Shown here: in pieces, positions 1 to 6,245 of the stretch
How positions within the stretch are numbered: position 1 is the first letter of the stretch
How the letters are laid out: each line of letters opens with the position of its first letter
Virus record (IMG/VR): IMGVR_UViG_3300014625_000039
Reading direction: 5' to 3' (one strand)
DNA length: 6,245 nucleotides
Source of the DNA: a virus
Lineage: Duplodnaviria; Heunggongvirae; Uroviricota; Caudoviricetes
The notes under the pieces: model-generated
Told to the model about the DNA's origin: nothing
The model's database searches: none
What the model saw: the letters and a program-made list of their open reading frames with translations, nothing else
Program-made: the position numbers and the translations under genes

Positions 1-44
1 ATAAAACCGGGTGATGCAAAAGTAGCCATTTGATTCACAAGGCC

Positions 45-73
45 ATTGACGCATCGCCCGGTTAGTTTTAACC
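45..73 (+). promoter_or_regulatory. Possible sigma70 promoter for the tRNA gene (-35 TTGACG 45-50, 17-bp spacer, -10 TAACCT 68-73)
   Basis: Hexamers read directly from the sequence; the -35 is near consensus and the -10 is weak. Position is appropriate for a transcript with a short leader before the tRNA at 115. Not validated. Confidence 0.25.
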
Positions 74-114
74 TTGTCCACCGTGATTCACGTTCGTGAA
101 CATGTCCTTTCAGG

Positions 115-190
115 GCCGATATAGCTCAGTTGGTAGAGCAGCGCATTCGTAATGCGAAGGTCGTAGGTTCGACTCCTATTATCGGCACCA
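115..190 (+). tRNA. thrW: tRNA-Thr, anticodon CGU
   Basis: Folded by hand into a 76-nt cloverleaf: acceptor stem GCCGATA(115-121)/TATCGGC(180-186), D-stem GCTC/GAGC, anticodon loop TTCGTAA with CGT at 148-150, T-loop TTCGACT, discriminator A and encoded CCA (188-190). Anticodon CGU reads ACG (Thr). The symbol is by analogy to enterobacterial thrW, a known phage integration target. Confidence 0.9.
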
Positions 191-204
191 TTTAAATCAA
201 GTAG

Positions 205-1368
205 TTACACATCATTAGTACCTTCCTTATTTTTTGACTGGGACAAATTTGGGACCGATGGGTTCAGGATCGAGTCTATTTGCCGTGCGTGTTCTGTAAG
301 GTGATTAGGTGCAAGGTGAGCATATCGACGAACCATTTCGATAGACTCCCAGCCTCCCATTTCCTGTAACACTGACAACGGGACTCCGGCTTGAACCAGC
401 CAACTTGCCCAGGTGTGTCTCAAGTCGTGAAATCTGAAATCATCAATACCAGCCCGTCTCAGCGCCGCTTTCCAGGCTGTGTTTGCGTCATACCGCATCT
501 TCCTTACTGTTGGCGCTTTCGTTCCGTCTGGTTTGGTACAGCTTTCCTTGTACACAAATACCCAACGGTGATGATTCCCGATTTGTTTTTTCAAAACGCG
601 ACATGCAGTATCATTCAGCGCAACGCCGATTGCGCGGTTTGATTTACTCTCTTCCGGGTTTATCCATGCCACCCGGCGCTGCATATCTATTTGTTGCCAT
701 TCAAGGTTGATGATGTTCGAGCGTCTTAAGCCTGTTGCCAGTGCAAATTCAACAACAGACTTTAATGGCTCTGGACATTCATCAATCAGCCTTTGTGCTT
801 CATGGGGCTCCAGCCAGCGGATCCGTTTATTCTTTGGTTGAGGCACTTTAATAATTGGTGCCTTATCCAGCATTTTCCATTCACGCTCTGCGGCTCTTAG
901 TAGGGCCTTTATAAATGAAAGATGCGTAGCCTTCGTTGCAACGGACGCTGGTTTTGGCGTGTATTCTGGAACAGGTTTCCCTTTTTTTCTGCATGCTTCT
1001 GCCCTGAGTTTCCAGTTTTCCTCATGACGCCGGTTCGTCATTTTCTGCATTGCTGAATAAATTTTTGATTCAGTAATGTCTCTTAGTTGCATTCCTGCGA
1101 AATGTTGAAGCCAGAATCCGATCCGGCTTTTGTCATCGTCCAGTGATTTTTTATGTGCTTTCTCTTCAAGCCACCTGACACACGCTTCCTCGAACGTTAT
1201 ATCAGGTATTTCACCAAGTTTGCTGACCCGCCATGCTTCAGCCTTTAGCTTGTCATGGAGTTCTGTCGCCTGCCTTTTGTCCTTTGTTCCAAGAGACTGT
1301 TTAAATCTTTTACCGTTCGGCAATGTGAAACTGGCGTACCATATTTCACCTCTGCGGAAGAGTGACAT
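205..1368 (-). CDS. int: Site-specific tyrosine integrase, P22 Int-like
   Basis: 387-aa ORF with ATG at 1368-1366 preceded by AGGA. The C-terminal catalytic region [39 protein letters not shown] carries the R..H..R..Y tyrosine-recombinase signature. The N-terminus [24 protein letters not shown] closely matches my recollection of phage P22 Int, which also integrates at thrW. Confidence 0.93.
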
Positions 1369-1595
1369 TTTCTTTCCTCTGTTATGCCATCACCCGCGCT
1401 CACCTGGACAGTATGCAGCGGAGACTGAAGAGCCGCAATGCAGGCTTGTCGTGTTGTGAGGTAAGGAGATTTATTCTTAGTGGGATCTTTGCGTGTTGCC
1501 TGAAGACGCCCTGTGCGTATCCAGTTAATGGCAGTCGGTCTGGATATCTTGAGAAAATGACAGGCCTCATCGAGTGTGAGGCTGTATGGCTCCAT
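1245..1595 (-). CDS. xis: Excisionase (Xis), P22-like, with helix-turn-helix
   Basis: Start taken at the internal Met (ATG 1595-1593) preceded by GAGGTG, not at the 144-aa maximal ORF start. The 116-aa product begins [31 protein letters not shown], a Xis/AlpA-type DNA-binding motif. Its 3-prime end overlaps the int 5-prime end by 124 nt in another frame. Confidence 0.8.
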
Positions 1596-1900
1596 TATTT
1601 CACCTCTTGCTGTGACATTGTTGAAAAATGGATACCAGCTCGTTGCTGCCAGACGATCCAACCGAGAGTCATATCCCATGCCATGTATTCGTTATCGCCG
1701 TTTTTTGCTCTCCGACGATCTACTAAGTCACCGAAACGCTTTTCCATGAATAATTCATAAGCTTCGCGTTCATCTGGTTCTACTTCCAGCGATAGGAGTG
1801 CGATTTCATAAGCACGGCGCTCAATATCGTCTCGCACGTCAAGGCTGCTGATACGCTCTTTAATTTCTTTAATCAGTTCTTTGTCGGTAAAAGTGATCAT
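1595..1900 (-). CDS. Hypothetical small acidic phage protein (101 aa), function unknown
   Basis: Complete ORF; its stop overlaps the xis start as TAATG, and its own start overlaps the upstream gene stop in the same way. GGAGG lies about 10 nt upstream of the ATG. Rich in Asp/Glu; no motif I can name. Confidence 0.6.
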   Translation of the reverse strand: MITFTDKELIKEIKERISSLDVRDDIERRAYEIALLSLEVEPDEREAYELFMEKRFGDLVDRRRAKNGDNEYMAWDMTLGWIVWQQRAGIHFSTMSQQEVK

Positions 1901-2262
1901 TATGCTCCAGCCTCCGGTGCTTTTGGCATTATTGCCCAGTGAGTGATATTGACGTTTTCAAGGTCCCCGACCTGAAATGTCCACTGCCATTCTCCGGTTT
2001 CTTTTTGTCCCCAGGTGTACCAGAGAGAACGCCAGCCAATTAGCCAGCCTTCTCCGTTAGCATCGAATAACAAAACACTTTCATTTGCTGGTGGCAGTTC
2101 AGTTGACACTGGTATTACTTTGTTTTCCTGTGCTGCACATTTAGCTTCAAGCGCATCGAATTTACGCACCAGGTATTCAGCATCTGTTTCATTCACTTTC
2201 AGATCTCGCGGTACACATCTCCCACGAAGAAACCCTTCCATTTCGAAAACATTCATGCGCAT
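1900..2262 (-). CDS. DUF551-like phage protein (120 aa)
   Basis: The C-terminal half (GEGWLIGWRSLWYTWGQKETGEWQWTFQVGDLENVNITHWAIMPKAPE) shows the Trp-rich pattern ending in THW..P..PE that I associate with the phage DUF551 family. TAATG-coupled to the downstream gene. Start codon uncertain (ATG at 2262 or 2256, no clear SD). Confidence 0.65.
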   Translation of the reverse strand: MRMNVFEMEGFLRGRCVPRDLKVNETDAEYLVRKFDALEAKCAAQENKVIPVSTELPPANESVLLFDANGEGWLIGWRSLWYTWGQKETGEWQWTFQVGDLENVNITHWAIMPKAPEAGA

Positions 2263-2287
2263 TTGCGTATCAAAGTGGCTGTTGCGG

Positions 2288-2560
2288 ATGATGATTGTGC
2301 TTCACGTCATGTGCCTGCTGCCGCTGCTGACCGGTTGCGGAAGTACGCGAACAGTTTACGTACCGATTCCGGCGGTACCGTTGCCAGCAAGCCTGACTAC
2401 TGAAACTCCCCAGCCAGTCATTCCCGAGCCGCTGACCTATGGGGCCAGTCTGGATCTGAATGTGAGCCTGCTTTCGGCGTTGGGACAATGCAATATTGAC
2501 AAAGCGGGGATTCGAAGTATCGAGATGCGCCGTAACGCTTTGCTGGCAGCAGTCAAATAG
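2288..2560 (+). CDS. Putative outer-membrane lipoprotein, proline-rich, Rz1/o-spanin-like (about 90 aa)
   Basis: N-terminus MMIVLHVMCLLPLLTGC is a hydrophobic signal peptide ending in the lipobox LLTG|C, followed by a Pro-rich segment (VYVPIPAVPLPASLTTETPQPVIPEP) and a later Cys. An alternative start at ATG 2255 would add a basic n-region (MRICVSKWLLR). No clear SD at either start. Confidence 0.45.
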   Translation: MMIVLHVMCLLPLLTGCGSTRTVYVPIPAVPLPASLTTETPQPVIPEPLTYGASLDLNVSLLSALGQCNIDKAGIRSIEMRRNALLAAVK

Positions 2561-2586
2561 TCCGGACAAAGAACAGGAATATATTT

Positions 2587-2937
2587 ATGCCCCCTCGAAC
2601 TCCAAAAGCCTGCCGCGTTCGCGGCTGCCGTAATACCACGACAGACCCGTCAGGCTACTGCGAAAGCCACAAAAGCGAAGGCTGGAAGCAATACAAGTCA
2701 GGACAATCCCGTCATCAGCGCGGTTATGGTTCTAAGTGGGATGTTATCCGTGTGCGTGTGCTGCAACGTGACAAAGGCCTGTGTCAGTTATGTCTGCGTG
2801 CTGGTGTGGCGCGTGAAGCGAAAACCGTTGATCACATCATCCCTAAAGCACATGGCGGCACTGATGCCGACAGTAATCTGCAGAGTCTGTGCTGGCCGTG
2901 TCATAAGGCGAAGACGGCCCGTGAACGGCTTAAGTGA
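2587..2937 (+). CDS. HNH endonuclease (terminase-associated type)
   Basis: 116-aa ORF with AGGA 8 nt upstream of the ATG. Cys pairs (CRVRGC, CQLC, CWPC) and the HNH core DHIIPKAHGG...N...H are present. Its position immediately upstream of terS/terL is typical of HK97-like packaging modules. Confidence 0.85.
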   Translation: MPPRTPKACRVRGCRNTTTDPSGYCESHKSEGWKQYKSGQSRHQRGYGSKWDVIRVRVLQRDKGLCQLCLRAGVAREAKTVDHIIPKAHGGTDADSNLQSLCWPCHKAKTARERLK

Positions 2938-3062
2938 TAATAACTCTCAACTGTCTGAGGGGAGGGGCGGGTCAAATCTCTGTGACCTGACGTCTTCCGG
3001 ACTGCCCGCCCCATCGTTTTTTTATACCCGCGAAAAATGAAATTTAACCAGGAGTGCCGCAT
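2938..3062. promoter_or_regulatory. Intergenic region between HNH and terS: candidate cos / packaging-initiation site
   Basis: 125-bp non-coding gap exactly where HK97-like phages place cos (between the HNH gene and terS). It contains the G-rich run GAGGGGAGGGGCGGG and an 8-bp inverted repeat GGGGCGGG (2964-2971) / CCCGCCCC (3005-3012). Assignment is by position and composition only. Confidence 0.35.
2964..3023 (+). terminator. Possible intrinsic terminator-like hairpin with T-run (alternative reading of the cos-region repeat)
   Basis: GC stem GGGGCGGG/CCCGCCCC followed 4 nt later by TTTTTTT (3017-3023). The 33-nt loop is long for a classical terminator, so this is weak. Confidence 0.3.
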
Positions 3063-3557
3063 ATGGCTGGAACGGCGGGGCGTTCCGGGCGTCGCCCCAA
3101 GCCAACGGCGCGCAAGGCGCTGGCCGGAAACCCCGGCAAGCGAGCCCTGAACAAAGATGAACCTGTTTTTACGCCCATCAAAGGCGTTGAGCCACCGGAG
3201 TGGTTCGCAGAAGAAAATCTCCCTCTCGCCACGATCATGTGGCAACTGACAACCAAAGAACTCTGCGGTCAGGGCCTGTTGTGCGTGACTGACCTCGCGG
3301 TGCTTGAGCGGTGGTGCGTGGCCTATGAGTTCTGGCGACGTGCCGTGAAAAATATTGCCATACAGGGCAACACCATCACCGGTGCAATGGGCGGCAGGGT
3401 CAAAAATCCGGAGCTGACCGCCAAAAAAGAACAGGAGTCCGAGATGAGCAGCACGGGGGCAATGCTCGGACTCGACCCCAGCAGCCGCCAGCGTCTGATT
3501 GGCCTGGCGGGGCAGAAGAAAGCCACTAACCCGTTTCTGAAAATCATCGAGTCATGA
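3063..3557 (+). CDS. terS: Terminase small subunit (P27/HK97-like family)
   Basis: Start chosen at ATG 3063, with AGGAG 8 nt upstream; the ORF track's upstream start at 3054 is GTG. The basic N-terminus ([29 protein letters not shown]) and overall length fit P27-type small terminases. Its stop overlaps the terL start (ATGA at 3554-3557). Confidence 0.8.
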
Positions 3558-5287
3558 GCCGGAAATCTTACCCCAACGTAAATGCTGCCAATCAGTATGC
3601 CCGTGATGTTGTGCGCGGAAAGATTGTGGCCTGCCAGTTTGTGATTCAGGCCTGCCAGCGCCATCTTGATGACCTGATGGCGGAAAAAAGTAAGTCGTTT
3701 CGTTACCGCTTCGACAAGGACCTGGCTGAACGGGCCGCCAAATTTATTCAGCTGTTGCCGCACACCAAGGGTGAGTGGGCATTCAAGAGGATGCCCATCA
3801 CGCTGGAGCCGTGGCAGCTATTTGTGGTCTGCTGTGCGTTTGGCTGGGTCAATAAAGGGTCCCGGCTGCGCCGCTTCCGGGAGGTGTATACCGAAATCCC
3901 CCGTAAGAACGGCAAATCGGCAATCTCTGCCGGTGTTGCCCTGTATTGTTTTGCCTGTGATAACGAGTTTGGCGCGGAAGTGTATTCCGGTGCCACGACA
4001 GAGAAACAGGCGTGGGAAGTCTTTCGCCCGGCGCGACTGATGTGTAAACGCACACCCATGCTGACGGAAGCGTTCGGGATTGAGGTTAACGCCTCAAACA
4101 TGAATCGTCCGGAGGATGGCGCGCGGTTTGAACCGCTGATCGGTAACCCCGGTGATGGTTCATCACCCCACTGTGCGGTGGTGGATGAATATCACGAGCA
4201 CGCCACCGATGCGCTTTACACCACGATGCTTACCGGGATGGGGGCGCGACGTCAGCCACTGATGTGGGCCATTACTACTGCCGGGTACAACATTGAGGGG
4301 CCGTGCTACGACAAGCGACGGGAAGTTATCGAGATGCTCAACGGGTCGGTACCCAACGATGAACTGTTCGGGATCATCTATACCGTTGACGAAGGCGATG
4401 ACTGGACCGACCCGCAGGTGCTGGAAAAAGCTAACCCGAATATTGGCGTGTCGGTTTATCGCGAATTTTTGTTAAGTCAGCAGCAGCGTGCGAAAAATAA
4501 CGCCCGTCTGGCAAACGTCTTTAAAACAAAACACCTCAATATCTGGGTGTCGGCGCGTTCGGCGTATTTCAACCTGGTGAGCTGGCAGAGCTGCGAGGAT
4601 AAATCACTGACCCTTGAGCAGTTCGAGGGGCAGCCGTGCATTCTGGCCTTTGACCTGGCGCGTAAACTGGATATGAACAGCATGGCGCGACTTTATACCC
4701 GCGAGATTGACGGTAAAACGCATTACTACAGTGTGGCCCCGCGTTTCTGGGTACCGTATGACACGGTGTACAGCGTCGAGAAAAATGAAGATCTACGGAC
4801 AGCCGAACGCTTTCAGAAATGGGTGGAAATGGGCGTTCTGACCGTTACCGATGGTGCGGAAGTGGATTATCGCTACATCCTCGAGGAGGCTAAAGCGGCG
4901 AACAAAATCAGCCCGGTCAGTGAGTCACCCATCGACCCCTTCGGGGCGACCGGGCTGTCACATGACCTTGCTGATGAAGACCTGAACCCCATCACTATCA
5001 TTCAGAACTACACCAACATGTCCGATCCGATGAAAGAGCTGGAAGCGGCAATTGAATCGGGGCGCTTTCATCATGATGGCAATCCCATCATGACCTGGTG
5101 TATCGGCAACGTGGTCGGCAAAACCATTCCGGGTAACGATGATGTGGTGAAGCCCGTCAAAGAGCAGGCGGAAAACAAAATCGATGGTGCAGTTGCGCTG
5201 ATTATGGCGGTTGGCAGAGCCATGCTGTACGAGAAAGAAGACACGCTGTCTGACCACATTGAGTCCTATGGGATCCGCTCGCTTTAA
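3554..5287 (+). CDS. terL: Terminase large subunit (HK97-like Terminase_1 family)
   Basis: 577-aa ORF with a deviant Walker A (EIPRKNGKS) in the N-terminal ATPase region and an acidic-residue-rich C-terminal nuclease-like region. Translationally coupled to terS. Confidence 0.93.
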
Positions 5288-5298
5288 CTGAGGTAATT

Positions 5299-5481
5299 AT
5301 GATCATGCTGATTCTCGCGCCTCTGGTGGGCGTGCTGGGGGCGCTTTTGCTGGCGTATGGTGCCTGGCTGATTTATCCCCCGGCGGGGTTTGTTGTTGCC
5401 GGGGCGTTGTGCCTGTTCTGGTCGTGGCTGGTGGCGCGATATCTCGACCGTACACAGTCGTCTGTCGGCGGAGGTAAATAG
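5299..5481 (+). CDS. Small membrane protein, two predicted transmembrane helices (60 aa); function unknown
   Basis: GAGG lies 5 nt upstream of ATG 5299. Sequence [60 protein letters not shown] has two hydrophobic segments separated by a YPP turn and a polar C-terminal tail. Its stop TAG overlaps the GTG start of the portal gene. Confidence 0.5.
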
Positions 5482-6245
5482 TGTTCTTTTCGGGATTATT
5501 TCAACGAAAAAGTGTCGCACCAGTGACCACGCCAGCAGAGCTGGCGGATGCTATCGGGTTGTCCTACGACACCTATACCGGAAAGCAGATCAGCAGCCAG
5601 CGGGCCATGCGACTGACGGCGGTTTTTTCCTGCGTCAGGGTGCTGGCAGAGTCGGTCGGGATGTTGCCCTGCAATCTGTATCACCTGAACGGCAGCCTGA
5701 AAAAGAGAGCCACCGGCGAGCGTCTGCATAAGCTGATCTCCACGCATCCCAATGGCTATATGACGCCGCAGGAGTTCTGGGAGCTGGTGGTCACCTGTCT
5801 GTGCTTGCGGGGAAACTTTTACGCCTACAAAGTGAAAGCATTTGGCGAAGTGGCTGAACTGCTGCCCGTCGATCCCGGCTGTGTGGTACCGAAGCTTAAC
5901 AGTAGCTGGGAGCCGGTCTATCAGGTCACATTCCCGGACGGCTCCACGGATGTACTGAGCCAGGAAGATATCTGGCATGTGCGCACGCTGACGCTGGACG
6001 GTCTGGTGGGACTGAATCCCATCGCCTATGCCCGCGAGGCAATATCGCTGGCAGCTGCGACCGAAGAGCACGGGGCCAGACTGTTCAGCAATGGTGCGGT
6101 GACGTCCGGTGTGTTGCGTACAGAGCAGACGCTGTCGGATCAGGCTTATGAGCGCCTGAAGAAAGATTTTGAGGAGCGTCACACCGGGCTTGGCAATGCT
6201 CACCGCCCGATGATCCTTGAGATGGGGCTGGACTGGAAGTCGATG
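5481..6245 (+). CDS. Portal protein, HK97 family, N-terminal 255 codons (3-prime end beyond window)
   Basis: Not in the ORF track because it is open to the window end. Hand translation from GTG 5481 (GGAGG 7 nt upstream) gives [104 protein letters not shown]..., uninterrupted to position 6245. This resembles HK97-type portal N-termini and sits in the expected place after terL. Confidence 0.85.
   Translation, partial: MFFSGLFQRKSVAPVTTPAELADAIGLSYDTYTGKQISSQRAMRLTAVFSCVRVLAESVGMLPCNLYHLNGSLKKRATGERLHKLISTHPNGYMTPQEFWELVVTCLCLRGNFYAYKVKAFGEVAELLPVDPGCVVPKLNSSWEPVYQVTFPDGSTDVLSQEDIWHVRTLTLDGLVGLNPIAYAREAISLAAATEEHGARLFSNGAVTSGVLRTEQTLSDQAYERLKKDFEERHTGLGNAHRPMILEMGLDWKSM

What the first reader, a model, noticed from the sequence alone, without database searches (positions are those of the whole stretch)
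115..1595. tRNA-Thr(CGU) used as attachment site by a P22-type integrase/excisionase pair
The int stop lies 15 bp past the tRNA CCA end and int is transcribed toward the tRNA, the classic attL arrangement in which the element restores the tRNA 3-prime end. The int and xis products look intact, with no internal stops, so the element may still be excision-competent. The int and xis reading frames overlap by 124 nt.
Basis: partly seen in the sequence, partly recalled or inferred. Interest (0 to 1): 0.45.

Follow-up and report, generated by a model that had tools for sequence, protein, structure and literature searches.

The report
Prophage remnant attL at tRNA-Thr gene
This is the textbook left junction of a P22/Shigella-SfIV-type prophage inserted in the E. 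coli threonine tRNA gene thrW, with intact integrase and excisionase genes, but the prophage behind it is a 16-kb deletion remnant; it is ordinary and already well described.

Summary
tRNA-Thr(CGU) lies at 115-190. A 387-aa integrase gene (205-1368, minus strand) converges on it, and 14 bases separate the CCA end from the int stop codon. A 116-aa excisionase gene (1245-1595, minus strand) overlaps int by 124 nt, exactly as in phage P22.

Phage homology starts at base 145. Bases 145-190 are the published 46-bp attP/attB core of P22, SfI, SfII, SfIV and SfV. Int and Xis match those of the inducible Shigella phage SfIV at every residue, and are 90% and 87% identical to P22 Int and Xis.

I located the source contig (100% identical to the window) and found the predicted attR. 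It is a second perfect 46-bp core 16,361 bp downstream, preceded by an SfIV-like P arm and followed by host genes.

The element is nevertheless a wreck. One 13.4-kb deletion (junction at window 2268/2269) removed immunity, replication, antitermination and most lysis genes. A second deletion of about 10.9 kb removed most head and tail genes.

Excision is structurally possible, but the native promoters are gone and no phage can be made. About 20% of complete E. coli genomes carry this int-xis module at thrW. It is already known and of low interest.

The parts
115..190 (+). thrW, tRNA-Thr(CGU), complete gene. Its last 46 bases are supplied by the element.
   Evidence: ARAGORN; Rfam RF00005, 71.8 bits; annotated tRNA-Thr next to proA in ET474 and EC11.
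145..190 (.). attL core: the 46-bp identity segment shared by attP and attB (ATTCGTAATGCGAAGGTCGTAGGTTCGACTCCTATTATCGGCACCA).
   Evidence: Phage homology begins exactly at 145. The core is 100% identical to the P22 and SfIV attP cores and identical to the published SfI/SfII/SfV/SfX/P22 core (PMC3636060). A second perfect copy lies at extended coordinate 16506-16551 of the source contig.
191..264 (.). P' arm of attL, with tandem TGGGAC repeats at 239-244 and 250-255. These are putative arm-type Int sites and lie inside the 3' end of the int coding sequence.
   Evidence: TGGGACNNNNNTGGGAC occurs once in the window (0.02 expected). The same tandem motif sits 49 nt after the core in P22 and SfIV. 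Assignment as Int arm sites is inferred, not tested.
205..1368 (-). int, a 387-aa tyrosine integrase transcribed toward the tRNA.
   Evidence: ORF; PF00589 at 3.2e-48; 348/387 residues identical to P22 Int with no gaps; no residue differs from SfIV Int. Catalytic R215, K242, H314, R317, W340 and Y349 are present. A Shine-Dalgarno sequence GAGGA precedes ATG 1368.
1245..1595 (-). xis, a 116-aa excisionase (recombination directionality factor). It overlaps int by 124 nt (1245-1368).
   Evidence: HTH_17 at 1.6e-8; 101/116 residues identical to P22 Xis; no residue differs from the SfIV sequence; same 124-nt overlap as annotated in P22.
1595..1900 (-). 101-aa early-left gene (YfdT-like). Its stop codon overlaps the xis ATG by one base.
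   Evidence: ORF; annotated yfdT in ET474 and EC11; homologue of SfIV gp30.
1900..2262 (-). 120-aa early-left gene (weak DUF551 match). It is the last gene before the deletion junction.
   Evidence: ORF; PF04448 at 3.6e-4, below the curated cutoff; homologue of SfIV gp31.
2268..2269 (.). Junction of a deletion of about 13.4 kb, with 2-bp TA microhomology. It joins the 3' end of the yfdR-like gene to the codon for residue 85 of the 130-residue i-spanin.
   Evidence: Left homology to SfIV ends at 2269 (SfIV 25322) and right homology begins at 2268 (SfIV 38763). Base-by-base comparison with undeleted parents L004 and L015. All E. coli prophage hits to the right part start exactly at 2268.
2263..2403 (+). 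Remnant of the Rz/LysB-type i-spanin gene. Only the last 46 codons remain and the transmembrane N-terminus is lost.
   Evidence: Its translation matches the C-terminus of the 130-aa DUF2570 protein of LZYWN_4.
2288..2560 (+). lysC/Rz1-type o-spanin lipoprotein gene, intact.
   Evidence: PF23793 LysC at 9.3e-18.
2587..2937 (+). HNH endonuclease gene of the packaging module.
   Evidence: PF01844 at 5.4e-16.
3003..3012 (.). cos cohesive-end sequence TGCCCGCCCC.
   Evidence: Identical to the 10-nt SfI cohesive end determined experimentally (PMC3636060). The linear SfIV, SfI and SfII records begin at window 2996, 3014 and 2938 respectively.
3063..6245 (+). Packaging and head genes: terS (3063-3557), terL (3554-5287), ymfR (5299-5481), and portal (5481 onward, cut by the window end).
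   Evidence: Pfam Terminase_4, TerL_ATPase/TerL_nuclease and Phage_portal; 96.9% nt identity to SfIV 1-3250.

Best explanation
The window holds the left end (attL) of a defective prophage. The phage belonged to the SfIV/SfV/SfII-like group: HK97-type head, Mu/e14-type contractile tail, and a P22-type integration module.

How it arose. Its heterobivalent tyrosine integrase recombined the 46-bp core of attP with the identical 3' end of the tRNA-Thr(CGU) gene thrW, just downstream of proA. The phage copy of the core therefore now completes the tRNA. The int gene converges on the tRNA from 14 bases away, and the other core copy (attR) lies at the far end.

What remains of the recombination module. 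In the source genome the module is complete: Int, Xis, attL with its P' arm, and attR with its P arm 16,361 bp away.

What was lost. Two illegitimate-recombination deletions removed about 24 kb. The first took the left-operon promoter, repressor, replication, antiterminator, holin and endolysin genes. The second took most capsid and tail genes.

What is shown and what is inferred. Shown: the sequence anatomy, the identities, both att sites and both deletion junctions. Inferred: Int plus Xis plus host IHF could still excise the 16.4-kb remnant as a circle. Such excision should be rare or depend on a related co-resident phage, because the native promoters and activators for xis and int are gone. 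No virions can be made.
For: tRNA and ORFs.

Phage homology starts at base 145 and is 99.4% identical to SfIV and 80.7% to P22.

The 46-bp core is identical to the P22 and SfIV attP cores and to the published core.

Int is 90% and Xis 87% identical to the P22 proteins over their full length. Both match the SfIV proteins at every residue.

The catalytic residues are present.

The 124-nt overlap equals the P22 annotation.

The window is 100% identical to contig DADCJX010000001.1 of GCA_016663885.1.

attR is a perfect second core at extended coordinate 16506-16551. It is preceded by about 125 bp that are about 97% identical to the SfIV P arm and followed by host yagQRST-yagU genes.

Deletion junctions are documented.

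Full-length relative EC11 has the same int-xis (100% nt) and cores 40,054 bp apart.

1100 of 5426 complete E. coli genomes carry thrW plus this module at 80% coverage or more.
Against: Nothing contradicts the attL reading.

Against actual excision activity: the consensus scan found no sigma-70-like promoter on the minus strand anywhere in 1-3100. The region that would hold the left-operon promoter and the cII/C1-type activator is deleted. The scan is crude, and activator-dependent int promoters are weak matches by nature. No expression or junction-read data were available.
Confidence: 0.93

Rival explanations
1. The module is a fossil. Int and Xis are intact by recency of the deletions only. 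They are transcriptionally silent, and the remnant is effectively fixed in the chromosome and never excises on its own.
For: No promoter-like site was found on the minus strand in 1-3100. The deletion removed everything upstream of the 120-aa gene, including any left-operon promoter and activator genes. The first gene of the remaining leftward operon lost its upstream coupling partner and has no Shine-Dalgarno sequence. The deletion arrangement was seen in one assembly only, which suggests a recent event with little time for int/xis to decay.
Against: Int and Xis match those of an inducible phage at every residue. Both att sites are perfect. Low-level readthrough, or activation in trans by related resident prophages, cannot be excluded from sequence.
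Confidence: 0.4
2. It is a complete, inducible temperate phage whose left end happens to lie in the window.
For: Intact int, xis, packaging genes and cos site lie in the window.
Against: The distance between att cores is only 16,361 bp, against about 40 kb in EC11 and 39.8 kb for SfIV. Repressor, replication, Q, holin, endolysin, major capsid, sheath, tube and tape-measure genes are absent. The i-spanin, capsid and baseplate-J genes are truncated at the junctions.
Confidence: 0.01
3. It is a satellite-like element (a capsid-forming-PICI-style parasite) that purposely keeps int-xis plus HNH-TerS-TerL-portal-protease and cos, and borrows the rest from a helper phage.
For: The retained gene set (int, xis, cos, HNH, terS, terL, portal, protease) superficially resembles a packaging-competent satellite. 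Size is 16.4 kb.
Against: Both internal junctions cut through genes with 2-4 bp microhomology, which is typical of accidental deletion. There is no replication or helper-sensing module and no major capsid gene. The arrangement is found in a single assembly: none of the 5426 complete E. coli genomes carries the junction. ET474 is the only one that covers 80% or more of the window, and it has a different, IS1-containing structure. Flanking sequence is 97-100% identical to ordinary full-length prophages.
Confidence: 0.02

Closest known systems
Shigella flexneri temperate phages SfIV, SfV, SfII and SfI (thrW-integrating myoviruses)
   Same: The int-xis-attP region is 97-99.5% identical in nucleotides. 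Int and Xis match the SfIV proteins at every residue. The 46-bp core is the same, and integration is at thrW next to proA (PMC3636060, PMC3851460). The cos sequence and the HNH-terS-terL-portal genes are the same (about 97% nt).
   Different: There are no gtrABC serotype-conversion genes next to attR. The source carries a different four-gene cargo block there. About 24 kb of the phage genome is deleted. The lysis-cassette remnant is only 82% identical to SfIV and 98% identical to E. coli prophages.
Salmonella phage P22 Int/Xis/attP
   Same: Int (387 aa) and Xis (116 aa) have the same lengths. Identity is 90% and 87% with no gaps. The 124-nt int/xis overlap is the same. The 46-bp core is identical. 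The tandem TGGGAC repeats sit at the same offset in the P' arm.
   Different: Nucleotide identity is only 80.7%. The rest of the phage is unrelated: P22 is a headful-packaging podovirus, whereas this is a cos-packaging, HK97-head, contractile-tail phage.
Lambda Int/Xis paradigm and tRNA-integrating prophages with a convergent integrase-tRNA arrangement (e.g. thrW-intH of E. coli EDL933, the 'OC' shape in PMC2951348)
   Same: It has a heterobivalent tyrosine integrase plus a small HTH directionality factor. xis lies upstream of and overlaps int. int is transcribed toward the att core, so its promoter lies away from attL.
   Different: The overlap is 124 nt rather than lambda's roughly 20 nt (the lambda figure is from my own knowledge). 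The core is a 46-bp tRNA 3' end rather than lambda's 15-bp intergenic core (also from my own knowledge).
Full-length E. coli thrW prophages (e.g. strain EC11, NZ_CP027255)
   Same: 100% nt identity over window 1-2269. The gene order of the retained parts is the same, and the attL/attR cores are the same.
   Different: EC11 keeps the roughly 40-kb genome, whereas the source keeps 16.4 kb.

Membership tests
Tyrosine recombinase, P22/lambda-type phage integrase | C-terminal catalytic domain with the R-K-H-R-(H/W)-Y residues | tested here: met
   PF00589 at 3.2e-48 over residues 184-355. R215, K242, H314, R317, W340 and Y349 were located by motif and agree with the alignments to HP1 integrase and XerC-like structures. 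P22 Int has the same residues.
Tyrosine recombinase, P22/lambda-type phage integrase | N-terminal arm-binding domain with matching arm-type sites flanking the core (heterobivalent binding) | tested here: inconclusive
   Only a sub-threshold Pfam hit covers residues 3-44 (DUF6538, 20.8 bits against a cutoff of 27). The N-terminal 60 residues are 56/60 identical to P22 Int. Tandem TGGGAC repeats lie in the P' arm (window 239-255), and three TG(G/A)GAC motifs lie in the P arm at attR, conserved in P22 and SfIV. Binding was not tested.
Excisionase / recombination directionality factor (P22 Xis type) | Small HTH protein encoded immediately upstream of, and overlapping, int; homologous to a characterised Xis | tested here: met
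   HTH_17 at 1.6e-8. 87% identical to P22 Xis over 116/116 residues. Matches SfIV Xis at every residue. The 124-nt overlap is as in P22.
tRNA-inserted prophage (attL/attR bounded element at thrW) | [quoted passage not shown] | tested here: met
   Phage homology begins at 145, inside the tRNA. The tRNA is still complete and scores normally.
tRNA-inserted prophage (attL/attR bounded element at thrW) | A second direct copy of the core at the other end (attR), flanked by the phage P arm on the inside and host DNA on the outside | tested here: met
   A perfect 46-bp copy lies at L028 12899-12944, which is 16,361 bp downstream in the same contig. It is preceded by SfIV-like P-arm sequence (96.8% over 189 bp including the core). 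It is followed by a LysR-fragment gene, yagQRST, yagU and ecp genes.
tRNA-inserted prophage (attL/attR bounded element at thrW) | Actual excision and integration activity | not testable with these tools
   This needs PCR or read evidence for attB/attP junctions, or in vitro recombination.
Serotype-converting Sf phages | A gtrA-gtrB-gtr(type) O-antigen modification cluster directly next to attP on the side away from int | tested here: not met
   In the source contig the genes next to attR are a 439-aa protein, a 200-aa integrase-domain protein, a 331-aa protein and a DUF4145 protein. No gtr genes are present. The SfIV gtr genes at 20408-22996 have no match in the extended source sequence.
Functional temperate phage | Complete immunity, replication, lysis and morphogenesis modules | tested here: not met
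   SfIV 25323-38762 and 4697-15611 have no counterpart in the source. The gene lists of L020 and L028 lack repressor, replication, Q, holin, endolysin, capsid, sheath, tube and tape-measure genes.
Phage satellite (PICI / capsid-forming PICI) | Own replication and helper-sensing module, a conserved compact architecture shared by many strains, and (for cf-PICI) its own capsid gene | tested here: not met
   None of these genes is present. The arrangement is seen in a single assembly. The junctions cut through genes.

The most novel reading that the evidence does not exclude
The 16.4-kb remnant keeps a perfect recombination module (Int, Xis, attL, attR) together with cos, HNH, TerS, TerL, portal and protease. 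It could therefore behave as an accidental satellite. A superinfecting or co-resident SfV/e14-like phage would switch on or complement excision, and the excised circle (or multimers of it) would be packaged through its own cos site. That would spread the cargo block next to attR.
Probability: 0.05. Interest if true: 0.35.

Novelty: already known. Interest (0 to 1): 0.08.

Why it matters
It matters little beyond annotation.

- The junction, the 46-bp core, the int/xis overlap and the thrW target were all described for P22 and the Shigella Sf phages decades ago.
- About one in five complete E. coli genomes shows the same module at thrW.
- The useful practical outcome is a precise annotation for this genome. 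It gives attL (window 145-190), attR (16,361 bp downstream) and two deletion junctions.
- The element should be scored as a defective prophage remnant, not as an inducible phage.

Tried and rejected
1. An exact search of the species-representative genome collection for the 63-base deletion junction gave 0 hits. The source is not a species representative.

2. I tried walking the source contig outward with a homologue search on the GIY-YIG protein and on the 331-aa protein. In both cases the cluster representative differed from the source protein (99% identity; one residue for the 331-aa protein).
   - The route that worked was listing of cluster members, which gave the exact protein id P0241, followed by the look-up of encoding contigs.

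3. The first 12.2 kb and then 15.3 kb of the source contig held no second core copy. I did not conclude 'no attR', because the near-identical FY10 prophage predicted it at extended coordinate 16,506. That is where it was then found.

4. The promoter scan found nothing on the int/xis strand. I treat this as weak negative evidence only.

5. The Rfam scan found only the tRNA.

6. The satellite (cf-PICI) reading and the intact-phage reading were considered and rejected, as set out under the rival explanations.

7. The 144-aa mechanical xis ORF (to 1679) was rejected in favour of the 116-aa form. The reasons are the Shine-Dalgarno sequence before ATG 1595, the one-base stop/start overlap with the upstream gene, and the P22 annotation.

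Full report
**Observation.**
ARAGORN finds one tRNA in the window, tRNA-Thr with anticodon CGT, at 115-190 on the + strand. Rfam's tRNA model agrees at 71.8 bits.

The ORF list gives a 387-aa ORF at 205-1368 on the minus strand. A second minus-strand ORF ends at 1245. Read from ATG 1595, it encodes 116 aa. Pfam assigns Phage_integrase (3.2e-48) to the first ORF and the excisionase-type HTH_17 domain (1.6e-8) to the second.

The int stop codon TAA occupies 205-207, and 14 bases (191-204) separate it from the CCA end. The two frames overlap by 124 nt.

**Is it more than chance, and what kind is it?**
Megablast against phage records shows that homology to phages begins at window base 145, inside the tRNA. 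It runs through int and xis at 99.5% identity to Shigella phage SfIV, 99.0% to SfV, 98.5% to SfII, 97.2% to SfI and 80.7% to Salmonella phage P22.

Bases 145-190 are 100% identical to the attP cores of P22 and SfIV. They are letter for letter the 46-base core that Sun et al. determined experimentally for SfI. Those authors report the same core for SfII, SfV, SfX and P22 (PMC3636060; PMC3851460).

At the protein level:

- Int is 348/387 residues identical to P22 Int with no gaps.
- Xis is 101/116 residues identical to P22 Xis.
- Both match the Int and Xis of SfIV, a phage that was induced and characterised, at every residue.
- The catalytic residues R215, K242, H314, R317, W340 and Y349 are in place.

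The 124-nt overlap is not a peculiarity of this window. The curated P22 record has int at 21353-22516 and xis at 22393-22743, which gives the same 124 nt.

Both starts have good ribosome-binding sequences: GAGGA before ATG 1368 and AGAGGTGA before ATG 1595. The xis ATG overlaps the stop codon of the upstream gene by one base.

Tandem TGGGAC repeats at 239-255 (0.02 expected by chance) sit 49 nt after the core, exactly as in P22 and SfIV. I read them as the P' arm-type Int sites. This is inference supported by conservation, not a binding test.

**Surroundings.**
Upstream of the tRNA is the proA-thrW spacer. Beyond xis lie two small early-left genes: a YfdT-like gene of 101 aa and a DUF551-like gene of 120 aa.

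At 2268/2269 the sequence then jumps into the end of the lysis cassette. Homology to SfIV ends at SfIV 25322 and resumes at SfIV 38763. Base-by-base comparison with undeleted relatives shows a clean junction with two bases (TA) of microhomology.

The junction leaves only the last 46 codons of the 130-aa Rz/LysB-type i-spanin gene, followed by these intact features:

- the LysC o-spanin gene;
- the HNH endonuclease gene;
- the cos sequence TGCCCGCCCC (3003-3012; PMC3636060);
- terS, terL and ymfR;
- the start of the portal gene.

About 13.4 kb is gone. Judged against the SfIV and EC11 gene maps, this covers the rest of the early-left operon, the repressor and regulator genes, replication, the antiterminator, the holin and the endolysin.

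**Source and far end.**
An exact-protein look-up with the 120-aa ORF returned a 510-kb contig, DADCJX010000001.1 of assembly GCA_016663885.1. It is 100% identical to all 6245 bases of the window.

Walking along this contig showed three things.

1. A second deletion joins the major capsid gene to the baseplate-J gene (SfIV 4696 to 15612, about 10.9 kb; 4-bp microhomology).
2. What follows is a tail-fibre/Pin invertase remnant, a GIY-YIG gene and a four-gene cargo block.
3. A second perfect copy of the 46-bp core lies at extended window coordinate 16506-16551.

That second core is preceded by about 125 bp that are about 97% identical to the SfIV P arm, including three TG(G/A)GAC motifs. It is followed by host genes: a LysR fragment, yagQRST, yagU, ykgJ and ecpED.

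The element is therefore bounded by attL and attR 16,361 bp apart.

Relatives show the undamaged state. Strain EC11 has the same int-xis (100% over window 1-2269) and cores 40,054 bp apart. Strain FY10 has an intact morphogenesis region and the same attR, followed by the vat pathogenicity island. That island is known to sit at thrW (PMC6956023).

**Mechanism.**

- *Shown:* the anatomy of a completed Int-mediated attP x attB exchange at thrW; intact trans-acting genes; both cis sites; and two later deletions.
- *From established knowledge of lambda/P22-type systems:* Int with host IHF carries out integration, and Int plus Xis plus IHF carry out excision between attL and attR. Transcription of xis and int normally comes from the early-left promoter and an activator-dependent int promoter (summarised in PMC2951348).
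- *Inferred:* the remnant can in principle still excise as a 16.4-kb circle. The promoter region and activator genes are deleted, however, and a consensus scan finds no sigma-70-like site on the int strand in 1-3100. Excision is therefore expected to be rare, or dependent on a related resident or incoming phage. No particles can be produced from this element alone.

I put about 0.4 on the stricter rival that it is transcriptionally silent and effectively fixed.

**Comparison with the known, and novelty.**
This is a member of a thoroughly described kind: the P22/Sf-phage integration module at thrW. It meets all the sequence-testable membership features of a tRNA-inserted prophage, a tyrosine integrase and a P22-type Xis.

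It does not meet the defining feature of the serotype-converting Sf phages, because there are no gtr genes at attR. It is also not a functional phage or a satellite.

The module at thrW is present at 80% coverage or more in 1100 of 5426 complete E. coli genomes. The particular double-deleted form was seen in one assembly only.

**Verdict.**
The caveat is that 'excision-competent' applies to the recombination parts only, inside a degraded prophage.

- Novelty: already known.
- Interest: about 0.08.
- Most novel reading not excluded: the remnant acts as an accidental cos-bearing satellite mobilised by related phages. I put its probability at about 0.05, and it would be of modest interest if true.

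Noticed in passing
window 2263-2403 and junction 2268/2269: A deletion of about 13.4 kb with 2-bp (TA) microhomology joins the 3' end of a yfdR-like gene to the codon for residue 85 of the 130-residue i-spanin. It leaves an intact o-spanin (LysC, 2288-2560) without its partner. All early, regulatory and lysis functions are gone.
   Followed up: yes
source contig L028 4081-4084 (extended window coordinate 7688-7691): A second internal deletion of about 10.9 kb fuses the major capsid gene to the baseplate-J gene with 4-bp (GGTG) microhomology. It removes head-completion, sheath, tube, tape-measure and most baseplate genes.
   Followed up: yes
source contig L028 7735-12498 (extended 11342-16105); also L026, L030, L031, L033: A four-gene block sits next to attR: a 439-aa protein, a 200-aa Phage_integrase-domain protein, a 331-aa protein and a 449-aa DUF4145/AF_1680 protein. 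It recurs with identical order in unrelated contexts, including other lambdoid prophages and next to Tn3/IS elements. It looks like a self-contained mobile or defence-like cassette.
   Followed up: no
window 2950-3013: The experimentally defined SfI cohesive end TGCCCGCCCC lies at 3003-3012, inside a GC-rich inverted repeat (GGGGCGGG ... CCCGCCCC). The HNH endonuclease gene is directly upstream and terS downstream, which is the usual HK97-type HNH-assisted cos packaging layout.
   Followed up: partly
L014 (FY10) 39157-39332; L025 (EC11) 40283-41709: thrW is a tandem-integration hotspot. FY10 keeps a 176-bp scar 91% identical to window 188-362 (CCA plus int 3' end) next to yagU, beyond the vat island. 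EC11 has a P4-like element with its own integrase immediately after the prophage attR.
   Followed up: partly
extended coordinate 9000-9389 (L020 15210-15599): This 390-bp segment is inverted relative to FY10 and lies next to a Pin/Gin-type invertase gene. It is the invertible tail-fibre segment, caught in the other orientation.
   Followed up: no
window 1323-1368: RefSeq (PGAP) annotates the identical integrase in EC11 and ET474 as 372 aa, starting at the equivalent of window 1323. The P22 and SfIV annotations, and the GAGGA ribosome-binding sequence before ATG 1368, favour 387 aa. With the shorter call the int/xis overlap would be 79 nt instead of 124.
   Followed up: partly
window 191-208 versus L028 12945-12962: 15 of the 18 bases after the CCA are the same on the phage side of attL and the host side of attR. 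The att identity therefore continues imperfectly beyond the 46-bp core.
   Followed up: no

What the first reader, a model, noticed from the sequence alone, without database searches (positions are those of the whole stretch)
1245..3062. Integration module directly abuts the head-packaging module, with no immunity, replication or lysis genes between
Only about 1 kb separates xis from the HNH-terS-terL-portal operon, and it is filled by two small accessory genes and one lipoprotein. A lambdoid prophage would have tens of kb here (recombination, immunity, replication, antitermination, lysis). Two explanations fit: (a) an internal deletion that fused the ea region to the late region, leaving a cryptic remnant; (b) a compact satellite-like element that encodes its own capsid and packaging proteins and borrows tails, as in capsid-forming phage-inducible islands. 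The element also looks mosaic, with a P22-like int/xis next to an HK97-like packaging set. By eye the int module looks somewhat more AT-rich than the terminase module; I did not compute this.
Basis: partly seen in the sequence, partly recalled or inferred. Interest (0 to 1): 0.75.

Follow-up and report, generated by a model that had tools for sequence, protein, structure and literature searches.

The report
Deletion remnant of an SfV-like prophage
This is an ordinary SfV-type temperate phage integrated at the thrW tRNA gene of E. coli that lost about 13.6 kb (immunity, replication, antitermination and most lysis genes) in one internal deletion, leaving a dead remnant rather than a new kind of satellite element.

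Summary
The layout is real. The genes run int, xis, two small genes (YfdT-like orf28 and DUF551 orf29), then HNH-terS-terL-portal about 0.9 kb further on. GC content is 46.6% on the int side and 55.8% on the packaging side. The "lipoprotein" is the Rz1/LysC o-spanin, preceded by the last 44 codons of Rz, so a stump of the lysis cassette survives.

Window 145-2269 matches phage SfV 20592-22716 (99.1%). Window 2268-2995 matches SfV 36347-37074 (99.0%). The sequence then runs through cos into terS and terL. The two arms meet at 2268/2269 on a 2-nt TA microhomology. SfV has 13,630 bp there, from orf30 to the 5' part of Rz.

E. coli ECCHD184 carries a full-length ~39-kb prophage at the same proA-thrW site, and phages SfV, SfII and SfIV have the same order. 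The junction is absent from 5,426 complete E. coli genomes and from both contig collections. It occurs only in four contigs (two or three samples) that are 100% identical to the window. One of them also has the capsid gene fused to the baseplate-J gene.

Reading (a), internal deletion, is supported. Reading (b), a capsid-forming satellite, is not. The closest known analogue is K-12 cryptic prophage e14. Interest is low.

The parts
115..190 (+). thrW, tRNA-Thr(CGT); bacterial attachment target
   Evidence: ARAGORN; proA-thrW context in L014, L025 and L001
145..191 (.). attL core: homology to the phages starts at 145. The same 47 nt recur as attR at the far end of the full-length prophage in ECCHD184
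   Evidence: phage matches begin at 145; 145-191 = L115 3098-3052, 100%; 46-bp attP reported for SfIV, SfI and SfV in PMC3851460
205..1368 (-). integrase (387 aa), P22/SfV type
   Evidence: PF00589 E=3e-48; 99.1-99.4% DNA identity to SfV and SfIV int; the exact protein is listed in 28,578 index blocks, and all ten places shown lie next to proA/thrW
1245..1595 (-). excisionase (116-aa form; the ORF is open to 1679), overlapping the 5' end of int
   Evidence: PF12728 HTH_17 E=3e-8; annotated xis in SfV, SfII and SfIV
1595..1900 (-). orf28 / YfdT-like small gene (101 aa)
1900..2262 (-). orf29 (120 aa, weak DUF551 match)
2253..2269 (-). last 17 nt of orf30 (yfdR, 5'-deoxynucleotidase); the rest of the gene is deleted
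   Evidence: SfV orf30 = 22700-23236; the window's left arm ends at SfV 22716
2268..2269 (.). deletion junction; 'TA' is shared by both parental flanks (2-nt microhomology)
2269..2403 (+). 3' remnant of Rz (i-spanin): last 44 of 130 codons, with no start codon of its own
   Evidence: SfV Rz = 36090-36482; the right arm starts at SfV 36347
2288..2560 (+).
   Evidence: PF23793 LysC E=9e-18; the cluster representative is a 90-aa 'Rz1-like lysis system protein LysC'
2587..2937 (+). HNH endonuclease, packaging accessory
   Evidence: PF01844 E=5e-16
3003..3012 (+). cos cohesive-end sequence TGCCCGCCCC
   Evidence: single exact match; sequence determined for SfI in PMC3636060; the SfV and SfIV records start at window 2996
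3063..3557 (+). small terminase, P27 family (164 aa; the ORF is open from GTG 3054)
   Evidence: PF05119 E=4e-20; annotation of relatives
3554..5287 (+). large terminase (577 aa)
   Evidence: PF03354 and PF20441; the identical protein occurs in full-length prophages L005-L013
5299..5481 (+). ymfR, 60-aa membrane protein
5481..6245 (+). portal gene, first 255 codons; it runs off the window
   Evidence: PF04860 E=4e-59

Best explanation
The window is the left end of a defective prophage of the SfV/SfII/SfIV/e14 family. These are lambdoid-organised phages with a P22-type integrase, an HK97-type head and a Mu-type tail. This one is integrated in thrW next to proA in E. coli. A single illegitimate-recombination event at a 2-nt TA microhomology joined the 3' end of orf30 (yfdR) to the middle of Rz. 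It removed about 13.6 kb by SfV coordinates (22717-36346): orf30-33, cI, cro, the replication genes, dam, rusA, Q, the late promoter region, holin, endolysin and the 5' two thirds of Rz. What remains is int-xis-orf28-orf29 on one strand and Rz1-HNH-cos-terS-terL-ymfR-portal on the other, diverging from the junction. Inferred, not shown: the early leftward promoter and the Q-dependent late promoter both lay in the deleted block in the annotated relatives, so both surviving gene sets are probably silent, and the element can neither replicate, lyse nor be induced. It is a recent, lineage-specific cryptic remnant and not a functional compact element.
For: Both arms map to single functional phages. 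Window 145-2269 = SfV 20592-22716 (99.1%), SfIV (99.4%) and SfII (98.7%). Window 2268-2995 = SfV 36347-37074 (99.0%). Window 2996 onward = position 1 onward of SfV, SfIV and SfII (96-97%). The annotated SfV, SfIV and SfII genomes have cI/cro, replication, Q and S-R-Rz between those points. E. coli ECCHD184 has a full-length prophage of about 39 kb at proA-thrW with the same left arm (99.4%). In it, 12.7 kb separate points that are 315 nt apart in the window, and a 47-nt attR repeat is present. The terL protein is identical in nine full-length prophage contexts. L006, L008 and L013 differ from the window by 1-2 nt over 3,978 nt of the right arm and have the complete lysis and early region, so the deletion is recent. 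The junction is rare. It is in 0 of 5,426 complete E. coli genomes, 0 genome contigs and 0 metagenome contigs. Of 75 fetched loci with at least 3 kb upstream of HNH, int lies within 3 kb only in L014 and L025, the window's own lineage. The junction is real: it is 100% identical in L014, L025, L026 and L027. There is no promoter-like site above chance around the junction. Sibling contig L026, 100% identical to window 1559-6245, shows further decay, with capsid codon ~109 fused to baseplate J.
Against: The window ends in the portal gene, so the right end of this particular copy (attR, element size, state of head and tail genes) was not seen. The second deletion is shown only in a sibling contig from another sample. 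I could not link the nearest right-arm relatives (L006 type) to a thrW integrase. A join between two different resident prophages, rather than a deletion within one, is therefore not formally excluded. All surviving ORFs are intact, which is expected for a recent event but also does not exclude residual function.
Confidence: 0.93

Rival explanations
1. A compact satellite of the capsid-forming PICI type: it keeps int plus its own packaging and capsid genes and borrows tails, lysis and induction signals from a helper phage.
For: int, HNH, terS, terL and portal lie close together, an intact cos is present, and no holin or tail gene is visible inside the window. This superficially resembles the cfPICI core gene list (PMC10085698).
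Against: There is no AlpA/MerR-type regulator and no primase-replicase between int and the packaging genes. Rz1 and a truncated Rz mark a broken lysis cassette. The DNA is 96-99% identical to complete phages, and terL is 100% identical to that of full-length prophages, whereas cfPICI packaging and capsid genes form lineages separate from phages. The 100%-identical sibling L026 has a truncated capsid, no head-tail adaptor or connector, and baseplate-J and gp48 fragments, which are 'forbidden' tail components in that model. The junction is confined to one rare lineage.
Confidence: 0.02
2. A rearranged but otherwise complete prophage: the early, immunity and lysis block was moved distal to the tail genes and not lost.
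For: The right part of the element is outside the window, so relocation cannot be excluded from the window alone.
Against: The junction cuts two genes (orf30 and Rz) at a 2-nt microhomology. That is the signature of a deletion, not of a modular exchange. Sibling L026 continues portal, protease, truncated capsid, baseplate J, gp48 with no early genes. No relative among more than 100 fetched loci has such an order.
Confidence: 0.03
3. The junction arose by illegitimate recombination between two different resident SfV-like prophages, giving a chromosomal inversion or a large deletion, and not by a deletion within one prophage.
For: The left arm is closest to SfIV and SfV. The right arm beyond cos is closest to prophages whose integrase I could not identify (L006 type), and close relatives sit at other sites such as ssrA.
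Against: SfV alone supplies both junction-flanking sequences at 99% identity and in the right orientation and order. Mosaicism beyond cos is normal in this family. An intramolecular 13.6-kb deletion needs one event with no effect on the rest of the chromosome.
Confidence: 0.02

Closest known systems
Shigella flexneri serotype-converting phages SfV, SfIV and SfII (also SfI)
   Same: They share the thrW integration with the same att core and P22-type int/xis, orf28 and orf29 at 98.7-99.4% DNA identity. They share the Rz1-HNH-cos(TGCCCGCCCC)-terS-terL-portal stretch at 96-99%, in the same order and orientation.
   Different: Those phages are complete (37-41 kb) and inducible. Here the 11.6-13.6 kb between orf29 and Rz1 is missing. 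Whether gtr serotype-conversion genes are present cannot be seen in the window.
E. coli K-12 cryptic prophage e14
   Same: It belongs to the same phage family: 97.2% DNA identity to window 4151-5888 and to L026 6163-7440. It is also a remnant made by internal deletions that fuse truncated genes, namely replication|terL (ymfN = oweE+aaaE) and portal|baseplate J (beeE|jayE). It also retains int, xis, ymfR and ymfQ.
   Different: e14 sits at icd with a different integrase. It keeps its repressor, cro and part of the early region, and has lost HNH, terS and the 5' part of terL. The deletion endpoints differ.
E. coli ET474 thrW prophage remnant (NZ_CP100954.1)
   Same: It has the same locus and the same int-xis-yfdT-orf29 arm (99.3%). 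It also lacks the immunity, replication, Q, holin and endolysin genes and joins the ea region to the HNH-terS-terL operon.
   Different: It is an independent event. The endpoints are different, with a complete yfdR and an IS1 at the junction. Complete head and tail modules are retained.
Capsid-forming PICIs (for example EcCIEDL933)
   Same: int lies near HNH, terS, terL and portal, with cos-type packaging.
   Different: There is no regulator or primase-replicase module. The genes are phage-identical and not of the satellite lineage. A broken lysis cassette is present. The sibling copy has a truncated capsid and baseplate fragments.

Membership tests
SfV-family lambdoid prophage (SfV/SfII/SfIV/SfI/e14 group) | Integration into thrW by a P22-type tyrosine integrase with a ~46-bp att core equal to the tRNA 3' end | tested here: met
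   tRNA-Thr at 115-190. Phage homology starts at 145. The 47-nt repeat recurs as attR in ECCHD184. PF00589 match. PMC3851460 describes the att core.
SfV-family lambdoid prophage (SfV/SfII/SfIV/SfI/e14 group) | High nucleotide identity and collinearity with sequenced family members on both sides | tested here: met
   98.7-99.4% on the left arm and 96-99% on the right arm, in the same order and orientation
SfV-family lambdoid prophage (SfV/SfII/SfIV/SfI/e14 group) | cos packaging module: HNH, cos TGCCCGCCCC, P27-type TerS, TerL, portal | tested here: met
   PMC3636060
SfV-family lambdoid prophage (SfV/SfII/SfIV/SfI/e14 group) | Complete early region (cI/cro, replication, Q) and S-R-Rz/Rz1 lysis cassette, i.e. 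a functional phage | tested here: not met
   The region is absent between 2262 and 2587. Only Rz1 and 44 codons of Rz remain. The element is therefore a defective member.
SfV-family lambdoid prophage (SfV/SfII/SfIV/SfI/e14 group) | Mu-type contractile tail genes and (in Shigella phages) gtr genes next to attR | not testable with these tools
   These lie outside the window. Sibling L026 shows only baseplate-J and gp48 fragments. The 31.8-kb contig carrying the fusion proteins could not be fetched.
Capsid-forming PICI (SatelliteFinder model, PMC10085698) | Integrase | tested here: met
Capsid-forming PICI (SatelliteFinder model, PMC10085698) | Regulator (AlpA/MerR/Stl type) and primase-replicase module next to int | tested here: not met
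   Between int and HNH there are only xis (HTH_17), orf28, orf29 (DUF551), the Rz stump and Rz1
Capsid-forming PICI (SatelliteFinder model, PMC10085698) | HNH, terS, terL and portal | tested here: met
Capsid-forming PICI (SatelliteFinder model, PMC10085698) | Intact capsid, protease, head-tail adaptor and connector | tested here: not met
   Not visible in the window. In L026 (100% identical over 4,687 nt) the protease is intact, the capsid is cut at codon ~109, and the adaptor and connector are deleted.
Capsid-forming PICI (SatelliteFinder model, PMC10085698) | No tail or holin genes ('forbidden' components), and packaging genes of a lineage distinct from phages | tested here: not met
   L026 carries baseplate-J and gp48 fragments. 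TerL is 100% identical to that of nine full-length prophage contexts.
Cryptic (defective) prophage formed by internal deletion | A junction that maps to two distant points of a functional relative, truncating genes on both sides | tested here: met
   SfV 22716 | 36347, with orf30 and Rz truncated and a 2-nt microhomology

The most novel reading that the evidence does not exclude
The remnant is not inert. With Int/Xis, attL, an intact cos and an intact HNH-TerS-TerL-portal-protease set, it might be excised and cos-packaged by a superinfecting SfV-like phage, or interfere with that phage's packaging or assembly. Loss of the cI-to-lysis block recurs in this family (this lineage, ET474, L081, e14), which could reflect selection or deletion hot spots and not only random decay.
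Probability: 0.04. Interest if true: 0.5.

Novelty: already known. Interest (0 to 1): 0.12.

Why it matters
It matters little beyond correct annotation. The locus should be labelled a defective SfV-family prophage and not a satellite or a compact mobile element. The case is a useful caution. An integrase lying next to a terminase-portal block is not enough to call a capsid-forming satellite. A stump of a lysis gene at the boundary and comparison with full-length relatives settle the question quickly. The side observation that independent deletions in this phage family reuse nearly the same breakpoint in the capsid gene may interest people who study prophage decay.

Tried and rejected
1. An exact 40-mer across the junction found nothing in genome contigs or metagenome contigs. 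A 300-nt junction probe covered at most 50% in every one of 5,426 complete E. coli genomes. The source lineage is therefore not among the complete genomes.

2. Looking up contexts of the integrase and terL proteins gave almost only full-length prophages. The junction-bearing contigs were found only through the context-specific 87-aa GTG-start call of Rz1.

3. I tried to reach attR of the deleted element and failed. The capsid/baseplate fusion protein was not returned by the search for homologous proteins. A terL-based metagenome scan gave 80 loci, none with either junction.

4. A promoter scan around the junction found nothing above chance, so there is no evidence for a new fusion promoter.

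5. I tried to link the nearest right-arm relatives (L006, L008) to a thrW integrase through overlap with the integrase-side loci. Identity was only 95-97%, so there is no link.

6. The SfV genome paper (PMC134923) is not held. cos and att facts were taken from the SfI and SfIV papers instead.

7. The satellite reading was considered and rejected; see the membership table.
Full report
**1. What is in the window**

ARAGORN finds tRNA-Thr(CGT) at 115-190. The ORF list and Pfam scan give the following genes.

| Coordinates | Strand | Gene | Support |
|---|---|---|---|
| 205-1368 | - | integrase | PF00589, E=3e-48 |
| 1245-1595 (open to 1679) | - | excisionase | HTH_17 |
| 1595-1900 | - | orf28, YfdT-like | |
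| 1900-2262 | - | orf29 | weak DUF551 match |
| 2288-2560 | + | lipoprotein ORF, Rz1/LysC o-spanin | PF23793, E=9e-18; lipobox LLTGC |
| 2587-2937 | + | HNH | Pfam |
| 3063-3557 | + | terS, P27 type | Pfam |
| 3554-5287 | + | terL | Pfam |
| 5299-5481 | + | ymfR | |
| 5481-6245 | + | portal, 5' part | Pfam |

The GC impression is also correct, at 46.6% for 205-2268 against 55.8% for 2587-6245. One point is wrong. The 'lipoprotein' is a lysis gene, and the last 44 codons of Rz lie in frame just upstream of it (2269-2403). A stump of the lysis cassette therefore sits at the boundary.

**2. Mapping the boundary**

BLAST against the phage collection and local alignments gave these matches.

| Window | Match | Identity |
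|---|---|---|
| 145-2269 | SfV 20592-22716 | 99.1% |
| 145-2269 | SfIV | 99.4% |
| 145-2269 | SfII | 98.7% |
| 2268-2995 | SfV 36347-37074 (end of the linear record, at cos) | 99.0% |
| 2996 onward | position 1 onward of SfV, SfIV and SfII | 96-97% |

At the base level the window reads GCATTTGCGTA|TCAAAGTGG. SfV reads GCATTTGCGTA-ACTCC on the left flank and GGAAGATA-TCAAAGTGG on the right flank, so only TA is shared.

In SfV the 13,630 bp between these points hold orf30-33, cI, cro, the replication genes, dam, rusA, Q, the holin S, the endolysin R and the 5' two thirds of Rz. SfIV and SfII have the same order. The junction truncates orf30 (yfdR) to its last 17 nt and Rz to its last 44 codons. 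This is the signature of an illegitimate-recombination deletion. It is not a module boundary.

**3. Is the compact form conserved or strain-specific?**

- The exact integrase is listed in 28,578 index blocks. All ten contexts shown have it next to proA/thrW, followed by early-region genes.
- The exact terL occurs in nine full-length prophage contexts. Three of them (L006, L008, L013) differ from the window by 1-2 nt in 3,978 and have complete early and lysis regions.
- E. coli ECCHD184 has a complete prophage of about 39 kb at the same proA-thrW site. Its left arm is 99.4% identical to the window, 12.7 kb lie where the window has 315 nt, and a 47-nt attR copy of window 145-191 is present.
- The junction is absent from all 5,426 complete E. 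coli genomes, from the species-representative genomes and from the metagenome contigs.
- Among 75 fetched loci with at least 3 kb upstream of HNH, only L014 and L025 have int within 3 kb.
- The junction occurs, at 100% identity to the window, in GCA_036779455.1 (L014), in a human bile metagenome contig from SRR1920922 (L025, identical over all 6,245 nt, and its Logan counterpart L027) and in ERR7450838 (L026).

The junction is therefore real, rare and recent.

**4. What lies downstream**

The window stops in the portal gene. The contigs L014, L025 and L027 also stop in the portal gene. L026, which is 100% identical to window 1559-6245, continues through a complete portal and protease. The major capsid gene is then cut after codon ~109 and joined, on a 4-nt microhomology, to the baseplate-J gene (SfII 4754 | 15578, about 10.8 kb missing). 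A further rearrangement follows in gp48/ymfQ.

I therefore could not reach attR or measure the element. I also cannot prove that the second deletion exists in every junction-bearing genome.

**5. How it works, or rather does not**

Shown:
- The immunity, replication, antitermination, holin and endolysin genes are gone.
- int/xis and the packaging genes are intact and diverge from the junction.
- The cos cohesive-end sequence TGCCCGCCCC is intact at 3003-3012 (PMC3636060).

Inferred from established lambdoid regulation and the annotated relatives:
- int/xis are normally expressed from the early leftward promoter, and the late operon from the Q-dependent promoter upstream of S. Both lay in the deleted block.
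- No promoter-like site above chance was created at the junction.
- The element is thus most likely silent, non-inducible and unable to replicate or lyse.

**6. Comparison with known systems**

The element is a defective member of the SfV/SfII/SfIV/SfI/e14 family. The 'P22-like int next to an HK97-like packaging set' mosaic is that family's normal design.

The best analogue is the K-12 cryptic prophage e14. It shares 97.2% DNA identity with window 4151-5888. It was also formed by internal deletions that fuse truncated genes, namely replication|terL and portal|baseplate J.

E. coli ET474 carries an independent, IS1-associated loss of the same central block at the same thrW site and keeps complete head and tail modules. 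L081 is a third variant that lacks cI to Q but keeps a lysis cassette.

Against the capsid-forming PICI definition (PMC10085698) the element fails on four points:
- It has no regulator/primase-replicase module.
- Its packaging genes are not of a lineage distinct from phages.
- The sibling contig lacks an intact capsid and the head-tail connectors.
- The sibling contig carries tail gene fragments.

**7. Verdict**

This is an ordinary, already known kind of object, a cryptic prophage produced by internal deletion. Interest is low.

The only mildly surprising item is a side observation. Four independent deletions in related prophages (L026, L114, L113, L029) start within 5 nt of each other in the capsid gene, at GCATTGCAGGTG|GGCA. 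This sequence contains a one-mismatch Chi-like octamer. The deletions end at four different places on 2-5 nt microhomologies. The baseplate-J breakpoint of e14 lies 33 nt from that of L026. This hints at deletion hot spots but was found through a biased search and is unexplained.

Noticed in passing
L026 6130-6133 and 7442 (sibling contig, 100% identical to window 1559-6245): There is a second internal deletion. The major capsid gene is cut after codon ~109 and joined on a 4-nt microhomology (GGTG) to the baseplate-J gene, losing about 10.8 kb relative to SfII. A third rearrangement joins gp48/ymfQ to an inverted tail-fibre segment. The fusion proteins (141 aa and 171 aa) are recorded on a 31,781-nt contig that could not be fetched.
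   Followed up: partly
L026 ~6133, L114 ~1095, L113 ~3082, L029 ~10330 (equivalent to L006 14138-14142): Four independent deletions in related prophages have left breakpoints within 5 nt of each other in the capsid gene (GCATTGCAGGTG|GGCA, protein ...LERKALQV|G). Their right ends fall in four different genes: head closure, tail sheath, baseplate hub and baseplate J. The microhomologies are 2-5 nt. The site contains GCAGGTGG, one mismatch from Chi (GCTGGTGG). This may be a deletion hot spot. The search that found these was biased toward this breakpoint, and no mechanism was established.
   Followed up: partly
L112 (K-12 e14) 11136-11139, compared with L026 6130-6163: The portal|baseplate-J fusion of e14 (beeE|jayE) has its baseplate-J breakpoint only 33 nt from the capsid|baseplate-J breakpoint of L026, although the two events are independent.
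   Followed up: partly
L001 (E. coli ET474) 22253-25042; L081 4261-9032; L024; L023; L008 13147-13956: The family decays repeatedly and in different ways. ET474 has an IS1-associated loss of cI through endolysin at the same thrW site. L081 joins yfdP directly to a holin-endolysin-spanin cassette, with no cI to Q block. L024 appears, from gene calls only, to fuse the early region to baseplate genes. L023 lacks xis through yfdQ. L008 has a protease to DNA-circularisation-protein deletion.
   Followed up: partly
L028 787 (metagenome scaffold, ERZ28576352): This is another contig in which Rz is interrupted, 54 nt upstream of the window's junction. Unrelated minus-strand genes (one with DUF4752) lie on the other side. 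It is either a further independent rearrangement or a different module boundary.
   Followed up: no
window ~5916-6245 (and 31 nt beyond the window end); contig ends of L027, L014 and L025: Three junction-bearing contigs, from two samples plus the NCBI assembly GCA_036779455.1, all end inside the portal gene, at window-equivalent positions 5916, 6204 and 6276. This suggests a repeat there, for example a second related prophage in the same genome or sample, that breaks short-read assemblies.
   Followed up: no
window 2297-2560: Gene callers give Rz1 a GTG-start 87-aa product only in a truncated-Rz context: 5 contigs carry it (four of the junction lineage plus L028, where Rz is broken 54 nt further upstream), whereas the normal 59- or 90-aa calls are on well over 1,000 contigs. 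This made the exact protein a usable marker for broken-Rz contigs when exact junction DNA searches of the contig collections found nothing.
   Followed up: yes

What the first reader, a model, noticed from the sequence alone, without database searches (positions are those of the whole stretch)
2288..2560. Orphan proline-rich lipoprotein upstream of the packaging genes: spanin remnant or exclusion lipoprotein?
It has a textbook lipobox and a Pro-rich mature region resembling Rz1-type o-spanins, and it sits where a lysis cassette would end (just before HNH/cos/terS). There is no holin, endolysin or Rz partner, and no second + frame is open across this region to encode an embedded Rz. An o-spanin cannot work alone, so it is either a relic of a deleted lysis cassette or has another role, such as superinfection exclusion at the outer membrane like the Cor or Llp lipoproteins.
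Basis: partly seen in the sequence, partly recalled or inferred. Interest (0 to 1): 0.5.

Follow-up and report, generated by a model that had tools for sequence, protein, structure and literature searches.

The report
Leftover spanin gene after prophage deletion
The small lipoprotein gene is the outer-membrane half (Rz1/LysC) of a phage SfV-type lysis "spanin" pair, stranded when a roughly 11-12 kb deletion in a prophage at the thrW tRNA gene removed the regulatory, replication, holin and endolysin genes and two-thirds of its partner gene Rz; it is an ordinary relic of prophage decay.

Summary
The ORF at 2288-2560 is real. It carries a lipobox (LLTG-C17) and a Pro-rich mature region. It belongs to the known Rz1-like LysC o-spanin family (Pfam PF23793, 64 bits; PHROG 456, E 4e-27) and matches SfV Rz1 in 89 of 90 residues. 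It is orphaned because of a sharp deletion junction at 2268/2269 (2-nt TA microhomology). DNA to the left is 99.5% SfII-like early-left DNA (int, xis, yfdT, DUF551). DNA to the right is 99% SfV-like (Rz tail, Rz1, HNH, cos, terS, terL). The family's conserved upstream ATG and GGAGG ribosome-binding site for Rz1 lie left of the junction and are also lost. Every intact relative examined has holin, endolysin, Rz and an overlapping LysC. Right-arm relatives 99.95-99.98% identical still have the full cassette, so the deletion is recent. The same junction occurs, 100% identical, in three other public datasets. I found no Cor/Llp or defence-family similarity and no nearby promoter-like site. The antisense ORF is not conserved. 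Verdict: an inert spanin remnant in a decaying prophage, of low interest.

The parts
115..190 (+). tRNA-Thr (CGU), the thrW attachment site of SfII/SfV-type prophages; marks the left prophage end
   Evidence: ARAGORN. proA-thrW-int has the same layout in ET474, L009 and L029.
205..1368 (-). Tyrosine integrase; part of the left (SfII-like) arm
   Evidence: ORF list. Annotated as integrase in SfII and ET474. The left arm 145-2269 is 98.7% identical to SfII.
1248..1595 (-). Excisionase-type HTH protein
   Evidence: Pfam HTH_17 E 1.6e-8; PHROG 2907 excisionase E 1e-50.
1903..2262 (-). DUF551-type phage protein; the last intact gene of the left arm
   Evidence: PHROG 583 E 1.7e-82; Pfam DUF551 just below its cutoff. 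99.5% identical to SfII 26590-26959.
2253..2269 (-). 17-nt 3' stub of the yfdR-like 5'-deoxynucleotidase gene; left edge of the deletion
   Evidence: In SfII the gene SfII_34 ends at 26943 and the match to the window stops at 26959.
2268..2269 (.). Deletion junction: the dinucleotide TA is shared by both parental sequences (microhomology)
   Evidence: Three-way alignment of window, SfII and SfV. BLAST breakpoints are 2269 (left arm) and 2268 (right arm) in every relative.
2269..2403 (+). 3' remnant of the i-spanin gene Rz: codons 87-130 plus stop. It has no start codon, no N-terminal transmembrane segment and no residues 1-86.
   Evidence: The translation IKVAVADDDCASRHVPAAAADRLRKYANSLRTDSGGTVASKPDY equals SfV Rz residues 87-130. 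SfV Rz is annotated at 36090-36482.
Signal peptide 2288-2335, lipobox Cys codon 2336-2338, mature lipoprotein 2336-2557.
   Evidence: Pfam PF23793 LysC 64.4 bits; PHROG 456 E 3.9e-27. Differs from SfV Rz1 only at the last residue, K versus R. Sites that vary among homologues fall mostly at LysC third codon positions, 38 of 40 codons beyond the Rz stop.
2255..2257 (+). In-frame ATG supplied by the left arm. It would give MRICVSKWLLR-MMIV..., a 28-residue lipoprotein signal with a charged n-region, but no Shine-Dalgarno motif precedes it.
   Evidence: No gene product with this 101-aa sequence is on record.
2587..2937 (+). HNH endonuclease associated with the terminase
   Evidence: Pfam HNH E 5e-16; PHROG 144.
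2995..2996 (.). Point where the right and left ends of the linear SfV genome record meet (cos end by that record's coordinates)
   Evidence: The last 40 nt and first 70 nt of the SfV record are identical to window 2956-2995 and 2996-3065.
3063..5287 (+). terS (P27 family, 3063-3557) and terL (3554-5287); start of the intact-looking packaging module
   Evidence: Pfam Terminase_4, TIGR01558. The exact terL protein is found in 64 blocks of the collection.

Best explanation
The gene is the o-spanin (Rz1, named LysC by Pfam and PGAP) of an SfV/SfII-type temperate phage integrated at thrW.

In the intact phage it is translated in the +1 frame over the 3' end of Rz. Its product is lipidated at the lipobox Cys and sorted to the outer membrane; residue +2 is Gly, not Asp. 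It pairs through its C-terminal part with the inner-membrane i-spanin Rz. After holin and endolysin have acted, the complex disrupts the outer membrane.

In this prophage one illegitimate-recombination event with 2-nt microhomology joined the 3' end of the yfdR-like gene to codon 87 of Rz. That removed about 11.6 kb on the SfII map. The lost segment held immunity, replication, the Q antiterminator and late promoter, holin, endolysin, Rz codons 1-86, and the native SD and ATG of Rz1.

What remains is a coding sequence for the complete mature lipoprotein. It has no partner, no native translation start and no known promoter. I infer that it is silent or harmless and has no function of its own. 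It is still an open frame only because the deletion is recent.

Shown: homology, the junction, the Rz remnant, loss of the upstream start, and the intact cassette in relatives.
Inferred: lack of expression, and lack of function.
For: Family assignment:
- Pfam LysC 64.4 bits (cutoff 27). PHROGs 456, 3001 and 214 are all 'Rz-like spanin'.
- 89 of 90 residues are identical to SfV Rz1.
- SfV spanins are catalogued in the spanin survey PMC6139136.

Junction:
- The left arm matches SfII up to 2269 (99.5%). The right arm matches SfV from 2268 (99%).
- All intact relatives lose homology exactly at 2268.
- In SfII the two flanking points are 26,959 and 38,528.

Rz remnant:
- It equals SfV Rz residues 87-130.

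Normal context:
- All 10 places shown for the exact 90-aa protein carry the cassette holin-endolysin-DUF2570(Rz, 130 aa)-LysC, with Rz and LysC overlapping.
- L009 carries both arms in one thrW prophage, 5 kb apart.
- L024 and L026 have a right arm with 1-2 mismatches in 3,978 nt and a full cassette.

Native start:
- An upstream ATG with GAGG/GGAGG 9 nt before it is conserved in 7 of 7 homologues. It is the start used in the annotations of SfV, of Mulock and by PGAP. It lies left of the junction.

Expression:
- Only one sigma-70-like site was found in 1500-3200, at 1923-1950. That is chance level (1 found against 1.7 expected).

One component is not enough:
- Knockouts of either lambda Rz or Rz1 give an absolute lysis defect (PMC6139136).

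The junction is real:
- It is identical in GCA_036779455.1, a human bile metagenome contig and a Logan assembly.
Against: - Expression was not measured. The promoter scan is a crude consensus search and cannot exclude read-through or a weak promoter.
- The ORF is undamaged, and an in-frame ATG at 2255 and a TTG at 2282 could in principle start translation of a processable lipoprotein.
- Which start codon the family really uses has not been established experimentally. Gene callers also pick the ATG at 2288.
- The rest of the host genome is unknown. A cognate Rz from another prophage could exist in trans.
Confidence: 0.9

Rival explanations
1. The stranded lipoprotein has been co-opted as a stand-alone outer-membrane lipoprotein that protects the lysogen, for example by superinfection exclusion at a receptor as Cor or Llp do.
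For: It would be an outer-membrane lipoprotein if made (lipobox, Gly at +2). The junction brings an in-frame ATG at 2255 that gives a canonical charged n-region. The ORF is intact, and the allele occurs in at least three datasets.
Against: - No similarity to any family other than spanins in Pfam, PHROGs or PADLOC at E up to 1.
- The mature protein is identical to the ordinary lysis-cassette protein found in 538 blocks of the collection, so nothing has changed in it.
- No promoter-like site or SD lies in front of it.
- The copies of the allele are 100% identical, so they give no evidence of selection.
Confidence: 0.03
2. The remnant still works as a spanin subunit in trans. When transcribed, for instance by read-through or during induction of another prophage, it pairs with an SfV-type Rz supplied by a co-resident or superinfecting phage, or it serves as a recombination donor for such phages.
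For: The mature LysC is complete and nearly identical to SfV Rz1. SfV-like prophages are very common in E. coli; parts of the window match 5,425 of 5,426 complete genomes, with a median of 3 places per genome.
Against: A phage that brings Rz of this family also brings its own overlapping Rz1, because the two genes share DNA. A second copy is therefore redundant. No promoter is evident, and the rest of the host genome was not available.
Confidence: 0.04
3. The antisense ORF 2270-2569 (99 aa) is the real gene and the lipoprotein frame is incidental.
For: It is open in the window and in SfV.
Against: It has no family match (Pfam none; best PHROG E 0.019). In the five divergent homologues every antisense frame carries 1-7 stops. 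Beyond the Rz stop, variable sites fall 22/14/38 on LysC codon positions 1/2/3. That is the pattern of coding on the + strand.
Confidence: 0.01
4. The junction is an assembly chimera between two different prophages (one SfII-like, one SfV-like), so the gene is not orphaned in the living cell.
For: The two arms are closest to two different reference phages. All carriers found are short-read contigs that stop inside the portal gene.
Against: The junction has only 2 nt of shared sequence, so there is no repeat to mislead an assembler. It is reproduced exactly in three independently produced assemblies from NCBI, ENA and Logan. One prophage at thrW (L009) naturally carries both arms.
Confidence: 0.02

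Closest known systems
Rz1 (o-spanin) of Shigella/Enterobacteria phage SfV (NP_599084) and the Pfam family PF23793 'Rz1-like lysis system protein LysC'
   Same: 89 of 90 residues are identical over the part present. Same lipobox, Pro-rich linker and conserved SLDLNVSLLSALGQCNxDK motif with the single periplasmic Cys. Same downstream neighbours: HNH, cos, terS, terL.
   Different: Here the first 15 codons of the annotated 112-aa protein, with its ATG and SD, are deleted. The overlapping partner Rz is cut to its last 44 codons. Holin, endolysin and the late regulatory region are absent.
Two-component spanins with overlapped architecture (P2 LysB/LysC type, as classified in PMC6139136)
   Same: In intact relatives LysC starts in the +1 frame inside the i-spanin gene and runs beyond its stop. 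Rz and LysC share 116 nt by the 90-aa gene call and 182 nt by the SfV annotation.
   Different: No functional pair exists in this window. Only the o-spanin half is complete.
Lambda Rz/Rz1 (embedded architecture)
   Same: Both are outer-membrane lipoproteins with a Pro-rich periplasmic domain and one Cys for homodimer disulfides. Both components are required (PMC6139136).
   Different: Lambda Rz1 lies wholly inside Rz and has a 40-aa mature form. This protein has a 74-aa mature form and belongs to another sequence family. The survey groups the SfV o-spanin with those of Mu, D108, ENT47670, SfIV, APSE-1 and APSE-2.
Cor (phi80/N15/HK022) and Llp (T5) superinfection-exclusion lipoproteins
   Same: Small phage-encoded outer-membrane lipoproteins.
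   Different: No sequence relationship was detected. Those are expressed from their own signals as lysogenic-conversion or early genes (my own knowledge). No such signal is seen here.
Other decayed SfV-like prophages at thrW (E. coli ET474, L009) and the separate rearrangement in metagenome scaffold L032
   Same: Same kind of prophage decay, with internal deletions that remove early or lysis regions. ET474 and L009 also share the attachment site and the int-xis-yfdT-DUF551 arm.
   Different: The breakpoints differ. ET474 has an IS1-associated rearrangement with no lysC. L009 keeps the lysis cassette but lacks heads. In L032 the break lies about 10 nt upstream of the native Rz1 ATG.

Membership tests
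Rz1-like o-spanin LysC (Pfam PF23793 / PHROG 456) | Sequence match to the family profile above the curated threshold | tested here: met
   64.4 bits against a cutoff of 27, E 9.3e-18, profile positions 2-66 of 69. PHROG 456 E 3.9e-27.
Rz1-like o-spanin LysC (Pfam PF23793 / PHROG 456) | N-terminal lipoprotein signal with lipobox and an invariant Cys | tested here: met
   LLTG-C fits the lipobox pattern. The Cys is conserved in 8 of 8 aligned homologues. Caveat: with the 2288 start the n-region has no Lys or Arg. Actual SPase II processing cannot be tested here.
Rz1-like o-spanin LysC (Pfam PF23793 / PHROG 456) | Outer-membrane sorting (no Asp at +2) and a periplasmic Cys for intermolecular disulfide | tested here: met
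   Mature N-terminus is C-G-S. There is a single further Cys in GQCN, conserved 8 of 8. The sorting rule and the disulfide role come from the literature (PMC6139136) and are not shown for this protein.
Functional two-component spanin system | A cognate i-spanin gene (N-terminal TMD plus coiled-coil periplasmic domain) overlapping or adjacent | tested here: not met
   Only Rz codons 87-130 remain (2269-2403). The TMD and residues 1-86 are deleted. No other Rz/DUF2570 ORF is in the window.
Functional two-component spanin system | Placement in a lysis cassette with holin and endolysin under late transcription | tested here: not met
   The window has no holin or endolysin. All 10 places shown for the exact protein have them. 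Only one promoter-like site was found, 340 nt upstream, at chance level.
Functional two-component spanin system | Outer-membrane disruption at lysis | not testable with these tools
   Needs complementation of an Rz1-null phage.
Unimolecular spanin (T1 gp11 type) | Lipobox at the N-terminus plus a C-terminal transmembrane domain | tested here: not met
   The C-terminus ...IEMRRNALLAAVK is short and charged, with no hydrophobic span.
Cor / Llp superinfection-exclusion lipoproteins | Sequence or profile similarity to those families | tested here: not met
   At E up to 1 only spanin families and three unannotated PHROGs (E 0.03-0.14) match. PADLOC gave nothing. Direct pairwise comparison with Cor or Llp sequences was not run.
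Cor / Llp superinfection-exclusion lipoproteins | Expression from the prophage (own promoter) and blocking of a receptor such as FhuA | not testable with these tools
   The consensus scan found no nearby promoter, but expression and exclusion need experiments.

The most novel reading that the evidence does not exclude
The junction created a new gene start. The left-arm ATG at 2255 fuses 11 new codons (MRICVSKWLLR) to the spanin signal peptide and gives a canonical charged n-region. A full outer-membrane lipoprotein could then be made from read-through transcription in the lysogen and be kept for a role of its own, such as envelope modification or phage exclusion. That would be a spanin half caught at the moment of exaptation.
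Probability: 0.03. Interest if true: 0.35.

Novelty: already known. Interest (0 to 1): 0.07.

Why it matters
It matters little beyond annotation. The case shows that an apparently orphan o-spanin next to packaging genes can be explained by locating the deletion junction and the tail of the partner gene in the other reading frame. It also shows that the annotated start of overlapped o-spanins deserves care. Here the family's conserved ATG and Shine-Dalgarno motif lie upstream of the ATG that a reader or gene caller would pick. For genome annotation, the locus should be labelled as a defective SfV/SfII-like prophage at thrW with a truncated Rz pseudogene and a partnerless lysC. It should not be labelled as a lysis system or an exclusion gene.

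Tried and rejected
- Exact-match scans for the junction (34-mer, then 23-mer) found nothing in GTDB species representatives, IMG/VR and JGI metagenomes. No complete E. coli genome spans it. The junction was finally found by looking up exact gene products (terL, and the 87-aa lysC gene call) in NCBI, ENA and Logan assemblies.
- Look-up of the 101-aa product starting at ATG 2255: not on record.
- NCBIfam has no model that hits LysC. PADLOC has no hit for LysC, for the antisense ORF or for the two neighbouring small proteins.
- The antisense ORF as the real gene: rejected on stops in homologues and on the codon-position pattern.
- A u-spanin reading: rejected, because there is no C-terminal TMD.
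- A reading of the whole element as a capsid-forming satellite rather than a deleted prophage: considered, because int/xis abut the packaging genes. It is not supported. The junction cuts through two genes (yfdR and Rz/Rz1). Right-arm relatives with only 1-2 mismatches carry the full early and lysis regions.
- Structure prediction and the large protein-database searches were not used. The family assignment was already unambiguous.

Full report
**Layout of the window.** The window starts with tRNA-Thr(CGU) at 115-190. On the minus strand follow an integrase (205-1368), an excisionase-type HTH protein (1248-1595), a yfdT-like ORF (1598-1900) and a DUF551-type protein (1903-2262). On the plus strand follow the lipoprotein ORF (2288-2560), an HNH endonuclease (2587-2937), a P27-family small terminase (3063-3557), the large terminase (3554-5287), a 60-aa membrane protein (ymfR type, 5299-5481) and the start of a portal gene. 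This is the left end of a prophage at thrW. The same proA-thrW-int arrangement is annotated in E. coli ET474.

**The observation.** The ORF, the lipobox and the Pro-rich region are real.
- The 90-aa product is MMIVLHVMCLLPLLTG-C17-GSTRTVYVPIPAVPLPASLTTETPQPVIPEPL...
- The 11 residues ending at Cys17 fit the standard lipobox pattern.
- The mature part has 74 residues. Its 8 Pro all fall within a 25-residue stretch, and it has one further Cys.
- The protein matches Pfam PF23793 'Rz1-like lysis system protein LysC' at 64.4 bits (cutoff 27, E 9e-18). It also matches several PHROGs, all annotated 'Rz-like spanin', the best at E 3.9e-27.
- This is a member of a known family, not a chance resemblance.

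**Why it is alone.** Megablast of 1900-2950 against phage genomes splits the query cleanly.
- Positions 1900-2269 are 99.5% identical to SfII 26590-26959, which is early-left operon DNA.
- Positions 2268-2950 are 99.0% identical to SfV 36347-37029, where SfV has Rz, Rz1 and orf53 (HNH).
- A three-way alignment puts the switch at the dinucleotide TA (2268-2269), the only bases shared by both parents.
- In SfV, Rz is 36090-36482 and Rz1 is 36301-36639, so the junction falls inside both genes.
- From 2269 the second + frame reads IKVAVADDDCASRHVPAAAADRLRKYANSLRTDSGGTVASKPDY-stop. That is residues 87-130 of the 130-residue SfV Rz. The N-terminal membrane anchor and residues 1-86 are gone.
- On the left, 17 nt of the 3' end of the yfdR-like 5'-deoxynucleotidase gene survive.
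- On the SfII map the two flanking points are 26,959 and 38,528, so about 11.6 kb is missing. The annotated part of that interval holds cI, cro and cII. In intact relatives the DNA upstream of Rz also holds replication genes, the antiterminator, a DNA methylase, holin and endolysin.

**Normal context of the same protein.**
- The exact 90-aa sequence is indexed in 538 blocks of the assembly collection.
- All 10 places shown have the order holin - 158-aa endolysin - DUF2570 (Rz, 130 aa) - LysC overlapping the Rz 3' end - HNH. Nine of them continue with terS and terL.
- One of the 10, L009, is a thrW prophage that carries both arms of the window about 5 kb apart. The two arms therefore belong to one phage type, and no inter-prophage event is needed.
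- Contigs L024 and L026 have right arms with only 1-2 mismatches over 3,978 nt, and they still carry the whole cassette. The deletion is therefore recent.
- The fact that lysC is still an open frame says nothing about selection.

**Is the junction real?**
- It is absent from all 5,426 complete E. coli genomes, from GTDB representatives, from IMG/VR and from JGI metagenomes.
- Product look-ups found it, 100% identical, in three places: NCBI assembly GCA_036779455.1 (L029), a human bile metagenome contig (ERZ935037, L030) and a Logan assembly of run ERR7450838 (L031).
- With only 2 nt of microhomology there is no repeat to cause misassembly.
- I take it as a genuine allele of one clonal lineage.

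**Start codon and expression.**
- In all seven homologues examined (SfV, SfIV, SKA5, 118970_sal3, SfII, Mulock, ST512-KPC3phi13.5) an ATG lies 66 nt upstream of the MMIV codons, with GAGG or GGAGG 9 nt before it.
- The Glu codon that supplies GAG is never GAA, although neighbouring synonymous sites vary.
- This upstream ATG is the start used in the SfV record, by PGAP, and in the Mulock record, which also marks a ribosome-binding site before it.
- It would sit 46 nt left of the junction, so it is deleted here.
- What remains is ATG 2288/2291 (no Lys or Arg in the n-region, no SD), TTG 2282, and an ATG at 2255 that belongs to the left arm and is in frame only because of the junction.
- The late promoter and antiterminator region are gone.
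- A consensus scan of 1500-3200 found one sigma-70-like site (1923-1950, 9 of 12 matches), no more than shuffled sequence gives.
- I infer that the gene is silent or nearly so. This was not measured.

**Mechanism.** By homology, and from the literature on spanins, the intact protein is an outer-membrane lipoprotein. It binds the periplasmic C-terminal part of the inner-membrane i-spanin, and together they remove the outer membrane as the last step of lysis. In lambda, knockout of either gene gives an absolute lysis defect (PMC6139136). That survey lists SfV's i-spanin in a group with SfIV's and its o-spanin in a group with Mu's. With Rz truncated, and holin and endolysin deleted, this copy cannot do that job.

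**Rivals.**
- Cor/Llp-like exclusion: no profile similarity in Pfam, PHROGs or PADLOC. No expression signal was found. The protein is unchanged from its lysis-cassette form.
- Antisense ORF 2270-2569: open only in the window and in near-identical SfV. It is broken by 1-7 stops in every antisense frame of the five divergent homologues. Beyond the Rz stop, variable sites are 22/14/38 at LysC codon positions 1/2/3. It is not a gene.
- Trans-complementation with another phage's Rz: possible in principle but redundant, because any Rz of this family comes with its own overlapping Rz1.
- Assembly chimera: unlikely, for the reasons given above.

**Comparison and novelty.** The protein is a member, by descent, of the LysC/Rz1 o-spanin family, with overlapped architecture in intact phages. 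The locus is not a functional two-component spanin system. Prophage decay by internal deletion at this site is common. ET474 has an IS1-associated rearrangement that joins the same arms without lysC. L009 lacks the head genes. L032 has a separate breakpoint about 10 nt upstream of the native Rz1 ATG. Nothing here is new in kind.

**Verdict.** This is an ordinary relic and already explained. Interest is about 0.07. The least ordinary reading still open is that the junction-made ATG at 2255 lets the lysogen make a stand-alone lipoprotein with a new role. I give that about 3%.

Noticed in passing
window 2956-3065: The right and left ends of the linear SfV genome record meet exactly at 2995/2996, with flanks 100% identical. 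This places the cos end (by that record's coordinates) between HNH and terS. It lies inside a G-rich/C-rich inverted repeat: GGGGCGGG (2966-2971 region) ... CCCGCCCC (3005-3012).
   Followed up: partly
L032 (ENA ERZ28576352 scaffold_22367), locus 780-841: A different rearrangement in the same gene pair. Minus-strand early genes (DUF4752 type) are joined to Rz about 10 nt upstream of the native Rz1 ATG. That removes the GGAGG motif but keeps the ATG. It is an independent breakpoint about 55 nt from the window's. It was found through the same 87-aa gene call, so the proximity is partly an ascertainment effect.
   Followed up: partly
window about 6204-6276 (portal gene); L029 and L030 contig ends: Two independent short-read assemblies carrying this allele both end inside the portal gene, at positions equivalent to window 6204 and about 6276. 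This suggests that a repeat, such as an IS element or a second prophage copy, begins there in the carrier genome.
   Followed up: no
L002/L015 (E. coli ET474, NZ_CP100954.1 3595763-3598014): The ET474 thrW prophage has the same int-to-DUF551 arm (99.3%) and HNH-to-portal arm (96.7%). Between them sit yfdR, a frameshifted ORF, an IS1 and two minus-strand hypothetical genes, with no early region and no lysC. This is another decay route for the same prophage type.
   Followed up: partly
window 1248-1368: The excisionase-type ORF (1248-1595, minus strand) overlaps the 5' end of the integrase ORF (205-1368) by about 120 nt. PGAP in ET474 annotates a shorter integrase (372 aa), so the integrase start is uncertain.
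   Followed up: no
window 5299-5481: A 60-aa two-TM membrane protein (ymfR type; PHROG 502 'membrane protein', E 2.5e-28) sits between terL and portal in every relative examined. Its function is unknown.
   Followed up: no
L023, L025, L027, L028 (relatives with the identical terL protein): The DNA just upstream of HNH is mosaic. Some relatives have a more divergent LysC allele (81-84% identical over 2268 to about 2500) or a lambda-type Rz (Pfam Phage_lysis), plus extra ORFs between the spanins and HNH. The spanin/HNH boundary (about window 2575-2586) is therefore a recurrent recombination point.
   Followed up: no

What the first reader, a model, noticed from the sequence alone, without database searches (positions are those of the whole stretch)
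2938..3062. Candidate cos site with a GC inverted repeat between HNH and terS
In HK97-like phages the cohesive-end site lies between the HNH gene and terS, and HNH assists terminase cleavage. This gap has a G-rich tract (GAGGGGAGGGGCGGG) and the inverted repeat GGGGCGGG/CCCGCCCC around a 33-bp core, then a T-run. Defining it would show whether the element can be packaged by its own terminase and which phages could help or be hijacked.
Basis: inference. Interest (0 to 1): 0.55.

Follow-up and report, generated by a model that had tools for sequence, protein, structure and literature searches.

The report
Known SfV-type phage cos site
The gap between the HNH and small-terminase genes holds the already characterised cohesive-end (cos) packaging site of the SfV/SfI/phiP27 phage group, sitting here in a prophage that has lost 13.6 kb. 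The inverted repeat that drew attention is incidental.

Summary
In detail: G-rich tract 2957-2971, perfect 8-bp inverted repeat 2964-2971/3005-3012, T7 run 3017-3023. The cos reading is right, but this site is already known. Window 2957-3074 matches Shigella phage SfI at every base except 3013. SfI virion ends were sequenced and lack exactly TGCCCGCCCC, which is window 3003-3012. phiP27 has an annotated cos-site at the homologous position.

Alignments anchored on the cut show three conserved blocks:
- a G-rich box plus TCAAATC at -56..-35 (2957-2978), present in the same register in HK97;
- GAC plus the 10-nt end (3000-3012);
- a T-run plus ATACCCGCGAAAAA at +5..+25, resembling the mapped HK97 TerS site.

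The cut falls inside the right arm of the repeat, not in the 33-bp core. The repeat is not unusual by chance (P about 0.08), shows no covariation, and decays in relatives. A terminator reading fails on geometry and conservation.

In phages with a similar HNH but a divergent TerS, the left half is kept and the right half is replaced, so the site is modular.

The host element is an SfV/SfIV-like prophage at thrW. It lacks its early, replication and lysis genes and is not a cf-PICI. Interest is low. The only mildly new point is the upstream G-box shared with HK97.

The parts
2587..2937 (+). HNH endonuclease gene, the accessory nuclease of HK97/P27-type terminases
   Evidence: Pfam HNH E=5e-16. 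40% identical to HK97 gp74 over 65 aa, E=6e-11; 78% to phiP27 HNH; 111/116 identical to SfI HNH.
2957..2978 (+). Upstream conserved cos block: G-rich box GAGGGGAGGGGCGGG plus TCAAATC, at -56..-35 from the top-strand cut. It sits where lambda has cosQ; its binding partner is unknown (inferred HNH and/or TerL).
   Evidence: Lines up without gaps, in the same register, in SfV-type, phiP27-type, Klebsiella, Pseudomonas-labelled and HK97 cos regions. In HK97 it lies about 260 nt after the HNH stop yet at the same distance from the cut. It is kept in phages whose TerS and right cos half differ.
2964..2971 (+). Left arm of the 8-bp inverted repeat (GGGGCGGG); part of the G-box
   Evidence: No covariation with the right arm; the central pair is broken in 12 of 23 sequences.
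2979..2999 (+). Spacer of variable sequence and nearly constant length between the G-box and the cut region
   Evidence: Varies among otherwise near-identical loci. The distance from TCAAATC to the cut is 34 nt in the window, HK97, the Klebsiella phage and vB_EcoM-606R7, and 33 nt in L204.
3000..3002 (+). GAC immediately left of the cohesive end; the inferred bottom-strand nick lies between 3002 and 3003
   Evidence: Invariant in all 23 aligned sequences, including HK97. Nick position is inferred from the 10-nt 3' overhang geometry of HK97 (PMC9410871; PMC11331095).
3003..3012 (+). 10-nt cohesive-end sequence TGCCCGCCCC (the cosN equivalent); top-strand cut between 3012 and 3013. It includes the right arm of the repeat (3005-3012).
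   Evidence: This is exactly the 10 nt missing from sequenced SfI virion termini (PMC3636060). The SfI record ends with this string and restarts at the base equivalent to 3013. phiP27 is annotated cos-site CGCCCGCCCC at the homologous position. Unique in the window.
3013..3023 (+). +1..+11: ATCG plus the T7 run; first bases of the packaged left end
   Evidence: A run of T at about +7..+11 is conserved in P27-type sites and, in weaker form, in HK97. It is absent from the unrelated right half of vB_EcoM-606R7.
3024..3047 (+). Predicted TerS recognition site (cosB-like): ATACCCGCGAAAAA (+12..+25) followed by TGAAATTTAA
3063..3557 (+). Small terminase TerS (P27 family); ribosome-binding site GGAG at 3051-3054
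   Evidence: PF05119 E=4e-20. 161/164 identical to SfI TerS. The start matches the SfV/SfI annotation.
3554..5287 (+). Large terminase TerL, HK97 type
   Evidence: PF03354 and PF20441. 26% identity over 460 aa to HK97 gp2, E=1e-28.

Best explanation
Window 2957-3047 is the cos (cohesive-end) packaging site of an SfV/SfI/SfII/SfIV-type temperate phage. This is the P27 small-terminase branch of HK97-like, HNH-assisted cos packaging.

Proposed mechanism. TerS binds the right half, predicted at about +12..+25 (ATACCCGCGAAAAA, 3024-3037). TerL, assisted by the HNH protein, then makes staggered nicks: top strand between 3012 and 3013, bottom strand between 3002 and 3003. This leaves the 10-nt single-stranded end TGCCCGCCCC, most likely 3'-protruding as in HK97. 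DNA is packaged rightwards, terS first. The G-rich box plus TCAAATC at 2957-2978 is therefore the last conserved element to enter the head. It sits where lambda has cosQ and probably helps the nuclease recognise or terminate at cos.

Shown: sequence identity with an experimentally mapped cos; the position of the 10-nt end; the conservation pattern.
Inferred: overhang polarity in this group; the TerS site; the role of the G-box.

The 8-bp inverted repeat is a by-product of a G-rich box and a C-rich end lying on the same strand.

In this window the site belongs to a prophage at thrW that has lost 13.6 kb: early, immunity, replication, Q, holin, endolysin and the 5' part of Rz. The site is therefore intact but probably idle unless a related helper phage supplies expression and replication.
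For: - Window 2957-3074 matches the SfI junction except at 3013. SfI virion ends were sequenced directly and lack exactly TGCCCGCCCC relative to the prophage (PMC3636060). SfIV authors report the same cos in SfI, SfII, SfIV and SfV (PMC3851460).
- phiP27 has an annotated cos-site, CGCCCGCCCC, at the homologous position.
- HK97 physical ends, joined, give ...GGGGGGGGATCAAATC-(34 nt)-...GAC CGCCGCCAAA|GTTTG..., the same register as the window.
- HNH and TerL are homologous to HK97 gp74 and gp2.
- The HK97 TerS site is mapped at +15..+29 and requires a specific C:G pair plus an A-tract (PMC11331095). The window has ACCCG plus an A5 tract at +14..+25.
- Natural module swap: vB_EcoM-606R7 has an HNH 75% identical to the window's, and keeps the G-box, the 34-nt spacing and a C-rich end. 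Its TerS is only 24% identical and everything right of the cut is unrelated.
- The 125-nt gap is 100% identical in complete prophages that carry Q, holin, endolysin, head and tail genes.
Against: - No physical ends were determined for this element or strain.
- The polarity of the overhang in the SfV group is not stated in the SfI paper. I infer 3' from the reported 'gap' in run-off sequencing and from HK97.
- The G-box could be conserved simply by linkage to HNH, although its different distance from HNH in HK97 argues against that.
- The element has lost its late promoter region and replication genes, so function in situ is doubtful.
Confidence: 0.9

Rival explanations
1. The GC stem plus T-run is an intrinsic transcription terminator ending the HNH/lysis transcript, and nothing more.
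For: An 8-bp all-G/C stem is followed 4 nt later by T7. The MFE fold of the gap draws this helix.
Against: - The loop is 33 nt and the spacer to the T-run is 4 nt, outside terminator geometry. The terminator scan did not call it.
- Fold energy is ordinary (z=-0.82). There is no Rfam match.
- Across 23 related sequences the helix shows no covariation: 449-499 of 500 shuffles score at least as high, and the central pair is broken in 12 of 23.
- The T-run stays at a fixed distance from the cut even where the stem is lost.
- In the full-length relatives the order is Q, holin, endolysin, Rz, HNH, terS. I infer that late transcription must cross this gap to reach the terminase and head genes.
Confidence: 0.04
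2. The inverted repeat is itself the functional core of cos, for example a symmetric binding site for a dimeric nuclease or a cruciform, with cutting inside the 33-bp spacer.
For: A perfect 8-bp repeat sits in the right gap. Lambda cosN has partial two-fold symmetry (general knowledge).
Against: - The mapped end (3003-3012) lies in the right arm, and the repeat's centre (about 2988) is about 20 bp from the centre of the nick pair.
- The repeat is expected by chance in about 8% of shuffles.
- Left-arm variants (GGGGGAGG, GGGGGTGG) and right-arm variants (CCCGCCTC, CCCGCTTG, CCCCCCTA, CGCCAAA) occur without compensation.
- The spacer is the most variable part of the site.
Confidence: 0.03
3. The site is a functional cos of a capsid-forming satellite (cf-PICI) that packages itself with its own HNH-TerS-TerL and steals tails from a helper.
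For: An integrase next to a tRNA, a short left arm, then HNH-terS-terL-portal with no early phage genes in between looks superficially like a compact island.
Against: - Both arms are 98-99% identical to SfV/SfIV. They are joined at a 2-bp microhomology that removes SfV 22717-36348.
- There is no replication or regulation module between int and HNH. An Rz1/LysC gene and a truncated Rz remain.
- Proteobacterial cf-PICIs place capsid genes before hnh-terS-terL (10.1101/2022.09.08.507074), and their proteins are under 40% similar to phage proteins.
- The identical HNH and gap occur in full prophages with sheath, tube and tape-measure genes. ET474 has a different deletion of the same prophage with tail genes present.
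Confidence: 0.03

Closest known systems
cos site of Shigella serotype-converting phages SfI, SfV, SfII and SfIV
   Same: Window 2957-3074 matches SfI at 117 of 118 positions and includes the experimentally defined 10-nt end TGCCCGCCCC. TerS is 98% and HNH 96% identical. The att site is the same (thrW), as are int and xis.
   Different: Base 3013 is A, as in SfV, versus G in SfI. The first 19 nt after the HNH stop belong to a different mosaic type from SfI. The prophage here carries a 13.6-kb internal deletion.
cos site of Stx2e phage phiP27 (annotated misc_feature, NC_003356 21806-21815)
   Same: Same position between HNH and terS. The G-box GGGGAGGGGCGGGTCAAATC is identical. The end is GAC + CGCCCGCCCC. 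The right half has ACACCCGCGAAA at the same offset.
   Different: First base of the end (C versus T). The spacer and +1..+11 differ. TerS is 48% and HNH 78% identical.
HK97 cos (10-nt 3' overhang; TerS site +15..+29; cleavage stimulated by HNH gp74)
   Different: The end sequence is CGCCGCCAAA. The ACCCG motif is 4 nt further from the cut. TerS has no detectable sequence similarity. The G-box is about 260 nt from the HNH stop, against 20 nt here.
Lambda cos (cosQ-cosN-cosB)
   Same: The same three-part logic: a terminal element upstream of the nicks, a nick site, and a TerS-binding region next to the small terminase gene. Packaging is rightward, starting from the terminase side.
   Different: Lambda ends are 12-nt 5' overhangs. 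It uses no HNH partner, a different TerS family (Nu1) and IHF sites. No IHF consensus was found here. The cosQ analogy for the G-box is positional only.

Membership tests
SfV/P27-type (HK97-like, HNH-assisted) cos site | Lies between the HNH gene and terS at the junction of the late lysis and packaging modules | tested here: met
   HNH 2587-2937, TerS 3063-3557. The same order is seen in SfV, SfI, phiP27 and full prophages.
SfV/P27-type (HK97-like, HNH-assisted) cos site | Contains the experimentally mapped 10-nt cohesive-end sequence in its conserved context | tested here: met
   TGCCCGCCCC at 3003-3012, unique in the window, equals the SfI cos (PMC3636060). The surrounding 118 nt match SfI except one base.
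SfV/P27-type (HK97-like, HNH-assisted) cos site | Cognate terminase: P27-family TerS, HK97-type TerL, gp74-like HNH, all intact | tested here: met
   Pfam hits. TerL is 577 aa, the same length as in SfV. Homology to HK97 gp2 and gp74. TerS is 161/164 identical to SfI.
SfV/P27-type (HK97-like, HNH-assisted) cos site | Virion DNA of this element has unique ends at this site with a 10-nt 3' overhang | not testable with these tools
   This needs virion DNA. Polarity is inferred from HK97 and from the 'gap' seen in SfI run-off sequencing.
Intrinsic (Rho-independent) terminator | GC-rich stem with a short loop (3-8 nt), immediately followed by a U-run, with the pairing conserved | tested here: not met
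   The loop is 33 nt and the spacer 4 nt. Not called by the scan. z=-0.82. No covariation.
cf-PICI (capsid-forming phage-inducible chromosomal island) | Integrase plus its own replication and regulation modules upstream of the packaging genes | tested here: not met
   Between int and HNH there are only xis, two small SfV early-left ORFs, a truncated Rz and Rz1. The junction is a deletion of SfV 22717-36348.
cf-PICI (capsid-forming phage-inducible chromosomal island) | Size 10-18 kb, with no tail module and no lysis genes (criteria in 10.1101/2025.02.11.637232) | tested here: inconclusive
   The window ends inside the portal gene, so size and tail content are unseen. LysC/Rz1 is present. The nearest relatives and the ET474 variant carry full myovirus tail genes.
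Headful (pac) packaging site | Pac-type terminase and permuted, terminally redundant ends | tested here: not met
   TerL is HK97-type with an adjacent HNH. The SfI paper concludes a cos mechanism, not headful. Permutation itself cannot be tested here.

The most novel reading that the evidence does not exclude
The G-rich box plus TCAAATC, locked at -56..-35 from the cut, may be a distinct and so far undescribed sub-site of HK97-like cos sites. It would be read by the conserved HNH/TerL nuclease pair, cosQ-like, rather than by TerS. The cos site would then be built from two exchangeable halves: the left half travels with HNH, the right half with TerS, and recombination joints fall at the cohesive end itself. 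The HK97 papers I could read map only the downstream TerS site.
Probability: 0.4. Interest if true: 0.4.

Novelty: already known. Interest (0 to 1): 0.2.

Why it matters
Practically, it gives the exact cohesive end (TGCCCGCCCC, 3003-3012) and packaging direction for this prophage family. That helps when setting genome starts, interpreting read-start pile-ups, and judging which helpers could act on the site: any SfV/SfI/SfII/SfIV-type terminase.

It also shows that the element is a crippled serotype-converting-type prophage, not a satellite, so self-packaging is unlikely.

The wider comparison gives a testable map of a P27-type cos: a G-box, GAC plus a 10-nt end, and a TerS site. It also points to an upstream element shared with HK97 that could be examined in the existing HK97 in vitro system.

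Tried and rejected
- RNA structure or terminator: the fold is not unusual, the terminator scan is negative in the gap, there is no Rfam family, and there is no covariation.
- Inverted repeat as signal: the chance test gives P about 0.08.
- IHF site: no match of 8/9 or better to WATCAANNNNTTR. The only 7/9 match lies in the variable post-HNH segment.
- Source genome: an exact search for the deletion junction in species-representative genomes found nothing. None of 5,426 complete E. coli genomes has the junction.
- The first viral-contig scan with TerS returned only relatives of 99% identity or more. Diversity came from phiP27- and HK97-seeded scans and from GenBank phages.
- Literature: Kala 2014 and Allison 2002 are not held. 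Searching for the end sequences as text gave only irrelevant hits. The Serratia phage paper was irrelevant.
- cf-PICI reading: rejected on gene content and on near-identity to SfV.

Full report
**1. What is in the window**

The 6,245-bp window contains the following features:

| Coordinates | Strand | Feature |
|---|---|---|
| 115-190 | + | tRNA-Thr(CGT) |
| 205-1368 | - | tyrosine integrase |
| 1245-1595 | - | HTH excisionase-like ORF |
| 1595-1900 | - | small ORF |
| 1900-2262 | - | small ORF, DUF551 |
| 2288-2560 | + | Rz1-like LysC lipoprotein gene |
| 2587-2937 | + | HNH endonuclease |
| 2938-3062 | | the 125-nt gap in question |
| 3063-3557 | + | P27-family small terminase |
| 3554-5287 | + | HK97-type large terminase |
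| 5299-5481 | + | 60-aa membrane ORF |
| 5481 onward | + | start of a portal gene |

**2. Check of the observation**

- GAGGGGAGGGGCGGG at 2957-2971.
- GGGGCGGG at 2964-2971 and CCCGCCCC at 3005-3012, a perfect repeat separated by 33 nt.
- A T7 run at 3017-3023.

The repeat on its own is not remarkable. A perfect repeat of 8 bp or more appears in 7.9% of dinucleotide-preserving shuffles of the gap, and in 22 of 245 other 125-nt windows of the same sequence. The RNA fold of the gap is no more stable than shuffles (z = -0.82).

**3. Identity of the site**

A blastn search of GenBank phages shows that HNH-gap-terS is 93-98% identical to Shigella serotype-converting phages SfV, SfI, SfII and SfIV and their E. 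coli and Salmonella relatives.

The SfI authors sequenced the ends of virion DNA directly. Relative to the prophage they found a 10-nt gap, 5'-TGCCCGCCCC-3', and concluded cos packaging rather than headful packaging (PMC3636060). The SfI GenBank record ends with exactly this string and restarts at the next base.

The window carries TGCCCGCCCC once, at 3003-3012. Window 2957-3074 matches the joined SfI ends at every base except 3013, which is A here and in SfV and G in SfI. The SfIV paper states that SfI, SfII, SfIV and SfV share this cos (PMC3851460).

Phage phiP27, the namesake of the TerS family, has an annotated cos-site, CGCCCGCCCC, at the homologous position.

The gap is 100% identical in 8 of the 10 full-length prophages retrieved (2-3 spacer differences in the other two). 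All 10 encode the identical HNH protein and carry Q, holin, endolysin, head and contractile-tail genes.

So the cos interpretation is correct, and the site is already known.

**4. Anatomy from comparison**

I anchored sequences on the cut and compared the following:
- SfV-type variants: 36 distinct gaps among 80 viral contigs.
- phiP27-type loci, with TerS down to 53% identity to phiP27.
- A Klebsiella phage and a Pseudomonas-labelled phage.
- HK97, whose GenBank ends are the physical ends.

Three blocks line up with almost no gaps.

(i) A G-rich box followed by (T/A)CAAATC at about -56..-35 (window 2957-2978). HK97 reads GGGCAGGGGGGGGATCAAATC. Exactly 34 nt separate TCAAATC from the cut in both HK97 and the window. 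In HK97 the box lies about 260 nt beyond the HNH stop, against 20 nt here, so it tracks the cut and not the HNH gene.

(ii) An invariant GAC followed by a C-rich 10-mer:

| Source | 10-nt end |
|---|---|
| window | TGCCCGCCCC |
| phiP27 | CGCCCGCCCC |
| other P27-type loci | GGCCCGCTTG, CGCCCCCCTA, CGCCGCCTCA |
| HK97 | CGCCGCCAAA |

(iii) Right of the cut, a short T-run at about +7..+11, then A(C/T)(A/G)C(C/A)CGCGAAA at +12..+23, followed by an A/T-rich stretch up to the terS ribosome-binding site.

The spacer 2979-2999 is the most variable part.

**5. How it most likely works**

For HK97 the following is established:
- The ends are 10-nt 3' overhangs.
- The HNH protein gp74 stimulates TerL cleavage at cos.
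- TerS binds a 15-bp site at +15..+29. Binding depends on one specific C:G pair at +21 and on an adjacent A-tract whose orientation does not matter (PMC9410871; PMC11331095).

The HK97 site is CTAACCCGATTTTTT. The window has ATACCCGCGAAAAA at +12..+25, which is the same ACCCG-plus-A-tract signature, 4 nt closer to the cut.

The window's HNH is homologous to gp74 (40% over 65 aa, E=6e-11). TerL is homologous to gp2 (26% over 460 aa, E=1e-28).

A natural module swap supports the assignment. E. coli phages vB_EcoM-606R7 and vB_EcoS-733R4 have an HNH 75% identical to the window's. They keep GGGGAGGGGCGGGTCAAATC, the 34-nt spacing and a C-rich end (TAC CGCCGCCTGA). Their TerS is only 24% identical, and all sequence right of the predicted cut is unrelated. 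The left half therefore travels with HNH, and possibly TerL, while the right half travels with TerS.

My model is as follows:
- TerS binds 3024-3037.
- TerL plus HNH nick between 3012|3013 (top strand) and 3002|3003 (bottom strand).
- Packaging runs rightwards, from terS onwards.
- The G-box acts from the cosQ-like position on the last-packaged end.

The position of the end is shown by identity to an experimentally mapped site. The 3' polarity in this group, the TerS site and the G-box role are inferences.

**6. Rivals**

The inverted repeat as a functional stem or symmetric site is rejected:
- On 23 diverse sequences the 8 pairs show no covariation. 449-499 of 500 shuffles score at least as high, and the central C:G pair is broken in 12 of 23.
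- Arm variants occur on either side without compensation.
- The cut lies in the right arm, about 20 bp from the repeat's centre.
- The residual complementarity follows simply from a G-rich box and a C-rich end on one strand.

A terminator is rejected on geometry (33-nt loop, 4-nt spacer; not called), on the lack of structural conservation, and because the T-run keeps its distance from the cut where the stem is lost. No Rfam family matches. No IHF consensus is present.

**7. What the element is**

Window 145-2269 is 99% identical to SfV 20592-22716 and to SfIV. This stretch covers the att core, int, xis and two early-left ORFs. From 2270 onward the window continues at SfV 36349, inside Rz. The two parts are joined at a TA microhomology.

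About 13.6 kb of an SfV-type genome is therefore missing: the rest of the early-left operon, immunity, replication, Q, holin, endolysin and the 5' part of Rz.

None of 5,426 complete E. coli genomes has this junction. Strain ET474 has a different, IS1-associated deletion in the same thrW prophage and retains the tail genes.

This is a decayed prophage, not a cf-PICI. It lacks replication and regulation modules. Its gene order differs from proteobacterial cf-PICIs. It is nearly identical to bona fide phages, whereas cf-PICI proteins are reported to be under 40% similar to phage proteins (10.1101/2022.09.08.507074; criteria).

The cos site and terminase genes are intact. The native late promoter region and the replication functions are gone, so autonomous packaging is unlikely. 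A superinfecting SfV-type phage should recognise the site.

**8. Novelty and score**

The finding re-identifies a published cos site, so novelty is 'already known' and interest is low.

Two points go slightly beyond what I could find in the papers available:
- The G-box/TCAAATC element is shared, in register, between HK97-type and P27-type cos sites.
- The site has a two-module structure with recombination joints at the cohesive end itself. For example, L110 has an SfV-type spacer and end joined to a phiP27-type right half exactly at the cut.

Both are testable in the existing HK97 in vitro system.

Noticed in passing
window 2262-2290 (junction at 2268-2269): This is an internal deletion junction of the prophage. 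Sequence up to 2269 equals SfV up to 22716, and sequence from 2270 equals SfV from 36349, joined at a TA microhomology. About 13.6 kb is missing: early-left genes, immunity, replication, Q, holin, endolysin and the 5' part of Rz. Rz1/LysC (2288-2560) is left intact but orphaned. None of 5,426 complete E. coli genomes has this junction.
   Followed up: yes
window 115-190 and 145-190: tRNA-Thr(CGT), i.e. thrW, is the integration site. [quoted passage not shown]
   Followed up: partly
L110 (IMGVR_UViG_2896595138_000008) and L030, cos region: These are mosaic joints at cos. L110 has a phiP27-type HNH end and G-box, an SfV-type spacer and end (TGCCCGCCCC), and then a phiP27-type right half starting exactly at the cut. 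L030 combines a phiP27-type left flank with an SfV-type right half. This suggests recombination at or through the cohesive ends.
   Followed up: partly
L206/L207 (Escherichia phages vB_EcoS-733R4, vB_EcoM-606R7), HNH-terS gap: The HNH is 75% identical to the window's, and the G-box and its 34-nt spacing to a C-rich end (CGCCGCCTGA) are conserved. TerS is only 24% identical and the DNA right of the predicted cut is completely different. This is a natural swap of the TerS-side half of cos.
   Followed up: partly
L113-L192 (HK97-type loci), about 45-55 nt upstream of the cut: The HK97-type G-run before ATCAAATC varies in length (G7 to G11) among 54 sequence variants, while the rest of the cos region is almost invariant. 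This could be homopolymer slippage or sequencing noise in a conserved element.
   Followed up: no
[not shown]
   Followed up: partly
L004 (E. coli ET474, NZ_CP100954) 18205-23392: The same thrW prophage in ET474 carries an independent IS1-associated deletion of its early region, and keeps the head and myovirus tail genes. This prophage family appears prone to losing its early region while keeping its structural genes.
   Followed up: no
window 5299-5481: A 60-aa hydrophobic ORF (annotated YmfR in relatives) lies between terL and the portal gene. It has no Pfam hit and is conserved in the full prophages. In some relatives a 53-aa ORF sits at this position instead.
   Followed up: no

Follow-up and report, generated by a model that had tools for sequence, protein, structure and literature searches.

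ymfR, a small gene coupled to terL and portal in SfII/ST64B/e14-type prophages, belongs to a widespread portal-linked family with a predicted membrane-hairpin product

What kind of gene encodes a strongly hydrophobic 60-residue protein between the large terminase subunit gene and the portal gene of a tailed phage, and with which partner does its product work? The question is raised by a stretch of 6,245 nucleotides from an IMG/VR record (IMGVR_UViG_3300014625_000039; the whole stretch analyzed is called the window here), for which an earlier note had described a two-helix membrane protein "inserted" between terL and portal and had proposed a holin, a toxin or an exclusion factor. The window is the left end of a prophage of the SfII/ST64B/e14 type, and its genes are:

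205-1368, minus strand: integrase (ORF list and Pfam)
2587-2937, plus strand: HNH endonuclease (ORF list and Pfam)
3054-3557, plus strand: terS (ORF list and Pfam)
3554-5287, plus strand: terL, large terminase subunit (Pfam TerL_ATPase and TerL_nuclease)
5299-5481, plus strand: ymfR, the small ORF of 60 codons plus TAG (phrog_502 match, PHROG 502; RefSeq "protein YmfR")
5481-6245, plus strand: 5' part of the portal gene (PF04860, Pfam E 3.7e-59), with a GTG start and running past the end of the window

The window portal is 98% identical to that of SfII. Relative to SfII, ~11.5 kb of early, regulatory and lysis genes are missing from the element: window positions 145-2269 match SfII 24835-26959 (int, xis and two small ORFs), and this int/xis segment is fused at ~2268-2269 (matched span 145-2483) to a 77%-identical Rz/Rz1 spanin fragment (SfII 38528-38743), downstream of which lie the HNH gene and then terS. 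Judged by this arrangement, the element looks like a defective prophage that retains int/xis and the late genes.

As a gene the ORF is already known and identical to database entries, and the observation itself is not new. Its RefSeq name in E. coli is "ymfR: protein YmfR", its product matches the phrog_502 profile ("membrane protein") with E 2.5e-28 over residues 1-55, and the window protein is 97-100% identical to many database proteins. The 601-nt terL-ymfR-portal junction was matched in 1,591 of 5,426 complete E. coli genomes (~30%). Orthologues stand in phage records as SfII_03 ("putative integral membrane protein"), ST64B Sb3, phiKO2 gp3, an SfI ORF ("hypothetical protein" or "membrane protein") and a phiP27 ORF ("putative integral membrane protein"); YmfR of the E. 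coli K-12 element e14 and the phage orthologues are 92-100% identical among E. coli/Shigella copies. These orthologues have the same length, the same hairpin and the same slot between terL and portal, and are the same gene as the window ORF, in which all features of family membership are found (the profile match, the two-helix hairpin with its turn motif, and the position between terL and a PF04860 portal). The phrog_502 profile, which PHROGs places in the category "moron, auxiliary metabolic gene and host takeover", also matched each of the 73 diverse relatives tested. What we add here is context: synteny, co-inheritance with the portal, composition and selection.

Outside PHROGs the family has little presence in databases. 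Neither Pfam nor NCBIfam yielded a family at curated cut-off for YmfR or the 73 relatives, the only matches being sub-threshold hydrophobic ones (TctB, DUF1206); PADLOC gave no family at E <= 1 for YmfR; among solved structures in the PDB, a sequence profile reached three hydrophobic matches, all below threshold (best E 0.038), and Foldseek found no structural match. A full-text literature search turned up no functional study of any family member: the mentions of ymfR that we met were lists of e14 deletions and expression tables, for example one in which ymfR mRNA, along with that of other e14 genes, rises ~4.5 log2-fold after a treatment that induces the SOS response (PMC10012262).

Several reference records do not show the gene at all. 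PY54 (L127, NC_005069) holds an unannotated 65-aa family member at ~2296-2493 with a TGATG overlap, so that the apparent gap between the end of terL (2301) and the portal start (2492) contains the hairpin ORF; the SfIV records have no CDS at the place matching ymfR. The idea that SfV has no hairpin gene was rejected: SfV (L002, U82619) carries at 2289-2450 a divergent, unannotated 53-aa hairpin ORF, MKSLIADVIGLAGFGLLTCGVYLQFGMAPALILSGALLLVGALAMARRGTRAA, which overlaps the terL stop (ATGA). The SfV portal, annotated from 2392, probably starts at GTG 2440, with AAGGGGGA just upstream.

The earlier note had read the junction as a small ORF with a good Shine-Dalgarno sequence, an 11-bp gap to terL and a TAGTG overlap with the portal gene, and direct reading of the sequence agrees with it in every detail. 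The stop codon of terL (TAA) occupies 5285-5287 and the ATG of ymfR begins at 5299, leaving 11 nt between (5288-5298), while the ymfR stop (TAG, 5479-5481) and the portal start (GTG, 5481-5483) have one base, G, in common. The two ribosome-binding sites, both read directly, are:

5290-5294, plus strand: ymfR Shine-Dalgarno sequence GAGGT, 4 nt 5' of the ATG
5470-5474, plus strand: portal Shine-Dalgarno sequence GGAGG, within ymfR codons 58-59

Among six divergent relatives the GAGG and ATG columns of the ymfR start show no variation. This gene layout implies that translation of ymfR is coupled to that of both terL and portal. At the other end of the ORF, G58 and G59 of YmfR are invariant in Enterobacterales, and relatives end in GGE, GGD or RGGR over Shine-Dalgarno sequences of their own. 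The best explanation of this invariant Gly-Gly lies in the DNA: GGA-GGT is the portal Shine-Dalgarno sequence.

The length of the ORF means nothing by itself, because the window has many ORFs of at least 60 aa. That ymfR is more than a chance ORF follows from its conservation: there are 167 homologous clusters, nearly all of 59-61 aa; a profile search of 1.84 billion representatives returned 383 clusters (50% identity, E <= 1e-3), almost all of 45-80 aa; and dN/dS over 33 distinct enterobacterial alleles is ~0.25, which indicates purifying selection. Within these alleles the core has a pN/pS of 0.31 and the C-terminal tail one of 0.69. Disruption of the frame in close relatives, which the earlier note had named as evidence against the gene, was looked for and found once, in a frameshifted Shigella copy against dozens of intact ones. 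This copy (L014, the second one in Shigella flexneri SFBU0723, ~4001-4182) has a one-base frameshift in ymfR, and its terL and portal are 99-100% identical to those of intact loci. In two e14-like remnants (L004 and L006), ymfR is intact and terL and portal on either side are truncated. Therefore ymfR can with high confidence be called a genuine protein-coding gene of the e14 family, PHROG 502.

The predicted product is a helical hairpin with the following parts:

5302-5373, plus strand: helix 1 and predicted first transmembrane segment (TM1), residues 2-25 (AlphaFold2, hydropathy, column frequencies)
5374-5388, plus strand: tight turn Y-P-P-A-G, residues 26-30, predicted periplasmic (conservation, distribution of K/R)
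5389-5436, plus strand: helix 2 and predicted second transmembrane segment (TM2), residues 31-46 (AlphaFold2, hydropathy, conservation)
5437-5478, plus strand: short, basic, variable C-terminal tail, residues 47-60, predicted cytoplasmic (pN/pS, K/R)

Mean Kyte-Doolittle values are +2.35 for residues 2-25, -0.62 for 26-30, +2.16 for 31-46 and -1.19 for the tail, and of the 44 frames in the window that run from stop to stop over at least 60 aa, that of YmfR is the most hydrophobic. AlphaFold2, run on the 73-sequence alignment, placed helices at residues 2-25 and 29-56 with a mean pLDDT of 85.5. Conserved across the family in helix 1 are G11, G14, L17, Y20, G21 and W23; among the 73 distant members G35 is invariant and G14, G21, W23, P28 and G30 are each at least 90% conserved. 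The family-wide motif starts with G-x-x-G, ends with x-G, and spans helix 1, the turn and helix 2. Basic residues cluster in both tails and are rare near the turn (mean K/R counts of 1.5 in the N-tail, 2.2 in the C-tail and 0.15 in the loop region; position 47 is R or K in 54 of 73 members), which points to an N-in/C-in topology: the modelled hairpin is predicted to have both ends in the cytoplasm and its YPPAG turn at the outer face of the inner membrane. Insertion by YidC is probable, since the small size and tiny loop resemble those of YidC-type substrates. The clusters, the selection and the AlphaFold2 hairpin together uphold the view of a genuine small protein of membrane type with two helices, and its gene is closely coupled to both terL and portal.

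Four longer members (P0151, P0165, P0174 and P0217; 102-122 aa) contain two hairpins, i.e., four helices, duplicated in tandem within one polypeptide, and one tandem-duplicated member (L040, 64-399) has a portal homologue immediately 3'. These four-helix members suggest that YmfR hairpins pack side by side into oligomers. Rosetta-stone fusions to other proteins were also sought: the best 150 representatives were all of 122 aa or less, and the composites among them were tandem duplications only.

The conserved motif bears on a reading in which the peptide would have little function and ymfR would serve mainly translation, as a short and well-initiated cistron from which ribosomes pass on to the portal start and which might also pull the mRNA to the membrane. 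Such a cistron would set portal output independently of terL; it agrees with the portal Shine-Dalgarno sequence and start lying in the 3' end of ymfR, with the conservation of the stop/start overlaps, and with a C-terminal Gly-Gly that owes its invariance to the Shine-Dalgarno sequence and not to protein function. However, G14, G21, W23, P28, G30 and G35 are kept across phyla of differing GC in the 383 clusters, core pN/pS is 0.31, and a pure coupling ORF would not conserve such a motif; moreover, HK97 couples the two genes by a direct terL/portal overlap. We therefore regard this reading as highly improbable.

Is the gene, then, an insertion? The earlier note had assumed that HK97-like modules run from terL to portal with nothing between. 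To survey the family broadly, a degenerate-pattern scan over one genome per species (185,579 genomes) was used, and it returned 33 loci, including ones from Reyranella and Shinella (Alphaproteobacteria), Rhodoferax, a Lysobacterales MAG and Ruminococcaceae. In nearly all 33 the ORF is flanked by a terL homologue on one side and a PF04860 portal homologue on the other, and in most its stop codon and the portal start share one base. In the distant loci, identities are 21-38% for the terL homologues and 26-39% for the portal homologues. When distant representatives were looked up, the hairpin ORF was directly upstream of the next gene in five of five: that gene matched PF04860 as a portal in three and was recognised by tblastn as a portal homologue in two, and terL was visible upstream in three. 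Over all loci examined, the ymfR-family gene is in the head-morphogenesis module, and it is directly upstream of the portal in all but one. In the sole exception (L030, hairpin at 534-749) the gene lies two unknown ORFs upstream of an S78 prohead protease (1882-2553), and neither terL nor portal was detected within the 4.7 kb examined; this locus may be a satellite or remnant. Two other records, L005 (JAEWTL010000102.1, a "Bacillota bacterium" MAG) and OR844959.1 ("Enterococcus phage Efm 3-10", 1764 nt), are 96-100% identical to the E. coli/Shigella junction, and their junction sequence probably reflects contamination or mislabelling and not a true Gram-positive host.

An unbiased sample was then taken as 80 viral contigs picked by portal similarity alone. 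With portals of at least 70% identity (~50 distinct), the hairpin ORF was present in every one, and this set takes in loci whose terL is only 30-37% identical to that of the window. Among the 38 portals below 66% identity, on the other hand, there were three clear hairpin members, about six divergent hairpin ORFs and ~29 loci in which none was detected, most of the latter with terL directly abutting portal; in HK97 the two genes overlap directly with no ORF between. The picture of an empty junction thus holds for HK97 itself and fails as a general rule, the hairpin ORF being widespread, and the comparison with related junctions that the earlier note had proposed gave a divided answer: the ORF is there in ~50 of ~50 close portal relatives, and is absent from HK97 and was not detected in ~29 of the 38 more distant ones. 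As HK97 and many relatives do without it, ymfR is accessory and not required for this portal type.

Nor does ymfR resemble an acquired cassette. Morons carry a promoter and a terminator of their own and have a composition unlike that of their neighbours. ymfR differs from them on each point: i) no promoter-like site was found around it (0 in 4800-6000); ii) terminator-like sites inside it number two, against 1.0 +/- 1.1 expected; iii) its GC3 (0.705) equals that of the portal gene (0.698; terL, 0.644); iv) it is universal in the clade with portals of at least 70% identity. Because there is no promoter or terminator of its own, no shift in composition and no presence/absence variation in close relatives, the moron or "inserted" picture fails; ymfR is instead a conserved, syntenic, portal-side gene that recurs in distant phyla. 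The stronger of the two terminator-like sites deserves mention, as its equivalent is annotated as a rho-independent terminator in the SfII record: at 5317-5344, in the 5' end of ymfR, a 12-pair stem is followed by TTTTG. As an intragenic terminator it was rejected (z = -1.5; 16 of 200 shuffles as stable; stem out of register in relatives), and the stem is probably a by-product of Gly/Ala/Leu codons.

Two known phage genes invite comparison. In HK97, gp15 is a membrane-protein moron in the late operon that acts in superinfection exclusion, and YmfR is like it in being a small, by prediction inner-membrane, protein encoded amid structural genes; from the layout, late co-expression of ymfR with the structural genes, as the earlier note had expected, is likely. 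In lambda, the soluble head-completion protein gpW is encoded between the genes for terminase A and portal B, and ymfR has the equal genomic slot and a similar size, and some automatic annotations call it "head-tail joining protein W". This label is positional and wrong: no gpW was found in the Pfam scan (E <= 0.1), and the predicted fold is a hydrophobic hairpin.

If ymfR is resident in the module, its history should tell with which neighbour it is inherited. Distances between hairpins correlated with those between portals (Spearman 0.85 overall, 0.84 within the clade) more strongly than with those between terL genes (0.71 overall, 0.41 within the clade). Sixteen pairs of loci combine nearly identical portals with terL genes that are unrelated, and in these pairs the hairpins were only 8% different. 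The same division is seen inside terL: SfV and window terL are 97% identical up to ~75 nt short of the stop, after which TerL tail, hairpin ORF and portal all differ. The SfV/SfII recombination joint is thus inside terL, and therefore TerL tail, hairpin ORF and portal travel as one block. The segment of terL concerned is:

5225-5287, plus strand: TerL C-terminal tail, last ~20 codons, co-varying with the ymfR-portal block and not with the terL body

Where this portal type is present, the tail LS(D/E)H…G(I/V)RSL is retained even by terL types with an overall identity of 30-37%. In lambda-like systems the C-terminus of TerL contacts the portal, and the pattern in these sequences is consistent with a portal-docking tail. 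Co-variation of TerL tail and portal was seen in the window and in four other loci (L002, L052, L062 and L069), and a tail LSDHIxxHGIR(S/T)L is also retained in three relatives without the hairpin (L079, L081 and L083). Taken as comparisons of loci, these data place ymfR on the portal side of the head-morphogenesis module. The linkage of ymfR and portal could be partly mechanical, because the portal Shine-Dalgarno sequence and start lie inside the ORF and recombinants separating the two would lose portal translation. A portal feature specific to hairpin-bearing phages was sought in the portal N-terminus M-x-F-x-x-L-F-x-R-K and rejected, as it occurs with and without the ORF.

Whether the phage is a myovirus (SfII, ST64B) or a siphovirus (phiKO2, PY54), the gene stays strictly with the head module. 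This could also be expected of a hydrophobic protein in the virion, present in a few copies at or in the portal, leaving with the DNA and aiding its passage across the inner membrane at the next infection, or plugging the channel; portal-coupled translation would suit matched amounts of this protein and the portal. But a hydrophobic hairpin beginning at residue 2 should enter the membrane-insertion machinery and not stay soluble; we found no mention of the protein in virion proteomics or structures and no PDB match, either at the default E-value cut-off or by Foldseek; and the gene is dispensable in close portal relatives. A virion protein is thus improbable.

The functions proposed in the earlier note place YmfR in the host envelope. 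Class II holins and pinholins, such as S21 68 of phage 21, are proteins of ~60-70 aa with two transmembrane segments, an N-in/C-in topology, glycine-rich faces and a basic C-tail, and YmfR is like them in size, glycines and basic tail as well as in its predicted two segments and topology; however, its TM1 is strongly hydrophobic and not SAR-like, and its gene is portal-adjacent across phyla and outside the lysis cassette. A small predicted transmembrane protein with a charged C-terminal tail is a trait that YmfR has in common with holins, albeit a generic and non-diagnostic one, while location in a lysis cassette and a holin profile match are both lacking: among the holin families in Pfam and PHROGs, none was found for YmfR or the 73 relatives. 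SfII has its own lysis genes S, R and Rz/Rz1 at 37.5-38.8 kb, ~35 kb from the ymfR orthologue at 2.4 kb. The suggestion of a holin or pinholin was thus not borne out, and that of a toxin, abortive-infection or exclusion factor fared no better, as no defence or toxin profile matched.

More generally, YmfR might be a late envelope effector independent of the portal, which sets lysis timing, depolarises the membrane as a toxin, acts in exclusion or abortive infection, or inhibits or recruits YidC, FtsH or a transporter. Besides size and predicted topology, which are like those of class II holins and pinholins, this reading can draw on the intramembrane location of the conservation (G11, G14, G21, G30 and G35, together with the tandem members, fit homo-oligomerisation or binding of a membrane protein), on a patchy, accessory presence among distant portals that is typical of fitness factors, and on the PHROGs category given above. 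Against it stand i) the lack of any holin, toxin or defence match in Pfam, NCBIfam, PHROG function labels and PADLOC; ii) the separate lysis cassette of SfII and, in another locus (L037), a Phage_holin_3_5 gene upstream of the HNH gene; iii) the lack of a promoter of its own, so that a repressed prophage is unlikely to make the protein, unlike classical exclusion genes; iv) a portal coupling and position constant from Enterobacterales to Alphaproteobacteria and Ruminococcaceae, whereas lysis and exclusion genes shuffle freely; and v) the absence of a conserved M1/M3 "dual start", relatives beginning with MILMIL or MFLIIL. We consider an effector of this kind, the leading rival of the reading that we prefer, possible but rather unlikely.

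The reading that we prefer, at a probability of about one in three, is by analogy that YmfR may be an inner-membrane factor acting with the portal in prohead initiation or packaging. YmfR would concentrate or anchor nascent portal subunits and so favour efficient formation of the dodecamer that initiates the prohead; alternatively, it would hold or tether the portal or the prohead at the inner membrane during packaging. In either case it would be an accessory rather than an essential factor, given that HK97 and many relatives manage without it. The observations behind the idea of a portal chaperone are so far the synteny and the co-inheritance of YmfR with the portal.

To our knowledge, portal assembly linked to a membrane is documented for T4 alone. 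Its portal initiator is attached to the membrane and requires both gp40 and YidC (PMC9958956). T4 gp40, a head-vertex assembly chaperone, is a small membrane-tied phage factor needed for the portal initiator, and the role proposed for YmfR would be the same by analogy, with YmfR as a functional analogue and not a homologue: BLASTP gave no alignment between the two at E <= 100; gp40, at 114 aa, is acidic and without a hydrophobic hairpin, unlike YmfR; and gene 40 of T4 is not adjacent to the portal gene 20, whose product belongs to a different portal family.

The estimate for this portal-partner reading is held to about one in three because the conservation of YmfR is intramembrane, no correlated portal feature emerged, many relatives are without the gene, and its linkage may be mechanical. 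The predicted cytoplasmic tails, the sole parts of YmfR able to touch a cytoplasmic portal, are short and variable. The probability that the readings weighed here leave over falls to something else.

As a sequence feature the ORF is ordinary, an annotated gene of well-known phages. Its interest lies in the family, a deeply conserved set of portal-linked small membrane proteins in the head-assembly module that is without a Pfam entry. Reference annotations miss the gene (in the PY54, SfIV and SfV records) or mislabel it as "protein W" or "moron", and defining a YmfR family in Pfam would improve phage annotation. A wider claim, which we hold doubtful at present, is that YmfR may be a dedicated membrane-embedded portal partner, so that portal ring formation, vertex choice or packaging would take place at the inner membrane throughout a phylum-spanning HK97-like clade. 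If it is true that YmfR acts on the host envelope, it would represent a new class of late membrane effector. YmfR is a simple genetic handle on the question of how one portal per procapsid is achieved and on a membrane role outside T4, and offers a cheap, testable way to ask if the assembly of HK97-like heads includes a step at the membrane.
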